A stretch of 63,302 nucleotides of DNA, taken from contig CANRDF010000004.1 of assembly GCA_947629255.1 (NCBI GenBank), forward strand, positions 1-63,302. Direction: 5' to 3'. Under the pieces are notes generated by a model. It ran no database searches. It had not been told where the DNA came from and worked only from the letters and a program-made list of their open reading frames with translations. Source of the stretch: an uncultured Bacilli bacterium. GTDB lineage: Bacteria; Bacillota_I; Bacilli_A; RF39; UBA660. Below are positions 1-63,302 of this stretch, in pieces. The first letter of the stretch is position 1, and each line of letters opens with the position of its first letter. Position numbers and translations under genes: made by a program.

Positions 1-44
1 ATAAAACACCGTCCTTTCTTTGTTAATTTTTTTGTAAAACACAA

Positions 45-69
45 AAAAATCAACCCGAACGGATTGATT
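45..69 (-). terminator. Probable intrinsic terminator downstream of tRNA-Gly
   Basis: Hairpin AATCAAcCCG-aa-CGGaTTGATT preceded on + by an A-run (U-tract on -). Confidence 0.55.
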
Positions 70-114
70 ATATATGTTAAGTTCAAACTATAAAAGTTCG
101 AACAGAAACGTCAC

Positions 115-189
115 TGGAGCAAGTGAGGAGAATCGAACTCCCGTCTCAACCTTGGCAAGGTCGCATTCTAGCCACTGAACCACACCTGC
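115..189 (-). tRNA. tRNA-Gly (GCC)
   Basis: Reverse complement folds as a cloverleaf: acceptor GCAGGTG/CACTTGC, anticodon loop TT-GCC-AA, T-loop TTCGATT, encoded CCA. Confidence 0.97.
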
Positions 190-372
190 ATTGCATAAAT
201 AATATATCAAAGAATTCTAAGTATTTCAAGTTTTTTTTAGTCCTTTTTTACCCACACATTTAAAAGTAATAAGTATCACGATGTAAAATGACGAAAATGT
301 AATTGAAATTTTATATGAATTATATTATAATTTGAATGTATATGAAATAACCTTTAGAAAGGGTGGATAAAA

Positions 373-1611
373 ATGGTGAATGTAGTGGTTACCATTTATT
401 ATATATTATTTGCAGTGTCTTTTATTTATGGAATGTATTTTGCAATAACAGGATTATTTGGTTTTAAAAATTATCATAAAAGTATGTTTGGCCGTCATAA
501 ACCAAAACATAAATTTGCCATTGTGATTCCAACTCGAAATGAAGAAAATGTGATAGGTGGACTCATCAAAAGTTTACAAAAACAAAGATATCCAGAAAGT
601 TTATATGATATTTATGTTGTTCCAAATAACTGTACAGACCATACAGAAGATGTGGCTAGAGAAGCTGGAGCAAAGATTATTGAATGTAAAGTAAAAGTGA
701 AAGTGAAAGCCGATGCTCTATCGTATGCCTTTGATTTATTACAGAAAGAAAAGGATGTAGATGCTTTTGTTGTATTTGATGCTGATAATTTAGTACATCC
801 CGATTTTCTTGCTAGAATGAACGATGCTTTATGTGAAGGAGTAGAAGTAGGGCAGTGTTTTAGAGATTCTAAAAATATGGATGATAACTGGATTACAGGG
901 TCTTATACCTTATTCTATTTTATTCAAAACTTTTTCTTTAATCGTGCTCGTATGAATTTTTCTGGTTCTGCAGCTATTAATGGGACAGGATTTATGATAA
1001 GAAAAGAAGTGATTAAAGATGGATTTCATACAGTCACTTTAACAGAGGATTCTGAGTTTACTGGACAATGCGCTTTAAGAGGAATTCAAGTCGCTTTTGT
1101 TGAAGATGCCATTACCTATGATGAACATCCTCAAAGTTTTTGGACTTCATGGAAACAAAGAAAGAGATGGACAAGCGGATGTCTTGCTTGTTTGAAAGTG
1201 TATGGTGGAAAATTATTTAAAACATTCTTAAAAAAAGGAAATATTGCATCTTTCGATATGGTTATGATGTATTCAGCACCTCTTATGGTTGTTTTAGGAT
1301 TTCTACTTGCCATTGTTCTGTTCTTATTTCATATCTTTGGGGTCGAATTATTTGATTTCTTCTCTTATTTATATGCATCTGGACTTTTATTCTTTGTCAT
1401 ATTCTACATAGCCAATGTGGCACTGAATATCTTTGTGGTTAAATACAATCATAAAAGTGTTCGTAACATTTTAGGTGGAGTTTTATTATTTACTTTATTT
1501 ATTGCAACATGGATACCTATTAATATCATTTGTTTATTTAAGAAAACAGAGACTTGGGAACCGATTAAACATGACCGAAACGACGTTGACTTAGACAAAC
1601 TTGTAAACTAA
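373..1611 (+). CDS. Family 2 (processive-type) membrane glycosyltransferase
   Basis: IPTRNEE, FDAD (DxD), LTED and QRKRW motifs; N- and C-terminal TM helices. Confidence 0.9.
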   Translation: MVNVVVTIYYILFAVSFIYGMYFAITGLFGFKNYHKSMFGRHKPKHKFAIVIPTRNEENVIGGLIKSLQKQRYPESLYDIYVVPNNCTDHTEDVAREAGAKIIECKVKVKVKADALSYAFDLLQKEKDVDAFVVFDADNLVHPDFLARMNDALCEGVEVGQCFRDSKNMDDNWITGSYTLFYFIQNFFFNRARMNFSGSAAINGTGFMIRKEVIKDGFHTVTLTEDSEFTGQCALRGIQVAFVEDAITYDEHPQSFWTSWKQRKRWTSGCLACLKVYGGKLFKTFLKKGNIASFDMVMMYSAPLMVVLGFLLAIVLFLFHIFGVELFDFFSYLYASGLLFFVIFYIANVALNIFVVKYNHKSVRNILGGVLLFTLFIATWIPINIICLFKKTETWEPIKHDRNDVDLDKLVN

Positions 1612-1632
1612 AAGAACCAATCGCGGTTCTTT
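1611..1632. terminator. Bidirectional terminator between GT2 gene and spoVS
   Basis: AAAGAACC-aatcgc-GGTTCTTT between convergent genes. Confidence 0.6.
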
Positions 1633-1891
1633 ATTTGTTTGTAACAATTAGTTTAATTGCTGTTTTATTTTCACCATCAATTACAATGTCGTTGAAAGCT
1701 GGAATAATAATGAGATTGTCTCCACTTGGGGCAACAAAACCTCTTGCAATTGCAACCGCTTTGATAGCTTGATTTAAACTACCAGCACCGATAGTTTGAA
1801 TTTCAACTTCTTTTTGCTCTCGATAGATGTTTGCAATCGCACCAGCAACTTTACTTGGACTCGATTTTGATGATACTTTAAGTATTTCCAT
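1631..1891 (-). CDS. spoVS: Stage V sporulation protein S
   Basis: MEILKVSSKSSP...VAGAIA...IGAGSLNQAIKAVAIARGF, 86 aa, GGAGG RBS. Confidence 0.96.
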   Translation of the reverse strand: MEILKVSSKSSPSKVAGAIANIYREQKEVEIQTIGAGSLNQAIKAVAIARGFVAPSGDNLIIIPAFNDIVIDGENKTAIKLIVTNK

Positions 1892-1997
1892 AATTTAACC
1901 TCCATTACTAAATGTTATGAAAAAGTTCTAAATTCATGCAAAAAATCTTCTTTTTTCAAAAAAAGTATGATATAAGTAATACATGGAGGAAAAAAGT

Positions 1998-2417
1998 ATG
2001 TGGAAAGAATTTAAAGAATTTATCATGCGTGGAAACGTTATGGATTTGGCTGTCGGTGTTATTATAGGAGGAGCTTTTTCAAGTATCGTTACATCTTTAG
2101 TGAATAATATTATCATGCCACTTTTAGGAATTATCATTGGTGGAATTGATTTTACATCTTTAACGATTAAAATTCGCGATGCTGAAATTCAATATGGAAT
2201 GTTTCTTCAAAATGTCATTGATTTTCTTATTATTGCATTCTGTATCTTTATTATGGTAAAGATTGTAAATAAATTAATGCATTTTAAAAAGAAAAAAGTA
2301 GAAGAAGAAAAGGCACCAGAAGTTATTAAATCAAATGAAGAAATTCTTTTAGAAGAAATTAGAGATTTATTAAAAGCTCAAGGAAAAACAACAAAAGCAA
2401 AGAAAAGTAGAAGTTAA
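1998..2417 (+). CDS. mscL: Large-conductance mechanosensitive channel
   Basis: [24 protein letters not shown] and LLEEIRDLL; start moved to the ATG after GGAGG. Confidence 0.96.
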
Positions 2418-2629
2418 ATTCTATTTTTTTTAACGAGTTTGTTAGCATGCGTTTTTACATTTATTTTACATTTTAAATATATGTATATAATGCGTAAATT
2501 GAATAATTAAAAGTTATCAAAAATGTAAACAAAATGTACAAATTTCAATTTTTTTGAAGAAATTTGCGTGAAAAAAAAAGGAAATCGGCACTTTTTCTTG
2601 AATATATATATAGGAGGTATTTTTGTATC

Positions 2630-3502
2630 ATGATAGAAAAAGTCGAATTTATTCCTTTAACAGATGATGTTTTGTTTAAAGAAACTTTTGGAAGATTTCA
2701 AAATATTCTTTTCATTGAAAGATTCTTAGAACAATATTTTCATTTACCAAAAGGGTCTTTAAGAGGAAAAGTAATCGTAAAAATGGAATCAACATTAGAG
2801 AAAGGAAAATATAAGGATAAGAATAGTAGAGGAGACATCTTACTTTATTTAGATGATAAAATTATCAATCTTGAAGTTTATCGAATCTTTAATAAAGATT
2901 CTTTAGATAAGTCAGTCTTTTATAGTAATCGAATCAGTGGAACATCCTTAGAAACAGGAACTGAATATAACGAGTTAAAACCATTTATGAGTATCAATAT
3001 TGTGGAGAAAGTAGAAGGATTAGAACTCTCTGATGAAGTGATATCAAAATATAGATATCGAGACAAAGATGGGGAACTTACAGAGAAGATGGAAATTGTG
3101 ATAATAAGACTTGACAAGTTAAAAGAGCTTTCTTATAATGTAGGTGAAGATGAACTTATAACAACATTAAGATTTATTGGAGCAGAAACACAAGAAGAAC
3201 GAGAATATTATGCAAAAGAAGGAGGAGAATATCTCATGAGTGTCAATTATTTTTTAAATGGATTTATGGATGATGAATTTTGTAATACAATGTTTACAAT
3301 GGAGAACAAAATCAAAGAAACTGGACGTGCTGAAGGCAAAATAGAGGGCAAAATAGAAGGAAAGCTTGAAGAAAAATTAGAAATAGCAAAAACAATGTTA
3401 ACAGACAATTGTAATATGAAAAAAATATCTAAATTTACAGGATTAACCATAGAGGATGTTCGGAAACTAAAAAATGATTTGAAAAGGGAAAGTGTTGTAT
3501 GA
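2630..3502 (+). CDS. Rpn family recombination-promoting nuclease / PD-(D/E)XK putative transposase (long form)
   Basis: PLTDDVLFK..FG N-terminus, GDILL...INLEV core, EGKIEGK repeats, IAKTML...ISKFTGLT HTH-like C-terminus; AGGAGG RBS before ATG 2630. Confidence 0.85.
   Translation: MIEKVEFIPLTDDVLFKETFGRFQNILFIERFLEQYFHLPKGSLRGKVIVKMESTLEKGKYKDKNSRGDILLYLDDKIINLEVYRIFNKDSLDKSVFYSNRISGTSLETGTEYNELKPFMSINIVEKVEGLELSDEVISKYRYRDKDGELTEKMEIVIIRLDKLKELSYNVGEDELITTLRFIGAETQEEREYYAKEGGEYLMSVNYFLNGFMDDEFCNTMFTMENKIKETGRAEGKIEGKIEGKLEEKLEIAKTMLTDNCNMKKISKFTGLTIEDVRKLKNDLKRESVV
3111..3139 (+). promoter_or_regulatory. Intragenic sigmaA promoter within the rpn gene
   Basis: Perfect TTGACA-N17-TATAAT at 3111-3116 / 3134-3139. 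Confidence 0.8.
3236..3502 (+). CDS. Putative in-frame short product of the rpn gene (RpnS-like, 88 aa)
   Basis: GAAGGAGGAG RBS at 3218-3227, in-frame ATG at 3236, downstream of the internal promoter. Confidence 0.65.
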   Translation: MSVNYFLNGFMDDEFCNTMFTMENKIKETGRAEGKIEGKIEGKLEEKLEIAKTMLTDNCNMKKISKFTGLTIEDVRKLKNDLKRESVV

Positions 3503-3737
3503 GCTTAGAATATTTTTTAAATGGATTTATGGATGATGAATTTTGTAACACGATGTTTACAATGGAGAACAAAATTAAGGAGACTGGACGTGCTGAAGGA
3601 AAAATAGAAGGAAAATCAGAAGAAAAATTAGAAATAGCCAAAACTATGCTAAAAGACAATTGTAATATGAAAAAAATATCTAAATTTACAGGATTAACCA
3701 TAGAGGATGTTCGGAAACTAAAAAATGATTTGAAAAG
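3248..3737 (+). repeat. Tandem duplication (3248-3486 vs 3511-3737)
   Basis: Direct nucleotide repeat; the copies differ by one 12-bp EGKI unit and point changes. Confidence 0.92.
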
Positions 3738-3774
3738 TTGTATAAGTTTAGAATATTTTAAAATAGATATATGA
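3499..3774 (+). CDS. Stand-alone duplicate of the Rpn C-terminal module (91 aa)
   Basis: Near-identical to 3236-3502; ATGA overlap with the rpn stop; GAAAAGGGA RBS. Confidence 0.75.
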   Translation: MSLEYFLNGFMDDEFCNTMFTMENKIKETGRAEGKIEGKSEEKLEIAKTMLKDNCNMKKISKFTGLTIEDVRKLKNDLKSCISLEYFKIDI

Positions 3775-3911
3775 AAATCTCATTTACTATTAGAATTAAG
3801 AAATTTTTCTAGAGTAAAATTCGAGACTTGTCAAATCTCTAATTTTCTTTTATAATGAATATATAGATATTAAGTTTATTAATTTTCTATAAAAGAAAAG
3901 GAGAAAAGTAT

Positions 3912-5465
3912 ATGGAACCAATGACGGTTGCCATCTTAACTTTGATTCTTGGATGTGCCGCAGGGGCAGGAGTTACTTATGGTATTTCTGTTATGAAAGG
4001 AAATACTGTATCTAAAAAAGCTGATAAATTAATAGAAGATGCAAAGAAAGAAGCAGAAAAACAAAAAAGAGATCGTTTACTTGAACTAAAAGAAGAAAGT
4101 TTTAAATTAAAACAAGAGACAGATAAACAGATAAAAGAAAAGAAAGATGAATTAAAAGAAAATGAAACTCGGATGCAACAAAGAGAAAACAGTTTAGATA
4201 AAAGAGATGAAATTTTACAAAAAAGAGAATTAGCTTTAGACGAAAAAGAGCAAAATTTATTAGCCAGTGGAAAAGAAATCCAAGCAAAACAAGATAAGAT
4301 GGATGAATTATTGAAACAAGAAATGACACGTTTAGAAGACATCGCTAAATTCACAAAAGAACGTGCCAAAGAACTGATTATGAAGCGATGTGAAGAAGAA
4401 ATGGCAAGAGAAATCGCAGACTTTGTCAAAGAAAAAGAAAGAGAAGCAAAGTTGACTGCGAATGAATCTGCCAAAAATATTATTGTGGAATCAATGCAAC
4501 GTTATTCTGAAGATGTGGCAACAGAACAAACAGTAAGTACGATTACTTTACCAAATGATGAAATGAAAGGAAGACTTATTGGTAGAGAAGGAAGAAATAT
4601 TAGAACCATTGAAGCTGTGACTGGTGTGGATTTAATTATTGATGATACACCAGAAGCGATTGTGATTTCATCCTTTGACCCACTTCGAAGAGAAATTGCA
4701 AAGATTACCATTGAAACTTTGATTAAAGATGGAAGAATCCATCCAGCAAGAATTGAAGAAGTTTATGACCGAGTATGTAAGGATATGAATAATAAGATTA
4801 CTGAACTTGGAAATGAAACTTGTTATTCTTTAGGAATTACCAAAGTAGAACCAGAATTAGTGAATTTAATTGGTAAGTTACATTTTAGAACAAGTTATGG
4901 ACAAAATGCTTTACAGCATTCAAAAGAAGTTGGTGAGTTATGTGGACTTATGGCGGCTGAGCTAGGAGAAAATGTTGCTTTAGCCAAAAGAGCAGGACTT
5001 CTACATGATATAGGAAAATCAATTGATTTTGAAGTTGAAGGAAGCCATGTGGATATTGGTGTTGATATTGCGAAACGTTATCATGAAGATGATGTTGTGA
5101 TAAATGCAATTGCTTCTCATCATGGGGATACGGACCAAACTAGTGTTATCTCTGTTTTAGTGCAAGTGGCTGATACCTTATCGGCTGCAAGACCTGGAGC
5201 AAGAAATGATTCCTTAGATAATTACATTAAGAGACTTGAACAACTTGAAAGTATTGGAAACTCTTTTGAGGGAGTTGAAAAAACATATGCGATGCAAGCT
5301 GGTCGAGAAGTTCGTGTCATGGTAAAACCAGATGAAGTCGATGATACAATGTCTTATAAAATTGCTAGAGACATGAAAGAAAAAATTGAAAGTGAAATGC
5401 AATATCCAGGTACGATTAAGATTGTGGTCATTCGAGAAAGTCGTGCTCAGGAAGAAGCAAAATAG
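3912..5465 (+). CDS. rny: Ribonuclease Y
   Basis: N-terminal TM, coiled coil, KH (GRLIGREGRNIR), HD domain (LLHDIGK), SAARPGAR. Confidence 0.97.
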   Translation: MEPMTVAILTLILGCAAGAGVTYGISVMKGNTVSKKADKLIEDAKKEAEKQKRDRLLELKEESFKLKQETDKQIKEKKDELKENETRMQQRENSLDKRDEILQKRELALDEKEQNLLASGKEIQAKQDKMDELLKQEMTRLEDIAKFTKERAKELIMKRCEEEMAREIADFVKEKEREAKLTANESAKNIIVESMQRYSEDVATEQTVSTITLPNDEMKGRLIGREGRNIRTIEAVTGVDLIIDDTPEAIVISSFDPLRREIAKITIETLIKDGRIHPARIEEVYDRVCKDMNNKITELGNETCYSLGITKVEPELVNLIGKLHFRTSYGQNALQHSKEVGELCGLMAAELGENVALAKRAGLLHDIGKSIDFEVEGSHVDIGVDIAKRYHEDDVVINAIASHHGDTDQTSVISVLVQVADTLSAARPGARNDSLDNYIKRLEQLESIGNSFEGVEKTYAMQAGREVRVMVKPDEVDDTMSYKIARDMKEKIESEMQYPGTIKIVVIRESRAQEEAK

Positions 5466-5546
5466 AAAGTCAGAAAAAAATTCTGATTTTTTCTTGCATC
5501 ATAAAGAAAGCTTTAGTAAAATAGATATTAGTTAGGAGGCCTTATT

Positions 5547-5756
5547 ATGTGGCATGATATTTTATTAGTTGTATTAGGTTTGGTTGTTGGACTTGTGATT
5601 GGTTTCTTTGTTGCTAGAACTTTGATGAAGAAATACATGAAGAAAAATCCACCAATTAATGAAAAAATGATTGAAGCGATGATGAGTAGTATGGGAAGAA
5701 AACCAAGTCAAAAACAAGTACGTCAAATCATGAATCAAATGAACCGTTATATGTAA
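5547..5756 (+). CDS. yneF: YneF (UPF0154) family membrane protein
   Basis: GFFVAR..MKKYMKKNPPINEKMI...MGRKPSQKQV. Confidence 0.9.
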   Translation: MWHDILLVVLGLVVGLVIGFFVARTLMKKYMKKNPPINEKMIEAMMSSMGRKPSQKQVRQIMNQMNRYM

Positions 5757-5891
5757 GAGAATCTTTCTCTTTTTTTTGTGTTAAAATTTTATTTTTGGTC
5801 ATAAACTGAAGTAGAAAATGCAAAAAGGATTGACTTCATACCTTTTTTTATGATATCCTATTTGTAGAGTAAAGAATAGAGGGTAATTAGT

Positions 5892-6725
5892 ATGGATTTA
5901 TTAGAGAATTTATATAATATCGAGAATTTTGGTATTTATTTGTTTATTATTATAGGAGCGTTAATTGTATTGTTTCTTGTGATATTGTTTTTTGGTAAAA
6001 AAGATGAAAAGAAAAGAAAATTAGAAAAAACACAGCAAGTAGATGAGCAACCTACAGAAGAGAATAATGTTTCAGTAATACCAGAAACAGTTTCAGATAA
6101 TACGGAAGTAGTTTCTTCTGCTCAAGAAATGTATAAAACAGAAGAAAATTCGACACCTCCTTTAGAAACAAATGAACATGAAGAACAAATGCCATTCAAA
6201 GAAATTGAAGAACCTACACAGCCAGTGGAAATTCCAACGCCAGTTTTAGAAAAACCAACTGTTCCTGATTTAGCAAGTGTGGCATTAAGTCAAATTGAAG
6301 AAGAACAAAAAGAAAGTACTCCAGTAGAGCCTAAACAAGAAGAAAAAATAGAAGAGCCAAAAATAGAAAAAGAATTTGATTTTGATGCTTTAGCAGATGC
6401 AATTAATAAAGAATTAGCAAGTATTGAAAAACCAGAAGAATCTGTTGTAACACCTGTGTTGCCAAAAGAAGAAGAAGCTCCACTTCAATATTCTGTAGTA
6501 GAAGAAGAAAAACCTGTATCTGTGGAATCAGCATTACAAACTAATTCAGTTGAGATGCCAAAGACTGAGAAAAAAGTAATGCCAACTGTATTTAGTTCTG
6601 TATATGTAAATCGTGAAAAAGAAGAACCAATTGTGATGCCAAAGGAAGAAAAAGTTGCAGAACCAGTCGCACCAAAGATTGAACTTCCAAAAACGATTGA
6701 GTTACCAAAAAAGAATAATGAATAA
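5892..6725 (+). CDS. Hypothetical membrane-anchored Glu/Pro-rich protein
   Basis: Single N-terminal TM followed by a low-complexity acidic region; own TTGACT...TGATAT promoter-like site. Confidence 0.75.
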   Translation: MDLLENLYNIENFGIYLFIIIGALIVLFLVILFFGKKDEKKRKLEKTQQVDEQPTEENNVSVIPETVSDNTEVVSSAQEMYKTEENSTPPLETNEHEEQMPFKEIEEPTQPVEIPTPVLEKPTVPDLASVALSQIEEEQKESTPVEPKQEEKIEEPKIEKEFDFDALADAINKELASIEKPEESVVTPVLPKEEEAPLQYSVVEEEKPVSVESALQTNSVEMPKTEKKVMPTVFSSVYVNREKEEPIVMPKEEKVAEPVAPKIELPKTIELPKKNNE

Positions 6726-6810
6726 ATGATGTAAACGAGTTGTCAATTGACACTCTTTTTTTCATATTTTTATGTGAATGTGCTATAATACAAGCAAGGA
6801 AGCGAGTTAT

Positions 6811-7974
6811 ATGAAAATATTTAATAAACAATCTGATAAAGTGAATATGGAAGAGGTCAATGAAGTTGTTAGTTTATCTAAAAAAATCTTAAGATTATTT
6901 TATATTGCTATGGTGATCGCGATGGTTCTTATCGTAACGATTATTGCAAGAGAGTGGGGAGTATGGAAATTTTTATTTAGTATCTTAAGTGTTTTAGCCC
7001 CTTTCTTTATAGGATTTGTTTTGGCTTGGATTTTTAATCCCTTAGTTACAAAATTGGAAAAGAAAAAAATTCCTAGAATTGTTGGAGCAATGATTGTTTA
7101 TGCTGTTTTTATTGCAATTCTTGCTTTATTTATTCGCTTTTTAATTCCCGTTATTTATGAACAAGTTCAAATATTAATTGGAAACTTACCAAGTATCTTT
7201 AAAGAATTAGAAGGTGTAATTAATTCTATTTTTAGTCGTTTAGGAACGATTGAGGGAATTGATTTTAATTCGATCAAAGATCAGATTATTATGACTGTTA
7301 CAACAGGAATGAATAGTTTTATGACATCTGTTCCGACGATGCTTATGAATTTTATTGGAACTCTTTTCTCTAGTTTAATAACAATTACTTTTGGACTTGT
7401 GATTGGCCTTTATATGCTTATTGATTTTGATTCTATTAATGGACATTTACTTCAATTATTACCTAAAAAACATCGTTTTGAAGCTTCTTTATTAATTACA
7501 AATATTTCTACAGAAGTCAGAAAAAGTGTCAACGGAACTCTTTTAGTTGCTTTAATGGTCTTTGTTTGTGATGGAATAGGTTTCTGGGTTGTTGGGTTAC
7601 AAGCGCCAATTCTTTTTGGACTTTTATGTGGAATCACGGATTTAATTCCATATATTGGACCTTATATTGGAGGTATCATCGCGGTTGTAGTAGGGTTTGC
7701 CCAAAGTCCACTTATCGGTTTCTTAACTTTAATTGTCGCGGTTGTTGTTCAACTTGTTGAAAATAATATTTTACAACCTATTGTTATGAGTAAAACGATG
7801 AAACTGCATCCAGTCACAATTATTGTTGGATTGCTTATCTTTGAACATTTCTTTGGGATTATAGGAATGATTTTAGCAACTCCTTGTATTGCACTTGCTA
7901 AAGTTGTTTGGAAATTCTTTAAAGAAAAATATAACTTATTTAAAGATAACGACTACGTATCTCAAGAAGAATAG
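6811..7974 (+). CDS. AI-2E family transporter
   Basis: LIPYIGPYIG, QLVENNILQPIVM, LHPVTII, GIIGMILATP motifs. Confidence 0.92.
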   Translation: MKIFNKQSDKVNMEEVNEVVSLSKKILRLFYIAMVIAMVLIVTIIAREWGVWKFLFSILSVLAPFFIGFVLAWIFNPLVTKLEKKKIPRIVGAMIVYAVFIAILALFIRFLIPVIYEQVQILIGNLPSIFKELEGVINSIFSRLGTIEGIDFNSIKDQIIMTVTTGMNSFMTSVPTMLMNFIGTLFSSLITITFGLVIGLYMLIDFDSINGHLLQLLPKKHRFEASLLITNISTEVRKSVNGTLLVALMVFVCDGIGFWVVGLQAPILFGLLCGITDLIPYIGPYIGGIIAVVVGFAQSPLIGFLTLIVAVVVQLVENNILQPIVMSKTMKLHPVTIIVGLLIFEHFFGIIGMILATPCIALAKVVWKFFKEKYNLFKDNDYVSQEE

Positions 7975-7983
7975 GTGTTTCAT

Positions 7984-8511
7984 ATGAAGTTAGTTTTAAT
8001 TGCAGGGAAAGCAAGAAGTGGGAAGACTCTTGCTGCGCATTTATTAAAAGAAGAAATTTTAAAAAATAATGAAAAAGTTGTGATTACAGAATATAGTAAA
8101 TATATAAAAATGTTTGCCAAAGAACTTTTAGGTTGGGATGGAATAAGTGAACCAAAACCAAGAAAGTTTTTACAAGATTTTGGCACGTATGTGAGACATG
8201 AATCTCAAAATCCTCATTATTTTATTGAACGAATGAAAGATGATTTGGAAATCTATCGTCATTTTGTTGATGTTGTCATTATTAGTGATGTTCGTTTGAA
8301 AGAAGAGATTGAATGTGTGAAAGAATATCATCCTATTACCATTCATGTTTTGAATAATCAAAATGCCTATGACTTATCAGAAGAAGAAGCGAGTCACGAA
8401 ACAGAACATGCACTTGAAAATTATCAAAATTTCGATTATAGTATAGAGAACAAAACGGAAAGTGAAATGAAAGAAATTTTAAAAGACATCGTGAAGAAAG
8501 AAGGAATTTAG
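7984..8511 (+). CDS. P-loop kinase of dNMP-kinase / animal-type phosphomevalonate-kinase fold
   Basis: IAGKARSGKT Walker A, RKFLQDFGT, IISDVR, HETE. Confidence 0.65.
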   Translation: MKLVLIAGKARSGKTLAAHLLKEEILKNNEKVVITEYSKYIKMFAKELLGWDGISEPKPRKFLQDFGTYVRHESQNPHYFIERMKDDLEIYRHFVDVVIISDVRLKEEIECVKEYHPITIHVLNNQNAYDLSEEEASHETEHALENYQNFDYSIENKTESEMKEILKDIVKKEGI

Positions 8512-10257
8512 ATGAATTTAAAAGATTTATATATTCATTTTTTTGTGAGTAAAGGACATATACAGATTCCAAGCGCGCCTATCGTGCCTGAGAATGACCC
8601 CTCTGTGTTATTTAATACAGCAGGAATGCAACCTTTAATTCCTTATTTAATGGGAGCAGAGCACCCATATGGAAAAAGATTATGTGATTATCAAAAGTGT
8701 GTAAGACTCACAGACTTAGATAGTATAGGAGACACTACGCATCATACTTTTTTTGAAATGCTTGGAAATTGGAGTTTAGGAGATTACTTTAAAAAAGAGA
8801 GTATTGAATATAGTTTTGAATTTTTAACGAAAGTTTTAGAAATTCCAATCGAAAGACTTGCTATTACTGTTTACGAGGGGGATGAAAAGATTCCAAGAGA
8901 TGAGGTTTCAGCAAATACTTGGAAATCTTTAGGAATTCCAACATCTAGAATCGCCTATTTAGGAAGAGAACATAACTTTTGGATTCCTGGTTCTTCTGGA
9001 CCATGTGGGGGCGATACTGAGATTTTCTACTGGCGTAGTAAAGATGACATTCCTGAATATTTTGACCCAGAGGATGAACGTTGGGTAGAAATATGGAATA
9101 ATGTTTTTATGGAATATTATCAAACAGAAGATGGAATGGTTACGGAACTTGCTCAAAAAAATGTCGATACTGGAATGGGTTTAGAAAGAGTTGTTGCCGT
9201 ACTTGAAGGAGTCGATGATAACTACTTAACGAGTGTTTGGGAAAAACCAAGAAAATTATTAGAAGAATTATCACACTTGCCTTACGAAGGAAATGAAGAG
9301 TCGATGCGAATCATAATGGACCATATTCGTACCTCTGTTATGATTGCAGCAGATCCAGCTGGCATTAAGCCAAGTAATACAGATCAAGGTTATATTTTAA
9401 GAAGACTTATTCGAAGAGCGATTCGTCATGCAAGAAAACTAGGAATGGATGTGTTATCAGATTGGGATACGCAACTTGCAAATACATTCATAGACCTTTA
9501 TCAAGATTATTATGTGGAATTAAAACAGAATCGTGATGTTGTTTTAAATGTCTTGAAACAAGAAAAAGAAAAATTTAATCGCACTTTAGAAAAAGGATTA
9601 AAAGTTTTTGAAAAAGTTTCTACTAATACCGATTCTATTGATGGGGAAACTGCTTTCCATTTATATGATACATTTGGTTTTCCTATTGAGCTTACTAAAG
9701 AAGTCGCTGCCGAGAAAAACTTAAAAGTGGATGAGGAAGGATTTCATAAAATGTTTCAAGAACATCAAGAAAAATCAAGAACAGCAAGTGTTGGAAAATT
9801 TAAAGGTGGACTTTCTGGAAATACTGAGATTGAGACTCGTTATCACACTGCGACTCATTTATTAAATGCGGCTTTAAAAAAAGTGATTGGTCCATCTGTT
9901 CATCAAATGGGAAGTAATATTACCGAAGAACGTTTACGTTTTGATTTTCCATGTGACCATAAGTTAACCGAAGAAGAAAAAAGTGAAGTAGAAAACTTAG
10001 TGAATACTTGGATAGAAGAAGGTATTCCTGTGACTAAAGAAACGATGGAGAAAAATACAGCTATTCAAAGTGGAGCGGAATGTATGTTTATTGAAAAATA
10101 TCCAGATATGGTAACTGTTTATACGATCGGTGATGTATCGAAAGAATTATGTGGAGGGCCACATGTTCAAAATACAAGTGAGCTTGGGCATTTTAAAATT
10201 ACAAAAGAAGAAGCTTCTAGTGCAGGAGTAAGAAGAATTAAAGCCATCTTAGAATAG
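8512..10257 (+). CDS. alaS: Alanine--tRNA ligase, short form lacking the C-Ala domain
   Basis: LFNTAGMQP, HHTFFEMLGNWS, VDTGMGLER, GYILRRLIRRA; editing motifs HTATHLL and ELCGGPH; ends at GVRRIKA. Confidence 0.95.
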   Translation: MNLKDLYIHFFVSKGHIQIPSAPIVPENDPSVLFNTAGMQPLIPYLMGAEHPYGKRLCDYQKCVRLTDLDSIGDTTHHTFFEMLGNWSLGDYFKKESIEYSFEFLTKVLEIPIERLAITVYEGDEKIPRDEVSANTWKSLGIPTSRIAYLGREHNFWIPGSSGPCGGDTEIFYWRSKDDIPEYFDPEDERWVEIWNNVFMEYYQTEDGMVTELAQKNVDTGMGLERVVAVLEGVDDNYLTSVWEKPRKLLEELSHLPYEGNEESMRIIMDHIRTSVMIAADPAGIKPSNTDQGYILRRLIRRAIRHARKLGMDVLSDWDTQLANTFIDLYQDYYVELKQNRDVVLNVLKQEKEKFNRTLEKGLKVFEKVSTNTDSIDGETAFHLYDTFGFPIELTKEVAAEKNLKVDEEGFHKMFQEHQEKSRTASVGKFKGGLSGNTEIETRYHTATHLLNAALKKVIGPSVHQMGSNITEERLRFDFPCDHKLTEEEKSEVENLVNTWIEEGIPVTKETMEKNTAIQSGAECMFIEKYPDMVTVYTIGDVSKELCGGPHVQNTSELGHFKITKEEASSAGVRRIKAILE

Positions 10258-10288
10258 AAAAACTAAGATGCTTTTTTATGGAGGAATT

Positions 10289-10903
10289 ATGGAAATAGGA
10301 AAACCAAAAGTAAAAACATGTATAGAGAAAAATTGGGAAGATGAAGATTTTGAAAACTGTATTCTAAAAGAAAATCCAACAAGTCTCATCAAGATTCATG
10401 ATACTACATTTGATAGTTGTATCTTTAGTCATATTGATTTTACCAAAATAAATATAGAAAATGTTGATTTAATTGATGCCATATTTGAAGATTGTGATTT
10501 ATCAAATGTTCAATTTGATAAGAAGCTCATTTCTAGAGTTCTTTTTAAAAATTGTAAGATGGTTGGTACTTCTTTTATAGAAGCTTCTTTAAAAGATGTT
10601 CAATTTGAAGAGTGTAATACCAAATACTTAAATTTTGCTGAAGCAAGAATTCAAAAAATGAAAGTGATAGACTCTGATTTTTCAGAAAGTTCTTTTTTAG
10701 AAACAGAGATGAAAAATATTGAGTTTTTCAAAGTGAATTTTTATCGAACAGAATTTATTAAAACGAATTTAGATGGTGTTGATCTTTCTTCTTGTGAAAT
10801 TTCTGAAAGTTATTTTGATGATCAGTCTTTAAAAGGAATGATTGTCGATTCTTTTCAATGTGAAAGTTTAGTAGGAATGCTAGGAGTCAAAGTAAAAAAG
10901 TGA
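10289..10903 (+). CDS. Pentapeptide repeat protein
   Basis: Tandem A(D/N)(L/F)xx-like repeats (FEDCDLSNVQF, FEECNTKYLNF, TNLDGVDLSSC). Confidence 0.88.
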   Translation: MEIGKPKVKTCIEKNWEDEDFENCILKENPTSLIKIHDTTFDSCIFSHIDFTKINIENVDLIDAIFEDCDLSNVQFDKKLISRVLFKNCKMVGTSFIEASLKDVQFEECNTKYLNFAEARIQKMKVIDSDFSESSFLETEMKNIEFFKVNFYRTEFIKTNLDGVDLSSCEISESYFDDQSLKGMIVDSFQCESLVGMLGVKVKK

Positions 10904-10921
10904 AGTTTATAGTGGGAAATT

Positions 10922-11773
10922 TTAAGAATGATACAATCGATATAAATGAATAGATGGATAATTTAAGAAACGTGCTTGAATTTTTTGAGTTCCAAGTCCA
11001 CTTGAAACAATTAAAGTAGAATTTCCTTTTTGATAACTTCCTTTTTGATAATTTCCAACATTATCAAGTTCAATAAGCCCTCCAATTTTTGGAATTCGTA
11101 TTAAACCTCCTAAGGAGTGTCCAGCTAAAACAAGATTTGTTGTATTTGTGACCTCATCAAATAAAATGGGTTCATGCATAAGTAAGATCATAAAAGCATT
11201 TTCTTCTTTTGTTAAAGCATTTCCTAAATTTTGTTCTTGTCTAGAAATAGATGGAATGCCTGCTATATAAATAGGTGTGATTCCATTAAAATAAATGGGA
11301 ATATTTTGATTATTTAAAATTTGGAATCCAGAGTTTGTCATGATTTCTTCAAAACGATCATCAGAATAATCTTGGTCACCTTTAATCGCGAATTTACCTA
11401 ATTTGGAAGTTGTTTTTTTTAAGATATCTTCTATTTTATTTTTAGAATTTTCATTAATAGTTACAGAATTATCAAATAAATCGCCAGTAAAGACAAGAAT
11501 ATCAGGTTTTAGCATATTTATTTTATCAACAATATTTTCTAATTCTTTTTCATTAATAGTAGTCCCTAAATGAATATCAGAAAAGTGTACAATTTTAAAT
11601 CCATTAAAAGATTCAGGAATACTTTCATTAATAATGGGATATTCGATAATTTCTAATTGTTTTGGTTCCCAAAAAAACATATAAACAAAAAGAAGTATAA
11701 CGGCAATTAAAATGCCAATTCCAATTTTAGGAATTATTCCTAATTTTTTTTTGTGTTTCGTTTCTTCGATCAT
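10922..11773 (-). CDS. Membrane-anchored metallophosphoesterase
   Basis: HFSDIH, FTGDLFD, GDQD, MHEP, AGHSLGG. Confidence 0.9.
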   Translation of the reverse strand: MIEETKHKKKLGIIPKIGIGILIAVILLFVYMFFWEPKQLEIIEYPIINESIPESFNGFKIVHFSDIHLGTTINEKELENIVDKINMLKPDILVFTGDLFDNSVTINENSKNKIEDILKKTTSKLGKFAIKGDQDYSDDRFEEIMTNSGFQILNNQNIPIYFNGITPIYIAGIPSISRQEQNLGNALTKEENAFMILLMHEPILFDEVTNTTNLVLAGHSLGGLIRIPKIGGLIELDNVGNYQKGSYQKGNSTLIVSSGLGTQKIQARFLNYPSIHLYRLYHS

Positions 11774-12480
11774 ATGAATAACCCCATTAATAAAATTAAG
11801 ATGATTGATAAAGCATTATGAATGGTATGCATTGTAATACTTGTAAAAATGTTATCTGTTTCTACATAAGCTTTTGCCATAAAATAACCCATTCCACCAT
11901 AAGGAATAATATAAATCATTTGAGGAAGAGTACTTATAAAAGCTTCTATACTTGTAAAATTCATCGCGGCCAATAGATGTCCAAATCCAAAAAGAATACC
12001 AGATACGATCATGAACCATTTAGGATTTTGAAATGTTTTTTTAAAACCTTTTCTAAAAAGAAGTTCTTCAATAAAAGGACCAAAGACTACCATTAGAAAA
12101 ATGGATAAAATTGGATAAGTATCAATAATCGCTCTATTTTCTGCTTCATTTGCAGCAATGTCACCAACCAATTGGATGATTACCATATTACAAAGAATCA
12201 TGAAAATATATGCAAGAAGCCAATATTTAAAAGCAACTTTGATATTTTGTTTCCAATTTTTCTTGAAATCTTTTAAATCTGCCCATAAAGATGTTTTATA
12301 AATCGAAACTAAAATAAAAATAAGAAATAAATAATTAATGCCATTTGCAAGATATGGATAAATAGAATCCGAAACAGGAAAATAAATAAAAAGAATGCCT
12401 ATTATATTAGGAATAAAAAATAAGCAAATAAATAATAATAAAAATCCTTTTCCTAGTTCTTTCCAATTTATCTTTGTCAT
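11770..12480 (-). CDS. CPBP (CAAX/Abi) family intramembrane metalloprotease
   Basis: PFIEELLFR, FGFGH, MHTIHN motifs; polytopic. Confidence 0.9.
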   Translation of the reverse strand: MTKINWKELGKGFLLLFICLFFIPNIIGILFIYFPVSDSIYPYLANGINYLFLIFILVSIYKTSLWADLKDFKKNWKQNIKVAFKYWLLAYIFMILCNMVIIQLVGDIAANEAENRAIIDTYPILSIFLMVVFGPFIEELLFRKGFKKTFQNPKWFMIVSGILFGFGHLLAAMNFTSIEAFISTLPQMIYIIPYGGMGYFMAKAYVETDNIFTSITMHTIHNALSIILILLMGLFI

Positions 12481-12611
12481 GTATATCACCTACATTAAAT
12501 ATAGCATAGATTCAAAGGAAAAAATAGAATTTTTTTTATAAAATGTCAAATAGAATTGAAATTGTCGTAAAATCATTTTATAATTTATAAAAATAGATAG
12601 GAAAGGAAAAA

Positions 12612-12761
12612 ATGAAAAAGAGATTTGAAATATGTTTATTATCCATTTTGATTACATTTATATTTGTTTGGATTACTGTACCACATTTTTTTCCAAGGGA
12701 AAAACTGAATGATTTGTTAAATCGAATGAATGAATATCAAGAATATTATGAAAATGAATAA
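12612..12761 (+). CDS. Unannotated 49-aa single-TM protein
   Basis: MKKRFEICLLSILITFIFVWITVPHFFPREKLNDLLNRMNEYQEYYENE; GAAAGGA RBS; below the ORF-track cutoff. Confidence 0.55.
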   Translation: MKKRFEICLLSILITFIFVWITVPHFFPREKLNDLLNRMNEYQEYYENE

Positions 12762-12778
12762 TTTTTCTTTTCATTTAG

Positions 12779-12807
12779 TTGAAATCATAAAGAGAGTGTG
12801 ATACAAT
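12779..12807 (+). promoter_or_regulatory. sigmaA promoter of the Tad-like operon
   Basis: TTGAAA-N17-TACAAT with extended TG. Confidence 0.65.
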
Positions 12808-12837
12808 TTTATTGTAAACGGTGAGGTGGGAAAATAG

Positions 12838-13557
12838 ATGAAAAAAATAAAAAAGGGGATAACATTGGTAGTTCTATTTGTAATATGTTTCATTCCAACA
12901 ATGGCTTTTGCAGATTGTAGTGATGAAGAAGAGATACAATTAAATAGAGAATCATTTAATGTGAATGGCAGTTATTCTTTACAAGAAGTAGTTAAAGACT
13001 TTGATGGAGAAATTGTGGATATTGATTTAAATGATGTTCATCAAGATGATGATTATTATAGTGATACTTTATCATTTTTAGAGATTCGGAATATTACAGA
13101 GAATCTTTATATAACAATAGAAGAAAGCGGAACTATTGTTGATGAAGTATATTATTATGATACAGATGATGGTACTTATATTTTTCAAGTTCCTGATGTA
13201 GAAAAAATTAGAACCTATGATATAAAGATGTTTTCTAATTTAGATAGTTGTAAAGGGAAAGAAGTGAATAATATTAGTGTTAAAACACCAATGCGGAATC
13301 CTTTAGCTTCTTTGGCAGCATGTATGAATGTAGAAGAATCATATTGTGATGAATTTGTGACAACTAAGGTAAATATTACAGAGGATGAAATTATTAAAAG
13401 AAAAGAACCATATACTCAACCACAGGAAGAAGAAGAAATAAATCAAAATGATTTCTTTAAAAAATATGGAATATACATTTTAGTCGGAGTATTGGTAATA
13501 GGGGTTGTCTCTACTGTGATAGTTTTAGTAAAAAGAAGAAGGAGTAGAGGTTTATGA
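12838..13557 (+). CDS. Secreted protein with C-terminal membrane anchor
   Basis: Signal peptide (..AFA/DC), acidic body with Cys, C-terminal TM plus KRRRSR; overlaps the next gene. Confidence 0.75.
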   Translation: MKKIKKGITLVVLFVICFIPTMAFADCSDEEEIQLNRESFNVNGSYSLQEVVKDFDGEIVDIDLNDVHQDDDYYSDTLSFLEIRNITENLYITIEESGTIVDEVYYYDTDDGTYIFQVPDVEKIRTYDIKMFSNLDSCKGKEVNNISVKTPMRNPLASLAACMNVEESYCDEFVTTKVNITEDEIIKRKEPYTQPQEEEEINQNDFFKKYGIYILVGVLVIGVVSTVIVLVKRRRSRGL

Positions 13558-16500
13558 AAAAAAGAAAAATTGTTTTGATAGCTTTAATTATTCTTATGAT
13601 GCCATCTATGGTAAGAGCTGCAGTTTTAACTGCTAGTACTTGTAGTACAGATGCTTATCGTGTTCAAAGATTAAGAGAGGGAAATTCTTATTCATCTCAT
13701 GTGGTACCAATACCAACAAATTCAAATTATAGTGGCGGGTTTTATAATATGTATACATATGATACATACAATAGTAATGGTACTTTGGCGGGTCAGACAT
13801 ACTGTCTTTCACCTGGAAAACAAGGAACTGGTGGATTCGGAAGAACAGGTGGAGTAGCAACTTATTATTGCGAAACTAAAATTGATCCTTATAGTAATCG
13901 ACCTTATGATATAGCAATTACGAAAGCTTATCAATTATTTATAGATAAATATGGTGCTACGTCAGATATGAGTCGTGCAGTTGGTGAGATTGTTTTCCGT
14001 TATCTAGGATTTTATTATAATGCTGGAGATAGAGGAAATAACTCAGGAAATGAAGGAGCAGACCATTTAGCACATTTTACTTTAGAAAATGGTAATTTTT
14101 CTTCTCTTTGGAAAGATAGCGAATATATTAGCAGTGCTAAGGAAATTTTTAATGAAGCTGTTCGTGTTGGTAATATGGCAGCAAGTGGAGCTACTTTTGA
14201 ACAATTAGTCAATCAAGGGTATATTTGGTCACCTAAATGGGAGTATAGTATTTCTTCACGTACTCAAACAGGTAATCAGGTTATATTAACGATTTCATTA
14301 AGAAATACGGGTAATACTCCTCAAAAAATTCAATGGGATGCTTTTTCAGCAACATGTGAAAATGGATACCAATGTACTTATGAAATGACGGATGCTCCAT
14401 CTGGTCCTGGAAGTGTTGGCGGAAAACAAATGAGAATAACAATTGATACTTCTAGTGGAAAAGGTGATTATGGTTTAAAAATTCATACAGCTTATTACGA
14501 TCCTAGATCATCAAATGCTAATATGATGATTCTTGCATCTGCTAATGATATTGGAAAAGGAAAAAACTTTGGATCATATTATAATCAAAGATTTTTAGTT
14601 ATAGCTAATGATGTTGGAATTTATTCTAATAATGAGCCAACTTGGGATAGACAAGAAATTGTTATTAAAGATGATAGCTGTGATTGTCATTATGATGATC
14701 ATGGAGTTTGGGATGGATATGTTTTAACATATTATCAAAAATCCATCACATCTACTACAAGCTCATATACAGGGACAACTTCTGCATCTTCGTTATTAAG
14801 CAATCAAAAATTTGTTAAGAAAAACGATTTAAATGAAACAGACAGAAATAACTTTAAATGTACAACATGTCCTCCTTCAAGTCCTAATATTTGTAATAAG
14901 CAATTTACAGATAGAAATCAATGGGTTTGCGGTGACCATAATGGCGATGGAAATGGAGAATTGTGTAAAGATGTTTTAGAAAATGGAAATACGATTGAGC
15001 AACAATGGCAAAAAGATTGTGATGAACCACTAGAAGGTTATCAAACTTGTACTTGTAATGCAAATACCGGTTTCTATGAATTTAATAAATATGATGGAAA
15101 TGGTAATGTTACTTTACATCAAACATGGCAATATGGCAGTACTGCTCCAAGTGGAGTAGATACTACAAAATGTCCAAATACATGCGGAAGCCCAAAAGAG
15201 GTTTGTAAAAAACCTTCTGAAAGTTCTGATGGAAACTACCATTGCAAAAATGGAGAAGAATGTGATCCAGATGATTATTATCGAGATTGTGAATGTGGAG
15301 AGTTAGAGGATTATTGTACAGAACATCCTGATGATCCAATATGTGATGAATATTATGATAAATGTATTAATTGTAATCCTGTGGTAACAATTCCTTCTGA
15401 TTGTGCTGATTTACAAGAATATAATGTAAACATTTATGCTGGAAATTATGTTGGTGGAATTAGTGATATTTCTAAGAAAAATACAGAATGTAACAATAAT
15501 AAATCAAATATGGTAAAGAGTTGTGTTATAGGTAAAAATGATGCCAATAATCAATCTTTTGAAGATACTACAATTGATTCAACAAAGAATAATCCATATT
15601 GTAAAGTATGGTGCGAAGAGTCCTATGATTTTGGACTTCCAGTTGCAAAAAGAACTCAAAGTGGTAGCTACTTTACTTTAAGTACTAGTGTAAAAGGTAC
15701 TCGTACTTGTTATACAAGTGCTGCAGATGATTCAACAAAACCAATTGATGAAGAAAAGTTTAGAGCAGATTTAGAGGCAGCTAGAAAAGCAATAATAGAT
15801 GCATATAACGAATATTCAAAATGGGATGCAGCAGCAAAAACAGCAAAAGAAACAATAGATAGAGGGGAACACACACCAGCTCCTTCAGAATGCTGCAAAA
15901 ATATGGATACGAATGATGATGGTATTCCAGATACTTGTGATCCAACTACAGCTTGTACTGGAACAGACAGCACTACAGATTTAATTTATAATTATACATG
16001 GACATACCAATCATATGATTATAATGGAAAGGAATCTTCTCTTCCTGGAACAGCTTCAAGTGGAACAGAAGGAAAGTGTGATAGCTGTTGTGATGGAGGA
16101 ACTTGTATAGATGGAGTAAGAGGAACGCCACAGTATAATACTTTTAGAACAAATGCATCAAATGCATTAAATACATTAAATGATAAAATTGAAAACTTTG
16201 AAAACATCATAGCTCAATATAATTCTTGTTCTGGAAATATGGCTGGCAATAATAATGGTTGGGAAAATGACATGCAATTTGATCCAGAAATTACTTTCTC
16301 TTATAACGAAAATTATTTAAATAATAATGAAAATGCTGGTAAGTTTGTACAGACAGATATATCACAAGATAAAACTACATCGACATATTGTACTACTGAT
16401 ACGGGTCGTACTTATAATTGCTTAGATTCATCAAAAGAATACACAGTAAATGGAAATAATAATGTTCCTGCATCAGCACAAGTCACAGAAAAATATTTTG

Positions 16501-17570
16501 GATGTGATGCTAGTGGATGTAATGGTGAAAGAACATATACTATAAGTACTGCAAAATGGGTAAAGAAAGAAAAAGTCATAGAAGCAAATTATGAACCTAG
16601 AACAAATTTCTCTACTTATACTCAATATGGTACAATTCAAAAAGATGTAACAACTGGACAATATACTCTTTATACTCCATTACCTAATAATGTTTATCCT
16701 ATTTCATTAATGACCGAAACAGGAGTATTCCCATTTACTATTAAGTTTAATAATATTGGTCAATCTAATTCAAATTCTAGTAATCTTGGACGTCTCATTG
16801 GTGAAAATTATGGTGGTGATATTTTATCAGCATATAACAGTTTGAGATCTGAAGATAAATGTAATATAGCTGGGCAAAAAGATTCTTCTTATCAATCTGC
16901 AACAACTCAGTCTGGTTATGTATGTCATTATATAAATAACTGTGATAATTGTAGAATTGAATGTGAAGATGGCGAGTGTTCATTTGATGATAAATGTGAT
17001 GGAGAGTGTACTTATACATGTGAGAATTGTTTGTTTGATGGAAGTAGTACAAATTATACTTTTAAAATTATTTCTTTAAATAATTTATTCCCAAATGATC
17101 GTCCGATCGGGTATAACTGGGATAGCAACTTAAAGGCTACTACTACTACAAATGCAATTCAAGAAGATGGAGAAAGTATTTATCAAAAAGCTCAATACTC
17201 ATATACTTTGACTCCACAATCGATAGTAAAAATACGAGATTATAATAAAAAAGCTGGGTCATATACAAATACTTATGTTCCGTCAGAATATGAAACTATA
17301 TCTGTTGATTCCAATAATTCAAATGAAGCTGTTTATTGTGAAAGATATGAAGGTACCGGTGCGAATGGACAATTGTATAATGTAAAATGTCGAAGCAAGT
17401 TCTTAGATATTTTAGATGCGTTAGAAGGATCAGGACGAGCAATGGCAAGTGATATTACGCGTGTAACTAGAGATAGTGATGCTTGGGAATTCTTTAGCTG
17501 TCCTAATGGCTATGGTATTGGAGAATGTAAGAATATTGGTCCTTCTTGGAGAATAAGGAGTGTTGATTAA
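13554..17570 (+). CDS. Large Cys-rich secreted protein, candidate pilus-associated adhesin
   Basis: Signal peptide (..VRA/AV), many Cys, N/T/D/G-rich, Ca-binding-like DTNDDGIPD; lies within the Tad operon. Confidence 0.7.
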   Translation: MKKRKIVLIALIILMMPSMVRAAVLTASTCSTDAYRVQRLREGNSYSSHVVPIPTNSNYSGGFYNMYTYDTYNSNGTLAGQTYCLSPGKQGTGGFGRTGGVATYYCETKIDPYSNRPYDIAITKAYQLFIDKYGATSDMSRAVGEIVFRYLGFYYNAGDRGNNSGNEGADHLAHFTLENGNFSSLWKDSEYISSAKEIFNEAVRVGNMAASGATFEQLVNQGYIWSPKWEYSISSRTQTGNQVILTISLRNTGNTPQKIQWDAFSATCENGYQCTYEMTDAPSGPGSVGGKQMRITIDTSSGKGDYGLKIHTAYYDPRSSNANMMILASANDIGKGKNFGSYYNQRFLVIANDVGIYSNNEPTWDRQEIVIKDDSCDCHYDDHGVWDGYVLTYYQKSITSTTSSYTGTTSASSLLSNQKFVKKNDLNETDRNNFKCTTCPPSSPNICNKQFTDRNQWVCGDHNGDGNGELCKDVLENGNTIEQQWQKDCDEPLEGYQTCTCNANTGFYEFNKYDGNGNVTLHQTWQYGSTAPSGVDTTKCPNTCGSPKEVCKKPSESSDGNYHCKNGEECDPDDYYRDCECGELEDYCTEHPDDPICDEYYDKCINCNPVVTIPSDCADLQEYNVNIYAGNYVGGISDISKKNTECNNNKSNMVKSCVIGKNDANNQSFEDTTIDSTKNNPYCKVWCEESYDFGLPVAKRTQSGSYFTLSTSVKGTRTCYTSAADDSTKPIDEEKFRADLEAARKAIIDAYNEYSKWDAAAKTAKETIDRGEHTPAPSECCKNMDTNDDGIPDTCDPTTACTGTDSTTDLIYNYTWTYQSYDYNGKESSLPGTASSGTEGKCDSCCDGGTCIDGVRGTPQYNTFRTNASNALNTLNDKIENFENIIAQYNSCSGNMAGNNNGWENDMQFDPEITFSYNENYLNNNENAGKFVQTDISQDKTTSTYCTTDTGRTYNCLDSSKEYTVNGNNNVPASAQVTEKYFGCDASGCNGERTYTISTAKWVKKEKVIEANYEPRTNFSTYTQYGTIQKDVTTGQYTLYTPLPNNVYPISLMTETGVFPFTIKFNNIGQSNSNSSNLGRLIGENYGGDILSAYNSLRSEDKCNIAGQKDSSYQSATTQSGYVCHYINNCDNCRIECEDGECSFDDKCDGECTYTCENCLFDGSSTNYTFKIISLNNLFPNDRPIGYNWDSNLKATTTTNAIQEDGESIYQKAQYSYTLTPQSIVKIRDYNKKAGSYTNTYVPSEYETISVDSNNSNEAVYCERYEGTGANGQLYNVKCRSKFLDILDALEGSGRAMASDITRVTRDSDAWEFFSCPNGYGIGECKNIGPSWRIRSVD

Positions 17571-17989
17571 TGAAAGAATCTTTTTGGGGATATTGGATTA
17601 TTATTTTAGGTGTTTTCGTAGTTGTTATTATGATGTTAATTTCTAATGTTACAACTACGAACACTCAAAATTATTATTTGATAAAAGAAGTATCTGAGTC
17701 AGCAATGTTAGATGCAGTAGATTATGGGTACTTTCGTACAAGTGGAGAATTAAGAATTAATGCTGATAAATTTGTTGAAAGTTTTTTAAGAAGATTCTCT
17801 GAAAGTGTAGAATTAAATACTTATAAAATCGATTTTTATGGAGTGTATGAAGCACCTCCTAAAGCAAGTGTAAAAGTGACGAGCAAAAGTGGTACTTATA
17901 GTATTGGAACAAGTTCATCTTCTTTTGATATTGTAGATAGAGTAAATGCAATTTTGGAAGTTGATGGAACTGTAAGTGGAAAGAATTAG
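17570..17989 (+). CDS. TadE/TadG-like pseudopilin (DUF5411-like)
   Basis: Short N-terminus, hydrophobic helix, then amphipathic ..IKEVSESAMLDA.. helix; Tad context. Confidence 0.6.
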   Translation: MKESFWGYWIIILGVFVVVIMMLISNVTTTNTQNYYLIKEVSESAMLDAVDYGYFRTSGELRINADKFVESFLRRFSESVELNTYKIDFYGVYEAPPKASVKVTSKSGTYSIGTSSSSFDIVDRVNAILEVDGTVSGKN

Positions 17990-18031
17990 TTGATGAAACT
18001 AATGTGTCACAGATAGAAAGAAGGAATAAAA

Positions 18032-18829
18032 ATGGGAAAAATTTTAGCAAAGATAAAGCATTTTTTGAGTAATAAGAATACAGTGACAATTTTATGTGTG
18101 CTAGCAGGAATATTGGTTTTGTATATTGGATATAATTGGCGTGTAAATCAAGCGACAACTCCCGTTAGTATTCCTTATGCAAAAAATACGTTGTCTTCAG
18201 GACATTTGATTACTAATGATGATATCGGAACATTAGAAGTTTCTGGGACCGTACTTGAAAAAACAAAAGGTATTATTCGAAATCGAAGTCAGTTAGTTGG
18301 TAAAGAAGTTACTTATGGTAATACTATTCAAGCTAATAGTTTCTTTTATACAGATGATGTAAAAGATGCAGATGAAAATGATTACAGTGCTTTAGCTAAT
18401 ATTCAAGATGGATATGCTCCTATTAATTTAGATGTTGATTTGCATAGTACTTTTGGAAATGCAATTTATCCTGGAAACTATATTGATTTATGGTTTAGAG
18501 GTGTAGATGAAGATCGTAAGATGATTTATGAAAAATTTATTACAAGTATTCAGGTTTTAGATGTTACTGATAGTAATAGTAAATCTGTTTTTGAAACAGG
18601 TGCTGAAAGTAGAGAACCGGCTCATTTATTGTTTGCAGTAGAAGATGATTTAATGGAATTAATTTATGCTGCAGAAAGAGTGGGTGAGTTGGTTCCTGTT
18701 CCTCGTAATAAAAGTTATTCTCAGAATCCAGAGGAAATGAGAATTGCTAATGTGAATTTAGAGCTTTGGATAAGAGCTCAAGTTGCTGTTACAGATACAA
18801 CAGCAAATAATATTGTTACGGAGGAATGA
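18032..18829 (+). CDS. CpaB/RcpC-like SAF-domain pilus assembly protein, copy 1
   Basis: TM; PYAKNTLSSGHLITNDDI (SAF); IYPGNYIDL and IQVLDV RcpC-type motifs. Confidence 0.8.
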   Translation: MGKILAKIKHFLSNKNTVTILCVLAGILVLYIGYNWRVNQATTPVSIPYAKNTLSSGHLITNDDIGTLEVSGTVLEKTKGIIRNRSQLVGKEVTYGNTIQANSFFYTDDVKDADENDYSALANIQDGYAPINLDVDLHSTFGNAIYPGNYIDLWFRGVDEDRKMIYEKFITSIQVLDVTDSNSKSVFETGAESREPAHLLFAVEDDLMELIYAAERVGELVPVPRNKSYSQNPEEMRIANVNLELWIRAQVAVTDTTANNIVTEE

Positions 18830-18833
18830 TATA

Positions 18834-19592
18834 ATGAACAGTTTATTTACGAAAATTAAAAGATTTATTGGGAATAAAAACACTGTTACTATTCTTTGTG
18901 TAGTTGCAGGTCTAGTTATTCTTTATGTTGGATATAATTGGAGAGTGAAAGAAGCTATTAATCCTACTTTGGTTCCTTATGCTAAAGTAAATTTGGAAGC
19001 ACGGCATGTTATTACTACGGATGATATTGGATATATGAATGTTAATAGTGATGTTATGAGAAAAGCTTCTAATATTATTACAAATGCAAATGATTTAATT
19101 GGTAAAGAAGTTACTTATGGAAATAGTATTCCTGCAGGGAGTTTATTTTATACAGAAGATATTACAAAACCTGAATTATCTCCAGACTATGTTCTTAGTG
19201 ATATTCCTGATGGATATACTGCATTTTCTTTATCTGTAGATGAAACAACGACTTATGGAAATTATATTGAAATAGGAAGTTATATTGACCTTTGGTTTGA
19301 AGGTGAAGATGATTATGATCGAATTATTTATAGTAGATTTGTAAGTAGTATTCGGGTTTTAGATGTAAGAGATTCTAAAGGTGTATCCCTTGCTAATACC
19401 AAAAGTGAAAATCCAGCAGAACTTTTATTTGCTGTAAAAGATGATGATTATTCTTTGTTAGTTAAGGCAACTGCAGTGGGAGATTTGGTTCCAATTCCAC
19501 GTAATAAAAATTATACAGCGCATCCTGGTGAAATGGAAATGAGTAATGAAACGATTAAAGCTCTTATTTTGAGCAGAACTGGAACGATTTAA
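18834..19592 (+). CDS. CpaB/RcpC-like SAF-domain pilus assembly protein, copy 2
   Basis: Paralog of the upstream gene (NKNTVTILC..GYNWRV..PYAK..GKEVTYGN..IDLWF..PRNK); GGAGG RBS before ATG 18834. Confidence 0.8.
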   Translation: MNSLFTKIKRFIGNKNTVTILCVVAGLVILYVGYNWRVKEAINPTLVPYAKVNLEARHVITTDDIGYMNVNSDVMRKASNIITNANDLIGKEVTYGNSIPAGSLFYTEDITKPELSPDYVLSDIPDGYTAFSLSVDETTTYGNYIEIGSYIDLWFEGEDDYDRIIYSRFVSSIRVLDVRDSKGVSLANTKSENPAELLFAVKDDDYSLLVKATAVGDLVPIPRNKNYTAHPGEMEMSNETIKALILSRTGTI

Positions 19593-19613
19593 TCAATAAG
19601 AAGGGGCGATTCT

Positions 19614-20984
19614 ATGAATGATGCAGTTTTTTCTCAATTAGATTTTGGACCGCTAAGTGAGTTTTTAAATAATGATGATGTAACTGATATTTCGTATACA
19701 AATGGTGGTCAAGTTTGGTTAAAAACTTTATCAAAAGGAGTTTATCAGGTGGAAAGGCCTGAAATTAATAATCAATTAATGGAGAAGTTAGCATTTCAGT
19801 GTGCAAATGTTATGGGAAAAACTTTTAATATGGCTCATCCAATGCTTGATGCTGAAAGTGCTGAATTACGTATGAATTTTATACATGAATCTATAGCAAC
19901 TAATGGAATTGCATGTGTTATTCGTAAAACTCCAGCAAAAATTAGATTAAATAAAGAAAAATTATTGGATGAAAAATATGTATCTGAAGCTGTTCATGAT
20001 TTTTTAATTAAGTGTGTAGAAGGACATGCTAATATTATAGTCAGTGGAGAAACTGGTTCAGGTAAAACAGAACTTGTTAAATATTTGGCAAGTCATATCA
20101 AAGAGAATGAAAAAATTATTACGATTGAAGATACTTTAGAGCTTCACTTAGATCGAATTTTTCCACATCGTGATATCGTAGCATTGAAAACGAATAATAT
20201 TGCTAGTTATTCTGATGTCCTTGTTGCTTGTATGAGACAGAACCCTGTTTGGATATTACTTTCCGAAGTTCGTTCTGCTGAAGCAGTTATGGCTGTTCGT
20301 AACTCTATTTCATCGGGACACCATATTTTATCAACAATTCACTCTGATAAAGCAAGTTTGATTCCTATGCGTATGTTTGCACTTATTGAAAGTAATGTTG
20401 ATGTGGAACAATTTGTCACAACGATTCACCGTTATGTTCAAATTGGTATTTATGTAAAAGGTTATATGAGTAAAGAACTTGGAAGATTCCAACGTGAAAT
20501 TTTGGAAGTTTGTGAATTCTATGTAGATGATGACAACAAGCCTCAAGTAAATCTTATTTTTAAGAAAACTTTAACAGGTGAAATTACAATGAATAATCCT
20601 ACGAAATATTTAAGAGATTATTTAGGAATTAGTGGAGTAGTATTACCTGAAGATATTTTTGCAGAAGGGAACAAGACGTCTGGAACAACTGCAACACAGA
20701 TATTAAATAGTGAAAATAATACGGTTTCAAATCAAGCACCTGTAAATAAACCAGCGCAGGCTCCTGTGACTCCAGTAGTTTCTGAAAGTCAAATAAATAA
20801 GTCACCTGTAACATCACAAACTACTATGAATCAAGGTGCATCACCAGTAAGTCAAACAACTTCTGGAATGCAAGGACCTGTGGGAACACCACAAGTACAA
20901 GCTAAAAATTCTATACCAGTACAGCCAAGACCTGTTGTAATGCCATCAAGTCCTGTAACACCAGCAAATCCTAATGTAGGATAA
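19614..20984 (+). CDS. cpaF: CpaF/TadA (VirB11-like) pilus assembly ATPase
   Basis: FGPLSEFL..VTDI, Walker A GETGSGKT, ITIEDTLEL Asp box, SEVR Walker B, GHHILSTIH His box; Pro/Gln-rich tail. Confidence 0.9.
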   Translation: MNDAVFSQLDFGPLSEFLNNDDVTDISYTNGGQVWLKTLSKGVYQVERPEINNQLMEKLAFQCANVMGKTFNMAHPMLDAESAELRMNFIHESIATNGIACVIRKTPAKIRLNKEKLLDEKYVSEAVHDFLIKCVEGHANIIVSGETGSGKTELVKYLASHIKENEKIITIEDTLELHLDRIFPHRDIVALKTNNIASYSDVLVACMRQNPVWILLSEVRSAEAVMAVRNSISSGHHILSTIHSDKASLIPMRMFALIESNVDVEQFVTTIHRYVQIGIYVKGYMSKELGRFQREILEVCEFYVDDDNKPQVNLIFKKTLTGEITMNNPTKYLRDYLGISGVVLPEDIFAEGNKTSGTTATQILNSENNTVSNQAPVNKPAQAPVTPVVSESQINKSPVTSQTTMNQGASPVSQTTSGMQGPVGTPQVQAKNSIPVQPRPVVMPSSPVTPANPNVG

Positions 20985-21006
20985 AAAGAAGAAAAGAGGG
21001 AGTCAT

Positions 21007-21903
21007 ATGATTGAGTTAGTCTTATTAATCGGTTTAGCAGTATTTGCTTTAACATATCGTTTTAATAATGGTGAAAATATTTATAAATTTTTTGTGAATT
21101 CAGTAGGTACAGTATATGATAAGTATGCTCCTTATAGTTTTAAAGAGGTACGTGCAAAAACGAAAGAGTTAGGACAAGAATATACACCTAGACAATATTT
21201 AACACAAGTTATTATTTTTGCAGGAGTTGCAGGTGGTATTTCTTATTTATATTTTTATAATATTATAATTGCGGTAATATATGCTGCAATAGCTGTTGCT
21301 TTTATTCCATATTTAGCATATTTAAGATGTCAAAAAGTTTATAGTGAATTTATTTTTGAACAAATTCAAATTTATACAACAAATGTTATTATGGAATTTA
21401 ATACCACTCAAAGTTTTGTTAAATCACTAGAAGGTGTAAGAGATTCAGGAATTTTAGAAGATCCAGTTTTGGCGGATGTAAAAACAATGATTGATATGTC
21501 TTATCAAAATGGTACGATTGATGAATCTATTGTATTCTTTAATAATAAGTATCCGTATTATATGGTAAAAAATATGAATCAATTGTTTTTACAAATTACT
21601 AAAGAAGGTGCAAAAGATTCAGGACAAGCTCTTGAAAATATGTCAATGGATATTGATGCTTTAGTAGAAGGAGTTTATAGAGATCAAATTGATAGAAAAG
21701 AATTTCATAAAAGATTTATTACTTTTGGTTTAGCGTTGTTCTTACTTGTTATGGCTATGCAATTCTTACTTGGAACAGATTCTTACCTGGAACTTTTAGA
21801 TATGTGGTATGTTCAGTTAATCTTACATGCTATTATTATTATCAATTGTTTCTTCTTAATTAGTGGAGAAAAATTCTATTATGAAGATGTGGGGGTGGAA
21901 TAA
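21007..21903 (+). CDS. TadB-like platform protein
   Basis: TM pair, helical cytoplasmic domain, TM pair; directly after cpaF. Confidence 0.7.
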   Translation: MIELVLLIGLAVFALTYRFNNGENIYKFFVNSVGTVYDKYAPYSFKEVRAKTKELGQEYTPRQYLTQVIIFAGVAGGISYLYFYNIIIAVIYAAIAVAFIPYLAYLRCQKVYSEFIFEQIQIYTTNVIMEFNTTQSFVKSLEGVRDSGILEDPVLADVKTMIDMSYQNGTIDESIVFFNNKYPYYMVKNMNQLFLQITKEGAKDSGQALENMSMDIDALVEGVYRDQIDRKEFHKRFITFGLALFLLVMAMQFLLGTDSYLELLDMWYVQLILHAIIIINCFFLISGEKFYYEDVGVE

Positions 21904-22691
21904 TGTATTGGGAAGTTATTGCGTTAGCACTTATTTTGTTATTTTGTTTAAATTATACAGGACGTATTAGTGCAAATCGTTTTGTTGCAGATAATGAAGT
22001 TTACTTTCGAAAACTAAAAGAAAGTGATTGGGACTTTTATGTTAAAGCAAAATATGGAGATACAGTGAATCCGGATTTTCTATTTAATAAACGAATTCAA
22101 AAAGGTTTGATAGCTATTGTTGTCATTTTGTGTTTCTTTATTTCAAATTTAACCTATATCACAGTATTATTTTCTGTATTAGGTGGTTATTTAATTTTCA
22201 GAATGGATTATTCTGATTTAAAGAAATATTATAAACGGCATTTAAATGAAATTGATGCGATGTTACCACATTATTTAAAAGGCTTAGAGATTTTGATTCA
22301 ACACTATACTGTTCCGGTAGCGCTTGGAAAAAGTATTGAAGATGCCCCTGCAATCTTCCGTGAAGGATTACAAGAAATGGTCAATCAAATCAATGAAGGG
22401 GATGATACGATCAATCCTTATATGAATTTTGCGAAGACATATCCGGTAAGAGATTCCATGCGTATGATGCGGTTACTTTATCGTTTAAGTTTAGGTAGAC
22501 AAGAGCATAAGCAAGAACAACTTTTGACTTTCTCTAGAACTATTTCAAATTTACAACAGAAAGCAAGAGAAATTAAATATAAAAATCGTCTAGATAAAAT
22601 GGAAAGTAAGACAATGCAAATGTTAATTGCAACAGGGTTAGGGGTTATGATTCTTTTAGTATTTGCAGTGTTACAAATGATGAATTTGTAA
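21903..22691 (+). CDS. TadC-like platform protein
   Basis: IDAMLPHYLKGLEILI..TVPVAL T2SSF-like segment; C-terminal TM; follows tadB. Confidence 0.72.
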   Translation: MYWEVIALALILLFCLNYTGRISANRFVADNEVYFRKLKESDWDFYVKAKYGDTVNPDFLFNKRIQKGLIAIVVILCFFISNLTYITVLFSVLGGYLIFRMDYSDLKKYYKRHLNEIDAMLPHYLKGLEILIQHYTVPVALGKSIEDAPAIFREGLQEMVNQINEGDDTINPYMNFAKTYPVRDSMRMMRLLYRLSLGRQEHKQEQLLTFSRTISNLQQKAREIKYKNRLDKMESKTMQMLIATGLGVMILLVFAVLQMMNL

Positions 22692-22727
22692 ATTTACATA
22701 AAAAAGTAAAGGAAGACTATTAATTTA

Positions 22728-22756
22728 TTGATATTTTAAAGAAAAGAAGTTATAAT
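22728..22756 (+). promoter_or_regulatory. sigmaA promoter upstream of the pilin genes
   Basis: TTGATA-N17-TATAAT, then AGGAGG RBS. Confidence 0.72.
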
Positions 22757-22786
22757 AATGTTTAGAGTAGGAGGTTATTAAAATAT

Positions 22787-23035
22787 ATGAAAGAAGCGAC
22801 AGGTGAATTAAATATGACAGTTGTTACAGTGGTAGCAATTGCTGCCGTTGCAGCATTCTTCTATGCATTTATTTGGCCAGGTATTCAATCAAATATAAAA
22901 GCATCAACATATTGTTCTAATGCTAACTGTCCAAATTCTGGTTCAGGAGATTTTACAAATTGTTCATATTTAGATGAAAATAATGAAACTCAAACTGGTT
23001 TAAACTGTACAAATTATTTTAGAAATAATCAATAA
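22787..23035 (+). CDS. Putative major pilin (Flp-like position), 82 aa
   Basis: MKEATGELN, hydrophobic helix, 4-Cys C-terminus; dedicated promoter and strong RBS. Confidence 0.65.
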   Translation: MKEATGELNMTVVTVVAIAAVAAFFYAFIWPGIQSNIKASTYCSNANCPNSGSGDFTNCSYLDENNETQTGLNCTNYFRNNQ

Positions 23036-23051
23036 TAGGAGGTAAAAGTTT

Positions 23052-23291
23052 ATGAAAGAAGCTACGGGAGAGCTTAATACAACAGTAATTACTGTGATAC
23101 TTGTGGCTTCCTTGGCTTCTTTTTTCTATTTTACAATATGGCCAACGTTACAAAGTAATTTAAATCAAAGTACGGGCTGTAGTAAGGCAATTTGTTTAGA
23201 AGAAAATAAACATGAAGATGGGACCGTTGATTGTGAAATTTGGGAAAATGGTGTAAAAAAAGATGACATCAAATGTGTTTGGAAGGGGTAA
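23052..23291 (+). CDS. Putative pilin paralog, 79 aa
   Basis: MKEATGELN, hydrophobic helix, FY..IWP, same 4-Cys pattern. Confidence 0.65.
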   Translation: MKEATGELNTTVITVILVASLASFFYFTIWPTLQSNLNQSTGCSKAICLEENKHEDGTVDCEIWENGVKKDDIKCVWKG

Positions 23292-23297
23292 CATAGA

Positions 23298-23819
23298 ATG
23301 AGAGAAGCAATTGGAGGAACTTGGATATTTCAAATTGTGATAGGTTTTATTTTACTTTTCACAGCTTTTATATGTCTTGCAGTGAATCGAAGTAAGGCTT
23401 TTGCAGTAAAAGATCAAATTATTCAGGTGATTCAATCTTACAATGGAATTAATGTAAATGAATCTTATGATGAATCTAAAATAGATGCTTTTTATGATAT
23501 TGTAGATTATATTAAATCTACTGCGTATCGTAATACGGGAGTAAAACCTGCTGATGAAAAAGTAGGGGATGAAACGGCTCCTTATTATTGCTTTAATCGA
23601 AATGGAAAACCTGATGATAATCATGCTACTTTTTGTATCGCACCTATTTCTGTAAGAGATGATGGATGTAATGTTAGCATGGATTGTAGTGAACTTCCAT
23701 CCATGTATTACTATAAAGTAGTAGTCTTTTATCAATTAGATATTCCTGTTTTTCATGATTTGTTTAATTTTAAAATTACAGGTGATACAAAAACAATGTA
23801 TGGGGAGGTTAGATCATGA
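23298..23819 (+). CDS. TadE-like minor pilin
   Basis: MREAIGGTW, TM, KAFAVK; C-terminal YYKVVVFYQLDIPV..F.F.ITGDT. Confidence 0.6.
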   Translation: MREAIGGTWIFQIVIGFILLFTAFICLAVNRSKAFAVKDQIIQVIQSYNGINVNESYDESKIDAFYDIVDYIKSTAYRNTGVKPADEKVGDETAPYYCFNRNGKPDDNHATFCIAPISVRDDGCNVSMDCSELPSMYYYKVVVFYQLDIPVFHDLFNFKITGDTKTMYGEVRS

Positions 23820-24298
23820 GACAAGCAATAGGGACAACTTGGCTTATGCAACTTGTGATTATTTTTATGCTTATATTTGTAGCCTTTCTAGCATTAACCA
23901 TTAATTTTACAAAAGCTTTTAAAATAAAAAATGAACTTATTACTATGATTGAAAAAAATGAAGGATTAAGTTCTGGAGAAGATGGAACAATTTCATTAAT
24001 CAATAATTATTTATCTCATAATGGGTATATGGTAAAAGGAAAATGTGATAATTCGGAATATGGGGTTTCTAGTTTAAATTCTGATTCTATTGAAGTTGCA
24101 AATTCTAATGAAACTTATTTTTATTGTATTAAGAAAACAAGTTTTGGAACTCCTGCTTATCCTGAGCGTGCAAAATATACGGTAAGAATTTTTTTTCATT
24201 TTAGTTTACCTATAATTGGAGATTTATTTACGTTTACATCTGAAGGGATGACTGTGGACATTAATTATGCTTTAAATGATATTGAAGCTACAGGTTAA
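23816..24298 (+). CDS. TadE-like minor pilin paralog
   Basis: MRQAIGTTW, TM, KAFKIK; C-terminal YTVRIFFHFSLPI..F.F.SEGMT. Confidence 0.6.
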   Translation: MRQAIGTTWLMQLVIIFMLIFVAFLALTINFTKAFKIKNELITMIEKNEGLSSGEDGTISLINNYLSHNGYMVKGKCDNSEYGVSSLNSDSIEVANSNETYFYCIKKTSFGTPAYPERAKYTVRIFFHFSLPIIGDLFTFTSEGMTVDINYALNDIEATG

Positions 24299-24312
24299 AG
24301 GAGGAAAAACTT

Positions 24313-25338
24313 ATGAATGTTAAAATAGCTAATAAATATGCAAGCTTGCTTGCCAATGTAGACATTGATTTTATTAAAAGTATTGAAGGTGAGTTTACAC
24401 CAGAAGAAATTATTATGCAGTTTGGGAATTTCTTTTACAATAAAATGATTTTGGATATCACGGCTATTAAAGGATATCAAGATATTACTAAAATTCAGGA
24501 ATTATCTGTAAATATGGATATGAGTAAAGTGATTCTTTTATTAGATGATTCTGAAGTTGTCAATAGTCCTAGATATTTATCTCAACTTGTTTCTATGGGA
24601 ATTTATAATTTTACACGAAATATTGATGCTATTAAATTTTTAATAGATAATCCAAATTCCTATAAAGATGTGGCTCAGTACCATCAGCTTAATAACGTTA
24701 TGACAGCTCCTGAAGAACCTCATATTACTGAGAGTAAAGATTCTGGAAAAGTTTCAGAGATGGATAATAGTCATGAACTTCGAATTATAGGAATTAAGAA
24801 TGTAACAGAACATGCTGGAAGTACAACCCTTACGTATTTGTTAAAAAAACAATTAGAGAAAAAATATAAAGTATGTGCAGTTGAGGTTGATGATAATGAT
24901 TTTGTCTATTTAAATGATAAAACGTTGAAGCATACTTCTAATACAGATTTACAAAGTTTTATAACTTTACATTATAATGAATATGATGTAATATTAGTAG
25001 ATCTAAATGATCAAGGAGCTATTAGTTTATGCACTGAGGTTCTTTATTTGATTGAACCTGGTTTAATTAAGTTAAATAAATTAATTCGAAAAGATCGACA
25101 GGCTTTTGAAAAATTAAAAGGTAAAAAGATTATTTTAAATCGAAGTGTATTAAATTCAAGTGATGTTGCAGATTTTGAATATGAGTCACGAAGTAAAGTA
25201 TATTTTAATATTCCTTATTTGGATGATAAATTAGATAAACATCATGTTTTAGATGAATTATTGATGAAGCTTGGTTTTTCAAGACTAGATACGGAAAACA
25301 GTGAAAAGGGTGGAAAGCTATTTAGCATTTTTAAATAG
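24313..25338 (+). CDS. CpaE/TadZ-like protein (receiver-like plus degenerate MinD/ParA domain)
   Basis: IIGIKNVTEHAGSTT deviant Walker A, VCAVEVD, YDVILVD, KIILNR. Confidence 0.65.
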   Translation: MNVKIANKYASLLANVDIDFIKSIEGEFTPEEIIMQFGNFFYNKMILDITAIKGYQDITKIQELSVNMDMSKVILLLDDSEVVNSPRYLSQLVSMGIYNFTRNIDAIKFLIDNPNSYKDVAQYHQLNNVMTAPEEPHITESKDSGKVSEMDNSHELRIIGIKNVTEHAGSTTLTYLLKKQLEKKYKVCAVEVDDNDFVYLNDKTLKHTSNTDLQSFITLHYNEYDVILVDLNDQGAISLCTEVLYLIEPGLIKLNKLIRKDRQAFEKLKGKKIILNRSVLNSSDVADFEYESRSKVYFNIPYLDDKLDKHHVLDELLMKLGFSRLDTENSEKGGKLFSIFK

Positions 25339-25355
25339 CTTTTTTAAATGTGCTC

Positions 25356-25384
25356 TTGTATTTTAAAGTAATATTTGATACAAT
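25356..25384 (+). promoter_or_regulatory. sigmaA promoter upstream of the hydrolase-lipoprotein pair
   Basis: TTGTAT-N17-TACAAT with extended TG. Confidence 0.6.
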
Positions 25385-25410
25385 ACTTAAGAGATTAGGT
25401 GGTGGTTTTA

Positions 25411-27576
25411 ATGAATGAAGATCAAGAGTTCGAAAATCAAGAACAACAAATAGAGGATCATTCTATAGATCAGGGTGAGAATACTACCATGGATATAGAA
25501 CCACCGAAAGAACCGTTGTTAGCATTTGGTTCTAAAAAATTAATTGGGTTATTGTTAAAGAAAAAAGTTTTTTTTCTTGGAATTGCGGCAGTTATTGTTT
25601 TTGGAATTTTAATTATTGCTTTTGCTATATTTTCGGAAGAAACTGATCTAATTAGCTATCGTTATAAAGAGAATACAACATGTGACAATGTGACCATAAC
25701 TTATGCTCCTTATGGAAGTGATGATACTTCTAGTTCTAGTATGTCTTTGGAACAGTATGTAGAAAGTGCGATAGAAGCTTATACTACAGATTTAAAAAAT
25801 ATACCTGATGATTTATTTAATTATTATTTTGCATTAGCTGTTGCTATTAGAACTGAAGCAATTTCTAATAATTGTAAAGTTACGACTCATGATAAAACTC
25901 TTTCTAAAACGAGTACAAATAATAATTCTTTAAAAAGAGCGATGAACTTATCAAAGGGAGTTGTTTTAACTGATAAAGAAGATAACTTAATCAATGTAAA
26001 GGTTTCGGATTTTTGTTGGAAAGAAAAAAATGATGACTTGGACTATTTTTTGTATCAAGGACCAAATTTAAGTGTGCCTTATTCTTCCGTAAATACTTAT
26101 TTAAATAACGAGGTGTATGAAACTTGCTCTTGTAATAATTTTGAAAATGCTAGTAATCCTTTTGATTATGATTATAATCAAGAATATGATATTTGTTGGG
26201 AGCCTATTTATGAAGAAGAAGATTTAGATAATAATGGTTTAGACATTATTGACTATGAATGGAAACATCAAGATGAAGAAGAAAGTTATAGTGTGTTAGG
26301 GTCTCTTTACCTTTATTTAGAAACAGGAAGGGATTATTTAAATTTATTAAAATATTTTTTTGGGGACGTTACACTTATGACGACGGTGAAACCAGAATTA
26401 CCGGATAATACGTTAGCTTTTCAAAATGGAAATTTAAGTTCTGCTTGTAATACTTCTAGTGCGGGTGCTAATCTTGTAACCTTTTTAGAGGGTTGGGAAG
26501 GAAACGAAGGATTTTGTGATAATGGAAATGGCTATCTTGCTGCAAATATTGGTGATGGAACAGTAACGGTCGGTATGGGAGTTACCAATTATGATTTGAG
26601 TTCTAGTACTACCAAATCATTTATAGATCAAAATAACTGGGGACAATATTTTCATATAAAAGATGGAAATTATCGTGTAGAAGTTGGAGATTGTGTACCA
26701 GTTTCAGTCATTGACCAGATTGAAATTCATTCTTTGGATGCAAATTATGCTTATTCTATTGATGGACTTGCTCAAAAATATAATGTGACTTTAACACAAT
26801 ATCAAAAAGATGCAATTACTTCTTTTAATTATAATTTGGGACCAGAGCATACTGAACAACTTATTTCCGCTTATGCAAGTGGGGGATATGAAGGACTTTG
26901 GAATGTGATGAAATTGTATATGAATGCCACCATTAATGGAGTGTCTGGACCAAAAGATGGATTAAAAAAGAGACGAAAGGGAGAATTTGCTTTATTTGTC
27001 ACCGGAGATTATACAGATATGGGGCTCTTTTATGGAAGAGACATTAATCATTATGATGAATACAATTCAGAAGGGGTTCTAGAAAGAGCGGCCAAATGTA
27101 GTATGTCTTCTAATAGTGAGTTTTTGGTTCCATTACCTTTAAATTCAAATTTTGCATGTACTTCTCCATTTGGATATCGAGAACCACCAACTTCGACTGC
27201 AAGTTCATTCCATCAAGCACTTGATCTTGGGGTAGCTGGTGGAACAGAGATTTATGCAACAAAATCAGGTACAGTAGTTGAAGCTCTTAATACTGTTATT
27301 GGGAGAGAAAGACTTACTGGAAATTATGTGAAAATTCAACATGATGATGGAACAGGAAGTGCTTATTATCATATGAAAACTGGATCTGTTACTGTTAATG
27401 TTGGGGATAGAGTGACTCAAGGTCAAAAAATTGGGGAAGTTGGAACAACTGGAGATTCAACTGGAAACCATTTACACTTTATTGTTTATGATGTGTCAGG
27501 GACGCCTGTAGACCCTTATGATTATCTTGACTTGTCTTTTATGCAGGATACTTCAGACTGTAAATCTATTTATTAG
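25411..27576 (+). CDS. Membrane-anchored multi-domain peptidoglycan hydrolase (SpoIID-like + phage-lysozyme GH24-like + M23 peptidase)
   Basis: MSLEQYV...ALAVAIRT; FLEGWEG..TVGMG..LTQYQKDAITSFNYNLG..GLKKRRKGEFALF; HQALD..YYHM..STGNHLHF. Confidence 0.85.
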   Translation: MNEDQEFENQEQQIEDHSIDQGENTTMDIEPPKEPLLAFGSKKLIGLLLKKKVFFLGIAAVIVFGILIIAFAIFSEETDLISYRYKENTTCDNVTITYAPYGSDDTSSSSMSLEQYVESAIEAYTTDLKNIPDDLFNYYFALAVAIRTEAISNNCKVTTHDKTLSKTSTNNNSLKRAMNLSKGVVLTDKEDNLINVKVSDFCWKEKNDDLDYFLYQGPNLSVPYSSVNTYLNNEVYETCSCNNFENASNPFDYDYNQEYDICWEPIYEEEDLDNNGLDIIDYEWKHQDEEESYSVLGSLYLYLETGRDYLNLLKYFFGDVTLMTTVKPELPDNTLAFQNGNLSSACNTSSAGANLVTFLEGWEGNEGFCDNGNGYLAANIGDGTVTVGMGVTNYDLSSSTTKSFIDQNNWGQYFHIKDGNYRVEVGDCVPVSVIDQIEIHSLDANYAYSIDGLAQKYNVTLTQYQKDAITSFNYNLGPEHTEQLISAYASGGYEGLWNVMKLYMNATINGVSGPKDGLKKRRKGEFALFVTGDYTDMGLFYGRDINHYDEYNSEGVLERAAKCSMSSNSEFLVPLPLNSNFACTSPFGYREPPTSTASSFHQALDLGVAGGTEIYATKSGTVVEALNTVIGRERLTGNYVKIQHDDGTGSAYYHMKTGSVTVNVGDRVTQGQKIGEVGTTGDSTGNHLHFIVYDVSGTPVDPYDYLDLSFMQDTSDCKSIY

Positions 27577-27585
27577 GAGGTCATT

Positions 27586-28332
27586 ATGAAAATAAAAATA
27601 TTAGGGATCTTGGTTATAATCTTGTTACTTACTGGTTGTGATGCTAATTACTCTGCAGAGATTAAAGAAAATACTTTTAAAGAAGAAACGACAATTATAC
27701 CAAATTCTTCAAAAACTGAAAAAATTCAAAATAAACCTTTAGAAAATTATTTACAGAGTTTTGTTGGAACAAAAATTCCTAGTTTCTATAATGCTGATAG
27801 TTATAATGGAGAAAATGAAGGAGAAAAAGAGGGAATCGAATATTATGATATTACTTCTTATCAAAATGGAATTCAATCTTCTTATTCTTTTAATTTCTAT
27901 AATTTACATCGTTCTTTAGTCATAAAAGAATGTTTTGATGAAATTAATGTTCAAAAGAATGAAAATATTTATCGAATTAATACTAATAATTATTGTAAAG
28001 CTTTTGATAAATATAGTTTGTTAGATCATTTAACCATTGAATTGGTGGTTGATTACAATGTGATTTATGCAAATGCTGATCAAGTAGAAGGAAATCATTA
28101 TTTTTGGTACCTTGATACAGAAAATTATGATCATAAAAATATTTCTCTTTCTTTTAATATAGCTCAAGAGGATTTAAGTGATTTTGACCCTACTAATAAA
28201 GAACAAAATACGGAATTAAAGAAATGGTTGAATGAACATTCAGGAATTGTTATTCTTATAAGCTTTCTTATCTTTGGGGCTATGATTTCTCTTTTCCTTT
28301 TTATAAAAGTTAAAGTTTCTAAAAAGAAATAA
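27586..28332 (+). CDS. Lipoprotein with additional C-terminal TM anchor
   Basis: Lipobox LLTGC; C-terminal hydrophobic helix plus KKK; AGGAGG RBS 9 nt after the hydrolase stop. Confidence 0.8.
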   Translation: MKIKILGILVIILLLTGCDANYSAEIKENTFKEETTIIPNSSKTEKIQNKPLENYLQSFVGTKIPSFYNADSYNGENEGEKEGIEYYDITSYQNGIQSSYSFNFYNLHRSLVIKECFDEINVQKNENIYRINTNNYCKAFDKYSLLDHLTIELVVDYNVIYANADQVEGNHYFWYLDTENYDHKNISLSFNIAQEDLSDFDPTNKEQNTELKKWLNEHSGIVILISFLIFGAMISLFLFIKVKVSKKK

Positions 28333-28404
28333 ATGGAAAAGTGAAAAATAGTTTTTCTTTTTCTAAATTTAATGTATAATAGAATAGAAGAAAAGAGGTT
28401 CTAT

Positions 28405-30615
28405 ATGAAATTTCGCGTATCAAAAAAGGATTTTATTATTTTTATTATATTTTGTGTATTTTTGCTATATCTATGTGCTATTGCAGTATTAAACTTTTCG
28501 AGTTTTGCTAGTGAAGGAACGTTTTATGGTTTAAACCCTTTTCCTGCTTTTACAGGAGATAACTTAATTCTTACACTTTTTATGTTTGTTATTGCTTTGG
28601 TGATTATTTTTTCAAGTGTCTCTTCTTATATTTTTGATAGGGAAAAAGGTTCTAAAAAATTATTAACTATTGGTGATAAAGAGGAAAAAGGATACTCTAG
28701 ATGGGCAAGCGATAAAGAAATGAAAAGCGACCGTGGAGTTGTTCATGTAATGAGTAATGATCAACATGTGGAAGGTGCTGGAGTTCCTTTAATTAATGAT
28801 GGAAAAAATATTTGGGTGGATAACAGTGATTACCATTCCATGGTTATTGGTTCTACAGGTTCTGGTAAATCTGAAAGTTTAGTAAAACCTATGGTTAATT
28901 TACTGGCTAAAAAAGGTGAAAGTATTATTGTCAATGACCCAAAGGCTGAACTTTATAAGTATTGTGGTGATTATTTAAAAGAACAAGGATATAATATTAT
29001 TGTTTTAAACTTTCGAGAACCAGATAAAGGAAATGCTTGGAGTCCACTTGCAATGCCTTATTACTATTTTAAAAATGGAAATATGGATAAAGCAATAGAA
29101 TTAGTCGAGGATATCGCGAATAATATTTTAGTTGATCCAAAAAATAAAGATTCTGCATTTTGGGAAAAGTCAGCTGCTGATTATTTTGCTGCTTTAGCAA
29201 TTGGATTATTTAGAGATGCAAAAGAAGAAGAAATTAATTTTAATTCTATTAATGTAATGAGCACTATTGGAGAAGAAAGATTTGGAGGAAGTAACTATAT
29301 TAAAGAATACTTTGCTTTAAAAGGAGAGTCTTCTCCAGAATATATTTCTGGTTCTACTACATTTAATGCTCCAAGTGAAACAAAGGGTGGTATTTTATCT
29401 ACGTTCCGTCAAAAAATTCGTATTTTCTCAACAAGAGAACATTTAGCTGAGATGCTTTCTCATAGTGATTTTGATATGCGAACGATTGGGAGTCAAAAAA
29501 CAGCGGTTTTCTTAATTATTCATGATGAAAAAACAACATATCATAGTTTACTTACTGTTTTTATTAAACAATGTTATGAAACTTTAGTAGAAGTTGCACA
29601 AAGTCAAGGTGGAAAATTAAAATATCGTACAAACTTTATTCTAGATGAGTTTGCTAATATGCCACCTTTACAAGATGTAGATTCCATGGTGTCCGCGGCT
29701 CGTTCTCGTGATATTCGTTTTACTTTTATCATTCAAAACTTTTCTCAGTTAAATGATGTTTATGGAAAAGAGATTGCTGAAACTTTAAAAGGAAACTGTG
29801 GAAACTTAATTTACTTAATTAGTACGGAGATGGCTGCCTTAGAGGAAATTAGTAAAATGTGTGGAGAAGTGAAGAGTAAAGAAAAAGATAAAACAGCTTC
29901 GACTCCTTTAGTCACTGTTTCGGATTTACAAAAAATGAAATTAGGACAAGTTATTATTAAAAGGCTTCGTATGAATCCATTTAAAACAAAACTAGAACCA
30001 GATTTTAAAATGAACTGGGGTATTACTAGAAGAGATATGCCTTTCCCTGAAAGAGAAATGAAACCAATTCAAACTTTTGATATTAAAACGTATGTCTCTG
30101 AAGCTAAAAGAAAACAAATGATGGAAGAGGGAGGACAAAATACAGGATTTAATCCTTTTATGCCAGGAATGAATCCGATGGGAGCAAGTTCCAATCCTTT
30201 TATGGGAGGTTTGCCACCAATGAGTAGTGGAGGTTTTCCAGGTTCCAAACCATCTCTTATGGATGATATGATTCCTGGGATAAATAAACCAGTGTCTAGT
30301 TTGACAAATGAAGAAATTGATAAGATGATTGCTGATATTGATAAAAAATTGAAAGAATTAGATGAAGAGGAAGAAAGAGAAAAAGCCAAATTAGAAAGTT
30401 CAAAAGAACTTCCGATCGTGGAAGAAGAAAAGGTAATCGAAGCACCACAAGTCACAACAGTAGAGAAAGTAGAACCACCAAAAGAAGTGGTGAAAGAAGA
30501 ACCTAAACCAGTGATGGAAGAAAAGCCAAAAATTCATATTGATATGAATTCAGTCCTTATGAATGATAATGAAATTACAGATGATGAATTTTTTGATGAT
30601 TTCTTTGGGGAATAA
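28405..30615 (+). CDS. virD4: VirD4/TraG-family type IV coupling protein
   Basis: Two N-terminal TMs, GYSRWA, Walker A GSTGSGKS, VNDPKAEL, FWEKSA, FILDEFAN, ARSR, IQNFSQL..VYG; long low-complexity C-tail. Confidence 0.92.
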   Translation: MKFRVSKKDFIIFIIFCVFLLYLCAIAVLNFSSFASEGTFYGLNPFPAFTGDNLILTLFMFVIALVIIFSSVSSYIFDREKGSKKLLTIGDKEEKGYSRWASDKEMKSDRGVVHVMSNDQHVEGAGVPLINDGKNIWVDNSDYHSMVIGSTGSGKSESLVKPMVNLLAKKGESIIVNDPKAELYKYCGDYLKEQGYNIIVLNFREPDKGNAWSPLAMPYYYFKNGNMDKAIELVEDIANNILVDPKNKDSAFWEKSAADYFAALAIGLFRDAKEEEINFNSINVMSTIGEERFGGSNYIKEYFALKGESSPEYISGSTTFNAPSETKGGILSTFRQKIRIFSTREHLAEMLSHSDFDMRTIGSQKTAVFLIIHDEKTTYHSLLTVFIKQCYETLVEVAQSQGGKLKYRTNFILDEFANMPPLQDVDSMVSAARSRDIRFTFIIQNFSQLNDVYGKEIAETLKGNCGNLIYLISTEMAALEEISKMCGEVKSKEKDKTASTPLVTVSDLQKMKLGQVIIKRLRMNPFKTKLEPDFKMNWGITRRDMPFPEREMKPIQTFDIKTYVSEAKRKQMMEEGGQNTGFNPFMPGMNPMGASSNPFMGGLPPMSSGGFPGSKPSLMDDMIPGINKPVSSLTNEEIDKMIADIDKKLKELDEEEEREKAKLESSKELPIVEEEKVIEAPQVTTVEKVEPPKEVVKEEPKPVMEEKPKIHIDMNSVLMNDNEITDDEFFDDFFGE

Positions 30616-30693
30616 TAAACTTATTCCTTTTTCTTTGGGTAAATATTATATGCGAAAGTGGATGGATTGCATACCCTAAAATAGGTGGAATGT

Positions 30694-30948
30694 ATGAAAA
30701 GAATTCATTTAAGTGAGTATCGAAAAAATATGGGAGAATTAATTGATTTGTCTAGTACCCAAGATTTTTTGTCTCATCCTACCCCAGGTGCTAAAAATAT
30801 CCCTTATCAAAAATTTATGCTCTATTATGATCGGCTTTTAGATAAGAATAAACCTTATTATTTTATTTGTGAAAAAGGTCTTCACAGTGGGAAAGTCGTT
30901 CGAATGTTAGAGTACTTTGGTTATGATGTTACACAAGTTTTACACTGA
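30694..30948 (+). CDS. Rhodanese-like domain protein
   Basis: LID...F..H.PGAKNIP...YYFICEKGLHS...L..FGY. Confidence 0.8.
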   Translation: MKRIHLSEYRKNMGELIDLSSTQDFLSHPTPGAKNIPYQKFMLYYDRLLDKNKPYYFICEKGLHSGKVVRMLEYFGYDVTQVLH

Positions 30949-31010
30949 GTGTAACATTTTTTCTTGCACTTTATGCGAACAAATGTTACAATTTTCTTGG
31001 TGAGTAAAAA

Positions 31011-32126
31011 ATGGAATATATCATAATTATTTTATTAATTTTAGTACTGATTGGAATAGGAATTTTATGTTTTAAAATCAAAGGAAATCAGCAAAACGAT
31101 ATACAGATGACAGAAAAACTAGGTTTCTTTGAATCAAGGCTTACCAAGGAACTAGGGGAATTCAAATATGAGTTTGCTAAATCTTTACAAAAAGATTTTG
31201 AATTACTTCGAGAAGAAATGGAAAAAAGACTTCTTTTAATTCAAGAGAAAGTAAATGCGAGAATGGATGAAAACTTTGAAAAAACAAATAAAACTTTTAC
31301 GAATATCGTAGAAAGATTATCTAAGATTGATGAAGCTCAAAAGAAAATTGATAGTTTATCCACTGAAATTGTTTCACTGCAAAGTGTCTTAACGGATAAG
31401 AAAACAAGAGGAATCTTTGGTGAAGTCAACTTAAATTATATTTTATCAAGTGTCTTTGGAGAACAAAATCCTAAAATCTATGAACTTCAATATAAATTAT
31501 CCAATGGTTTTGTAGCTGACTCTATTATTCATGCTCCAGAACCTCTAGGTAATGTTTGTATCGATTCTAAATTTCCATTAGAAAACTATGAGAGAATGAC
31601 GAATCGTTCTTTATCTAAAGAAGAAAGAGATATGGCTATCAAACTCTTTAAAATTGATGTTAAAAAACATATTGAAGCTATATCAAGTAAATACATTATT
31701 CCAAATGAAACCGCGGATCAAGCCATTTTATTCTTACCAGCAGAAGCAATATTTGCAGAGATTCATGCTTATCATCCTGATATTTTAAAAGAAGCATATA
31801 ACAAGCATGTTTGGATCACATCACCAACAACTTTGATGAGTACGTTAACAACCATTCATATGGTCATAAAAAATATGGAACGAGATAAATATGCTAAAGT
31901 CATTCAAATGGAATTAAATCAACTATCCATTGAATTCAGTCGTTATAGAGAACGTTGGGATAAACTTTCTCGAAGTATTGATACCGTAAGTAAAGATGTA
32001 AAAGATATTCATAACACGACTGAGAAAATTACTAAAAGATTTGATTCCATCAATAAAGTAGAATTTGGTGAACGAAAAGAGCTTCGAGAAAGTAAAAAAG
32101 AAATCGAAGAACTTCAAGAAGTCTAA
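31011..32126 (+). CDS. rmuC: DNA recombination protein RmuC
   Basis: KTRGIFGE, IDSKFPLENY, FLPAEAIF, TSPTTLM. Confidence 0.93.
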   Translation: MEYIIIILLILVLIGIGILCFKIKGNQQNDIQMTEKLGFFESRLTKELGEFKYEFAKSLQKDFELLREEMEKRLLLIQEKVNARMDENFEKTNKTFTNIVERLSKIDEAQKKIDSLSTEIVSLQSVLTDKKTRGIFGEVNLNYILSSVFGEQNPKIYELQYKLSNGFVADSIIHAPEPLGNVCIDSKFPLENYERMTNRSLSKEERDMAIKLFKIDVKKHIEAISSKYIIPNETADQAILFLPAEAIFAEIHAYHPDILKEAYNKHVWITSPTTLMSTLTTIHMVIKNMERDKYAKVIQMELNQLSIEFSRYRERWDKLSRSIDTVSKDVKDIHNTTEKITKRFDSINKVEFGERKELRESKKEIEELQEV

Positions 32127-32157
32127 ATAAAAATGCTAGTGAGTCACTAACATTTTT

Positions 32158-32970
32158 TTAACGGAAATAAAATAAAACAAATATTCCTAAACACAAACAG
32201 TAAATAGAAAACTTCCAAAGATGTCCTTTTTGAACAAGACTCGATAACCATTTATAAGAAAGATAAGTAACCACGAATGCTGCGATGAGTCCACAAGCAT
32301 AAGGAAGAAGAAGAGTACTTGCTGTTCCCATTTCAATCATATCTTTGACACCAAGAACCATCGAAGCAGCACTGACTGGGAAGTATAACATAAATGTATA
32401 TTTCAAAGAAGATTTACGAGAAAGTCCACAAAGAAGACATCCAACTAAAACAGACCCGCTTCGACTAATACCAGGCATTAAAGCAATCATTTGCATAAGT
32501 CCAATGATAATGGCATCTTTGTAAGTGATGTCATAATCCTCTTTTTTTCCTTTGGAGCCCTTAACTAGGAAAAGTAGGAAAGCTGTGATTAAGAACGCAA
32601 CTCCTAAAATTAAAGTGTTATTTGAGAAATTATCAATCGCATCTTTAAATAACACTCCGGCAATTCCAACGGGAATACTTCCAACAATAATCATTAGGCA
32701 ATACTTAAATTCTTTTGCAACAGTCTTTCTTTTCTTTTTATTAAAAAGATAGATAAAGAAAGAAGATACAAGATGAACAATATCTTTCCAAAAGATAAGA
32801 AGAATTGCTAAGAAAGAACCAAAGTTTACAATAATCTCAAAATTTACATCCGAAAGAGGACCAATATTAAATAAATGTTCTGCCAAAACCAAGTGTCCAC
32901 TCGACGAGATCGGAAGGGGTTCCGTAAACCCTTGTAAAATTCCTAACAAAATATATTTTATAAATTCCAT
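32158..32970 (-). CDS. uppP: Undecaprenyl-diphosphate phosphatase (BacA)
   Basis: QGFTEPLPISSSGHL and PGISRSG. Confidence 0.95.
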   Translation of the reverse strand: MEFIKYILLGILQGFTEPLPISSSGHLVLAEHLFNIGPLSDVNFEIIVNFGSFLAILLIFWKDIVHLVSSFFIYLFNKKKRKTVAKEFKYCLMIIVGSIPVGIAGVLFKDAIDNFSNNTLILGVAFLITAFLLFLVKGSKGKKEDYDITYKDAIIIGLMQMIALMPGISRSGSVLVGCLLCGLSRKSSLKYTFMLYFPVSAASMVLGVKDMIEMGTASTLLLPYACGLIAAFVVTYLSYKWLSSLVQKGHLWKFSIYCLCLGIFVLFYFR

Positions 32971-33038
32971 ACTATCACCTATTCCATTATATAATAAAAT
33001 TTCAAAATAAGAAATAGAATATTTAATAGGAGAGTCAA

Positions 33039-33239
33039 ATGAAAAAATTTTTTATGGCTGTACTTGGCATTTTATTAGTTTCGATTGGTCTTTTCTTTTG
33101 CATTCTTTACTTAAATTTGTTTTCTTTTGGGTATAGTTTTTTGGATTATGTTTATTTTATTATTAGAAGAATAGAATGCCATATTCTTTGGGCAGGTATT
33201 GTTTTATTGTTTTTTGCATTACATAGAAAAGGAGAATAA
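33039..33239 (+). CDS. Small hypothetical membrane protein
   Basis: Two hydrophobic segments, AGGAG RBS, coupled to the next gene. Confidence 0.65.
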   Translation: MKKFFMAVLGILLVSIGLFFCILYLNLFSFGYSFLDYVYFIIRRIECHILWAGIVLLFFALHRKGE

Positions 33240-33241
33240 AC

Positions 33242-33877
33242 ATGCATTATTATTATGATTTGTTAGTGAATTTAGATACAGAGTTATGGGAATTTTATGA
33301 ATGGGAGAATGAAGACCATTTAGTTCCTATTAAAAAAATTCCTCTCATTCGTGTTTTAGAAAGTGACATTAGAAACTTTATGAAATATGAAGTCACGATA
33401 GACCCTGAATGGGTGAATGGCTTAGCCGAGAAAACAATTTTTAAAAATGCTTCGGATAAAACAAATTGTCTTTTATTTTCGAGTACCAAAAATAGTATTG
33501 TTTTAGAATTTGATTCTTATGGAAATGTTGTTTCAAGAAGTAAACTTTTGATTGAAGATGAAAATAATTGTAATGAAGTTTCCTGTAACTTAAAAGAAAC
33601 AGAAGTGCCTTATAAAGTCCATGAAAAATTAGAACTTCGTTCTTTACTTAGACAACAAATGAAAGAAAAACATCTGTTGGAGATTGAACTGAAAACCTTA
33701 AAAGAAAGCAACAATGTTGCAAAGTGCTCTTATCTTTATTATGAATGGTTTGGCGTTTTAGAAAGTGATTTAGATAAAATGATTAAGGATTTCGAAAAAG
33801 ATTTAGCAAATGGAAATATGAAGAAACTTCATAAAATTGTAAAGATTATTCGTTTGTCTTATAAAGGACAACTATGA
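33242..33877 (+). CDS. DUF3603 (YjbA-like) family protein
   Basis: YDLLVN...FYEWENED...KIPLIRV; RSKLLIEDE. Confidence 0.7.
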   Translation: MHYYYDLLVNLDTELWEFYEWENEDHLVPIKKIPLIRVLESDIRNFMKYEVTIDPEWVNGLAEKTIFKNASDKTNCLLFSSTKNSIVLEFDSYGNVVSRSKLLIEDENNCNEVSCNLKETEVPYKVHEKLELRSLLRQQMKEKHLLEIELKTLKESNNVAKCSYLYYEWFGVLESDLDKMIKDFEKDLANGNMKKLHKIVKIIRLSYKGQL

Positions 33878-34407
33878 GAAAATTCTTTGTTCTTTTAATT
33901 CTTTGCTTTTTCTTAACGGGATGTGTAAATATTTCAGCACCTGATGCTGTAAAAGAATATTTAGAAAAAATACGAAATCATGACCAAAATATAGTTGCAT
34001 CTTTAGAGGATAAGGAAGAAAAAGAAAAACTTACGGAAGCTCAAGCAAAACTATATGATTTGATTATGAAAAGACAGTATGTTAATTTAGAATATAAGAT
34101 TGTTCATGAAACATATAATGGAAATCATGCCACGATAGAAGTAGAAATGGAAGTTTATGATTATATTCATAGTCAAAAAGAAGCTTTAGAATATGTTCAA
34201 AAACATCAAAGTGAATTTTTAGAAAAAGATGGAACGATAGACCAAAACAAATATAAAAATTTACAACTCGAATATATGGACAAAGAGAAAAATCGTATTT
34301 TATATACCATTTCATTTGATTGTGTATTGAATGAAGATTCTTGGGAAATTATAGAGCCTAAGACAGTTGATATGGAAAAGATTCAAGGAATATATGATTA
34401 TGAATAG
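33874..34407 (+). CDS. Hypothetical lipoprotein
   Basis: Lipobox FLTGC. Confidence 0.75.
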   Translation: MRKFFVLLILCFFLTGCVNISAPDAVKEYLEKIRNHDQNIVASLEDKEEKEKLTEAQAKLYDLIMKRQYVNLEYKIVHETYNGNHATIEVEMEVYDYIHSQKEALEYVQKHQSEFLEKDGTIDQNKYKNLQLEYMDKEKNRILYTISFDCVLNEDSWEIIEPKTVDMEKIQGIYDYE

Positions 34408-34500
34408 AGTAAGGAGGTATAAAAGGAGAGAAGTGGTAAAAAATCAAAATATAATTTTTTCCTACTTGAATTTTTATTTTATTTTTGATATACTGTATAC

Positions 34501-34609
34501 AGATGGAGGAAACTTCATAAAATAAAAAGGAAGCATTTCAGTTTAGCTATGCTGAATGTCTACCTATAAAGAGTATAGACATTTACATTTTTGTAAGTGT
34601 CATTTTTTT
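34501..34609 (+). ncRNA. Putative antisense antitoxin RNA A
   Basis: Promoter TTGAAT(34466)-N17-TATACT(34489); 5' hairpin ATGGAG-GAAA-CTTCAT; terminator GACATTTACA-tttt-TGTAAGTGTC-A-T7; overlaps the peptide stop and 3' UTR. Confidence 0.7.
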
Positions 34610-34695
34610 ATTAGGAAAATAATTAATATGATTTCCCATAATATGGTGATTACATACTGCAAGACTTTTAAACGATATATATGTCTTTTCGTCAT
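34600..34695 (-). CDS. Putative type I toxin peptide A (31 aa)
   Basis: MTKRHIYRLKVLQYVITILWEIILIIFLIKK; AAAGGGGTG RBS; promoter TTGCTA-N17-TAATAT (34810-34782); homolog at 46499. Confidence 0.75.
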   Translation of the reverse strand: MTKRHIYRLKVLQYVITILWEIILIIFLIKK

Positions 34696-34841
34696 ATTCA
34701 TCACACCCCTTTCTTCTTTAAATTTTGTTATAGAGAGAAGAAAGTGGTAGACACTCAGCAACTAAAATGCTTCCTATGAACATATTAGCACACTTTTATA
34801 ATATTAGCAAGCAAAAAAATGATAATTATCTACTGAAAATA

Positions 34842-34874
34842 AAATTGGTTGTTACGCTGGGTGACAACCAATTT
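34842..34874 (-). terminator. Strong hairpin upstream of module A
   Basis: AAATTGGTTGTTAC-gctgg-GTGACAACCAATTT; T-rich tail on the minus strand. Confidence 0.5.
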
Positions 34875-34945
34875 AACACTTGAAGAATAAAACTTCTTTT
34901 TTTGTCTTTTTTTTGTTATAATTTTTTTAATGAGGACGTGGAATT

Positions 34946-37300
34946 ATGGAAAAATATGAAGAAAATGGTTTGAGTCAAAGTGAAGTGGAAGAAAGAATTC
35001 AAAAAGGACTTGTAAACTTTGATGACCAACCTAAAACAAAATCAATTAAACAAATTATTGCAAGTAACTTTTTTACTTATTTTAACTTTTTAAATTTAGC
35101 TTTAGGACTTGCTGTTTTTCTTTCAGGATTATTTAGTCATCAACTTTTTCAAGGTTTAAAAAATTGTTTGTTTATGGGTGTTATTATTATCAATTCGATT
35201 ATTAGTATTATTGAAGAAATTATTTCTAAGAAAATTATTGATAAACTTTCCATGGTTTCTGAATCGGATATTATTGTTCTTCGTGATGGTAAGAAAGTAT
35301 CTAAAAAATTAGAAGAACTCGTTTTAGATGATGTGATTGAACTTCAAAGAGGACATCAAGTTGTTTGTGATTCTATTGTTTTAGATGGAGAAGTAGAAGT
35401 CAATGAATCGTTAATTACTGGAGAACCTAATTCTATAGTAAAGAAAAAAGGTGACTCGTTGCTTTCCGGTTCTTTTCTAGTGAGTGGAACATGCCTAGCT
35501 AAAATTGTTCATATTGGAAATGAAAACTATGTATCAAAAATATCTAGAGAAGCTAAATACAATAAAAAAGTAAATTCGATTATTATGGATTCTTTTGAAA
35601 AACTTTTAAAAGTGTTATCTATCTGTATTATTCCAATTGGAATTATTATGTTCTTTAGTCAATTTCATGCAAGTGAAGGAGTCGTCACTGATGCAATTTT
35701 TACGACGGTTGCAGCTTTAATTGGAATGATTCCTGAAGGGCTTGTTTTACTTACGAGTTCTGTGATGGCAGTGAGTGTTATCCGTTTGTCAAAATACAAA
35801 GTTTTAGTACAACAACTTTATTGTATTGAAACGTTAGCAAGAGTAGATGTCATTTGTTTAGATAAAACAGGAACACTTACAAAGGGATCAATGAAAGTTG
35901 TGGATACCATTCCTTATAAAAAAGCAACGAAAGAACATTTAAGTGAGATTGTTTCCTTATTTTGTCAAAATGTGAGAGATGCGAATGCTACGATGGAAGC
36001 TTTGCAACAAGAATTTCAACAGGAAGTCACAGATACTGTTGTCGAAGAAATTCCTTTTTCTTCCGAACGAAAGTTTAGTGGAATTGAGTTTAAAAGTCAT
36101 GGAACTATTTATATTGGTGCACCGGAATTTTTGATATCCGATAAAAAATTAATTCCTAGTGATATTGTAAAAAAACAAGAGAATTACCGGGTTTTACTTG
36201 TAGGGACTAGTCAAAAGAAAATTAGTAAAACGCCAAGTGATATTGAAATTTTAGGATACATTCTGATAGAGGATGTCATTCGTGAAGAAGCAAAAAATAC
36301 TTTAGAATACTTTAAATCTCAGGGAGTTGCTGTGAAGATTATTTCAGGAGACCAAGTAAAAACAGTTTTGAATATTGCGGAACGTGTAGGTCTTAAAAAC
36401 ATGAAAGGAATTGATGTGGGAGATTTAAGCGAGGAAGAATTAAAGGGAGCTATCTTAGAGTATCAAGTTTTTGGCCGAGTAAAACCAGAACAAAAAAAGA
36501 TTATTATTGAAACATTACAAAAGAGCGGAAGAACCGTTGCAATGACAGGAGATGGAGTGAATGACGTTCTTGCTTTAAAACAATCTGACTGTGCAATCTC
36601 AGTTGCTAGTGGAAGTGATGCCGCGAGAAATGTGGCTCAACTTGTATTATTAGATGATAACTTTGATTCTTTACCAAAAATTGTTGCCGAGGGAAGAAGA
36701 ACCATTAACAATATTGAAAGAAGTGCATCTTTACTTTTAGTAAAAACGATTTATACCGTTTTACTCATTCTTTTAAGTGTTGTACTATCTGCAAAATATT
36801 TCTTTATTCCTATACAACTTACTTTAATTACCACATTTACGATTGGAACTCCATCTTTCATTTTAGCCTTAGAACCGAACCATGATTTAGTGAAAGGAAA
36901 CTTTCTTTTAAAAGTTGTCAGTCGAAGCCTTCCTGTTGCTTTAACGATTGTCTTTAATGTTCTACTCGTCACATTATTTACTTATACGTTCCATTTATCT
37001 TATGAAATGCAAAGTTCGATTGCTGTGTTCTTAACCGCGATTACAGGATTTATTTATCTTTATAAAATTTGTACACCATTTACTTTACTTCGAATCGTGT
37101 TATTTATGGGATTACTTTTAGGCTTCATCTACTGTGTGTTATTCCAATATGATTTCTTTAATTTAATTCCAATCACACCAGCAAGTGCATTAATTGGCTT
37201 TGTTCTATCCATAGATTCTCTTTATATTTATAAAAAAGCAAACCATTATATGAGTAAGATATTCTCAAAATTAGATCCGACAATTCCTATTGAGTATTAG
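34946..37300 (+). CDS. Cation-transporting P-type ATPase (CtpE-like)
   Basis: ESLITGE, IPEGL, DKTGT, FSSERK, MTGDGVND. Confidence 0.95.
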   Translation: MEKYEENGLSQSEVEERIQKGLVNFDDQPKTKSIKQIIASNFFTYFNFLNLALGLAVFLSGLFSHQLFQGLKNCLFMGVIIINSIISIIEEIISKKIIDKLSMVSESDIIVLRDGKKVSKKLEELVLDDVIELQRGHQVVCDSIVLDGEVEVNESLITGEPNSIVKKKGDSLLSGSFLVSGTCLAKIVHIGNENYVSKISREAKYNKKVNSIIMDSFEKLLKVLSICIIPIGIIMFFSQFHASEGVVTDAIFTTVAALIGMIPEGLVLLTSSVMAVSVIRLSKYKVLVQQLYCIETLARVDVICLDKTGTLTKGSMKVVDTIPYKKATKEHLSEIVSLFCQNVRDANATMEALQQEFQQEVTDTVVEEIPFSSERKFSGIEFKSHGTIYIGAPEFLISDKKLIPSDIVKKQENYRVLLVGTSQKKISKTPSDIEILGYILIEDVIREEAKNTLEYFKSQGVAVKIISGDQVKTVLNIAERVGLKNMKGIDVGDLSEEELKGAILEYQVFGRVKPEQKKIIIETLQKSGRTVAMTGDGVNDVLALKQSDCAISVASGSDAARNVAQLVLLDDNFDSLPKIVAEGRRTINNIERSASLLLVKTIYTVLLILLSVVLSAKYFFIPIQLTLITTFTIGTPSFILALEPNHDLVKGNFLLKVVSRSLPVALTIVFNVLLVTLFTYTFHLSYEMQSSIAVFLTAITGFIYLYKICTPFTLLRIVLFMGLLLGFIYCVLFQYDFFNLIPITPASALIGFVLSIDSLYIYKKANHYMSKIFSKLDPTIPIEY

Positions 37301-37312
37301 AGGAGAAAGAGT

Positions 37313-38626
37313 ATGAAATATTTAAATGAATCAAAAATCAATAGTTCTTATTATGTAAATGGAAGAATAGAATATGCAACCAAAAATTTACTAAAATACA
37401 TCAAGAATTTACCAGAAGACCAACAAGAAGATTACAAGCAAAAAGTATCCAATATTATAGATAAAGAAATAATGAGTGTACAAGATGTCATAGATTTTTT
37501 TGAAAATTATGATGTACTCATTCATGAAATGCAAAAAATATTGGAGCAAAAATGGCTTAAACTAGATTTTAAAAAGTATGTAGGATATTTAAAAGAAAGT
37601 ATCGAGTTTTTAGTGAGTCACTATGATACTAAAGAAGATGAAGAAAACTTCAAATACCTCTTAGAATATGTGAATCATAGTAGTAATATGGAAAGACTTA
37701 AAGAGATTTTAGATTTTTATAATTCTATCGTGCATAAATATAACAAATTAGAAATAACATCTATTGAAGATTATTTAAATAAGAAGAAACCTCCTCGTTT
37801 TTTAGTATATAGCACGGGAGGAGCTAAAATATTAAAAGATAATCAAAATTATCGTAAACAAGAAATATCTGTGAGTTATGTTATGGAAGAACAATTTGGA
37901 ACATATGCTTCTCAATATGGAAGTATTGGTTTTATATATCCTTATGAAGATGTGATCTCGGCATATCCTGAAGATATTTATTCATGGATTGATAATGATG
38001 GTGAAGAAAAAGACCCTTTAAAAGTGGATGATGAATTTATTTTAAGAAGTTTGCAATCTTATCATTTTGTGTTTCCTTTAAAATTAATCATTGAAAAAAA
38101 TAAAGAATTATCTAAAAAAATGACGGGACATATTTTGGATGACAGTATTTATAATGAACTATTAATTAAAGATACGGTACAACCGATTGGAATCTATATT
38201 ATGGACTATGGATTAAAAGATGCTTGTCATGGATATAAAAAAGCAAAAGAAATGGCTGAGAGTTGGAATCTACCACTAGTCGAAATTGATAAAAGTATAT
38301 ACCGAGTACAAGCAGGGTTAGATGCCTTTTCTTTAACTGATAAATATAATATTATTTTATCGATGATTGACCAGGTGTGTGAAGAAAATGCTGTCTGGGC
38401 TTATTATCGGGACTGGTGTCGTATTGGTTTTGATCATTTTGTTGACGAAGGAAAATCAGATTACTTTTTGGATGAAGTGTGGAAAATCTATTTAAAATTA
38501 AAAGAAACCAATCAAATCAGTGTAGCAAATATCAAAACAGAATTAAATCGTCTTATGGGATTTTTAAGCGAACAAGACGTGGTGAATCTTTTAAAGGATG
38601 CAAGGCAAGAAAGTATGAAAAAATGA
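37313..38626 (+). CDS. Hypothetical soluble protein
   Basis: 437-aa ORF, GAGGAG RBS, no confidently recognised family. Confidence 0.75.
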   Translation: MKYLNESKINSSYYVNGRIEYATKNLLKYIKNLPEDQQEDYKQKVSNIIDKEIMSVQDVIDFFENYDVLIHEMQKILEQKWLKLDFKKYVGYLKESIEFLVSHYDTKEDEENFKYLLEYVNHSSNMERLKEILDFYNSIVHKYNKLEITSIEDYLNKKKPPRFLVYSTGGAKILKDNQNYRKQEISVSYVMEEQFGTYASQYGSIGFIYPYEDVISAYPEDIYSWIDNDGEEKDPLKVDDEFILRSLQSYHFVFPLKLIIEKNKELSKKMTGHILDDSIYNELLIKDTVQPIGIYIMDYGLKDACHGYKKAKEMAESWNLPLVEIDKSIYRVQAGLDAFSLTDKYNIILSMIDQVCEENAVWAYYRDWCRIGFDHFVDEGKSDYFLDEVWKIYLKLKETNQISVANIKTELNRLMGFLSEQDVVNLLKDARQESMKK

Positions 38627-38714
38627 AAACAGTGAAATAAAACTGTTTTTTTTTAGACGTTTATCCTAATCACAAATAGAGTATTTAAGTAAAATACCTA
38701 TGGGAGGGAAAAAT

Positions 38715-39161
38715 ATGTTATTTGATAACACAGATTTTAATTATGAAATTGGCTTTTTTAAAATTCCAGGAAGCGACTTTTCGAAAGAAATGAGAACCGA
38801 TAAGTTTTTAACACCGGAAGAAGGGTTTTTAAGAGGAAATTTATTTCGTGACGAATATGTGCCTTACAAAAATTTAACGTATTACAAATTAAAAGGGGAA
38901 AATGAAAGAGAAACTATGCTTTTAAAATTAATGTCTTATGCTTTTGCAATTGTTGATTTGAATCTCTATTTAGATTTACATCCAGAAGACCAAAATGCTT
39001 TCATGTTGTTTAAAAAATATACGAAAGAAAAATGTGATGTAGAAGAGGCTTACACAGAAAAATATGGTCCACTTATCGTTACAGATACAACAGGAAATAC
39101 CTTTAACTGGATTAAAAATCCATGGCCATGGGATAAGACAGGAGGGACTAAATATGTTTAA
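38715..39161 (+). CDS. cotJB: Spore coat protein CotJB with N-terminal CotJA-like segment
   Basis: FAIVDLNLYLDLHP, KYGPL, WIKNPWPWD; upstream PEEGFLRGNLF..Y.PY. Confidence 0.88.
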   Translation: MLFDNTDFNYEIGFFKIPGSDFSKEMRTDKFLTPEEGFLRGNLFRDEYVPYKNLTYYKLKGENERETMLLKLMSYAFAIVDLNLYLDLHPEDQNAFMLFKKYTKEKCDVEEAYTEKYGPLIVTDTTGNTFNWIKNPWPWDKTGGTKYV

Positions 39162-39711
39162 GTATGTCAAACATTTAAATTATCCAATTAATATTCAGAA
39201 AAAAGATTTGAAAATGGCAAAAAATTTATTAACTCAATTTGGGGGTTCGAATGGAGAACTTGCTGCATCTCTTCGTTATTTTAGTCAAAAGTTTTCAATG
39301 CCAGATGAAAAAGGAAAAGCTTTGTTAAATGATATTGCAACAGAAGAACTTGGACATTGTGAAATGATTTGTACGATGGTGAGTCAATTAGTGAAAGATG
39401 CAACCGTAGAAGAATTAAAAGCAAATGGTCTAGAAAGTCTATATACAGAGCATGGAAAAGGGGTATATCCAACCGATTCTTTTGGAAATCCATTTACTGT
39501 GACTTACTTTGCTGTAACTGGAGATACATTAGCTGATTTATCGGAAGATATGGCTGCTGAGCAAAAAGCAAGAGCTATTTATGAAAACTTAATTGATGAA
39601 ACGGATGATGAAGATGTCCTTGCACCACTTCTATTCTTAAGACAAAGAGAAGTTGTTCATTTTAATCGTTTTAAAGAATTATATAAATATTATAAAAATA
39701 AGGGATATTAA
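39154..39711 (+). CDS. cotJC: Spore coat protein CotJC (Mn-catalase family)
   Basis: QFGGSNGELAASLRY, DIATEELGHCEM, EDMAAEQKAR, FLRQREVVHF. Confidence 0.93.
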   Translation: MFKYVKHLNYPINIQKKDLKMAKNLLTQFGGSNGELAASLRYFSQKFSMPDEKGKALLNDIATEELGHCEMICTMVSQLVKDATVEELKANGLESLYTEHGKGVYPTDSFGNPFTVTYFAVTGDTLADLSEDMAAEQKARAIYENLIDETDDEDVLAPLLFLRQREVVHFNRFKELYKYYKNKGY

Positions 39712-39792
39712 AGGCACGAAAAAAGTGTCTTTTTTTCTTGTATTCCTCTTCTTTTTGTGGTATCTTTTTATTAAGGAAAGATAGGGATTTAT

Positions 39793-40551
39793 ATGGATGA
39801 AAAAAAGAAAAAAACAACTTCAAAGAAAACGAGTACAAAGACAAGTACAGCTAAGAAAAACGGTGTAAAAAAGACGACTACTAGAAAGACAACGACCAAA
39901 AAGCCAGCATCTAAGAAACCCGTTGCCAAAGTAGAGAAGAAAGTTGTAGAAGAAAAAATTATTGAAGAGAAAGAAAGTTTTCAAGAACCAATTGAAATGA
40001 ATGAAGAACCTAAAAAAGAGGCAAAAGTTGTTTGGAATGAAAAGAGTCATTTAAAAGCAATTATTATGGCTGTTGTAGCCTTTCTTGTTTTAGCAGTAGG
40101 TGTTATCGTGGCTTTTATACAAGCAGAGGAAAGTGGTGCTTCTTACAGTGATAAATGGAAAGATAAAAGTTATTTAGTTGAAAAAGAATATGCAGCATCT
40201 GTGACTTGTGATGGAATTCCAAATGCTATTTTAGGAGACCAAGCGTTTATTCTTGTGACTTCATTTAATGAAGAAGAATTTCATTTAGAAAAAGATTTAG
40301 CAAGACTGATTCGTGAAAATCATATTGAAGATTTTTATGTTTATCCTTTAGTTGATAATTGTGGGCCAATCAGCAATGCATCAAGTGTTGCAGGAAGGAA
40401 TCTATTATTAACAAAAGGTTTAGAACACACTCCAGCAATTTTATATTACCGAAATGGAAAGCTAGAAGAAGTTGTAGAACGTGAAGATGAAAAAATGTTA
40501 GAAGTAGGAGATTTCCAAAAGTTACTTGATATTTATGAAATTACAAAATAA
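39793..40551 (+). CDS. Membrane protein with Lys/Thr-rich N-terminus and thioredoxin-like C-terminal domain
   Basis: KKTTTRKTTTKK tract, one TM, TPAILYYRNGK. Confidence 0.65.
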   Translation: MDEKKKKTTSKKTSTKTSTAKKNGVKKTTTRKTTTKKPASKKPVAKVEKKVVEEKIIEEKESFQEPIEMNEEPKKEAKVVWNEKSHLKAIIMAVVAFLVLAVGVIVAFIQAEESGASYSDKWKDKSYLVEKEYAASVTCDGIPNAILGDQAFILVTSFNEEEFHLEKDLARLIRENHIEDFYVYPLVDNCGPISNASSVAGRNLLLTKGLEHTPAILYYRNGKLEEVVEREDEKMLEVGDFQKLLDIYEITK

Positions 40552-40586
40552 AAAGAGAAATCTTTTTTTCTTTTAGGAGGGTGCAT

Positions 40587-41117
40587 ATGTTAAACGTTGT
40601 TTTATTTGAACCAGAAATTCCTGGAAATACTGGAAATATCATGCGTACTTGTGTTGCTACACATACTCGTCTTCATTTGATTGAGCCTCTTGGTTTTTCT
40701 TTGGAAGAAAAGTATATTAAAAGAAGTGGGGTAAATTACATCGAGCATTGTGATTATACAGTATATTCAAATTGGGAAGAATTTGAGAAGAAAAATCAGG
40801 GAACTTATTATTTTTATACAAGATATGGTCATAAACCACATTCGGAGTTTGATTATTCAAATACGGATGAAAATATTTATCTTATTTTTGGAAAAGAAAG
40901 TACAGGTATCCCAAGAAGCATTTTGAAGCCTCATTTAGAATCTTGTGCAAGAATTCCAATGACGGATAAAGTTCGAGCTTTAAATTTATCAAATTCTGTT
41001 GCCATTGTTTTATATGAAGCATTAAGACAACAAAATTATATTGATTTATTAAAAGACGAGCCAGGAGACGCTGGTCATAAAGGAAATCATTTTATCGAGG
41101 ATTACTATGAACTGTAA
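40587..41117 (+). CDS. trmL: tRNA (cytidine(34)-2'-O)-methyltransferase
   Basis: PEIPGNTGNIMRTC, LHLIEPLGF, FGKESTG, RALNLSNS, YEALRQ. Confidence 0.95.
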   Translation: MLNVVLFEPEIPGNTGNIMRTCVATHTRLHLIEPLGFSLEEKYIKRSGVNYIEHCDYTVYSNWEEFEKKNQGTYYFYTRYGHKPHSEFDYSNTDENIYLIFGKESTGIPRSILKPHLESCARIPMTDKVRALNLSNSVAIVLYEALRQQNYIDLLKDEPGDAGHKGNHFIEDYYEL

Positions 41118-41385
41118 AAGATGCGGAAAAGCGATTGGAACAGACCGAGGAATTTGTCCATTCTGTGGAGCAATGTTAAGTCAAGACCAAATGGCTACTT
41201 ATAAACAAATGAAAAAAGAAAATCGTTTTCAAGAAGAAATGATTACTGAAAAATATAATGGCAAAAAGGTTTATTATGAAAAAAGAGAAGGATCGGATTC
41301 CAATTTCTATATATGGATTATTCTCTTTGGACTTCTTATCATCATTGCCGTTGTTGTTCTTGTGGTTGTCTTAGGAATTTTCTAA
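41107..41385 (+). CDS. Zinc-ribbon membrane protein
   Basis: CKRCG...CPFCG; C-terminal TM. Confidence 0.8.
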   Translation: MNCKRCGKAIGTDRGICPFCGAMLSQDQMATYKQMKKENRFQEEMITEKYNGKKVYYEKREGSDSNFYIWIILFGLLIIIAVVVLVVVLGIF

Positions 41386-41449
41386 GACTTTTTTCTTGCC
41401 TTTTCGCATATAAAAAATAAAATGATCCAAACTATAAAAGAGGGATTTT

Positions 41450-41968
41450 ATGAAACTACTATTTGTTTGTATCAAGATTTTCTTTGCCCGTATTTTAGAT
41501 GTGACTATCGCGACGTTTAGACAAAATATTTTATTAAAGGGTAAATGTGTTTTAGGTTCTTTGTTAGCTTTTGCAGAAATTATGATTTGGTTTTTAGTAG
41601 CTAGAGAAGCTCTTACGATTCCTATTCAAAGTTTATGGATTCCCATTTCTTATTCGCTAGGTTTTGCAACGGGGACTCTCATTGGAAGTTTATTATCGAA
41701 ACATTTTATTCGGGGAGAAGTAGGGGTTCAAATTATTATTGATGAAGAAGAAAAAAAAGATTTAGTGAATTCCTTAAAAATACGAGGATACCCCATTAAT
41801 ATTCTTCATTTAGAAAGTGGTTTTAACAGTGTTCCAAAGCTTATGATTTTCATTGAAGTGAGTACGAAAAATTTAAAAAAATTGGAAACTTTAATTCAGC
41901 AAAATGATCCAGATGCTTTTATTGTGATTAGTGATACGAAAAAAGTACTTAAAGGAACGATGAAATAA
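41450..41968 (+). CDS. UPF0316 / DUF2179-family membrane protein
   Basis: IFFARILDVTIATFR, AFAEIMIW, YSLGFATGTLIG, DPDAFI. Confidence 0.85.
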   Translation: MKLLFVCIKIFFARILDVTIATFRQNILLKGKCVLGSLLAFAEIMIWFLVAREALTIPIQSLWIPISYSLGFATGTLIGSLLSKHFIRGEVGVQIIIDEEEKKDLVNSLKIRGYPINILHLESGFNSVPKLMIFIEVSTKNLKKLETLIQQNDPDAFIVISDTKKVLKGTMK

Positions 41969-41976
41969 AAGGAAAC

Positions 41977-42005
41977 TCATAGAATGGTTTCTTTTTTCAT
42001 ATATT
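41977..42005 (+). promoter_or_regulatory. Possible sigmaE-type promoter of dacB-spmAB
   Basis: tcATA-N16-CATATATT; this operon is sigmaE-controlled in B. subtilis. Confidence 0.45.
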
Positions 42006-42021
42006 TCACTAGGTGGTTTTC

Positions 42022-43089
42022 ATGAAAAAATGTTGTCTTATCCTTTTACTTCTTTTGATTCCTATTCGTGTTTCAGCCATTTCGGCGGAAAGTTATGCAG
42101 TGATGGATTATGATTCAGGACGTATTTTAATGAGTCATAATGGGGAGAAAGAAAAATTAATTGCCAGTACAACCAAAATTATGACTGCAATCATTGCTTT
42201 AGAAAATAAAGAACTAGATAGTGTAAGAAAAGTTGGGGAAGAAGTTTTAAAAGCTTATGGAAGTGCCATTTATCTTAGTTTAGAGGAAGAAATTACGTTA
42301 AAAGATTTACTTTATGGACTGATGCTTCGAAGTGGAAATGATGCAGCGATTGAAATTGCTTTTCATGTTTCAGGAAGTTTAGAAGAATTTGTAAAACTGA
42401 TGAATGAGAAAGCTTACGAACTAGGAATGAGTCATACGAAGTTTTTAAATCCGCATGGACTGGAAGAACAAGATGGAAGTGGGAATACTTCAACTGCTAT
42501 CGATATGGCCAAACTTATGCGTTACGCCTTAACAAATGAAACTTTTCGAGAAATTATCAAAACCAAAAGTTATACTGCTAAGACAACAGGAAAAACTTAT
42601 GTTTGGCAAAACAAAAATAAACTTTTACGAACTTATGAATATAACATTGGTGGAAAAACAGGCTTTACCGAAAAAGCTCGAAGAACTTTAGTCACGGCTT
42701 CCAAGAAAGATGATAAAACTTGCATTGTCGTGACTTTAAATGATGGAAATGATTTTGCAGATCATAAAGAGTTATGCGAAAGTGTTTTTGAAACCTATGA
42801 AAGAGTTTTATTGCTTGATAAAGACAGTACGATTATTGATGCGAATCATCCAGAAAAGTATTATTTAGAAGAAAGTTTTTATGCTTTGCTCACGAGTGAT
42901 GAGAAAGAAAGTATTCGTATTGATTATAAAATAGATACAAATGAAAAAAATACTGAAGTTGGGGTAGCCGAAGTGTATTTAAAAGATTCTTTGCTTGGAA
43001 GTGTGAAAATTTATCAAAGAGAAGAGGCTAAAGAAGAGAAAAAAGAAAACTTCTTTCAAAGATTTCTAAGGTGGTTGTTTCGATGGTAA
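42022..43089 (+). CDS. dacB: D-alanyl-D-alanine carboxypeptidase (spore cortex PBP5*)
   Basis: IASTTKIMT, LRSGNDAA, NPHGL, GGKTGFT; precedes spmAB. Confidence 0.9.
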   Translation: MKKCCLILLLLLIPIRVSAISAESYAVMDYDSGRILMSHNGEKEKLIASTTKIMTAIIALENKELDSVRKVGEEVLKAYGSAIYLSLEEEITLKDLLYGLMLRSGNDAAIEIAFHVSGSLEEFVKLMNEKAYELGMSHTKFLNPHGLEEQDGSGNTSTAIDMAKLMRYALTNETFREIIKTKSYTAKTTGKTYVWQNKNKLLRTYEYNIGGKTGFTEKARRTLVTASKKDDKTCIVVTLNDGNDFADHKELCESVFETYERVLLLDKDSTIIDANHPEKYYLEESFYALLTSDEKESIRIDYKIDTNEKNTEVGVAEVYLKDSLLGSVKIYQREEAKEEKKENFFQRFLRWLFRW

Positions 43090-43673
43090 CATATATTTGG
43101 GTTTTTTTCCTTGTCGTAGGTTCTTTATTTACGATTTTTACAGGGAATATTGAAAGTTTAAATAATCAAATTTTAAAAGGGGGAACGGATGGAATCAAAC
43201 TTCTTTTGGATATGCTTCCTTTACTTGTTTTATGGACAGGTGTTATGAAAATTGCCGAAGACTCGAAAATTTTAGAAAAGTTTTCCAAATTAGTGTGTCC
43301 TCTTTTAAGTAAGTTATTTCCAAGTTTGCCCAAAAATCATCCTGCTTTAGGTTATATTGCTTCGAATATTGCCGCGAATGCTTTAGGTCTTGGTAGTGCG
43401 GCGACTCCGTTTGGCTTAAAAGCGATGGAATGCTTGCAAGAAGATAATCCTCAAAAGGATACGGCAACAGAAGCTATGGTTACGTTTTTAATATTAAATA
43501 CGGGTGGAGTGACCATTGTTCCAACGACCGTGATTGCCCTTCGAATGATGTATGGAAGTGCAAATCCATCGGAAATTATTTTAACTAGTATTCTGGCGAC
43601 TTTCTCATCGAATATAGCCGGGCTTATTTTTGATTATATAAAGAGGAGGAAAAACCGTGTTTCAACTCTCTAA
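43083..43673 (+). CDS. spmA: Spore maturation protein A
   Basis: NIAANALGLGSAATPFGLKAM, PTTVIALR. Confidence 0.94.
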   Translation: MVTYIWVFFLVVGSLFTIFTGNIESLNNQILKGGTDGIKLLLDMLPLLVLWTGVMKIAEDSKILEKFSKLVCPLLSKLFPSLPKNHPALGYIASNIAANALGLGSAATPFGLKAMECLQEDNPQKDTATEAMVTFLILNTGGVTIVPTTVIALRMMYGSANPSEIILTSILATFSSNIAGLIFDYIKRRKNRVSTL

Positions 43674-44178
43674 TTACATTGTTCCTATTTTTGTTTTAGG
43701 AATTGTACTCTATGCTTTTAAGAAAAAAGTAAACATCTATGAATCATTTCTTGCTGGGGCTAAAGAAGGACTGATTACTACTTTTAAGATTGCTCCTGCT
43801 GTGATTGCCATGGTGTTTGTTACGAATATCTTTTTAAATAGTAAATTTTTGGAATTTCTTTTTTCTTTTTTGACACCTACATTAAATCGTTTTGGAATTC
43901 CTCTTAGTATTTTACCAATGGCTTTTGTAAGACCGATTTCAGGAACAGCCTCTTTAGCCATTATGACCAATATTTTTCAAATGTATGGACCTGATTCTTT
44001 TGTGGGAAGACTGGCCTCCAATTTACAAGGATGTACTGATACAACCATCTATGTCTTGGCTTTATATTTTGGGTCCATTCGAGTTACTAAAACCAAACAT
44101 GCATTACAGGCTGGTTTATTTGCTGATTTTATGGGAATTTTAGCTGCTTTTCTTATCACGTTCCTCTTTTTTGGATAA
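43657..44178 (+). CDS. spmB: Spore maturation protein B
   Basis: YESFLAGAKEG, RPISG, TDTTIYVLALYFGS. Confidence 0.94.
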   Translation: MFQLSNYIVPIFVLGIVLYAFKKKVNIYESFLAGAKEGLITTFKIAPAVIAMVFVTNIFLNSKFLEFLFSFLTPTLNRFGIPLSILPMAFVRPISGTASLAIMTNIFQMYGPDSFVGRLASNLQGCTDTTIYVLALYFGSIRVTKTKHALQAGLFADFMGILAAFLITFLFFG

Positions 44179-44341
44179 AAACATAAAAAAAATGATACTA
44201 TTACAAGCCCTTATTGTAAGGTGCTTTTTTGTTTCTTTCAAAAACAAATGTACGCGTTTTTGAAAGAAAATATTTGACAAAGACACATAGACTATGGTAT
44301 GATAGTGATGCTTTCCGGAAAAAAAGAAGGATGGATTATAA

Positions 44342-45013
44342 ATGAAAAAATTACCCTCGGTAAAGTTAATCGTATTAGCTTTGACCGTTATTGGATGTTT
44401 AGAATTTTTAGTAAATCGTTTAGAAGATGTCATCTTAGTGACTTTTGAAAGTGGAATTACAACTTCAGGAAATTTCTTATATGAAACGATTTTGATGAAA
44501 AATCAAAAAAATGAATTAAACAGCCAAGAAAATATTGAAAATATAGAACAACAAATTGAAATTATTAGTTTGAAAGCTACCACACCAGAACCTATTGTAT
44601 ATGATGGTATGACGATGGCAGAGCTTACAGACAAACTAAATTTAAGTTTACATAGTGATTTAGCTGGATATGGAAGTAGTTTTGCAAAATATTCTTTGGA
44701 ATATGGAGTAGATCCTTATTTAGCTGTATCAATTACTTTACTAGAAACAGGTTGTAAATGGAATTGTAGTGCTTTAGTACGTAAATGTAACAATGTTGGT
44801 GGAATGAAAGGACCTGGAAGATGTAATGGTGGGTCTTATGATACGTTTGAAAGCTTAGATGCTGGAATCGAAGCAATGATCAGAAACCTTTCTAAAAATT
44901 ATATTCAAAAAGGAATTGTAACACCAGAACAAATTAATAAAAAGTATGCGGAAAGTACAACTTGGGCTACAAAAGTAAATAAATACATCCAAGAAGTGAA
45001 AAATGCTGTCTAA
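44342..45013 (+). CDS. Glucosaminidase (GH73/lysozyme-like) domain protein
   Basis: YGVDPYLAVSITLLETG, NNVGGM, FESLDAGI, INKKYA...WATKV. Confidence 0.8.
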   Translation: MKKLPSVKLIVLALTVIGCLEFLVNRLEDVILVTFESGITTSGNFLYETILMKNQKNELNSQENIENIEQQIEIISLKATTPEPIVYDGMTMAELTDKLNLSLHSDLAGYGSSFAKYSLEYGVDPYLAVSITLLETGCKWNCSALVRKCNNVGGMKGPGRCNGGSYDTFESLDAGIEAMIRNLSKNYIQKGIVTPEQINKKYAESTTWATKVNKYIQEVKNAV

Positions 45014-45079
45014 AACAAGGGAAATCTTGTTTTTTTCATGTCTTTTCGTTATAATAGTAATAGAAAGAAGTGAATAAAA

Positions 45080-45796
45080 GTGAAGAAAGAAAACTGGGTG
45101 TTAATAGGTTTACTAGGTGTGATTGTAGTGATTGCTTGTGTGTGTGCCTTCTTTGCTTTTCAAAATAGAGAAACGGAAGAAAAGGATGCAATAAAAATAA
45201 AGGAAGAATATGGTTCTTTGAATGGTCAAGTAAATGAAAATAATAAAAAAGAATATCCTGTTGTAGAACTTGATGATGACAATCCTTTTGTATATAAAAC
45301 AGAAGAAGAAATTGTAAAGATTTTAGAAAGTGGGTCTGGCATTATTTATTTTGGTTTTCCAACTTGTCCTTGGTGTCGAACTATACTGCCAATTTTAGAG
45401 GAGGCAGCTAAAGAAGAAAGTATTGGTGAGATTTATTACTTAAATATCAAAGACATTCGTTCTACTCTTGCTTTAGATGAAAATGATAAAGTGATTACTC
45501 AAAAAGAGGGTAGTGCCAATTATTATAAAATATTAGATTTATTAAAAGATTATTTAAGTGATTATACTTTATATGATTCCAAAGGAAAAAGTATTGAGAC
45601 CAATGAAAAAAGACTTTATGCTCCCACCATTGTAGCAGTTCAAGGTGGGAAGATTAAAGCATTTCATGAGGGAACTGTAGATGCACAAGAAACAGGGTAT
45701 GAAACATTGTCCGATAGTGACCGAGAAAAACTTAAAAATACTTTAAAAGAATTATTAAATTCAATCAGTTTAGATGTTTGTACGGATGCATGTTAA
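45080..45796 (+). CDS. Membrane-anchored thioredoxin-fold protein (CPWC)
   Basis: N-terminal TM, IIYFGFPTCPWCR, YAPTIV. Confidence 0.82.
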   Translation: MKKENWVLIGLLGVIVVIACVCAFFAFQNRETEEKDAIKIKEEYGSLNGQVNENNKKEYPVVELDDDNPFVYKTEEEIVKILESGSGIIYFGFPTCPWCRTILPILEEAAKEESIGEIYYLNIKDIRSTLALDENDKVITQKEGSANYYKILDLLKDYLSDYTLYDSKGKSIETNEKRLYAPTIVAVQGGKIKAFHEGTVDAQETGYETLSDSDREKLKNTLKELLNSISLDVCTDAC

Positions 45797-45831
45797 GAAA
45801 AGTAAGTATAGCTTTTCTTTTTCTTTATGAC

Positions 45832-45942
45832 AAAAAATGACACTTACAAGCAATTGTAAATGTCGTAAATCCATATAGGTAGGCATTCAGTAATGGAAAA
45901 CTGAATACTTCCTTTTTTAATTTTATGAAGTTTCCTTCATCT
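45832..45942 (-). ncRNA. Putative antisense RNA B (orphan, no cognate peptide gene)
   Basis: Promoter TTGAAA(45977)-N17-TATACT(45954); ATGAAG-GAAA-CTTCAT hairpin; GACATTTACAA/TTGTAAGTGTC terminator plus T-run. Confidence 0.62.
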
Positions 45943-46105
45943 GTATACAGTATATCAAAAATGAGATAAAATTTCAAGTAGGAAAATATCATTTTTTGCT
46001 TGCTAATATTATAAATGTATGCTAATATGTTTGTAGGAAGTTTTTTAGAAAAACTGGGTGCCTTTTCACCTATCGGCTATGATAAGCTCGAGGAGGTGAT
46101 GAGCC

Positions 46106-46222
46106 ATGGATAAGCGAAGAACTTTTGTAATAAAGATTTTCAAATATCTATTAGCACTTGCTACATTATTTACAATATGCTTTTTAGCATTTTTGTACGT
46201 AATGATGCAAAAAGGCACTTAA
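46106..46222 (+). CDS. Putative type I toxin peptide C (38 aa)
   Basis: MDKRRTFVIKIFKYLLALATLFTICFLAFLYVMMQKGT; AGGAGGTGA RBS; promoter TTGCTA(46000)-N17-TAATAT(46023). Confidence 0.75.
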   Translation: MDKRRTFVIKIFKYLLALATLFTICFLAFLYVMMQKGT

Positions 46223-46325
46223 TAAAATTCAAATAGAATCTTATTAAATGCCTGACTATAGGTGAGGCATTCAGCGGCTATTCTGAAATACCTTCCTTTT
46301 TTATTTTATGAAGTTTCCTCCATCT
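46209..46325 (-). ncRNA. Putative antisense antitoxin RNA C
   Basis: Promoter TTGAAT(46360)-N17-TATACT(46337); GAAA hairpin; terminator AGGCATTTAATAA.../TTATTAAGTGCCT-TTTT. Confidence 0.68.
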
Positions 46326-46498
46326 GTATACAGTATATCAAAAATAAAATAAAAATTCAAGTGGCAAAAAATAATATTTTTGCTTGCTAATATTATAAAA
46401 GTGTGTTAATATGTTTGCAGGAAGCATTTTAGTTGCTGAGTGTCTACCACTTTCTTCTCTCTATAACAAAATTTAAAGAAGAAAGGGGTGTGATGTAT

Positions 46499-46594
46499 AT
46501 GAGTCAAAACAGGAAATTTATACTTCAAATATTTGATTACATTATCACAATATTATGGCAAGTAATATTTATTCTTTCCATAATAAAGAAATGA
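46499..46594 (+). CDS. Putative type I toxin peptide D (31 aa)
   Basis: MSQNRKFILQIFDYIITILWQVIFILSIIKK; AAAGGGGTG RBS; promoter TTGCTA(46384)-N17-TAATAT(46407). Confidence 0.75.
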   Translation: MSQNRKFILQIFDYIITILWQVIFILSIIKK

Positions 46595-46696
46595 CACTTA
46601 CAAGTAAATTGTAAATGTCTCCAATCTTTTTCGGTAGGCATTCAGTGTGCAAAACTGAAATGCTTCCTTTTTTATTATATGAAGTTTCCTTCATCT
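46585..46696 (-). ncRNA. Putative antisense antitoxin RNA D
   Basis: Promoter TTGAAT(46731)-N17-TATACT(46708); GAAA hairpin; GACATTTACAA/TTGTAAGTGTC terminator. Confidence 0.68.
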
Positions 46697-46821
46697 ATAT
46701 ACAGTATACCAAAAATAAATATAAAATTCAAGTAGGAAAAAGTGATTTTAAAACTTTTTGTTTCTTCTTGAGAAATCAAATGATTTCTTTTATAATAGAG
46801 TTTAAGAAAGAGGTGAGAGTT

Positions 46822-48102
46822 ATGAACATCTCGTTACTACCAGCAGATAAATATATTGTACTTAATAAAACACTTCTTACAGAATTAGATTGTAAATATT
46901 TAGTAAGTCTTTATGAACCTATTATTGGCTCCAATGCAGTCAGTTTATATATGACTTTATGGAGAGACTTAGAGCGTTATAATTCTGTAAGTACCGATTA
47001 CTCTCATCATCACCTTATGACTCTGTTAAAAATGAATTTAGAATCCATTAAAATGGCTCGTAAAACATTGGAAGCTGTTGGATTATTAAAAACTTATTAT
47101 GAAGCAGGGGAACCAAGTAACTATGTCTATGAATTATATTCACCTATGACTCCAAAAGAGTTTTTTGCAAATCCTATTTTTAATGTTGTTTTATACAATA
47201 ACATCGGGGCGAAAGAATATGACTTATTAAAACAAGAATTTTCCGTTTTACCGTTTTCTTTCAAAGACTATATAGAAATTACGACACCTTTTGATGAGCT
47301 CTTTAAATCATCCAGTGATTCTGTTTCCTTTGAGGCGATTGGAAGAGAAGTTTTACCGATTACTATGCAAGACCAAGTAGATTTTGATTTACTGATTTCT
47401 AGTTTGCCAAGAGGAATGGTAACTGAAAAAACACTTACCAAAAAAATGAAAGAACTTATCAATAACTTAGCGTTGGTTTATGATTTAGATACTTTAAAAA
47501 TGTGTGAAATTATAAGATTATGTATGAATGAAAAAGGTGCGATTGACAAAGAAGAACTACGAATTCAAACAAGAAAATATTATCAATATAATCATCATGG
47601 AAAATTACCAACTCTTATTTATCGGTCTCAACCTGATTATTTAAAAGACCCAGTCGGGGATACATCAAAAAAAGGAAAGATTATTGAAGTTTTTGAAAAT
47701 ACAACACCTTATGATTTTCTTCGAAGTAAATATCATACAGGAAGTCCCACAAATAGGGATTTAAGACTTATTGAATATTTATTGGTCGATGTTGGATTAC
47801 AGCCGGCTGTATGTAATGTGCTCATTGATTATGTTCTTAAAAAAAATAATAATAAATTAAATAGTTCTTTTGTAGAAACGATTGCTGGTCAGTGGAAACG
47901 AATCGGGGTTCAAACAGCAAAAGATGCGATGGCATTAGCCGAGAAAGAACATAAAAGAATGATGAATAAATTAAATAAAGTAAGTAATAAACCTGTCTCT
48001 AATGATGTACCAGTATGGTTTAATGAAAAGATTGAAAAAGAGGGTATGACAGAGGAAGAATCAAATGAACTTGAAAGTATGTTAAGTAAATATAAAGATT
48101 AG
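46822..48102 (+). CDS. dnaB: Replication initiation / helicase loader DnaB (Bacilli type)
   Basis: LYEPIIG..AVSLY, LEAVGLLKTY, YELYSP, NVLIDYVL, IAGQW; AGGTGA RBS before ATG 46822; precedes dnaI. Confidence 0.9.
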   Translation: MNISLLPADKYIVLNKTLLTELDCKYLVSLYEPIIGSNAVSLYMTLWRDLERYNSVSTDYSHHHLMTLLKMNLESIKMARKTLEAVGLLKTYYEAGEPSNYVYELYSPMTPKEFFANPIFNVVLYNNIGAKEYDLLKQEFSVLPFSFKDYIEITTPFDELFKSSSDSVSFEAIGREVLPITMQDQVDFDLLISSLPRGMVTEKTLTKKMKELINNLALVYDLDTLKMCEIIRLCMNEKGAIDKEELRIQTRKYYQYNHHGKLPTLIYRSQPDYLKDPVGDTSKKGKIIEVFENTTPYDFLRSKYHTGSPTNRDLRLIEYLLVDVGLQPAVCNVLIDYVLKKNNNKLNSSFVETIAGQWKRIGVQTAKDAMALAEKEHKRMMNKLNKVSNKPVSNDVPVWFNEKIEKEGMTEEESNELESMLSKYKD

Positions 48103-48111
48103 GAGGGCCTT

Positions 48112-48972
48112 ATGTTTGTAAGTGGAAATAAAAATATAGAAGCATTAGAAAAAAATTTAAAAGAAGCATGTCAAAATGAGAGTTTCCGTGAATTAGTGAA
48201 GTCTGTTGGACTTACCAAAGAAGAAACAATGAAAAAAGTTACTAAATTACAAGATACTGTGGAAGAACTTGAACATTGTAAAAAATGTAAAGGTCTTTTT
48301 GAATGTAAAAATGCTTACTTAGGACATGTGAGTATGCCTAAGAAAGAAGAAGGATTATTCACTTTCTCTTATGTTCCATGTCGTTATAAAGTGAAAGAAA
48401 ATGAAGTGAGAAAAAGTGAACTTGAAAAAAATAAAGAAGCAAGAATGAAAGATATTGATGGCAGTGATAAAAAAAGAGCAAAAGTGATTAAATGGATTAT
48501 TGAATACTTTGAAAACTTTGATTTTTCAAAACCTCAAAAAGGACTTTATTTAAGTGGAAGTTTTGGCTCTGGAAAAACATTTTTAATCGGTGCTTTATTA
48601 AATGAACTAGAAGAAAAGAAAAACGTGACTACTGAACTTATTTATTTTCCTGAAGTTTTAAAAGATTTAAAAGATTGGGAATTTTATGATGCTAAGATGA
48701 ATTATTATCAAACAGTGGATGTTTTGTGTATTGATGATATTGGAGCCGAAAAGGTGAGTGAATGGAGTCGTGATGAAGTATTGGGAACGATTTTACAATC
48801 GAGAATGAATTCTCATTTACCAACCTTCTTTACATCCAATTTAACTTTAGAAGAACTAGAAATTCATTTAGCTGGGAAAGAATTGGATAAATTAAAAGCA
48901 AGAAGAATTATTGAAAGAATCAAACAACTCACGGAAGAACTTTCTTTAATAAGTGAAAATCGAAGAAAATAA
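48112..48972 (+). CDS. dnaI: Primosomal protein DnaI
   Basis: Zn-binding CKKC..C..C, GLYLSGSFGSGKT, IDDIGAE, RDEVLG.ILQ.R, PTFFTSN, RIIERI. Confidence 0.93.
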   Translation: MFVSGNKNIEALEKNLKEACQNESFRELVKSVGLTKEETMKKVTKLQDTVEELEHCKKCKGLFECKNAYLGHVSMPKKEEGLFTFSYVPCRYKVKENEVRKSELEKNKEARMKDIDGSDKKRAKVIKWIIEYFENFDFSKPQKGLYLSGSFGSGKTFLIGALLNELEEKKNVTTELIYFPEVLKDLKDWEFYDAKMNYYQTVDVLCIDDIGAEKVSEWSRDEVLGTILQSRMNSHLPTFFTSNLTLEELEIHLAGKELDKLKARRIIERIKQLTEELSLISENRRK

Positions 48973-48974
48973 TT

Positions 48975-49256
48975 TTAAGAACATTTCTTTTTTAACTTTT
49001 CGATTTCACATTCCATTCTTTTTAAGACTTCAATTAAAGAATCCATTTGCATTTGACTATTTTGGTTTTGATTCGTTTCCATTCTTCCTTGGATTAAAGC
49101 AAGTTGTCCAGCATAAGCAAGAAGGTAATCTCCGACGAGGACAAGCCAGTTTCCCACACTGTTGGCTTCGTTAGGAGTGAGTTCTGGAGATATCACCGCG
49201 CCTATAATGGCTGCTGAAATTGAATAGAGTTGAGGGTCTATATTGGGAGGAAACAT
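48975..49256 (-). CDS. Hypothetical protein
   Basis: AAGGAGG RBS; LTPNEANSVGNWLVLVG; C-terminal coiled coil. Confidence 0.7.
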   Translation of the reverse strand: MFPPNIDPQLYSISAAIIGAVISPELTPNEANSVGNWLVLVGDYLLAYAGQLALIQGRMETNQNQNSQMQMDSLIEVLKRMECEIEKLKKKCS

Positions 49257-49350
49257 GGATACCTCCTTTTTTAACATTATATGCAAAATGATTAAAAATA
49301 AAATGATTCCCGAAACTTTTTTCTTACATATACTACCTTAGAAAGGTACG

Positions 49351-49584
49351 ATGTTTATGATAAAAGCATCAGATTTAAAAGTAGGAGAAAGTGGGATTAT
49401 TAAAGAAATTCATTTAGAAGAACAAAAATATTTTAAAACGTTGCATTTAGGTGTTATCAAAGGAAACAAAATTCGATGTGTCTTTGAAAGTCCTTTAAAA
49501 GACCCGATTGCTTATACCATCTATGGTTGCACTTTTGCATTAAGACAAGAAGATGCGGATAAAATTATGGTGGAGTATGCATAA
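49351..49584 (+). CDS. feoA: Ferrous iron transport protein A
   Basis: LKVGESGII, SPLKDPIAY, FALRQEDA. Confidence 0.9.
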   Translation: MFMIKASDLKVGESGIIKEIHLEEQKYFKTLHLGVIKGNKIRCVFESPLKDPIAYTIYGCTFALRQEDADKIMVEYA

Positions 49585-51529
49585 GAAAGTGTGTTTAATT
49601 GGAAATCCGAATGTGGGAAAGTCTTCTTTATTTAATATTTTGACACATAAAAATCAACATACGGGAAACTGGACGGGGAAGACTGTTGAAAACGAAGTCG
49701 GAGAGTTTGTTTATAAAAATGTGACTTGGGAGATTGTCGATTTACCAGGAACTTATTCCTTGATTGGAGAGAGTGAAGAAGAAAAGATTGCCAGTTCATT
49801 TGTTTTAAAAGGCGATTATGATGTTGCTTTGGTGGTTGCCGATGCGACCAACTTAGAACGAAGTCTCACTTTGATTTTAGAAGTTTTAGATGTAACTAAA
49901 AACGTAGTCGTGGCATTAAATCTTATGGATGAAGCTAAATTAAAAAATATTCAAATAGATGTAGAAAAGCTTAAAGAATTTTTAGATGTTCCAGTGATTC
50001 CCACAAGTATGAAAAATGTACAAGGCTTAACTTTGCTTTGTGATACCTTAAATAACGAAAGAAAACCAAGTCAAATCAAAATTGTTCATCAAGAGAAAAT
50101 AAAACATTATTTAGATTGGATTTTAGAAAAAAAGGATTTTAGTCAGGGAATGGCTTTGCATTATTTAAGAGAAAATCATTTTGGGGGAAACGAGAAGGAA
50201 GAACATATTTTAAAATTTTATCAAAAATATATTTCTAGAGTCGAAGTGATATTAAGTTATCATGCTTTTGGACAAGACATCATGAAAGAAGTGATTCATA
50301 GAGACAATGAAAAAGAAAAGAGGGAAGATCGGTTTTGGAATCATATTTTAACAAATAAAAAAACTTGTATTCCATTTTTTATTCTTTTGTTTTTCTTCCT
50401 TTTATTTTTAACGATATATTTATCCAATTTTCCTTCAGAATGGCTATTTTCTTTTTTTGAACAATTAGAGCCTTGGTTATTTAAAGTTTTATCATTTTTA
50501 CCAGAAAGTATTTTAAATCCATTGTTACTTGGAGGATATCGGACTCTTTATTGGGTTGTTTCGGTGATGCTTCCTCCAATGATGATTTTCTTTCCATTGT
50601 TTGCAATACTTGAAGATTACGGACTATTACCTAGAATTGCTTTTAACTTAGATAAACCATTTCAAAAGTGCGGCTCTTGTGGCAAGCAAAGTTTAACTAT
50701 GTGTATGGGACTTGGTTGTAACGCGGTAGGTGTCACTGGAACAAGAATTATGGAAAGTAAAAAAATGCGAATCTTATCGATTCTTACCAATGTTTTCATG
50801 CCATGTAATGGACGCTTTCCAGCAATGATTTGTATGATTCAAATGTTTTTGGTGAGAGACCATTCCTTCTTTGGAAGTTTATGGGCATCTTGCATTTTGT
50901 TATTCATTATTTTGTTTGGAGTTCTTCTCACGTTTCTTGTTACCAAGTTACTCAATTTCTTTCTCTTTAAAGACGAAAAACCGATGTTTATTATGGAACT
51001 TCCATCTTTTCGAAGACCAAAGATATGGAAAACCATTAAAAGTGCTTGGAAAGAAAAAGCTTTTCATGTTTTAAAAAGAGCCATGGTTGTTTCTTTTCCA
51101 GCTGGACTTCTTATTTATTTTCTTGCGAATATCGAGGTTGGTGGTCTTACGATTTTCGAAAGTATTCAAAATTTCTTAAATCCTTTTGGACTTTCGTTAG
51201 GGTTAGATGGAGCTATTCTCTTAGCATTTATATTAGGGTTACCTGCCAATGAAATCGTGATTCCTATTTTGTTACTTGGTTATGCTCGAACAGGAGCTTT
51301 AACAGAATACGAGTCTCTCATGAGTTTAAAAATGATTTTGGTAGGAAACGGTTGGACAATTCTCACAGCAATTAATTTTCTAATTCTTAGTTTATGTCAC
51401 TTTCCATGTGCGACTACACTTCTTACCATCAAAAAAGAGTCGGGAAGCATTCTTTATACATTTTTAGCTTTTATGATTCCGACACTTATTGGTATTTTCC
51501 TTTGTTTTCTCATGAATCTCATATTCTAA
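49577..51529 (+). CDS. feoB: Ferrous iron transporter B
   Basis: GNPNVGKS, GNWTGKTVE, DLPGTYSL, MPCNGR, FPCATT. Confidence 0.95.
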   Translation: MHKKVCLIGNPNVGKSSLFNILTHKNQHTGNWTGKTVENEVGEFVYKNVTWEIVDLPGTYSLIGESEEEKIASSFVLKGDYDVALVVADATNLERSLTLILEVLDVTKNVVVALNLMDEAKLKNIQIDVEKLKEFLDVPVIPTSMKNVQGLTLLCDTLNNERKPSQIKIVHQEKIKHYLDWILEKKDFSQGMALHYLRENHFGGNEKEEHILKFYQKYISRVEVILSYHAFGQDIMKEVIHRDNEKEKREDRFWNHILTNKKTCIPFFILLFFFLLFLTIYLSNFPSEWLFSFFEQLEPWLFKVLSFLPESILNPLLLGGYRTLYWVVSVMLPPMMIFFPLFAILEDYGLLPRIAFNLDKPFQKCGSCGKQSLTMCMGLGCNAVGVTGTRIMESKKMRILSILTNVFMPCNGRFPAMICMIQMFLVRDHSFFGSLWASCILLFIILFGVLLTFLVTKLLNFFLFKDEKPMFIMELPSFRRPKIWKTIKSAWKEKAFHVLKRAMVVSFPAGLLIYFLANIEVGGLTIFESIQNFLNPFGLSLGLDGAILLAFILGLPANEIVIPILLLGYARTGALTEYESLMSLKMILVGNGWTILTAINFLILSLCHFPCATTLLTIKKESGSILYTFLAFMIPTLIGIFLCFLMNLIF

Positions 51530-51555
51530 AAAAAAATAAGTTCACTCGCGAGAAC

Positions 51556-51978
51556 TTATTTTTCTTCTTTTGTTTTCTTATCTTTAGGTAGTTTACTATT
51601 TACTTCAACGAGTTCTTTATGAATCATTAAAATAAGTAGAGCACCTTCAAAGAGAAGACGTACTATAATATTACCTAAGAATAATACTAATAAGAATTCA
51701 ATGAAACTAGTACTTATTAAACTAAATGAACTGATGGTAATATAAATAGCGATGACAAGATAACAAATTTTTAAAATGGTCTCTAAAGACATCACTTTAA
51801 AAGTTAAAAAATCATAGATTTTCTTTGTTGCGCCAGTATAATGTTCAGCATTTTTAGGATTTAGGAAAGTAAAATATAAAACAATACCAACACATAATGC
51901 AACTAATATACTTACAATCCCCCAAACACTGGAATCCACTGTACTAGTTTGATAACCATATGAATATGGATAGTTCAT
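51556..51978 (-). CDS. Hypothetical membrane protein
   Basis: Three TM segments, AAAGGAG RBS. Confidence 0.75.
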   Translation of the reverse strand: MNYPYSYGYQTSTVDSSVWGIVSILVALCVGIVLYFTFLNPKNAEHYTGATKKIYDFLTFKVMSLETILKICYLVIAIYITISSFSLISTSFIEFLLVLFLGNIIVRLLFEGALLILMIHKELVEVNSKLPKDKKTKEEK

Positions 51979-52094
51979 AGCTCAAACTCCTTTCTAAAAT
52001 AATCTTATCAAATATTATGTCGAAAAACAAGAAAAATACTTTCGCTTTACTTTTTCTTTGCAAATATATGTGTCATATGATAAAATTTATTTAG

Positions 52095-52168
52095 GCCGAT
52101 TTAGTACAGTGGTAGTACGCATGCATGGTAAGCATGAAAGGAGAGTCCGATTCTCTCAATTGGCACCA
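52095..52168 (+). tRNA. tRNA-Thr (GGT)
   Basis: Acceptor GCCGATT/AATTGGC, D-stem GTAC/GTAC, anticodon arm CATGC-ATGGTAA-GCATG, T-arm GAGAG-TCCGATT-CTCTC, CCA. Confidence 0.93.
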
Positions 52169-52179
52169 GTTGTGTTTAT

Positions 52180-52206
52180 TAAGTCCCATAAATATGGGAC
52201 TTTTTA
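52180..52206. terminator. Terminator after tRNA-Thr
   Basis: AAGTCCCATA-aa-TATGGGACTT-TTTT. Confidence 0.8.
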
Positions 52207-52239
52207 TAAAATTACTCTCAAAATTACTTCTGGTATTTT

Positions 52240-53265
52240 TTAAGTTTTAGACTTCTTGGTTATCTTTTTAGGAATGAAAAGGAATCCAAGTAATAAAACT
52301 TCAAAAATACCTAAAATGATTGGTAAGATATGATATACAATAAGACCTTCTTGATATAAAACGCTACTTAAGATGGACCATCCATATAGAATGATAAGTA
52401 GAACGATAAAATAAATATTTTGATGTTTCTTTGGTAGACTTAGTTTTAGATTATTTCCTATCACTGATAAAGTAATCAAAGAATCAAAGAGCCAAGCAAT
52501 GGATATAATATTTTCTACTTTTTCAATAAAGTTAAAGACTCTTAGCTTCTTTAAAGTCATGTATTCTGGATAACGATAGACTTGCATTAAATTTGGGCCT
52601 AGAATGCCAATAATAAAGAAACATAAAAGAAGAATCGATAAACAAGTGAGTAAATATTTTAAAACAAACTTGTTTTTTTCTGTTGGAATATTTAACATAA
52701 GAAGAAATGGAGCAGTGGAGTAAAAGGCAAAGAAGAGGCTTCCACTTAGAATATCTCCTATAGAATGAGTAAGCACTGGAGTAAAGTATTCAAATTTAAA
52801 GTTTTGAGTGAGTCCAAATATTCCAAATAGAAATAAGAAAAGAGAAATGGGCATTAAAACTTCAGCTACTTTGGCAATAGTGGTAAATCCTGACTTACAA
52901 ATACGGTAAATAATAAAGGGTATCGGAAGAACGATAAAAAATACGGGAGACTTAATTAAAAAGAAAGAACTTGCAAAAGTTTGAAAAACAAAAACAATTT
53001 GAGAGTAGATAAAGATGTTAAAGAGAAAGAAAAGAATTTTTAAAGGCCATTTGGTCCATGATTTTGTTTCGTTTAAATTTCCTTTTAATTTTTCTTTCGC
53101 TGTTTGAAATAAGAAAATAATGAAAGAGCCAATTAAAATACCTAGAATACAAGCAATCCATGCATCTTTATCTAATAATTTAGAAAGTAAAGAAAAACCA
53201 AATCCTAGGAAGAAAGCTCTTCCTAAAAAATAAGAAAGAGAAAAAGTTTTAAGATTATTCATCAT
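52240..53265 (-). CDS. Spore germination receptor subunit B (GerAB/KB family)
   Basis: DAWIA, YPEYM, FIEKVENII..AW; ~10 TMs; in the ger operon. Confidence 0.85.
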   Translation of the reverse strand: MMNNLKTFSLSYFLGRAFFLGFGFSLLSKLLDKDAWIACILGILIGSFIIFLFQTAKEKLKGNLNETKSWTKWPLKILFFLFNIFIYSQIVFVFQTFASSFFLIKSPVFFIVLPIPFIIYRICKSGFTTIAKVAEVLMPISLFLFLFGIFGLTQNFKFEYFTPVLTHSIGDILSGSLFFAFYSTAPFLLMLNIPTEKNKFVLKYLLTCLSILLLCFFIIGILGPNLMQVYRYPEYMTLKKLRVFNFIEKVENIISIAWLFDSLITLSVIGNNLKLSLPKKHQNIYFIVLLIILYGWSILSSVLYQEGLIVYHILPIILGIFEVLLLGFLFIPKKITKKSKT

Positions 53266-54352
53266 TTGTCACCTGAAATATTAATCCATTTTTATTGATA
53301 TTTACATTTACCTCAAACTCCACAGGATATTGATACCAATTGGATAAATCCTTTCTATTTTTTTTATAATATAAATTATTGATTCCTAATATATCGGTTT
53401 GATACGTTTTTAGTTTCTGAAAAACTTTACGAAATTCTTGTTCGACTACTGTATTAAATTTACTCTCTAATTCTTGATAACTTTTTGTTTCTCTAAAGTT
53501 GTAATGACATTCATCTGAAATGATGCTTGCTTCTAAATTACTTTTGATTTTGATCGTGTTATCTTCTACTTCAACCTCGGAATGCTGATTATCATATAAA
53601 TCAATGATGGTATATTTGTCTTTTTGGTCGTCGCATTCTAAAGTGACATAGTGATTGTAAGAAGTATTATTTAAAACATTAAAGATACCTGCTTCCTCTT
53701 TTTCCAGTAAAGTCACTAATTTTTGTTTTTTGAATGCTCCAATACCAGTTAAGGTAATGACATCGTCTTTTTCTTCGACTGTATTCATATAAGCATCTTT
53801 ATGAGGATCTATTAGTAAATCGACAAAGGTTTCAAAGTCTTGTTTGATGGCAATATTTTCATAAGATTTACTCATTTCGATCATATTTCGAATGGATTCT
53901 GAAGTCACAGGGTTTTCGGTAGTTGGTGTATTTAGTATTTCTTTGGCAGGGCTTCCAATTGCTAGTATTGGAACAAAGATATTTCGAATGTTTGGATTTC
54001 TGAGTAAAAAGTCAATGACATCTTCCATTTTTTCATCCGCGACTTCTTCGCTGAAAAGAATGACTTTGACATGAGAAAAATAGGGTTCTTTACTAATACT
54101 TAGATTGGCATTTACAAATGCTTCTTGGACTGTGATTCCCGATGCTTCGACATAATAGGCTTTACTAGAAGAACCTTGTTCACTTCCTTCACTTTTCTTG
54201 CTATTTAATACTTCATAAGAAACAACAAACTCATGATCGATATAATCAATAGAGATTCCAGAGATAATGGCAAGGTTATTTAATTCTTGATAGTCATAAC
54301 AACCAGTAAGAAAAAAGGGAATAAGCAAAAGTAAAAGAATTCTTTTTTTCAT
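53255..54352 (-). CDS. Spore germination receptor subunit C lipoprotein (Ger(x)C)
   Basis: LTGCYDYQELNNLAIISGISID, YFSHVKVILFSE, TDILG. Confidence 0.92.
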   Translation of the reverse strand: MKKRILLLLLIPFFLTGCYDYQELNNLAIISGISIDYIDHEFVVSYEVLNSKKSEGSEQGSSSKAYYVEASGITVQEAFVNANLSISKEPYFSHVKVILFSEEVADEKMEDVIDFLLRNPNIRNIFVPILAIGSPAKEILNTPTTENPVTSESIRNMIEMSKSYENIAIKQDFETFVDLLIDPHKDAYMNTVEEKDDVITLTGIGAFKKQKLVTLLEKEEAGIFNVLNNTSYNHYVTLECDDQKDKYTIIDLYDNQHSEVEVEDNTIKIKSNLEASIISDECHYNFRETKSYQELESKFNTVVEQEFRKVFQKLKTYQTDILGINNLYYKKNRKDLSNWYQYPVEFEVNVNINKNGLIFQVTNDE

Positions 54353-55785
54353 GATTCATTCCTCCTTTGACGACGGAAGTTTTTATCAGTAAGCATTTTA
54401 CTTCGATAAACACTTTTCCAAGATTTTGATTTTAAAAGTCCTTTCATGAAGTAGACTTTATCAAAAGGAGCGATTGGATAAAAGTATGGTTTTCCAAGAC
54501 TTTTTAATTCGACCATATGAATGAGGTAATATAAGAAAGCTAGAACAATTCCATAAAGTCCAAATAGAGCCGCGGCCGTGATAAAAATGAGTCTTGCGTA
54601 TCTTATGGCATCGACAATTTCTTGTTCGGTAAAAATAAGACTTGTAATAAATGTGAAGGCAACGACAATAATCATAATCGGACTTACAAATCCTGCGTTT
54701 ACCGCAGCTTCTCCTAAAATTAAAGCACCGAGAATCGAGATAGCACTTCCATAAGAATTTGGAAACCGGATATCACTTTCTCTTAAGATTTCATAAATGA
54801 AAAGCATGAGAAGGGCTTCAATAATTGCCGGGAATGGAACGTTATCCCGTTGCATTGCAAAGTTAATGAGAAGAGAAGTAGGAATGGTCTCTGGATTATA
54901 ATTAATTAAAGCAATGTAAATCGCGGGAGCCATCATCGAAATAAAAAAACAAAGGAAGCGAATCACTTTTAACAAATTAATATTATTACTTTTATTATAG
55001 TTATCGGTAATAGGATTCATAAAATCCGCGAAGAAAGCGGGGAGAATTAAAGCAAAAGGAGTCGTATCAACTAAAAGAACAATTTTGCCTTCCATTAAAG
55101 CATTGGCTACATGGTCTGGTCTTTCTGTTCGAATGACTGTTGGAAAGTGAGTATTGTTTTCTCTTTGAAAATACTCCATTAGAGTTCCAGAATCTAAAAT
55201 GCCATCGACATCTATTTTTTGAATTTCTTCTTTCACTGAATCTACTAAGTCACTTTCCGCGATATCTTCAAAATATAAGACATTAATAGCCGTGGAGGTT
55301 TTTCTTCCAATCACTAGACTTTCTGATTTTAGAGTTTTCGATTTAATCCGACGTTTGACTAGTCCTAAGTTAATTTGAATATTTTCAGTAAAAGCATCTT
55401 TGGGTCCAAAGACCGCTTGTTCGGTTAAAGGTTCTGGAACACTTCGGTTAATGTCGGCTTTGGTTTCTAAAGCTAGCACTTCTGTACCCTTTATGACTAT
55501 CGTAAAACCATTTGTAATATAGTATTCGATTTGGTCTAACTCTTCAATTACTACTGTATTTGGTGCGGGAATGGAACTTGCTAAATCTTTTAATTTTTGA
55601 TTTGGGGAAGATGCAATCAGAGACATATTTTTTAAAACGTAGTCATTTACTTTATTACTTCCCGTGACACTTTCTAGATAAACAATGTAAACGGTTTGTA
55701 AAGCATTTAATTTGATTGGCTTGATAATGAGGTCGACACTTTTAGAAAATTCTTTTTGAATTCTTTCGACGATTTTATTTTTCAT
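54349..55785 (-). CDS. Spore germination receptor subunit A (GerAA/KA family)
   Basis: GPKDAFTENI..NLGLVKRR, TERPD, R..VPFP, ILGEAAVNAG. Confidence 0.94.
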   Translation of the reverse strand: MKNKIVERIQKEFSKSVDLIIKPIKLNALQTVYIVYLESVTGSNKVNDYVLKNMSLIASSPNQKLKDLASSIPAPNTVVIEELDQIEYYITNGFTIVIKGTEVLALETKADINRSVPEPLTEQAVFGPKDAFTENIQINLGLVKRRIKSKTLKSESLVIGRKTSTAINVLYFEDIAESDLVDSVKEEIQKIDVDGILDSGTLMEYFQRENNTHFPTVIRTERPDHVANALMEGKIVLLVDTTPFALILPAFFADFMNPITDNYNKSNNINLLKVIRFLCFFISMMAPAIYIALINYNPETIPTSLLINFAMQRDNVPFPAIIEALLMLFIYEILRESDIRFPNSYGSAISILGALILGEAAVNAGFVSPIMIIVVAFTFITSLIFTEQEIVDAIRYARLIFITAAALFGLYGIVLAFLYYLIHMVELKSLGKPYFYPIAPFDKVYFMKGLLKSKSWKSVYRSKMLTDKNFRRQRRNES

Positions 55786-55800
55786 AAATTTCACCGTTTT

Positions 55801-55829
55801 TAGTATGAAGCAGTTTTTGTGTTTTAAAC
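55801..55829 (-). promoter_or_regulatory. Possible sigmaG/sigmaF-type promoter of the ger operon
   Basis: GTTTA-N17-CATACTA on the minus strand; ger receptor operons are forespore-expressed in B. subtilis. Confidence 0.5.
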
Positions 55830-55891
55830 ATAAAACTAAAATAAATCGACATTTCCTTTGTTTTGTTTTAAAATAAGAGTAGGTGTTTGAT

Positions 55892-57091
55892 ATGCAAGTA
55901 AAAATTGAAAAACAAGATTATGAAGGAAGGGGAGTTACTCACATTGATGGAAAAGTCGTATTTGTTCCAAGAATGCTCCCAGAAGAAGTTGGGGAGATTC
56001 ATATTGAAAAGGAAGAAAAAAATTATGCGATTGGAAAAGTGGATGCCATTTTAGAAAAAAGTGATATTCGTATTCCTTCCTTTTGTCCGTATGCCAAAGT
56101 TTGTGGAGGATGTGTCTATGACTTTGTGAGTTCGGCAAACTCTCTTTTGCTCAAAAAAGAAATGATAAAAGATTTAATGCGTCAAAAAGGAATTCCCGTA
56201 GAAGATTTTTCAATCACACCAAGTAGACCTGTTTTAGGGTATCGGAACAAAGGCGTTTTTCATGTGGAAAATGGGCACTTTGGTTTTTATGAAGAAGAAA
56301 GTCATCATTTGATTGAGATTCAAAAGTGTGAACTTATGCATCCAAAGATTAATGAAGTTCTTGCATGTTTCCAAGAATTTGCTTTTTTAAATGGAACATT
56401 CACCGTACGAGTAAGTGAAAAGGAAGAAATCTTACTTTCCATTGAAACAGAAGAACAAATTAAAATCAAAGAAGATTTTGTGAAGAAATTTCCGATGAAA
56501 GGAATTTTACTTAATCATAAATGTGTATATGGTGAGCCTTATTTTTTAGAAGAACAGGATAACATCAAATACATGGTTCATGCTGATGCTTTTTTTCAAG
56601 TGAATCCTTATATTGCTAAAAAAATCAAAGAAGAAGTATTAAAAGAAGTAAATCCAAATGATATCGTCTTTGACCTTTACTGTGGATGTGGATTTTTTAC
56701 ATTTCCGATTGCTAGAATAGCCCGAAAAGTCTATGGAGTGGAGGTAAGTCCAGCTTCTATTTTAAATGCGGAGAAAATGAAGAATGAAAATCATGGGGAA
56801 AACATTAGCTTTCATGTGGGAAAAGTAGAAAAAATACTCCCGAATATCAGTGAAGATTGTTCTTTCGTTCTTGTTGACCCACCTCGAAATGGACTTGATA
56901 AAACAGTCATAGAGTTTTTGCTTAAAAAAAGAATTCCAAAAATCATTTATATTTCTTGTAATCCAAAGACTCTAGCGCGGGATTTACAAAAACTGATGAG
57001 TCAATATCAAATCAAGTCTTTCCAGTGTTTTGATATGTTTCCCTTTACAAAACACGTGGAATGTTTTTGTGTTTTAAATCTAAATATTTAA
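55892..57091 (+). CDS. rlmD: 23S rRNA (uracil-5)-methyltransferase RlmD/RumA family
   Basis: TRAM N-terminus, CPYAKVCGGC, FFQVN, DLYCGCG, VDPPRNG, YISCNPKTLARD, DMFP.T.HVE. Confidence 0.9.
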   Translation: MQVKIEKQDYEGRGVTHIDGKVVFVPRMLPEEVGEIHIEKEEKNYAIGKVDAILEKSDIRIPSFCPYAKVCGGCVYDFVSSANSLLLKKEMIKDLMRQKGIPVEDFSITPSRPVLGYRNKGVFHVENGHFGFYEEESHHLIEIQKCELMHPKINEVLACFQEFAFLNGTFTVRVSEKEEILLSIETEEQIKIKEDFVKKFPMKGILLNHKCVYGEPYFLEEQDNIKYMVHADAFFQVNPYIAKKIKEEVLKEVNPNDIVFDLYCGCGFFTFPIARIARKVYGVEVSPASILNAEKMKNENHGENISFHVGKVEKILPNISEDCSFVLVDPPRNGLDKTVIEFLLKKRIPKIIYISCNPKTLARDLQKLMSQYQIKSFQCFDMFPFTKHVECFCVLNLNI

Positions 57092-58011
57092 AGCATATTT
57101 TTCTTTTTTAAAATAATTAATAGAATAACTGTAACGAGTAGAGAAATTAAAATCACAAGTAAAAATGAATAAGGATTCTTTCCAAACTCTCCTAAATAAA
57201 CGTTCATTCCTAAAAAAGAAGAAACCATAGTTGGAATCGAAATCACTAAAGTAATTGAAGTTAAAAATTTCATAATATCATTTGTGTTATTACTAATAAT
57301 CGAATGATATGTATTCATCGTGTTTTCTAAAATTTCTTGATAAATATTCGTCATTTCTAAAGCTTGCTTTAATTCAATCATTACATCTTTTAAAAAGTCT
57401 TCATCAATAGAAGATAGAGAATGACTATTTTCTAATCTTTCTAATATTGTTCTATTTCCTTGTAGGGCAGTTGTAAAATATAATAAACTTTTTTGAAGAT
57501 TTAACATACTATCTAATTCTTTATTACTTGCTTTTAGTAAGTTTTTTTCTTTTTGTAAAATTTCTTCGCGAATTTCATTTAAATATTTTAAGAAAAGACT
57601 TGTATTTTTACTTATTAAATAGATGGGATAAAAATTTGAATTTTTGTAATCTTGTTTTTCACTCATGCTTTCTTCTATTTGAGAAGAAAGGCTTGTTTCT
57701 TCGGAAGAAATGGATACAATGCCATTTTTTAAGAAAAAGAGTCCAACAGGGTAAACACGATATTTTTGTTTGGAAGTTTCTTGTTTCACTGGTGTATGAA
57801 GAATGACTAAAAAGTAATTGTCTTCACTTTCCATATGAGGTAACTCTGCTTTATCCAATGCTTTTTCTAAATCACTTTGTTTAATTTTAAGATCTGAAGC
57901 AGTACACTCGAGTTCCTCTTTCGTAGGACTTTCTAAATGAATCCAAAAGTTTTTTGAAATGTTTTCCGTTTCTAATAATTTGTCTTTTTGAATTTCATAA
58001 ATTGTTTTCAT
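57088..58011 (-). CDS. corA: CorA family Mg2+ transporter
   Basis: NDIMKFLT, IPTMVSSFLGMNV. Confidence 0.93.
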   Translation of the reverse strand: MKTIYEIQKDKLLETENISKNFWIHLESPTKEELECTASDLKIKQSDLEKALDKAELPHMESEDNYFLVILHTPVKQETSKQKYRVYPVGLFFLKNGIVSISSEETSLSSQIEESMSEKQDYKNSNFYPIYLISKNTSLFLKYLNEIREEILQKEKNLLKASNKELDSMLNLQKSLLYFTTALQGNRTILERLENSHSLSSIDEDFLKDVMIELKQALEMTNIYQEILENTMNTYHSIISNNTNDIMKFLTSITLVISIPTMVSSFLGMNVYLGEFGKNPYSFLLVILISLLVTVILLIILKKKNML

Positions 58012-58120
58012 CTTAAATCCCTTACTCTCTATTCATAATTGTATCACAAGTTTTTAAAATAGACTCTATTTTTTTTTAGTAAAATATAGTATAATAAGTT
58101 TCAAGAAAGAAGTTGAATTT

Positions 58121-58672
58121 ATGAGTTATTGGTTATTATGGTTAATTATTGTCATTTTATTAGTGCTTATGGAAGCAGCAACGGTGAATTTAGTTTCTAT
58201 TTGGTTTATTTTTAGTGGAATTGTTTCCTTGTTTGTATCTTTATTTGTTGATTCTTTTCCAGTACAATTTGCTATTTTTGTAGGTCTTGGAATTCTTCTT
58301 ATGATTCTTACAAAACCAGCATTAGATAAGATGGTGAAAGAAAAACAAGAAAAAACAAATTTGGAAAGAATTGTGGGGATGGAAGGGATTGTGACTGTTC
58401 CCATTAAGAAAAATATAGTTGGAGAAGTCAAAGTAGATGGAAAACTGTGGTCTGCGATTTCTGAGAAATCCATTAAAGAAGGAGAGATTGTCAAAATAGA
58501 CCATATTGAATCTGTAAAACTTGTTGTAGAACCAGTTGTTACTGAAAAGCCAAAGAAAACAACCCCAAAGAAAAAGAATACGACTTCTAAGAAAAAAACG
58601 ACAACGACTACAAAAAAGAAAACAACCACGACAAAGAAACCTCAAACGAAAAAGAAAGTGAGTGAGAAATAA
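58121..58672 (+). CDS. NfeD family protein (short form) with Lys/Thr-rich tail
   Basis: TMs plus OB-fold GEVKVDGKLWSAIS; upstream of an SPFH gene. Confidence 0.9.
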   Translation: MSYWLLWLIIVILLVLMEAATVNLVSIWFIFSGIVSLFVSLFVDSFPVQFAIFVGLGILLMILTKPALDKMVKEKQEKTNLERIVGMEGIVTVPIKKNIVGEVKVDGKLWSAISEKSIKEGEIVKIDHIESVKLVVEPVVTEKPKKTTPKKKNTTSKKKTTTTTKKKTTTTKKPQTKKKVSEK

Positions 58673-59562
58673 TGGAAATATTTTTTATCTTACTTGTTCT
58701 ATGTATCATTGTGGTCATTCCTTGTGTCAAAATTGTTCCTCAATCAAAATCCTATGTGATTGAAAGATTAGGCTCTTATTATACAACTTGGGAACATGGA
58801 GTTCACTTTTTAGTTCCTTTTATGGACCGAATTGTCAATATTGTTTTGTTAAAAGAGATTGTAAGAGACTTTGACCCTCAACCTGTGATTACAAAAGACA
58901 ATGTCACGATGCAAATTGATACCGTTGTGTATTTTCAAATTACGGATGCTAAACTTTATACTTATGGAATTGAGTTTCCGATCAGTGCGATTGAAACACT
59001 TACAGCAACGACCTTACGTAATATTATTGGTGACTTAGAATTAGACCAAACTTTAACAAGTAGAGATATTATTAATACAAAGATGCGTGCAATTTTAGAT
59101 GAAGCAACAGATCCATGGGGAATTAAAGTCAATCGTGTTGAAGTAAAAAACATTTTGCCTCCAAAAGATATTCAAGAAGCCATGGAAAAACAGATGCGTG
59201 CTGAGCGTGAAAGACGTGAAAAAATATTACAAGCAGAAGGAGAGAAAAAATCTTCTATCTTAATTGCTGAAGGAGAAAAAGAAAGTGCCATTTTAAGAGC
59301 AGAAGCTGATAAAGAATCAAGAATTAAAAGGGCAGAAGGAGAAGCTGAAGCCTTACTCAAAATGAAAACGGCCGAGGCAGAAGGAATTCGTTTATTAAGA
59401 GAAGCGAAAGCTGATAAATCGGTTCTTCAATTAAAATCTTATGAAACATTAAGTAAAATGGCAGATGGACAAGCAACCAAAATTATTGTTCCAACTGATT
59501 TACAAAATATTGCCACATTTGGAACTGTTTTACAAGAAACAATGAAAGACAAAGATAAATAA
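58672..59562 (+). CDS. SPFH/stomatin (band 7) protein
   Basis: VIERLG, VITKDNV, TLRNIIG, DPWGIKVNRVE, QMRAERERR. Confidence 0.95.
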   Translation: MEIFFILLVLCIIVVIPCVKIVPQSKSYVIERLGSYYTTWEHGVHFLVPFMDRIVNIVLLKEIVRDFDPQPVITKDNVTMQIDTVVYFQITDAKLYTYGIEFPISAIETLTATTLRNIIGDLELDQTLTSRDIINTKMRAILDEATDPWGIKVNRVEVKNILPPKDIQEAMEKQMRAERERREKILQAEGEKKSSILIAEGEKESAILRAEADKESRIKRAEGEAEALLKMKTAEAEGIRLLREAKADKSVLQLKSYETLSKMADGQATKIIVPTDLQNIATFGTVLQETMKDKDK

Positions 59563-59794
59563 GAAAGTTACATTTGCCACTTCAAAAATATTAGTATCTT
59601 TAATGACTCTATCTATATTATAGAAAGTGTGAAATCAATTGTTTACATTTATTAGACATTTTTAAAGAAAAGTAAAACCAAAAATAAAAGGTTTTATTTT
59701 TATGAAAGAAAAAAATGAAGGTATTCTATTGACCGAGTTTTAAAAAATAAGTATAATTATTAACATAAGGATATATAGAATATGAGGGATAAAT

Positions 59795-61447
59795 ATGCGA
59801 TTAAGATATAAAATTGGTTTAATAATAGTAGTTTTATCTTTAGCTATATGTTTAATGACCTATCAAAGTTATGCTTTATGGGTAAAAGATATGGTCGCTA
59901 ATCAAGATAATGTTGTAGAGGTAGGCTGCTTTTCTATTAAGTTTGAAGACCAAGATTCGATTTCTTTAAAAAATACTTATCCTGTAAGTGATGATAAAGG
60001 ACTTCAAGGAACTCCTTACACTTTTACTGTTACGAATACTTGTACTGTGGATAGTGAGTTTAAGATTACATTAAATACTCTTAATACCAATCAAATACCT
60101 AAAGGTTCTGTAGTAGTAGGGCATGATGAGGTTACAGGATCGGATATTACATATGATTATGAAGCTTATAATATGAAGGATAAAATTAAGTTTGCTATTT
60201 CAGAAGGTAATGAGGTACCAAGTTCTGGAGAAAATTTAGGGATATTTGCTACTACTCATCAAAATACAGATTTAAGTGAGCTATCTCATATTGTAAATTT
60301 AGAAGAATCGATTATTCTTACCACAGGAATGGTAAAAGGAAAAATTACAGGAGAAGAGGTAGGAGAATCAAAAACTTATCATCTTTATTTATGGTTTGAT
60401 GCTGAGACAGCAGGGAATGAGATTATGAATCAAAAGTTTGAGGCAAGTATCAACATCATAAGTGAAGCTGCAATGCCAGATAAAGTATCTCTTGCAGGGA
60501 TAAGTGTTCCTGTAGTCAAAAAGGGAAATGGACTTTATATGGTAGATCACTCTAATAGTGGAGTTTCTTCAATCGACGATCTTTTACCAGTTGCATCCTA
60601 CACTGCGGATTCAAATAATACTGGATGGCAAATGACAGAGTATCGATATGCAGGGAAAGCATATACAGAAGGAAGCACTAATTATGTTACTAATTATGTT
60701 ACATTTAATAAAGAACTATGGAGAATTATAGGACTTGTAAATGTCTTAGTACCAAAAGAAGATGGAAGTAGAGAAGTAGAACAACGATTAAAAATTATGA
60801 GAAATGAGGACATTGGTAAGTATACTTGGGATGATGATTCAAATGTTTGGGCTCAGTCTACTTTAATGACTTATTTAAATGGAGATTATTATAATGGTGT
60901 TGGAGAAAAATCTTTAACAGATGAAGTATCCAAAGAAATGATTGATGAAAATATTATTTGGAATATTGCGGGAAGTTATCATACAAGTGAGGCATCAGTT
61001 CATAATTGGTATGATTATGAACGTGGTACTGATAGTTATAATCATCAACCTACGGAATGGAAAAAAGAAGATGGAAATAACTTTCATAGTATTGGATTAA
61101 TTTATCCAAGTGATTATGGATTTGCTGCTTCAGGCGGGACCACCGATAGAGAAGTTTGTCTTACTGTTCCACTTGCACATTGGAATGCGGAATGGAATGC
61201 AGAAGAATGTTTAAGTACTACGTGGTTTAATGACAATCATATATGGACTATTACTCAAAGAAGTGACAGTGCTAGAGCATTTCAAATGAACATTGATCAG
61301 CCATTGGGGTTTAATGACGTGACTATTAAAAATATTGTAGTACCTGTTGTTTATTTAAAGAAAAATGTTAAAATCACAGGAGGAAATGGAGAACATGATA
61401 ATCCATATACTTTAGAATTAACAGGTGTAGATGCAGAAGGAGTATAA
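59795..61447 (+). CDS. Secreted surface protein, paralog 1 (SipW/TasA-type N-terminus; DUF6273-like C-terminus)
   Basis: TM ending SYALW; YTFTVTNT; YHLYLW; NYVTFN.ELWRIIG; IGLIYPSDY; PVVYL..ITGGNG...PY. Confidence 0.65.
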   Translation: MRLRYKIGLIIVVLSLAICLMTYQSYALWVKDMVANQDNVVEVGCFSIKFEDQDSISLKNTYPVSDDKGLQGTPYTFTVTNTCTVDSEFKITLNTLNTNQIPKGSVVVGHDEVTGSDITYDYEAYNMKDKIKFAISEGNEVPSSGENLGIFATTHQNTDLSELSHIVNLEESIILTTGMVKGKITGEEVGESKTYHLYLWFDAETAGNEIMNQKFEASINIISEAAMPDKVSLAGISVPVVKKGNGLYMVDHSNSGVSSIDDLLPVASYTADSNNTGWQMTEYRYAGKAYTEGSTNYVTNYVTFNKELWRIIGLVNVLVPKEDGSREVEQRLKIMRNEDIGKYTWDDDSNVWAQSTLMTYLNGDYYNGVGEKSLTDEVSKEMIDENIIWNIAGSYHTSEASVHNWYDYERGTDSYNHQPTEWKKEDGNNFHSIGLIYPSDYGFAASGGTTDREVCLTVPLAHWNAEWNAEECLSTTWFNDNHIWTITQRSDSARAFQMNIDQPLGFNDVTIKNIVVPVVYLKKNVKITGGNGEHDNPYTLELTGVDAEGV

Positions 61448-61535
61448 GTTTAAAATATTTTGTTTTTTATATTGACCGATTTGGAAAAAGCAAGTATAAT
61501 TTTATCATAGGGAAGTATAGATATGAGGGATCATT

Positions 61536-63203
61536 ATGCGATTAAGATATAAAATCGGTTTAATAATAGTAGTTTTATCTATAGCTATATGTTTCATGAC
61601 ATATCAAAGTTATGCTTTATGGATAAAAGATATGGTCGCTAATCAGGATAATGTTGTAGAAGTTGGGTGCTTTTCAGTTGAATATAAAGAAGTACAAGAT
61701 ACACAAATTAATTTGCAAAATACATATCCAGTAAGTGATTCCAAAGGGTTAAGTGGTACCCCCTATACATTTACTATTACAAATACTTGTACTATCGCGG
61801 ATAGTTATATAGTAACGTTAAATACGAAAAAATCAAATCAAATAAAAGCAGGAACAGTAGAAATAGGAAAAGATAATAAAGGAAATTCTCTTACAGAATC
61901 TTTTGAAGCTTATAATATGAAAGATAAAATTAAATATGCCATTTCATTTGTAAATAATGAAGAAACAGAAGATTCTAATAAACCTTCTTCAGGAACAAAT
62001 TTAGGAGAATTTTCTAGAATGGAAGGACATATTAATGAAGATAAATCAGAATTAACAAGTGTAGATGATTTGGATGAATCTATCATTATTGGGAGCGGGA
62101 CTTTAACTGAAAATCAAAGTAGCACCTATCATCTTTATTTATGGTTTGATGCTGAGACCGCAGGGAATGAGATTATGAATCAAAAGTTTGAGGCAAGTAT
62201 TAATGTGATAAGTCGAGCTACTATGCCTGATAATATAGAATTTGCGGGGATTCATCTTCCAGTAGTCAAAACAGGAAATGGGCTTTATATAGTAGATCAC
62301 TCTAATAGTGGAGTTTCTTCTATCGAAGATCTTTTACCAGTTGCATCTTACACTGCAGATAGTGAAAACACTGGATGGCAGATGACAGAGTATCGTTTTG
62401 CAGGGAAAGCATATACAGAAGGAAGTACTGATTATGTTCATAATTATGTTACATTTAATGGAGAACTATGGAGAATTATAGGACTTGTAAATGTCTTAGT
62501 ACCAAAAGAAGATGGAAGTAGAGAAGTAGAACAAAGATTAAAAATTATGAGAAATGAGACCATTGGTAAGTATTCTTGGGATGATGATTCTAATGATTGG
62601 ACTCAATCTACTTTAATGACTTATTTAAATGGAGATTATTATAATGGTGTTGGAGAAAAATCTTTAACAGATGAAGTATCCAAAGAAATGATTGATGAAG
62701 ATATTATTTGGAATATTGGAGGAAGTTCTCACAATAGTTCTACTGTTTACAAATATTATGATTATGAGCGTGGAACGAGTAGCTATAATCATCAACCTAC
62801 AGAATGGAAAAAAGAAGATGGAAATATTTTTCATAGTATAGGTTTAATTTATCCAAGTGATTATGGATTTGCAGCTTCAGGCGGGACCACCGAAAGAGAA
62901 CTTTGCCTTAATGCTCCATTTAATGATTGGGATGCAGAATTGAATACAGTGGAATGTTTAAGTACTACTTGGCTTGACAACAATCATATATGGATATGGA
63001 CAATGACTCCAAGGTCTGATGCTGCGAATAGAGTATTCCAAATGAATGTTGATCAACCTTTAGGCTTCCAAGATGTAGATCGTAAATATGATGTGTTTCC
63101 AGTAGTCTATATTAAGAAAAACGTTAGAATTACAGGAGGAAGCGGAGAACACGATCATCCATATGTTTTAGAATTAAAAGCTGTAGATTCAGAAGGAATG
63201 TAA
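61536..63203 (+). CDS. Secreted surface protein, paralog 2
   Basis: Full-length paralog of 59795-61447; promoter/RBS region also duplicated (TATTGACCGA...AGTATAATT...ATATGAGGGAT). Confidence 0.65.
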   Translation: MRLRYKIGLIIVVLSIAICFMTYQSYALWIKDMVANQDNVVEVGCFSVEYKEVQDTQINLQNTYPVSDSKGLSGTPYTFTITNTCTIADSYIVTLNTKKSNQIKAGTVEIGKDNKGNSLTESFEAYNMKDKIKYAISFVNNEETEDSNKPSSGTNLGEFSRMEGHINEDKSELTSVDDLDESIIIGSGTLTENQSSTYHLYLWFDAETAGNEIMNQKFEASINVISRATMPDNIEFAGIHLPVVKTGNGLYIVDHSNSGVSSIEDLLPVASYTADSENTGWQMTEYRFAGKAYTEGSTDYVHNYVTFNGELWRIIGLVNVLVPKEDGSREVEQRLKIMRNETIGKYSWDDDSNDWTQSTLMTYLNGDYYNGVGEKSLTDEVSKEMIDEDIIWNIGGSSHNSSTVYKYYDYERGTSSYNHQPTEWKKEDGNIFHSIGLIYPSDYGFAASGGTTERELCLNAPFNDWDAELNTVECLSTTWLDNNHIWIWTMTPRSDAANRVFQMNVDQPLGFQDVDRKYDVFPVVYIKKNVRITGGSGEHDHPYVLELKAVDSEGM

Positions 63204-63302
63204 GTCTAAAAAGTATTTGACTTTACTGTGAATTATATTTTAAAATGTCCTATTTTTAAAATTTGATTTATAAGTTAAAATGTCCTATTAAAAAATAGTA
63301 TT

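Follow-up and report, generated by a model that had tools for sequence, protein, structure and literature searches.

The window, the whole stretch of 63,302 nucleotides analyzed here, comes from an uncultured Bacilli bacterium (assembly GCA_947629255.1, contig CANRDF010000004.1) and contains three type I toxin-antitoxin-like cassettes, named A, C and D, of which A lies at 34.4–34.8 kb on the minus strand. A single cassette occupies 370–390 nt and comprises a predicted mRNA of ca. 250–270 nt, encoding one hydrophobic peptide of 31–38 aa, and a convergent antisense RNA of ca. 115–125 nt that spans the toxin mRNA from the stop codon to its 3′ end. By this predicted layout, the peptide and the antisense RNA look like a toxin and the antitoxin neutralising it, respectively. 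A further unit, B, is an orphan, since no toxin promoter, leader or ORF was found beside its antisense gene. Such units are arranged in tandem in the chromosomes of uncultured Bacilli, and their copy number varies between related genomes.

Table 1. Features of units A–D, in coordinates of the window
Feature	Coordinates	Strand	Remarks
D, toxin promoter	46384..46412	+	TTGCTA, 17-nt spacer with terminal TGT, TAATAT; sequence reading
D, 5′ arm of long helix	46420..46448	+	Partner: both strands of the terminator hairpin
D, SD hairpin	46450..46490	+	Stem 46450–46458 with 46477–46485; predicted fold
D, SD GGGGTG	46485–46490	+	Sequence
D, ORF, small hydrophobic peptide	46493..46594, stop included	+	33 aa from ATG 46493
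D, hairpin directly 3′ of stop codon	46593..46619	+	In minus-strand reading, intrinsic terminator of antisense RNA D
D, 3′ arm = mRNA terminator hairpin	46633–46667	+	Followed by U run 46668–46673
D, antisense RNA gene	46584..46731	-	Promoter TTGAAT-17-TATACT 46731–46703; RNA ca. 46697–46584; terminator 46619–46593
C, toxin promoter	46000..46028	+	Same pattern as A and D
C, 5′ arm	46036..46073	+	Terminal UCACCU = anti-SD
C, SD GGAGGTGA	46092–46099	+	Sequence
C, ORF	46106–46222, stop included	+	38 aa; ORF list
C, 3′ arm (46258–46296) plus U run	46258..46302	+	Sequence, folding
C, antisense RNA gene	46203..46360	-	Promoter 46360–46332; terminator 46253–46213
B, orphan antisense RNA gene	45839..45977	-	Promoter 45977–45949; terminator 45864–45839
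A, toxin promoter and 5′ arm	34746..34810	-	Promoter from 34810; arm 34774–34746
A, ORF	34600..34695	-	31 aa plus stop; ORF list
A, 3′ arm = terminator hairpin	34529..34564	-	Sequence, folding
A, antisense RNA	34499..34613	+	Approximate, by analogy with D

Promoters and terminators of the antisense RNAs were identified by consensus scan. The toxin promoter of unit D, whose pattern is kept in A, C and D, was read by eye; with 8 of 12 consensus matches it fell under the threshold of the promoter scan and is thus missing from the scan list. Pairing in the helix described below sets in 6 nt downstream of this promoter. Translation of unit D could alternatively start at ATG 46499, which would yield a peptide of 31 aa and is better spaced from the SD than ATG 46493.

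The antisense RNAs were predicted to fold into three stem-loops (z −4.9 to −6.1), which in D correspond to SL1 (46679–46694), SL2, which is complementary to the mRNA terminator, and SL3, the terminator of the antisense RNA itself. Two claims of an earlier note, made from the letters of the window, were borne out here: the leader of the mRNA does resemble a segment of the antisense RNA (SL2/terminator), and the 3′ arm, or terminator hairpin, is the predicted antisense target, being fully complementary to the convergent RNA. Cofolding of mRNA and antisense RNA predicted 91–101 intermolecular pairs, with complementarity limited to the mRNA from nt ca. 166 to its end; in the folded mRNA this antitoxin-complementary part retains single-stranded stretches, which are candidate toeholds. 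The 5′ module of the antisense RNAs is conserved and could be used as a handle for finding more cassettes.

A scan for homologues, anchored on the antisense promoter and independent of the helix arms, yielded 25 distinct units. All 16 intact ORFs examined encode peptides of 25–38 aa with a single hydrophobic stretch (best 17-aa Kyte-Doolittle mean, 1.7–3.9) and a net positive charge. A length of 31 aa is constant in nine of the eleven group-1 units, the remaining two being frameshifted. Database searches placed neither the RNAs nor the peptides in a known family. In an Rfam search of the window only two tRNAs reached the gathering score, and the 12 matches retrieved from 45780–46800 at E-values up to 10 were all far below thresholds, the best one (E-value 0.2) being to an unrelated sRNA. 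Nine peptides gave no credible match in Pfam or NCBIfam, and hence no Fst-family signal in Pfam; ESM Atlas look-alikes of the D and C peptides were either unusable or scored at most 0.81. Searched by phmmer among 1.84 billion representatives, the 38-aa peptide of C gave no match at E-values up to 0.001, a result of low power given the short query, and unit D gave no blastn match in plasmid and phage collections. According to the part of PMC8594479 considered here, 13 known type I families are represented in Rfam by their antitoxin RNAs. The cassettes constitute a previously unannotated family, relatives of which could be among the predicted toxin ORFs and loci that PMC2887945 and PMC8594479 tabulate in their supplements.

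A helix joining the two ends of the toxin mRNA

The earlier note had proposed that the ends of the toxin mRNAs pair in a long-range helix competing with sequestration of the SD. The complementary strings were located in D and in C where it had placed them, and RNAfold predictions for the full-length mRNAs of A, C and D all contained the helix in the minimum-energy structure, with 30 pairs in A and D, and 17 in C, joining the first 40 and the last 65 nt. The arm–arm duplex was calculated at −44.9 kcal/mol for D, versus a mean of −13.7 for shuffled 5′ arms (z = −10.1), and at −32.8 kcal/mol for C, versus −14.3 (z = −5.8); orphan units without toxin ORF or leader (B in the window and the first units of L001 and L004) reached only −16.2 to −22.2 kcal/mol.

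Among the 25 homologous units, 22 carry an ORF and 19 of these also have the long helix; the three that lack it are L006, L011 (ORF interrupted) and L010b (no recognisable promoter). When the 19 mRNAs were analyzed with RNAalifold, as the earlier note had suggested, the long helix emerged as the sole consensus structure, with 23 pairs of which 14 showed changes on both sides. Paired cells amounted to 96.3% of 432, as compared to 83.7% in shuffles, none of which out of 500 scored as high, and dropped to 37–49% when the partner was slid. A reduced set of nine of these mRNAs, each representing one arm type, still gave 92.1% paired cells versus 76.1%, and two-sided changes in 16 of 26 pairs. The arms do, as had been claimed, co-vary between copies, and the mRNA outside the helix aligns poorly across homologues. 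In the matrix of arm duplexes, cognate arms averaged −40.1 kcal/mol versus −19.3 for the 228 non-cognate combinations between groups, and the best partner was the cognate one in nine of nine rows and eight of nine columns.

The substitutions were also found to be G-U tolerant, our own count giving 60 G·U versus 4 A·C cells among the 432, and the sense-strand duplex was more stable than its opposite-strand equivalent in 18 of the 19 mRNAs, with a mean margin of 10.8 kcal/mol. The first paired base is preceded at 6 nt by a −10-like hexamer, a distance that is 8 nt in L007 and could not be read clearly in L008; for L001b, L002b, L004b and unit C of the window the script returned another hexamer at 11 nt, and the TAATAT at 6 nt was read from the sequence. 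Pairing begins at the predicted +1 and stops at the U run. The helix is kept by compensatory change and is specific to the sense RNA, and there is very little doubt that it forms and is under selection. A hairpin between the two halves of the leader was considered as a separate candidate ('two hairpins versus one long helix'): 80.8% of its cells can pair, mainly as G·U, but all 500 shuffles reached its score, and a selected 5′ hairpin was rejected for want of covariation.

That the 3′ arm folds on its own into the mRNA terminator hairpin, followed by a U run, was confirmed by folding. Since the 3′ strand of the long helix is the terminator hairpin itself, with both strands of which the first ca. 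30 nt of each mRNA are predicted to pair, helix and terminator are mutually exclusive. The hairpin shows conservation as well, with pairing in 84.2% of cells and two-sided changes in 10 of its 13 pairs, and as a local structure it is weak in 10 of the 19 units, with −0.9 to −6.6 kcal/mol. Relative to a state made of the terminator plus local folds, the long-helix state had a predicted advantage that averaged −19.5 kcal/mol over the 19 mRNAs (−10.2 to −28.0), and a kinetic barrier stands in the way of the exchange from one to the other.

Access to the ribosome binding site and the role of the helix

Sequestration of the SD was predicted throughout, with a cost of 4.6–13.3 kcal/mol for opening the ribosome binding site (RBS) in all 19 full-length mRNAs and an upstream anti-SD partner in 18 of them. 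The end of the 5′ arm had been proposed to act as this anti-SD, and the predicted folds agree for D, where the last three nucleotides of the arm (ACC, 46446–46448) have the GGU of the SD as alternative partner, and for A (UACC–GGUG). For C, the proposed UCACCU–AGGUGA pairing was also predicted, but it is the same in both states, so that in its predicted ground state C retains the SD hairpin and the long helix is not extended.

The further proposals, that end-to-end pairing unmasks the RBS and that blocking of the 3′ arm keeps it closed, were reproduced in direction, though without any unmasking of the RBS. The mean cost of opening the RBS was 8.7 kcal/mol in the free mRNAs versus 9.9 when the 3′ part was blocked, with a rise in 16 of 19 and the opposite in L001c, L004b and L009a; the direction was consistent across all seven arm groups. 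However, the rise was only 1.0 kcal/mol in D and 1.2 in A, and the RBS is predicted to remain largely closed in both states, in the full-length RNA at the cost given above. When the 3′ arm was appended to the nascent chain, the cost dropped by 2.0–5.8 kcal/mol in 10 of the 11 mRNAs examined and went up in L008. With the 3′ part blocked, one or more leader nucleotides exchanged a partner in the 3′ arm for one in the RBS region in 13 of the 19 mRNAs, and in the other six the leader partners were unchanged. Cofolds predicted that the SD hairpin is then extended by 3 bp in D and 4 bp in A, an effect absent in C, and the number of paired RBS nucleotides was nearly constant between states (e.g. 15 versus 17 in D). 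These predictions support the proposed switch only in part, and a measurable decrease of translation upon displacement of the helix is given even chances or slightly less.

The best explanation, which taken in full we hold to be right by a narrow balance of probability, is that in A, C and D this helix closes the toxin mRNA, as the counterpart of P1 in B. subtilis bsrG mRNA; the part of it that has the helix acting as a P1-like closing or stabilising element in competition with the antitoxin is likely. During transcription, the 3′ end of the leader and the adjacent anti-SD would keep the SD within a long hairpin, and transcription would end at the terminator hairpin. The latter would then be swapped for the end-to-end helix, predicted to be 10 to 28 kcal/mol more stable, burying both ends of the RNA, so that the toxin mRNA should be long-lived, and drawing three to five leader nucleotides off the SD hairpin, which would make the RBS somewhat easier to open. 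The antisense RNA may nucleate on unpaired stretches (the loop after the stop codon, the linker and the internal loop) and zip through the 3′ arm, displacing the leader. Once freed, the leader would fold back and lengthen the SD hairpin, by the 3 bp of D or the 4 bp of A, and translation would go down. The resulting intermolecular duplex of ca. 90–100 bp is a likely substrate for RNase III.

Alternatively, the helix could be a stability element only, which, in the manner of the 5′ upstream helix of par RNA I, would keep exonucleases away from the ends but would leave translation unaffected. That it runs from the predicted first nucleotides to the U run is in favor of this, as are the small translational effect predicted for A and D and the contribution of the 5′-end-sequestering helix of par to differential stability of the toxin RNA, as described in a portion of PMC7472228. 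However, several unrelated arm types (13 of 19 mRNAs) show the overlap between the end of the leader and the anti-SD, and the direction of the effect is shared by all seven arm groups. This reading, which is compatible with the closing-helix explanation rather than exclusive of it, seems to us unlikely as the whole account.

A little less probable is an inert reservoir of the hok or AapA1 kind, in which the helix would lock the mRNA in an untranslated, antitoxin-proof form to be activated by nuclease trimming of an end. The RBS predicted to be closed in the full-length RNA would fit such a role, and so would a very stable helix hiding much of the antitoxin target; hok mRNA combines 5′–3′ pairing with 3′ processing (PMC3834814), and 5′–3′ long-distance interactions count among the standard descriptors used for type I toxin mRNAs (PMC8594479), in the parts of these papers drawn upon. 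Against it, the helix was predicted to lower, not raise, the cost of opening the RBS (16 of 19 mRNAs; 10 of 11 in the nascent-chain comparison), the SD is held by a local hairpin rather than by the 3′ end, toeholds for the antisense RNA remain single-stranded in the folded mRNA, and the antisense overlap is at the 3′ end, whereas in hok it is at the 5′ leader.

It is conceivable, but we think it improbable, that the leader is a built-in imperfect copy of antitoxin SL2 which rivals both the terminator hairpin and the antitoxin for one 3′ segment, in a three-way exchange. If so, pairing between the second half of the leader and the first strand of the terminator could make termination less efficient during synthesis or, where the local hairpin is weak, the leader could instead complete a 'long-range terminator'; after release, it would set the stability of the mRNA and its sensitivity to the antitoxin, and its displacement would close the RBS. 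Termination, decay, antitoxin access and translation would thereby be coupled by a single leader of ca. 30 nt, a coupling that, to our knowledge, has been shown for no described type I system.

A by-product origin, in which the leader would have arisen as an inverted copy of the antisense SL2/terminator segment, now decaying, and its complementarity would serve no function, could account for the similarity of the two sequences, but a relic would lose its pairing, whereas here pairing has been kept through double changes (14 of 23 pairs in 19 mRNAs, 16 of 26 in nine) while the remaining mRNA is poorly alignable, and we consider this origin very improbable. Slightly less probable still is an inverted repeat that acts in DNA and not in RNA, for instance at a recombination site or as the termini of a small mobile element: the arms do form an inverted repeat and the tandem units differ in copy number between related genomes, but the excess of G·U over A·C cells, the preference for the sense strand, the coincidence of the arms with predicted transcript ends, the lack of matches in the plasmid and phage collections and of a transposase-like ORF within the 370–390-nt unit all oppose it. 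Strand bias and compensatory changes led us to reject both of these readings.

Comparison with known type I systems

The comparisons that follow draw on portions of the cited papers. Toxin mRNAs of hok/sok (with its fbi-tac pairing) and AapA1/IsoA1 resemble those of A, C and D in end-to-end pairing, in sequential folding of nascent and finished RNA, and in SD sequestration (PMC3834814; PMC8594479). In those systems, however, long-range pairing keeps the RBS shut, activation of the mRNA depends on 3′ processing, and the 5′ region is where the antisense RNA binds. Here it is the 3′ end that the antisense RNA covers, and the RBS is predicted to be loosened by the helix, at variance with a fold-back of the hok/sok type.

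In the par (Fst) locus of Enterococcus faecalis plasmid pAD1, toxin and antitoxin RNAs are also convergent and meet at their terminators, and RNA I has its extreme 5′ end in one helix and the SD in a separate stem-loop (PMC7472228). By contrast, RNA II of par blocks translation directly, through direct repeats located at the translation start (PMC7472228), and no such repeats were seen there in the A, C, D family. The txpA/RatA and bsrE/SR5 systems of B. subtilis share the 3′-overlapping layout and a very strong SD (PMC3531473, PMC6562991), but there, in the account given by the relevant portion of PMC6562991, no conformational change at the SD was seen upon binding of the antitoxins, which act by RNase III-dependent decay only. 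Because these two systems share the layout, the layout alone is no proof of a switch.

The closest parallel is bsrG/SR4. In bsrG mRNA, nt 1–35 are paired with nt 232–262 to form P1, and it has been experimentally proven that binding of SR4 leaves nt 1–33 single-stranded, extends the SD helix from 4 to 8 bp and decreases translation (PMC3834814); RNase III cleaves in bsrG/SR4 as well (PMC3834814; PMC6562991). As far as the cited portions describe bsrG/SR4, the cassettes have in common with it a convergent antisense RNA overlapping the 3′ part of a toxin mRNA of ca. 250–300 nt, a long closing helix between the first ca. 35 nt and a 3′ segment within the antitoxin-complementary region, an SD within a short local helix, and an antitoxin with a non-complementary 5′ stem-loop and a terminator loop opposite the mRNA loop near the stop codon. 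Lengthening of the SD helix upon antitoxin binding may be a further parallel, being predicted here from 9 to 9+3 (D) or 9+4 bp (A) but not in C. The main twist lies in the predicted 3′ strand of the helix, which in A, C and D is the terminator itself, whereas P1 of bsrG has its 3′ strand (nt 232–262) upstream of a separate terminator (nt 263–296). The family is further distinguished by its arrangement in tandem chromosomal arrays and by the lack of Rfam, Pfam or NCBIfam matches, a separation made with database models.

Combined, the comparisons indicate a real device, of a largely familiar kind, in an undescribed gene family; the switch is not new as a concept and the finding brings no new principle. 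What the family adds, from uncultured gut-type Bacilli, is a long-range mRNA helix for which the support from covariation is unusually clean, with nine natural arm variants that constitute ready-made compensatory mutants. It also suggests that the logic of P1 displacement, experimentally known only from bsrG/SR4, may be more widespread or may have arisen repeatedly.

Layout of the cassettes and their homologs

A tandem array of units of ca. 370–390 nt lies between a thioredoxin-like ORF and DnaB_2-/DnaI-like genes identified by Pfam, and a fourth unit, A, is found on the minus strand. Complete units share a TGn-extended promoter (TTGCTA and TAATAT spaced by 17 nt), a transcript region of ca. 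250–270 nt, a strong SD whose sequence is GGGGTG in both A and D and GGAGGTGA in C, and an ORF of 31–38 codons encoding a peptide with a single hydrophobic stretch; on their 3' side, a hairpin placed directly after the stop codon is followed by a second hairpin and a U run. A 4-codon ORF of unit C (46099–46113; ATG AGC CAT GGA TAA) starts from an ATG that abuts the SD and runs, in a different frame, into the beginning of the 38-aa ORF; A and D have two in-frame ATGs instead.

Units, flanking genes and arms of the D helix in the window
Feature	Position	Strand	Basis	Remark
Thioredoxin-like ORF	45080–45796			one flank of the B-C-D array
Unit B	45832–45995			3' remnant
Unit C	45993–46378			complete
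Unit D	46377–46750			complete
5' arm of D	46420–46448			leader of the toxin mRNA
3' arm of D	46633–46667			terminator hairpin segment
DnaB_2-like gene	46822–48102		Pfam	other flank of the array
DnaI-like gene	48112–48972		Pfam	beyond the DnaB_2-like gene
Unit A	about 34440–34835	minus		fourth unit

On the opposite strand of B, C and D, a consensus scan identified promoters (TTGAAT or TTGAAA, 17 nt, TATACT, with TG extensions) and intrinsic terminators which define putative convergent antisense RNAs of ca. 115–125 nt. These RNAs are predicted to fold into three stem-loops (z-scores −4.9 to −6.1): SL1 is a 5' hairpin with no complementarity to the mRNA proper, SL2 is complementary to the mRNA terminator, and SL3 is a terminator overlapping the toxin stop codon.

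Homologs were sought in one scan of genome contigs with a pattern of 24 positions taken from the antisense promoter and SL1, outside both arms. It returned 13 loci (L001–L013), all in contigs of metagenome-assembled genomes. Eleven carry the title uncultured Bacilli or Bacilli bacterium; the other two, L008 and L013, are titled uncultured Muribaculaceae, possibly due to binning error or gene transfer. When T or C was allowed at one anchor position, these loci and the window together yielded 25 distinct units. Three of them, namely window B and the first units of L001 and L004, are orphans lacking toxin promoter, leader and ORF; their antisense genes retain promoter, SL1–SL3 and terminator, and each sits at the upstream edge of its array. 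Unit number differs between orthologous sites sharing the same flanking sequence (the A site holds one unit in the window and two in L002), and the orphan-plus-two layout beside the thioredoxin-like gene is common to window B–D and L001, with different toxin variants.

The end of the antisense −10 box and the first ca. 25 transcribed nt show little or no variation at 46679–46708, 46308–46337, 45925–45954 and 34489–34519 and in all of L001–L013. This segment, whose conservation is partly a matter of ascertainment as it was also the search anchor, recurs in cassettes that cannot otherwise be aligned in toxin, arms or terminator, suggesting a modular antitoxin 5' element. The portion of it that is transcribed forms a hairpin whose loop is GAAA, or GGAA in one unit of L010; in A and C the stem contains a G.U pair present on the antisense strand only.

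A helix between the two ends of the toxin mRNA

[quoted passage not shown] The arm strings it quoted are present at the coordinates it gave, and the minimum-energy fold given by RNAfold for each full-length mRNA, A, C and D, includes 5'-3' pairing (30 pairs in A and in D, 17 in C). The 5' arm is a single uninterrupted stretch of ca. 29 nt; the partner of its first half is the descending strand of the terminator hairpin and that of its second half the ascending strand, so that the terminator loop becomes an internal loop of 6–7 nt within the long helix. Arm–arm duplexes were far stronger than those of shuffled leaders, with z-scores of −5.8 to −10.1 in nine arm types.

In 19 of the 22 ORF-bearing units the best duplex reached −33.0 to −50.0 kcal/mol and began directly after the −10-like box, as compared to −16.2 to −22.2 kcal/mol for the best duplex of the 3' arm with upstream sequence in the orphans, which was taken as background. 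The helix was not found in the remaining three, L006 (different peptide and leader), L011 (interrupted ORF) and L010b (no recognisable promoter), which, like the orphans, were left out of the alignments. Toxin ORFs are frameshifted or interrupted in L004:1603-1841(-), L009:948-1189(+), L008:943-1190(+) and L011; the helix is kept in the first three (units L004b, L009a and L008) despite the broken ORF, and lost in L011.

RNAalifold on a plain MAFFT alignment of the 19 mRNAs from predicted start to terminator (A2) gave the 5'-3' helix as the sole consensus structure, with 23 pairs, 14 of them changed on both sides. Pairing was observed in 96.3% of 432 cells versus 83.7% in shuffles, and double changes in 56 cells versus 16, values attained by none of 500 shuffles; sliding the partner by 1–3 columns left 37–49% of cells paired. 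Because 11 of the 19 mRNAs have nearly the same arms, the test was repeated with nine mRNAs spanning seven arm groups (A3), giving 26 pairs, 16 with both sides changed, and 92.1% pairing versus 76.1% in shuffles (0 of 500). An alignment-free test agreed: cognate arms averaged −40.1 kcal/mol and non-cognate arms between groups −19.3 (228 combinations), the cognate being the best partner in 9/9 rows and 8/9 columns. The helix is thus confirmed, far beyond chance.

A near-invariant U-G-R-G-U-G in the middle of the second leader half (A2 columns 24–29; 46438–46443 in D) pairs with C-A-Y-Y-C-A of the 3' arm in all arm types, the rest of the helix varying freely.

By manual count, the A2 cells contain 60 G.U pairs versus only four A.C mismatches, and the opposite-strand fold of the same two segments is weaker in 18 of 19 cases, by a mean of 10.8 kcal/mol (the exception is L008, −32.4 for the sense versus −33.4 for the opposite strand). 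The helix therefore belongs to the sense transcript; the same two grounds rule out both an inverted repeat of the DNA and an antisense RNA feature.

Competing pairings and access to the RBS

Competition of the helix with the terminator and the antitoxin is well founded. Alone, the 3' arm forms a hairpin ending at the U run; its energy lies between −17.1 and −0.9 kcal/mol, with −13.8 for D, −6.5 for A and a weak hairpin in C. This hairpin also covaries (84.2% of cells paired, 10/13 pairs double-changed, 0/500 shuffles), which may in part stem from selection on antisense SL2. By prediction, the long-helix state is on average 19.5 kcal/mol more stable (range 10.2–28.0) than a state in which the terminator hairpin forms and the remainder adopts its best fold. 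By transitivity, the leader could also form a hairpin of its own, but no covariation was seen for it.

So stable a closed form might constitute an mRNA reservoir fully refractory to the antitoxin. Against this, in four of five mRNAs examined the antitoxin-complementary part is predicted to keep single-stranded the loop of the post-stop hairpin, a linker of 4–14 nt and the internal loop of 6–7 nt, and in unit C the loop after the stop codon only; by prediction, the antitoxin could reach its target in the folded mRNA.

According to the earlier note, the helix competes with SD sequestration, and an antisense RNA occupying the 3' arm would keep the RBS closed. The overlap of helix and anti-SD is sound: leader, anti-SD, loop and SD follow in direct succession in every arm type. 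Two models of antitoxin binding were used, one in which the antitoxin-complementary part, from the stop codon onwards, was deleted and one in which the two RNAs were explicitly cofolded. In the released leader, ACC is predicted to pair with GGU of the SD in D, and UACC with GGUG in A, in both cases adding pairs to a 9-bp hairpin beyond a 1x1 loop; UCACCU:AGGUGA of C is paired in both states. At least one leader nucleotide exchanges the 3' arm for the RBS region in 13 of 19 mRNAs. The ensemble cost of opening the region from SD to start codon averaged 8.7 kcal/mol for full-length and 9.9 for blocked mRNAs, rising upon blocking in 16 of 19 (8.4 to 9.4 in D, 7.0 to 8.2 in A, 8.9 to 14.0 in C; the exceptions are L001c and the frameshifted L004b and L009a). 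In a nascent-length scan of 11 of the 19, ten had a higher cost at the final length sampled before emergence of the 3' arm than at full length, by 2.0–5.8 kcal/mol, L008 behaving oppositely (5.6 to 7.8). The direction of the proposed effect was thus reproduced, but the RBS is predicted to be closed in both states and its total of paired nucleotides barely changes, so that "unmasking" overstates the case.

The linker just 5' of the 3' arm (46620–46632 and equivalents) is complementary to the purine-rich SD region in several units; this may explain the peak in opening cost just before the 3' arm is transcribed, and the linker might be an additional anti-SD within the stretch complementary to the antitoxin.

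Relation to known type I systems

The closest known system is bsrG/SR4. As described (PMC3834814; PMC6562991), nt 1–35 of bsrG mRNA form a long helix, P1, with nt 232–262, and the SD lies within a 4-bp helix. Binding of SR4 to the 3' part begins with contact between the SR4 terminator loop and a loop of the mRNA close to the stop codon, whereupon nt 1–33 become single-stranded, the SD helix extends to 8 bp and translation falls; RNase III also cleaves the duplex. On these accounts, the model of the earlier note is a mechanism already demonstrated for bsrG/SR4. Rfam, Pfam and NCBIfam searches detected no homology for the window family, and the 3' strand of the helix is here the terminator hairpin itself, whereas in bsrG it is a segment upstream of a separate terminator.

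End-to-end pairing belongs to the standard descriptors of type I toxin mRNAs (PMC8594479), shuts the hok RBS until 3' processing (PMC3834814) and, as a helix sequestering the 5' end, gives par RNA I its stability (PMC7472228). For txpA/RatA and bsrE/SR5, whose layout is that of the window family, no SD change upon antitoxin binding is reported (PMC6562991), and because of this precedent we rate the step by which leader displacement would lower translation at slightly below an even chance.

A keyword search of the literature found no description of the window family, although one could still exist. By their predicted features, the cassettes are classed with type I toxin mRNAs that have a closing helix resembling P1 and an antitoxin overlapping the 3' part. 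The interpretation of the earlier note is thus partly supported. The family brings no new principle to what is known from these systems; it provides a clean example from an uncultured lineage that can be put to the test and that has one structural twist.
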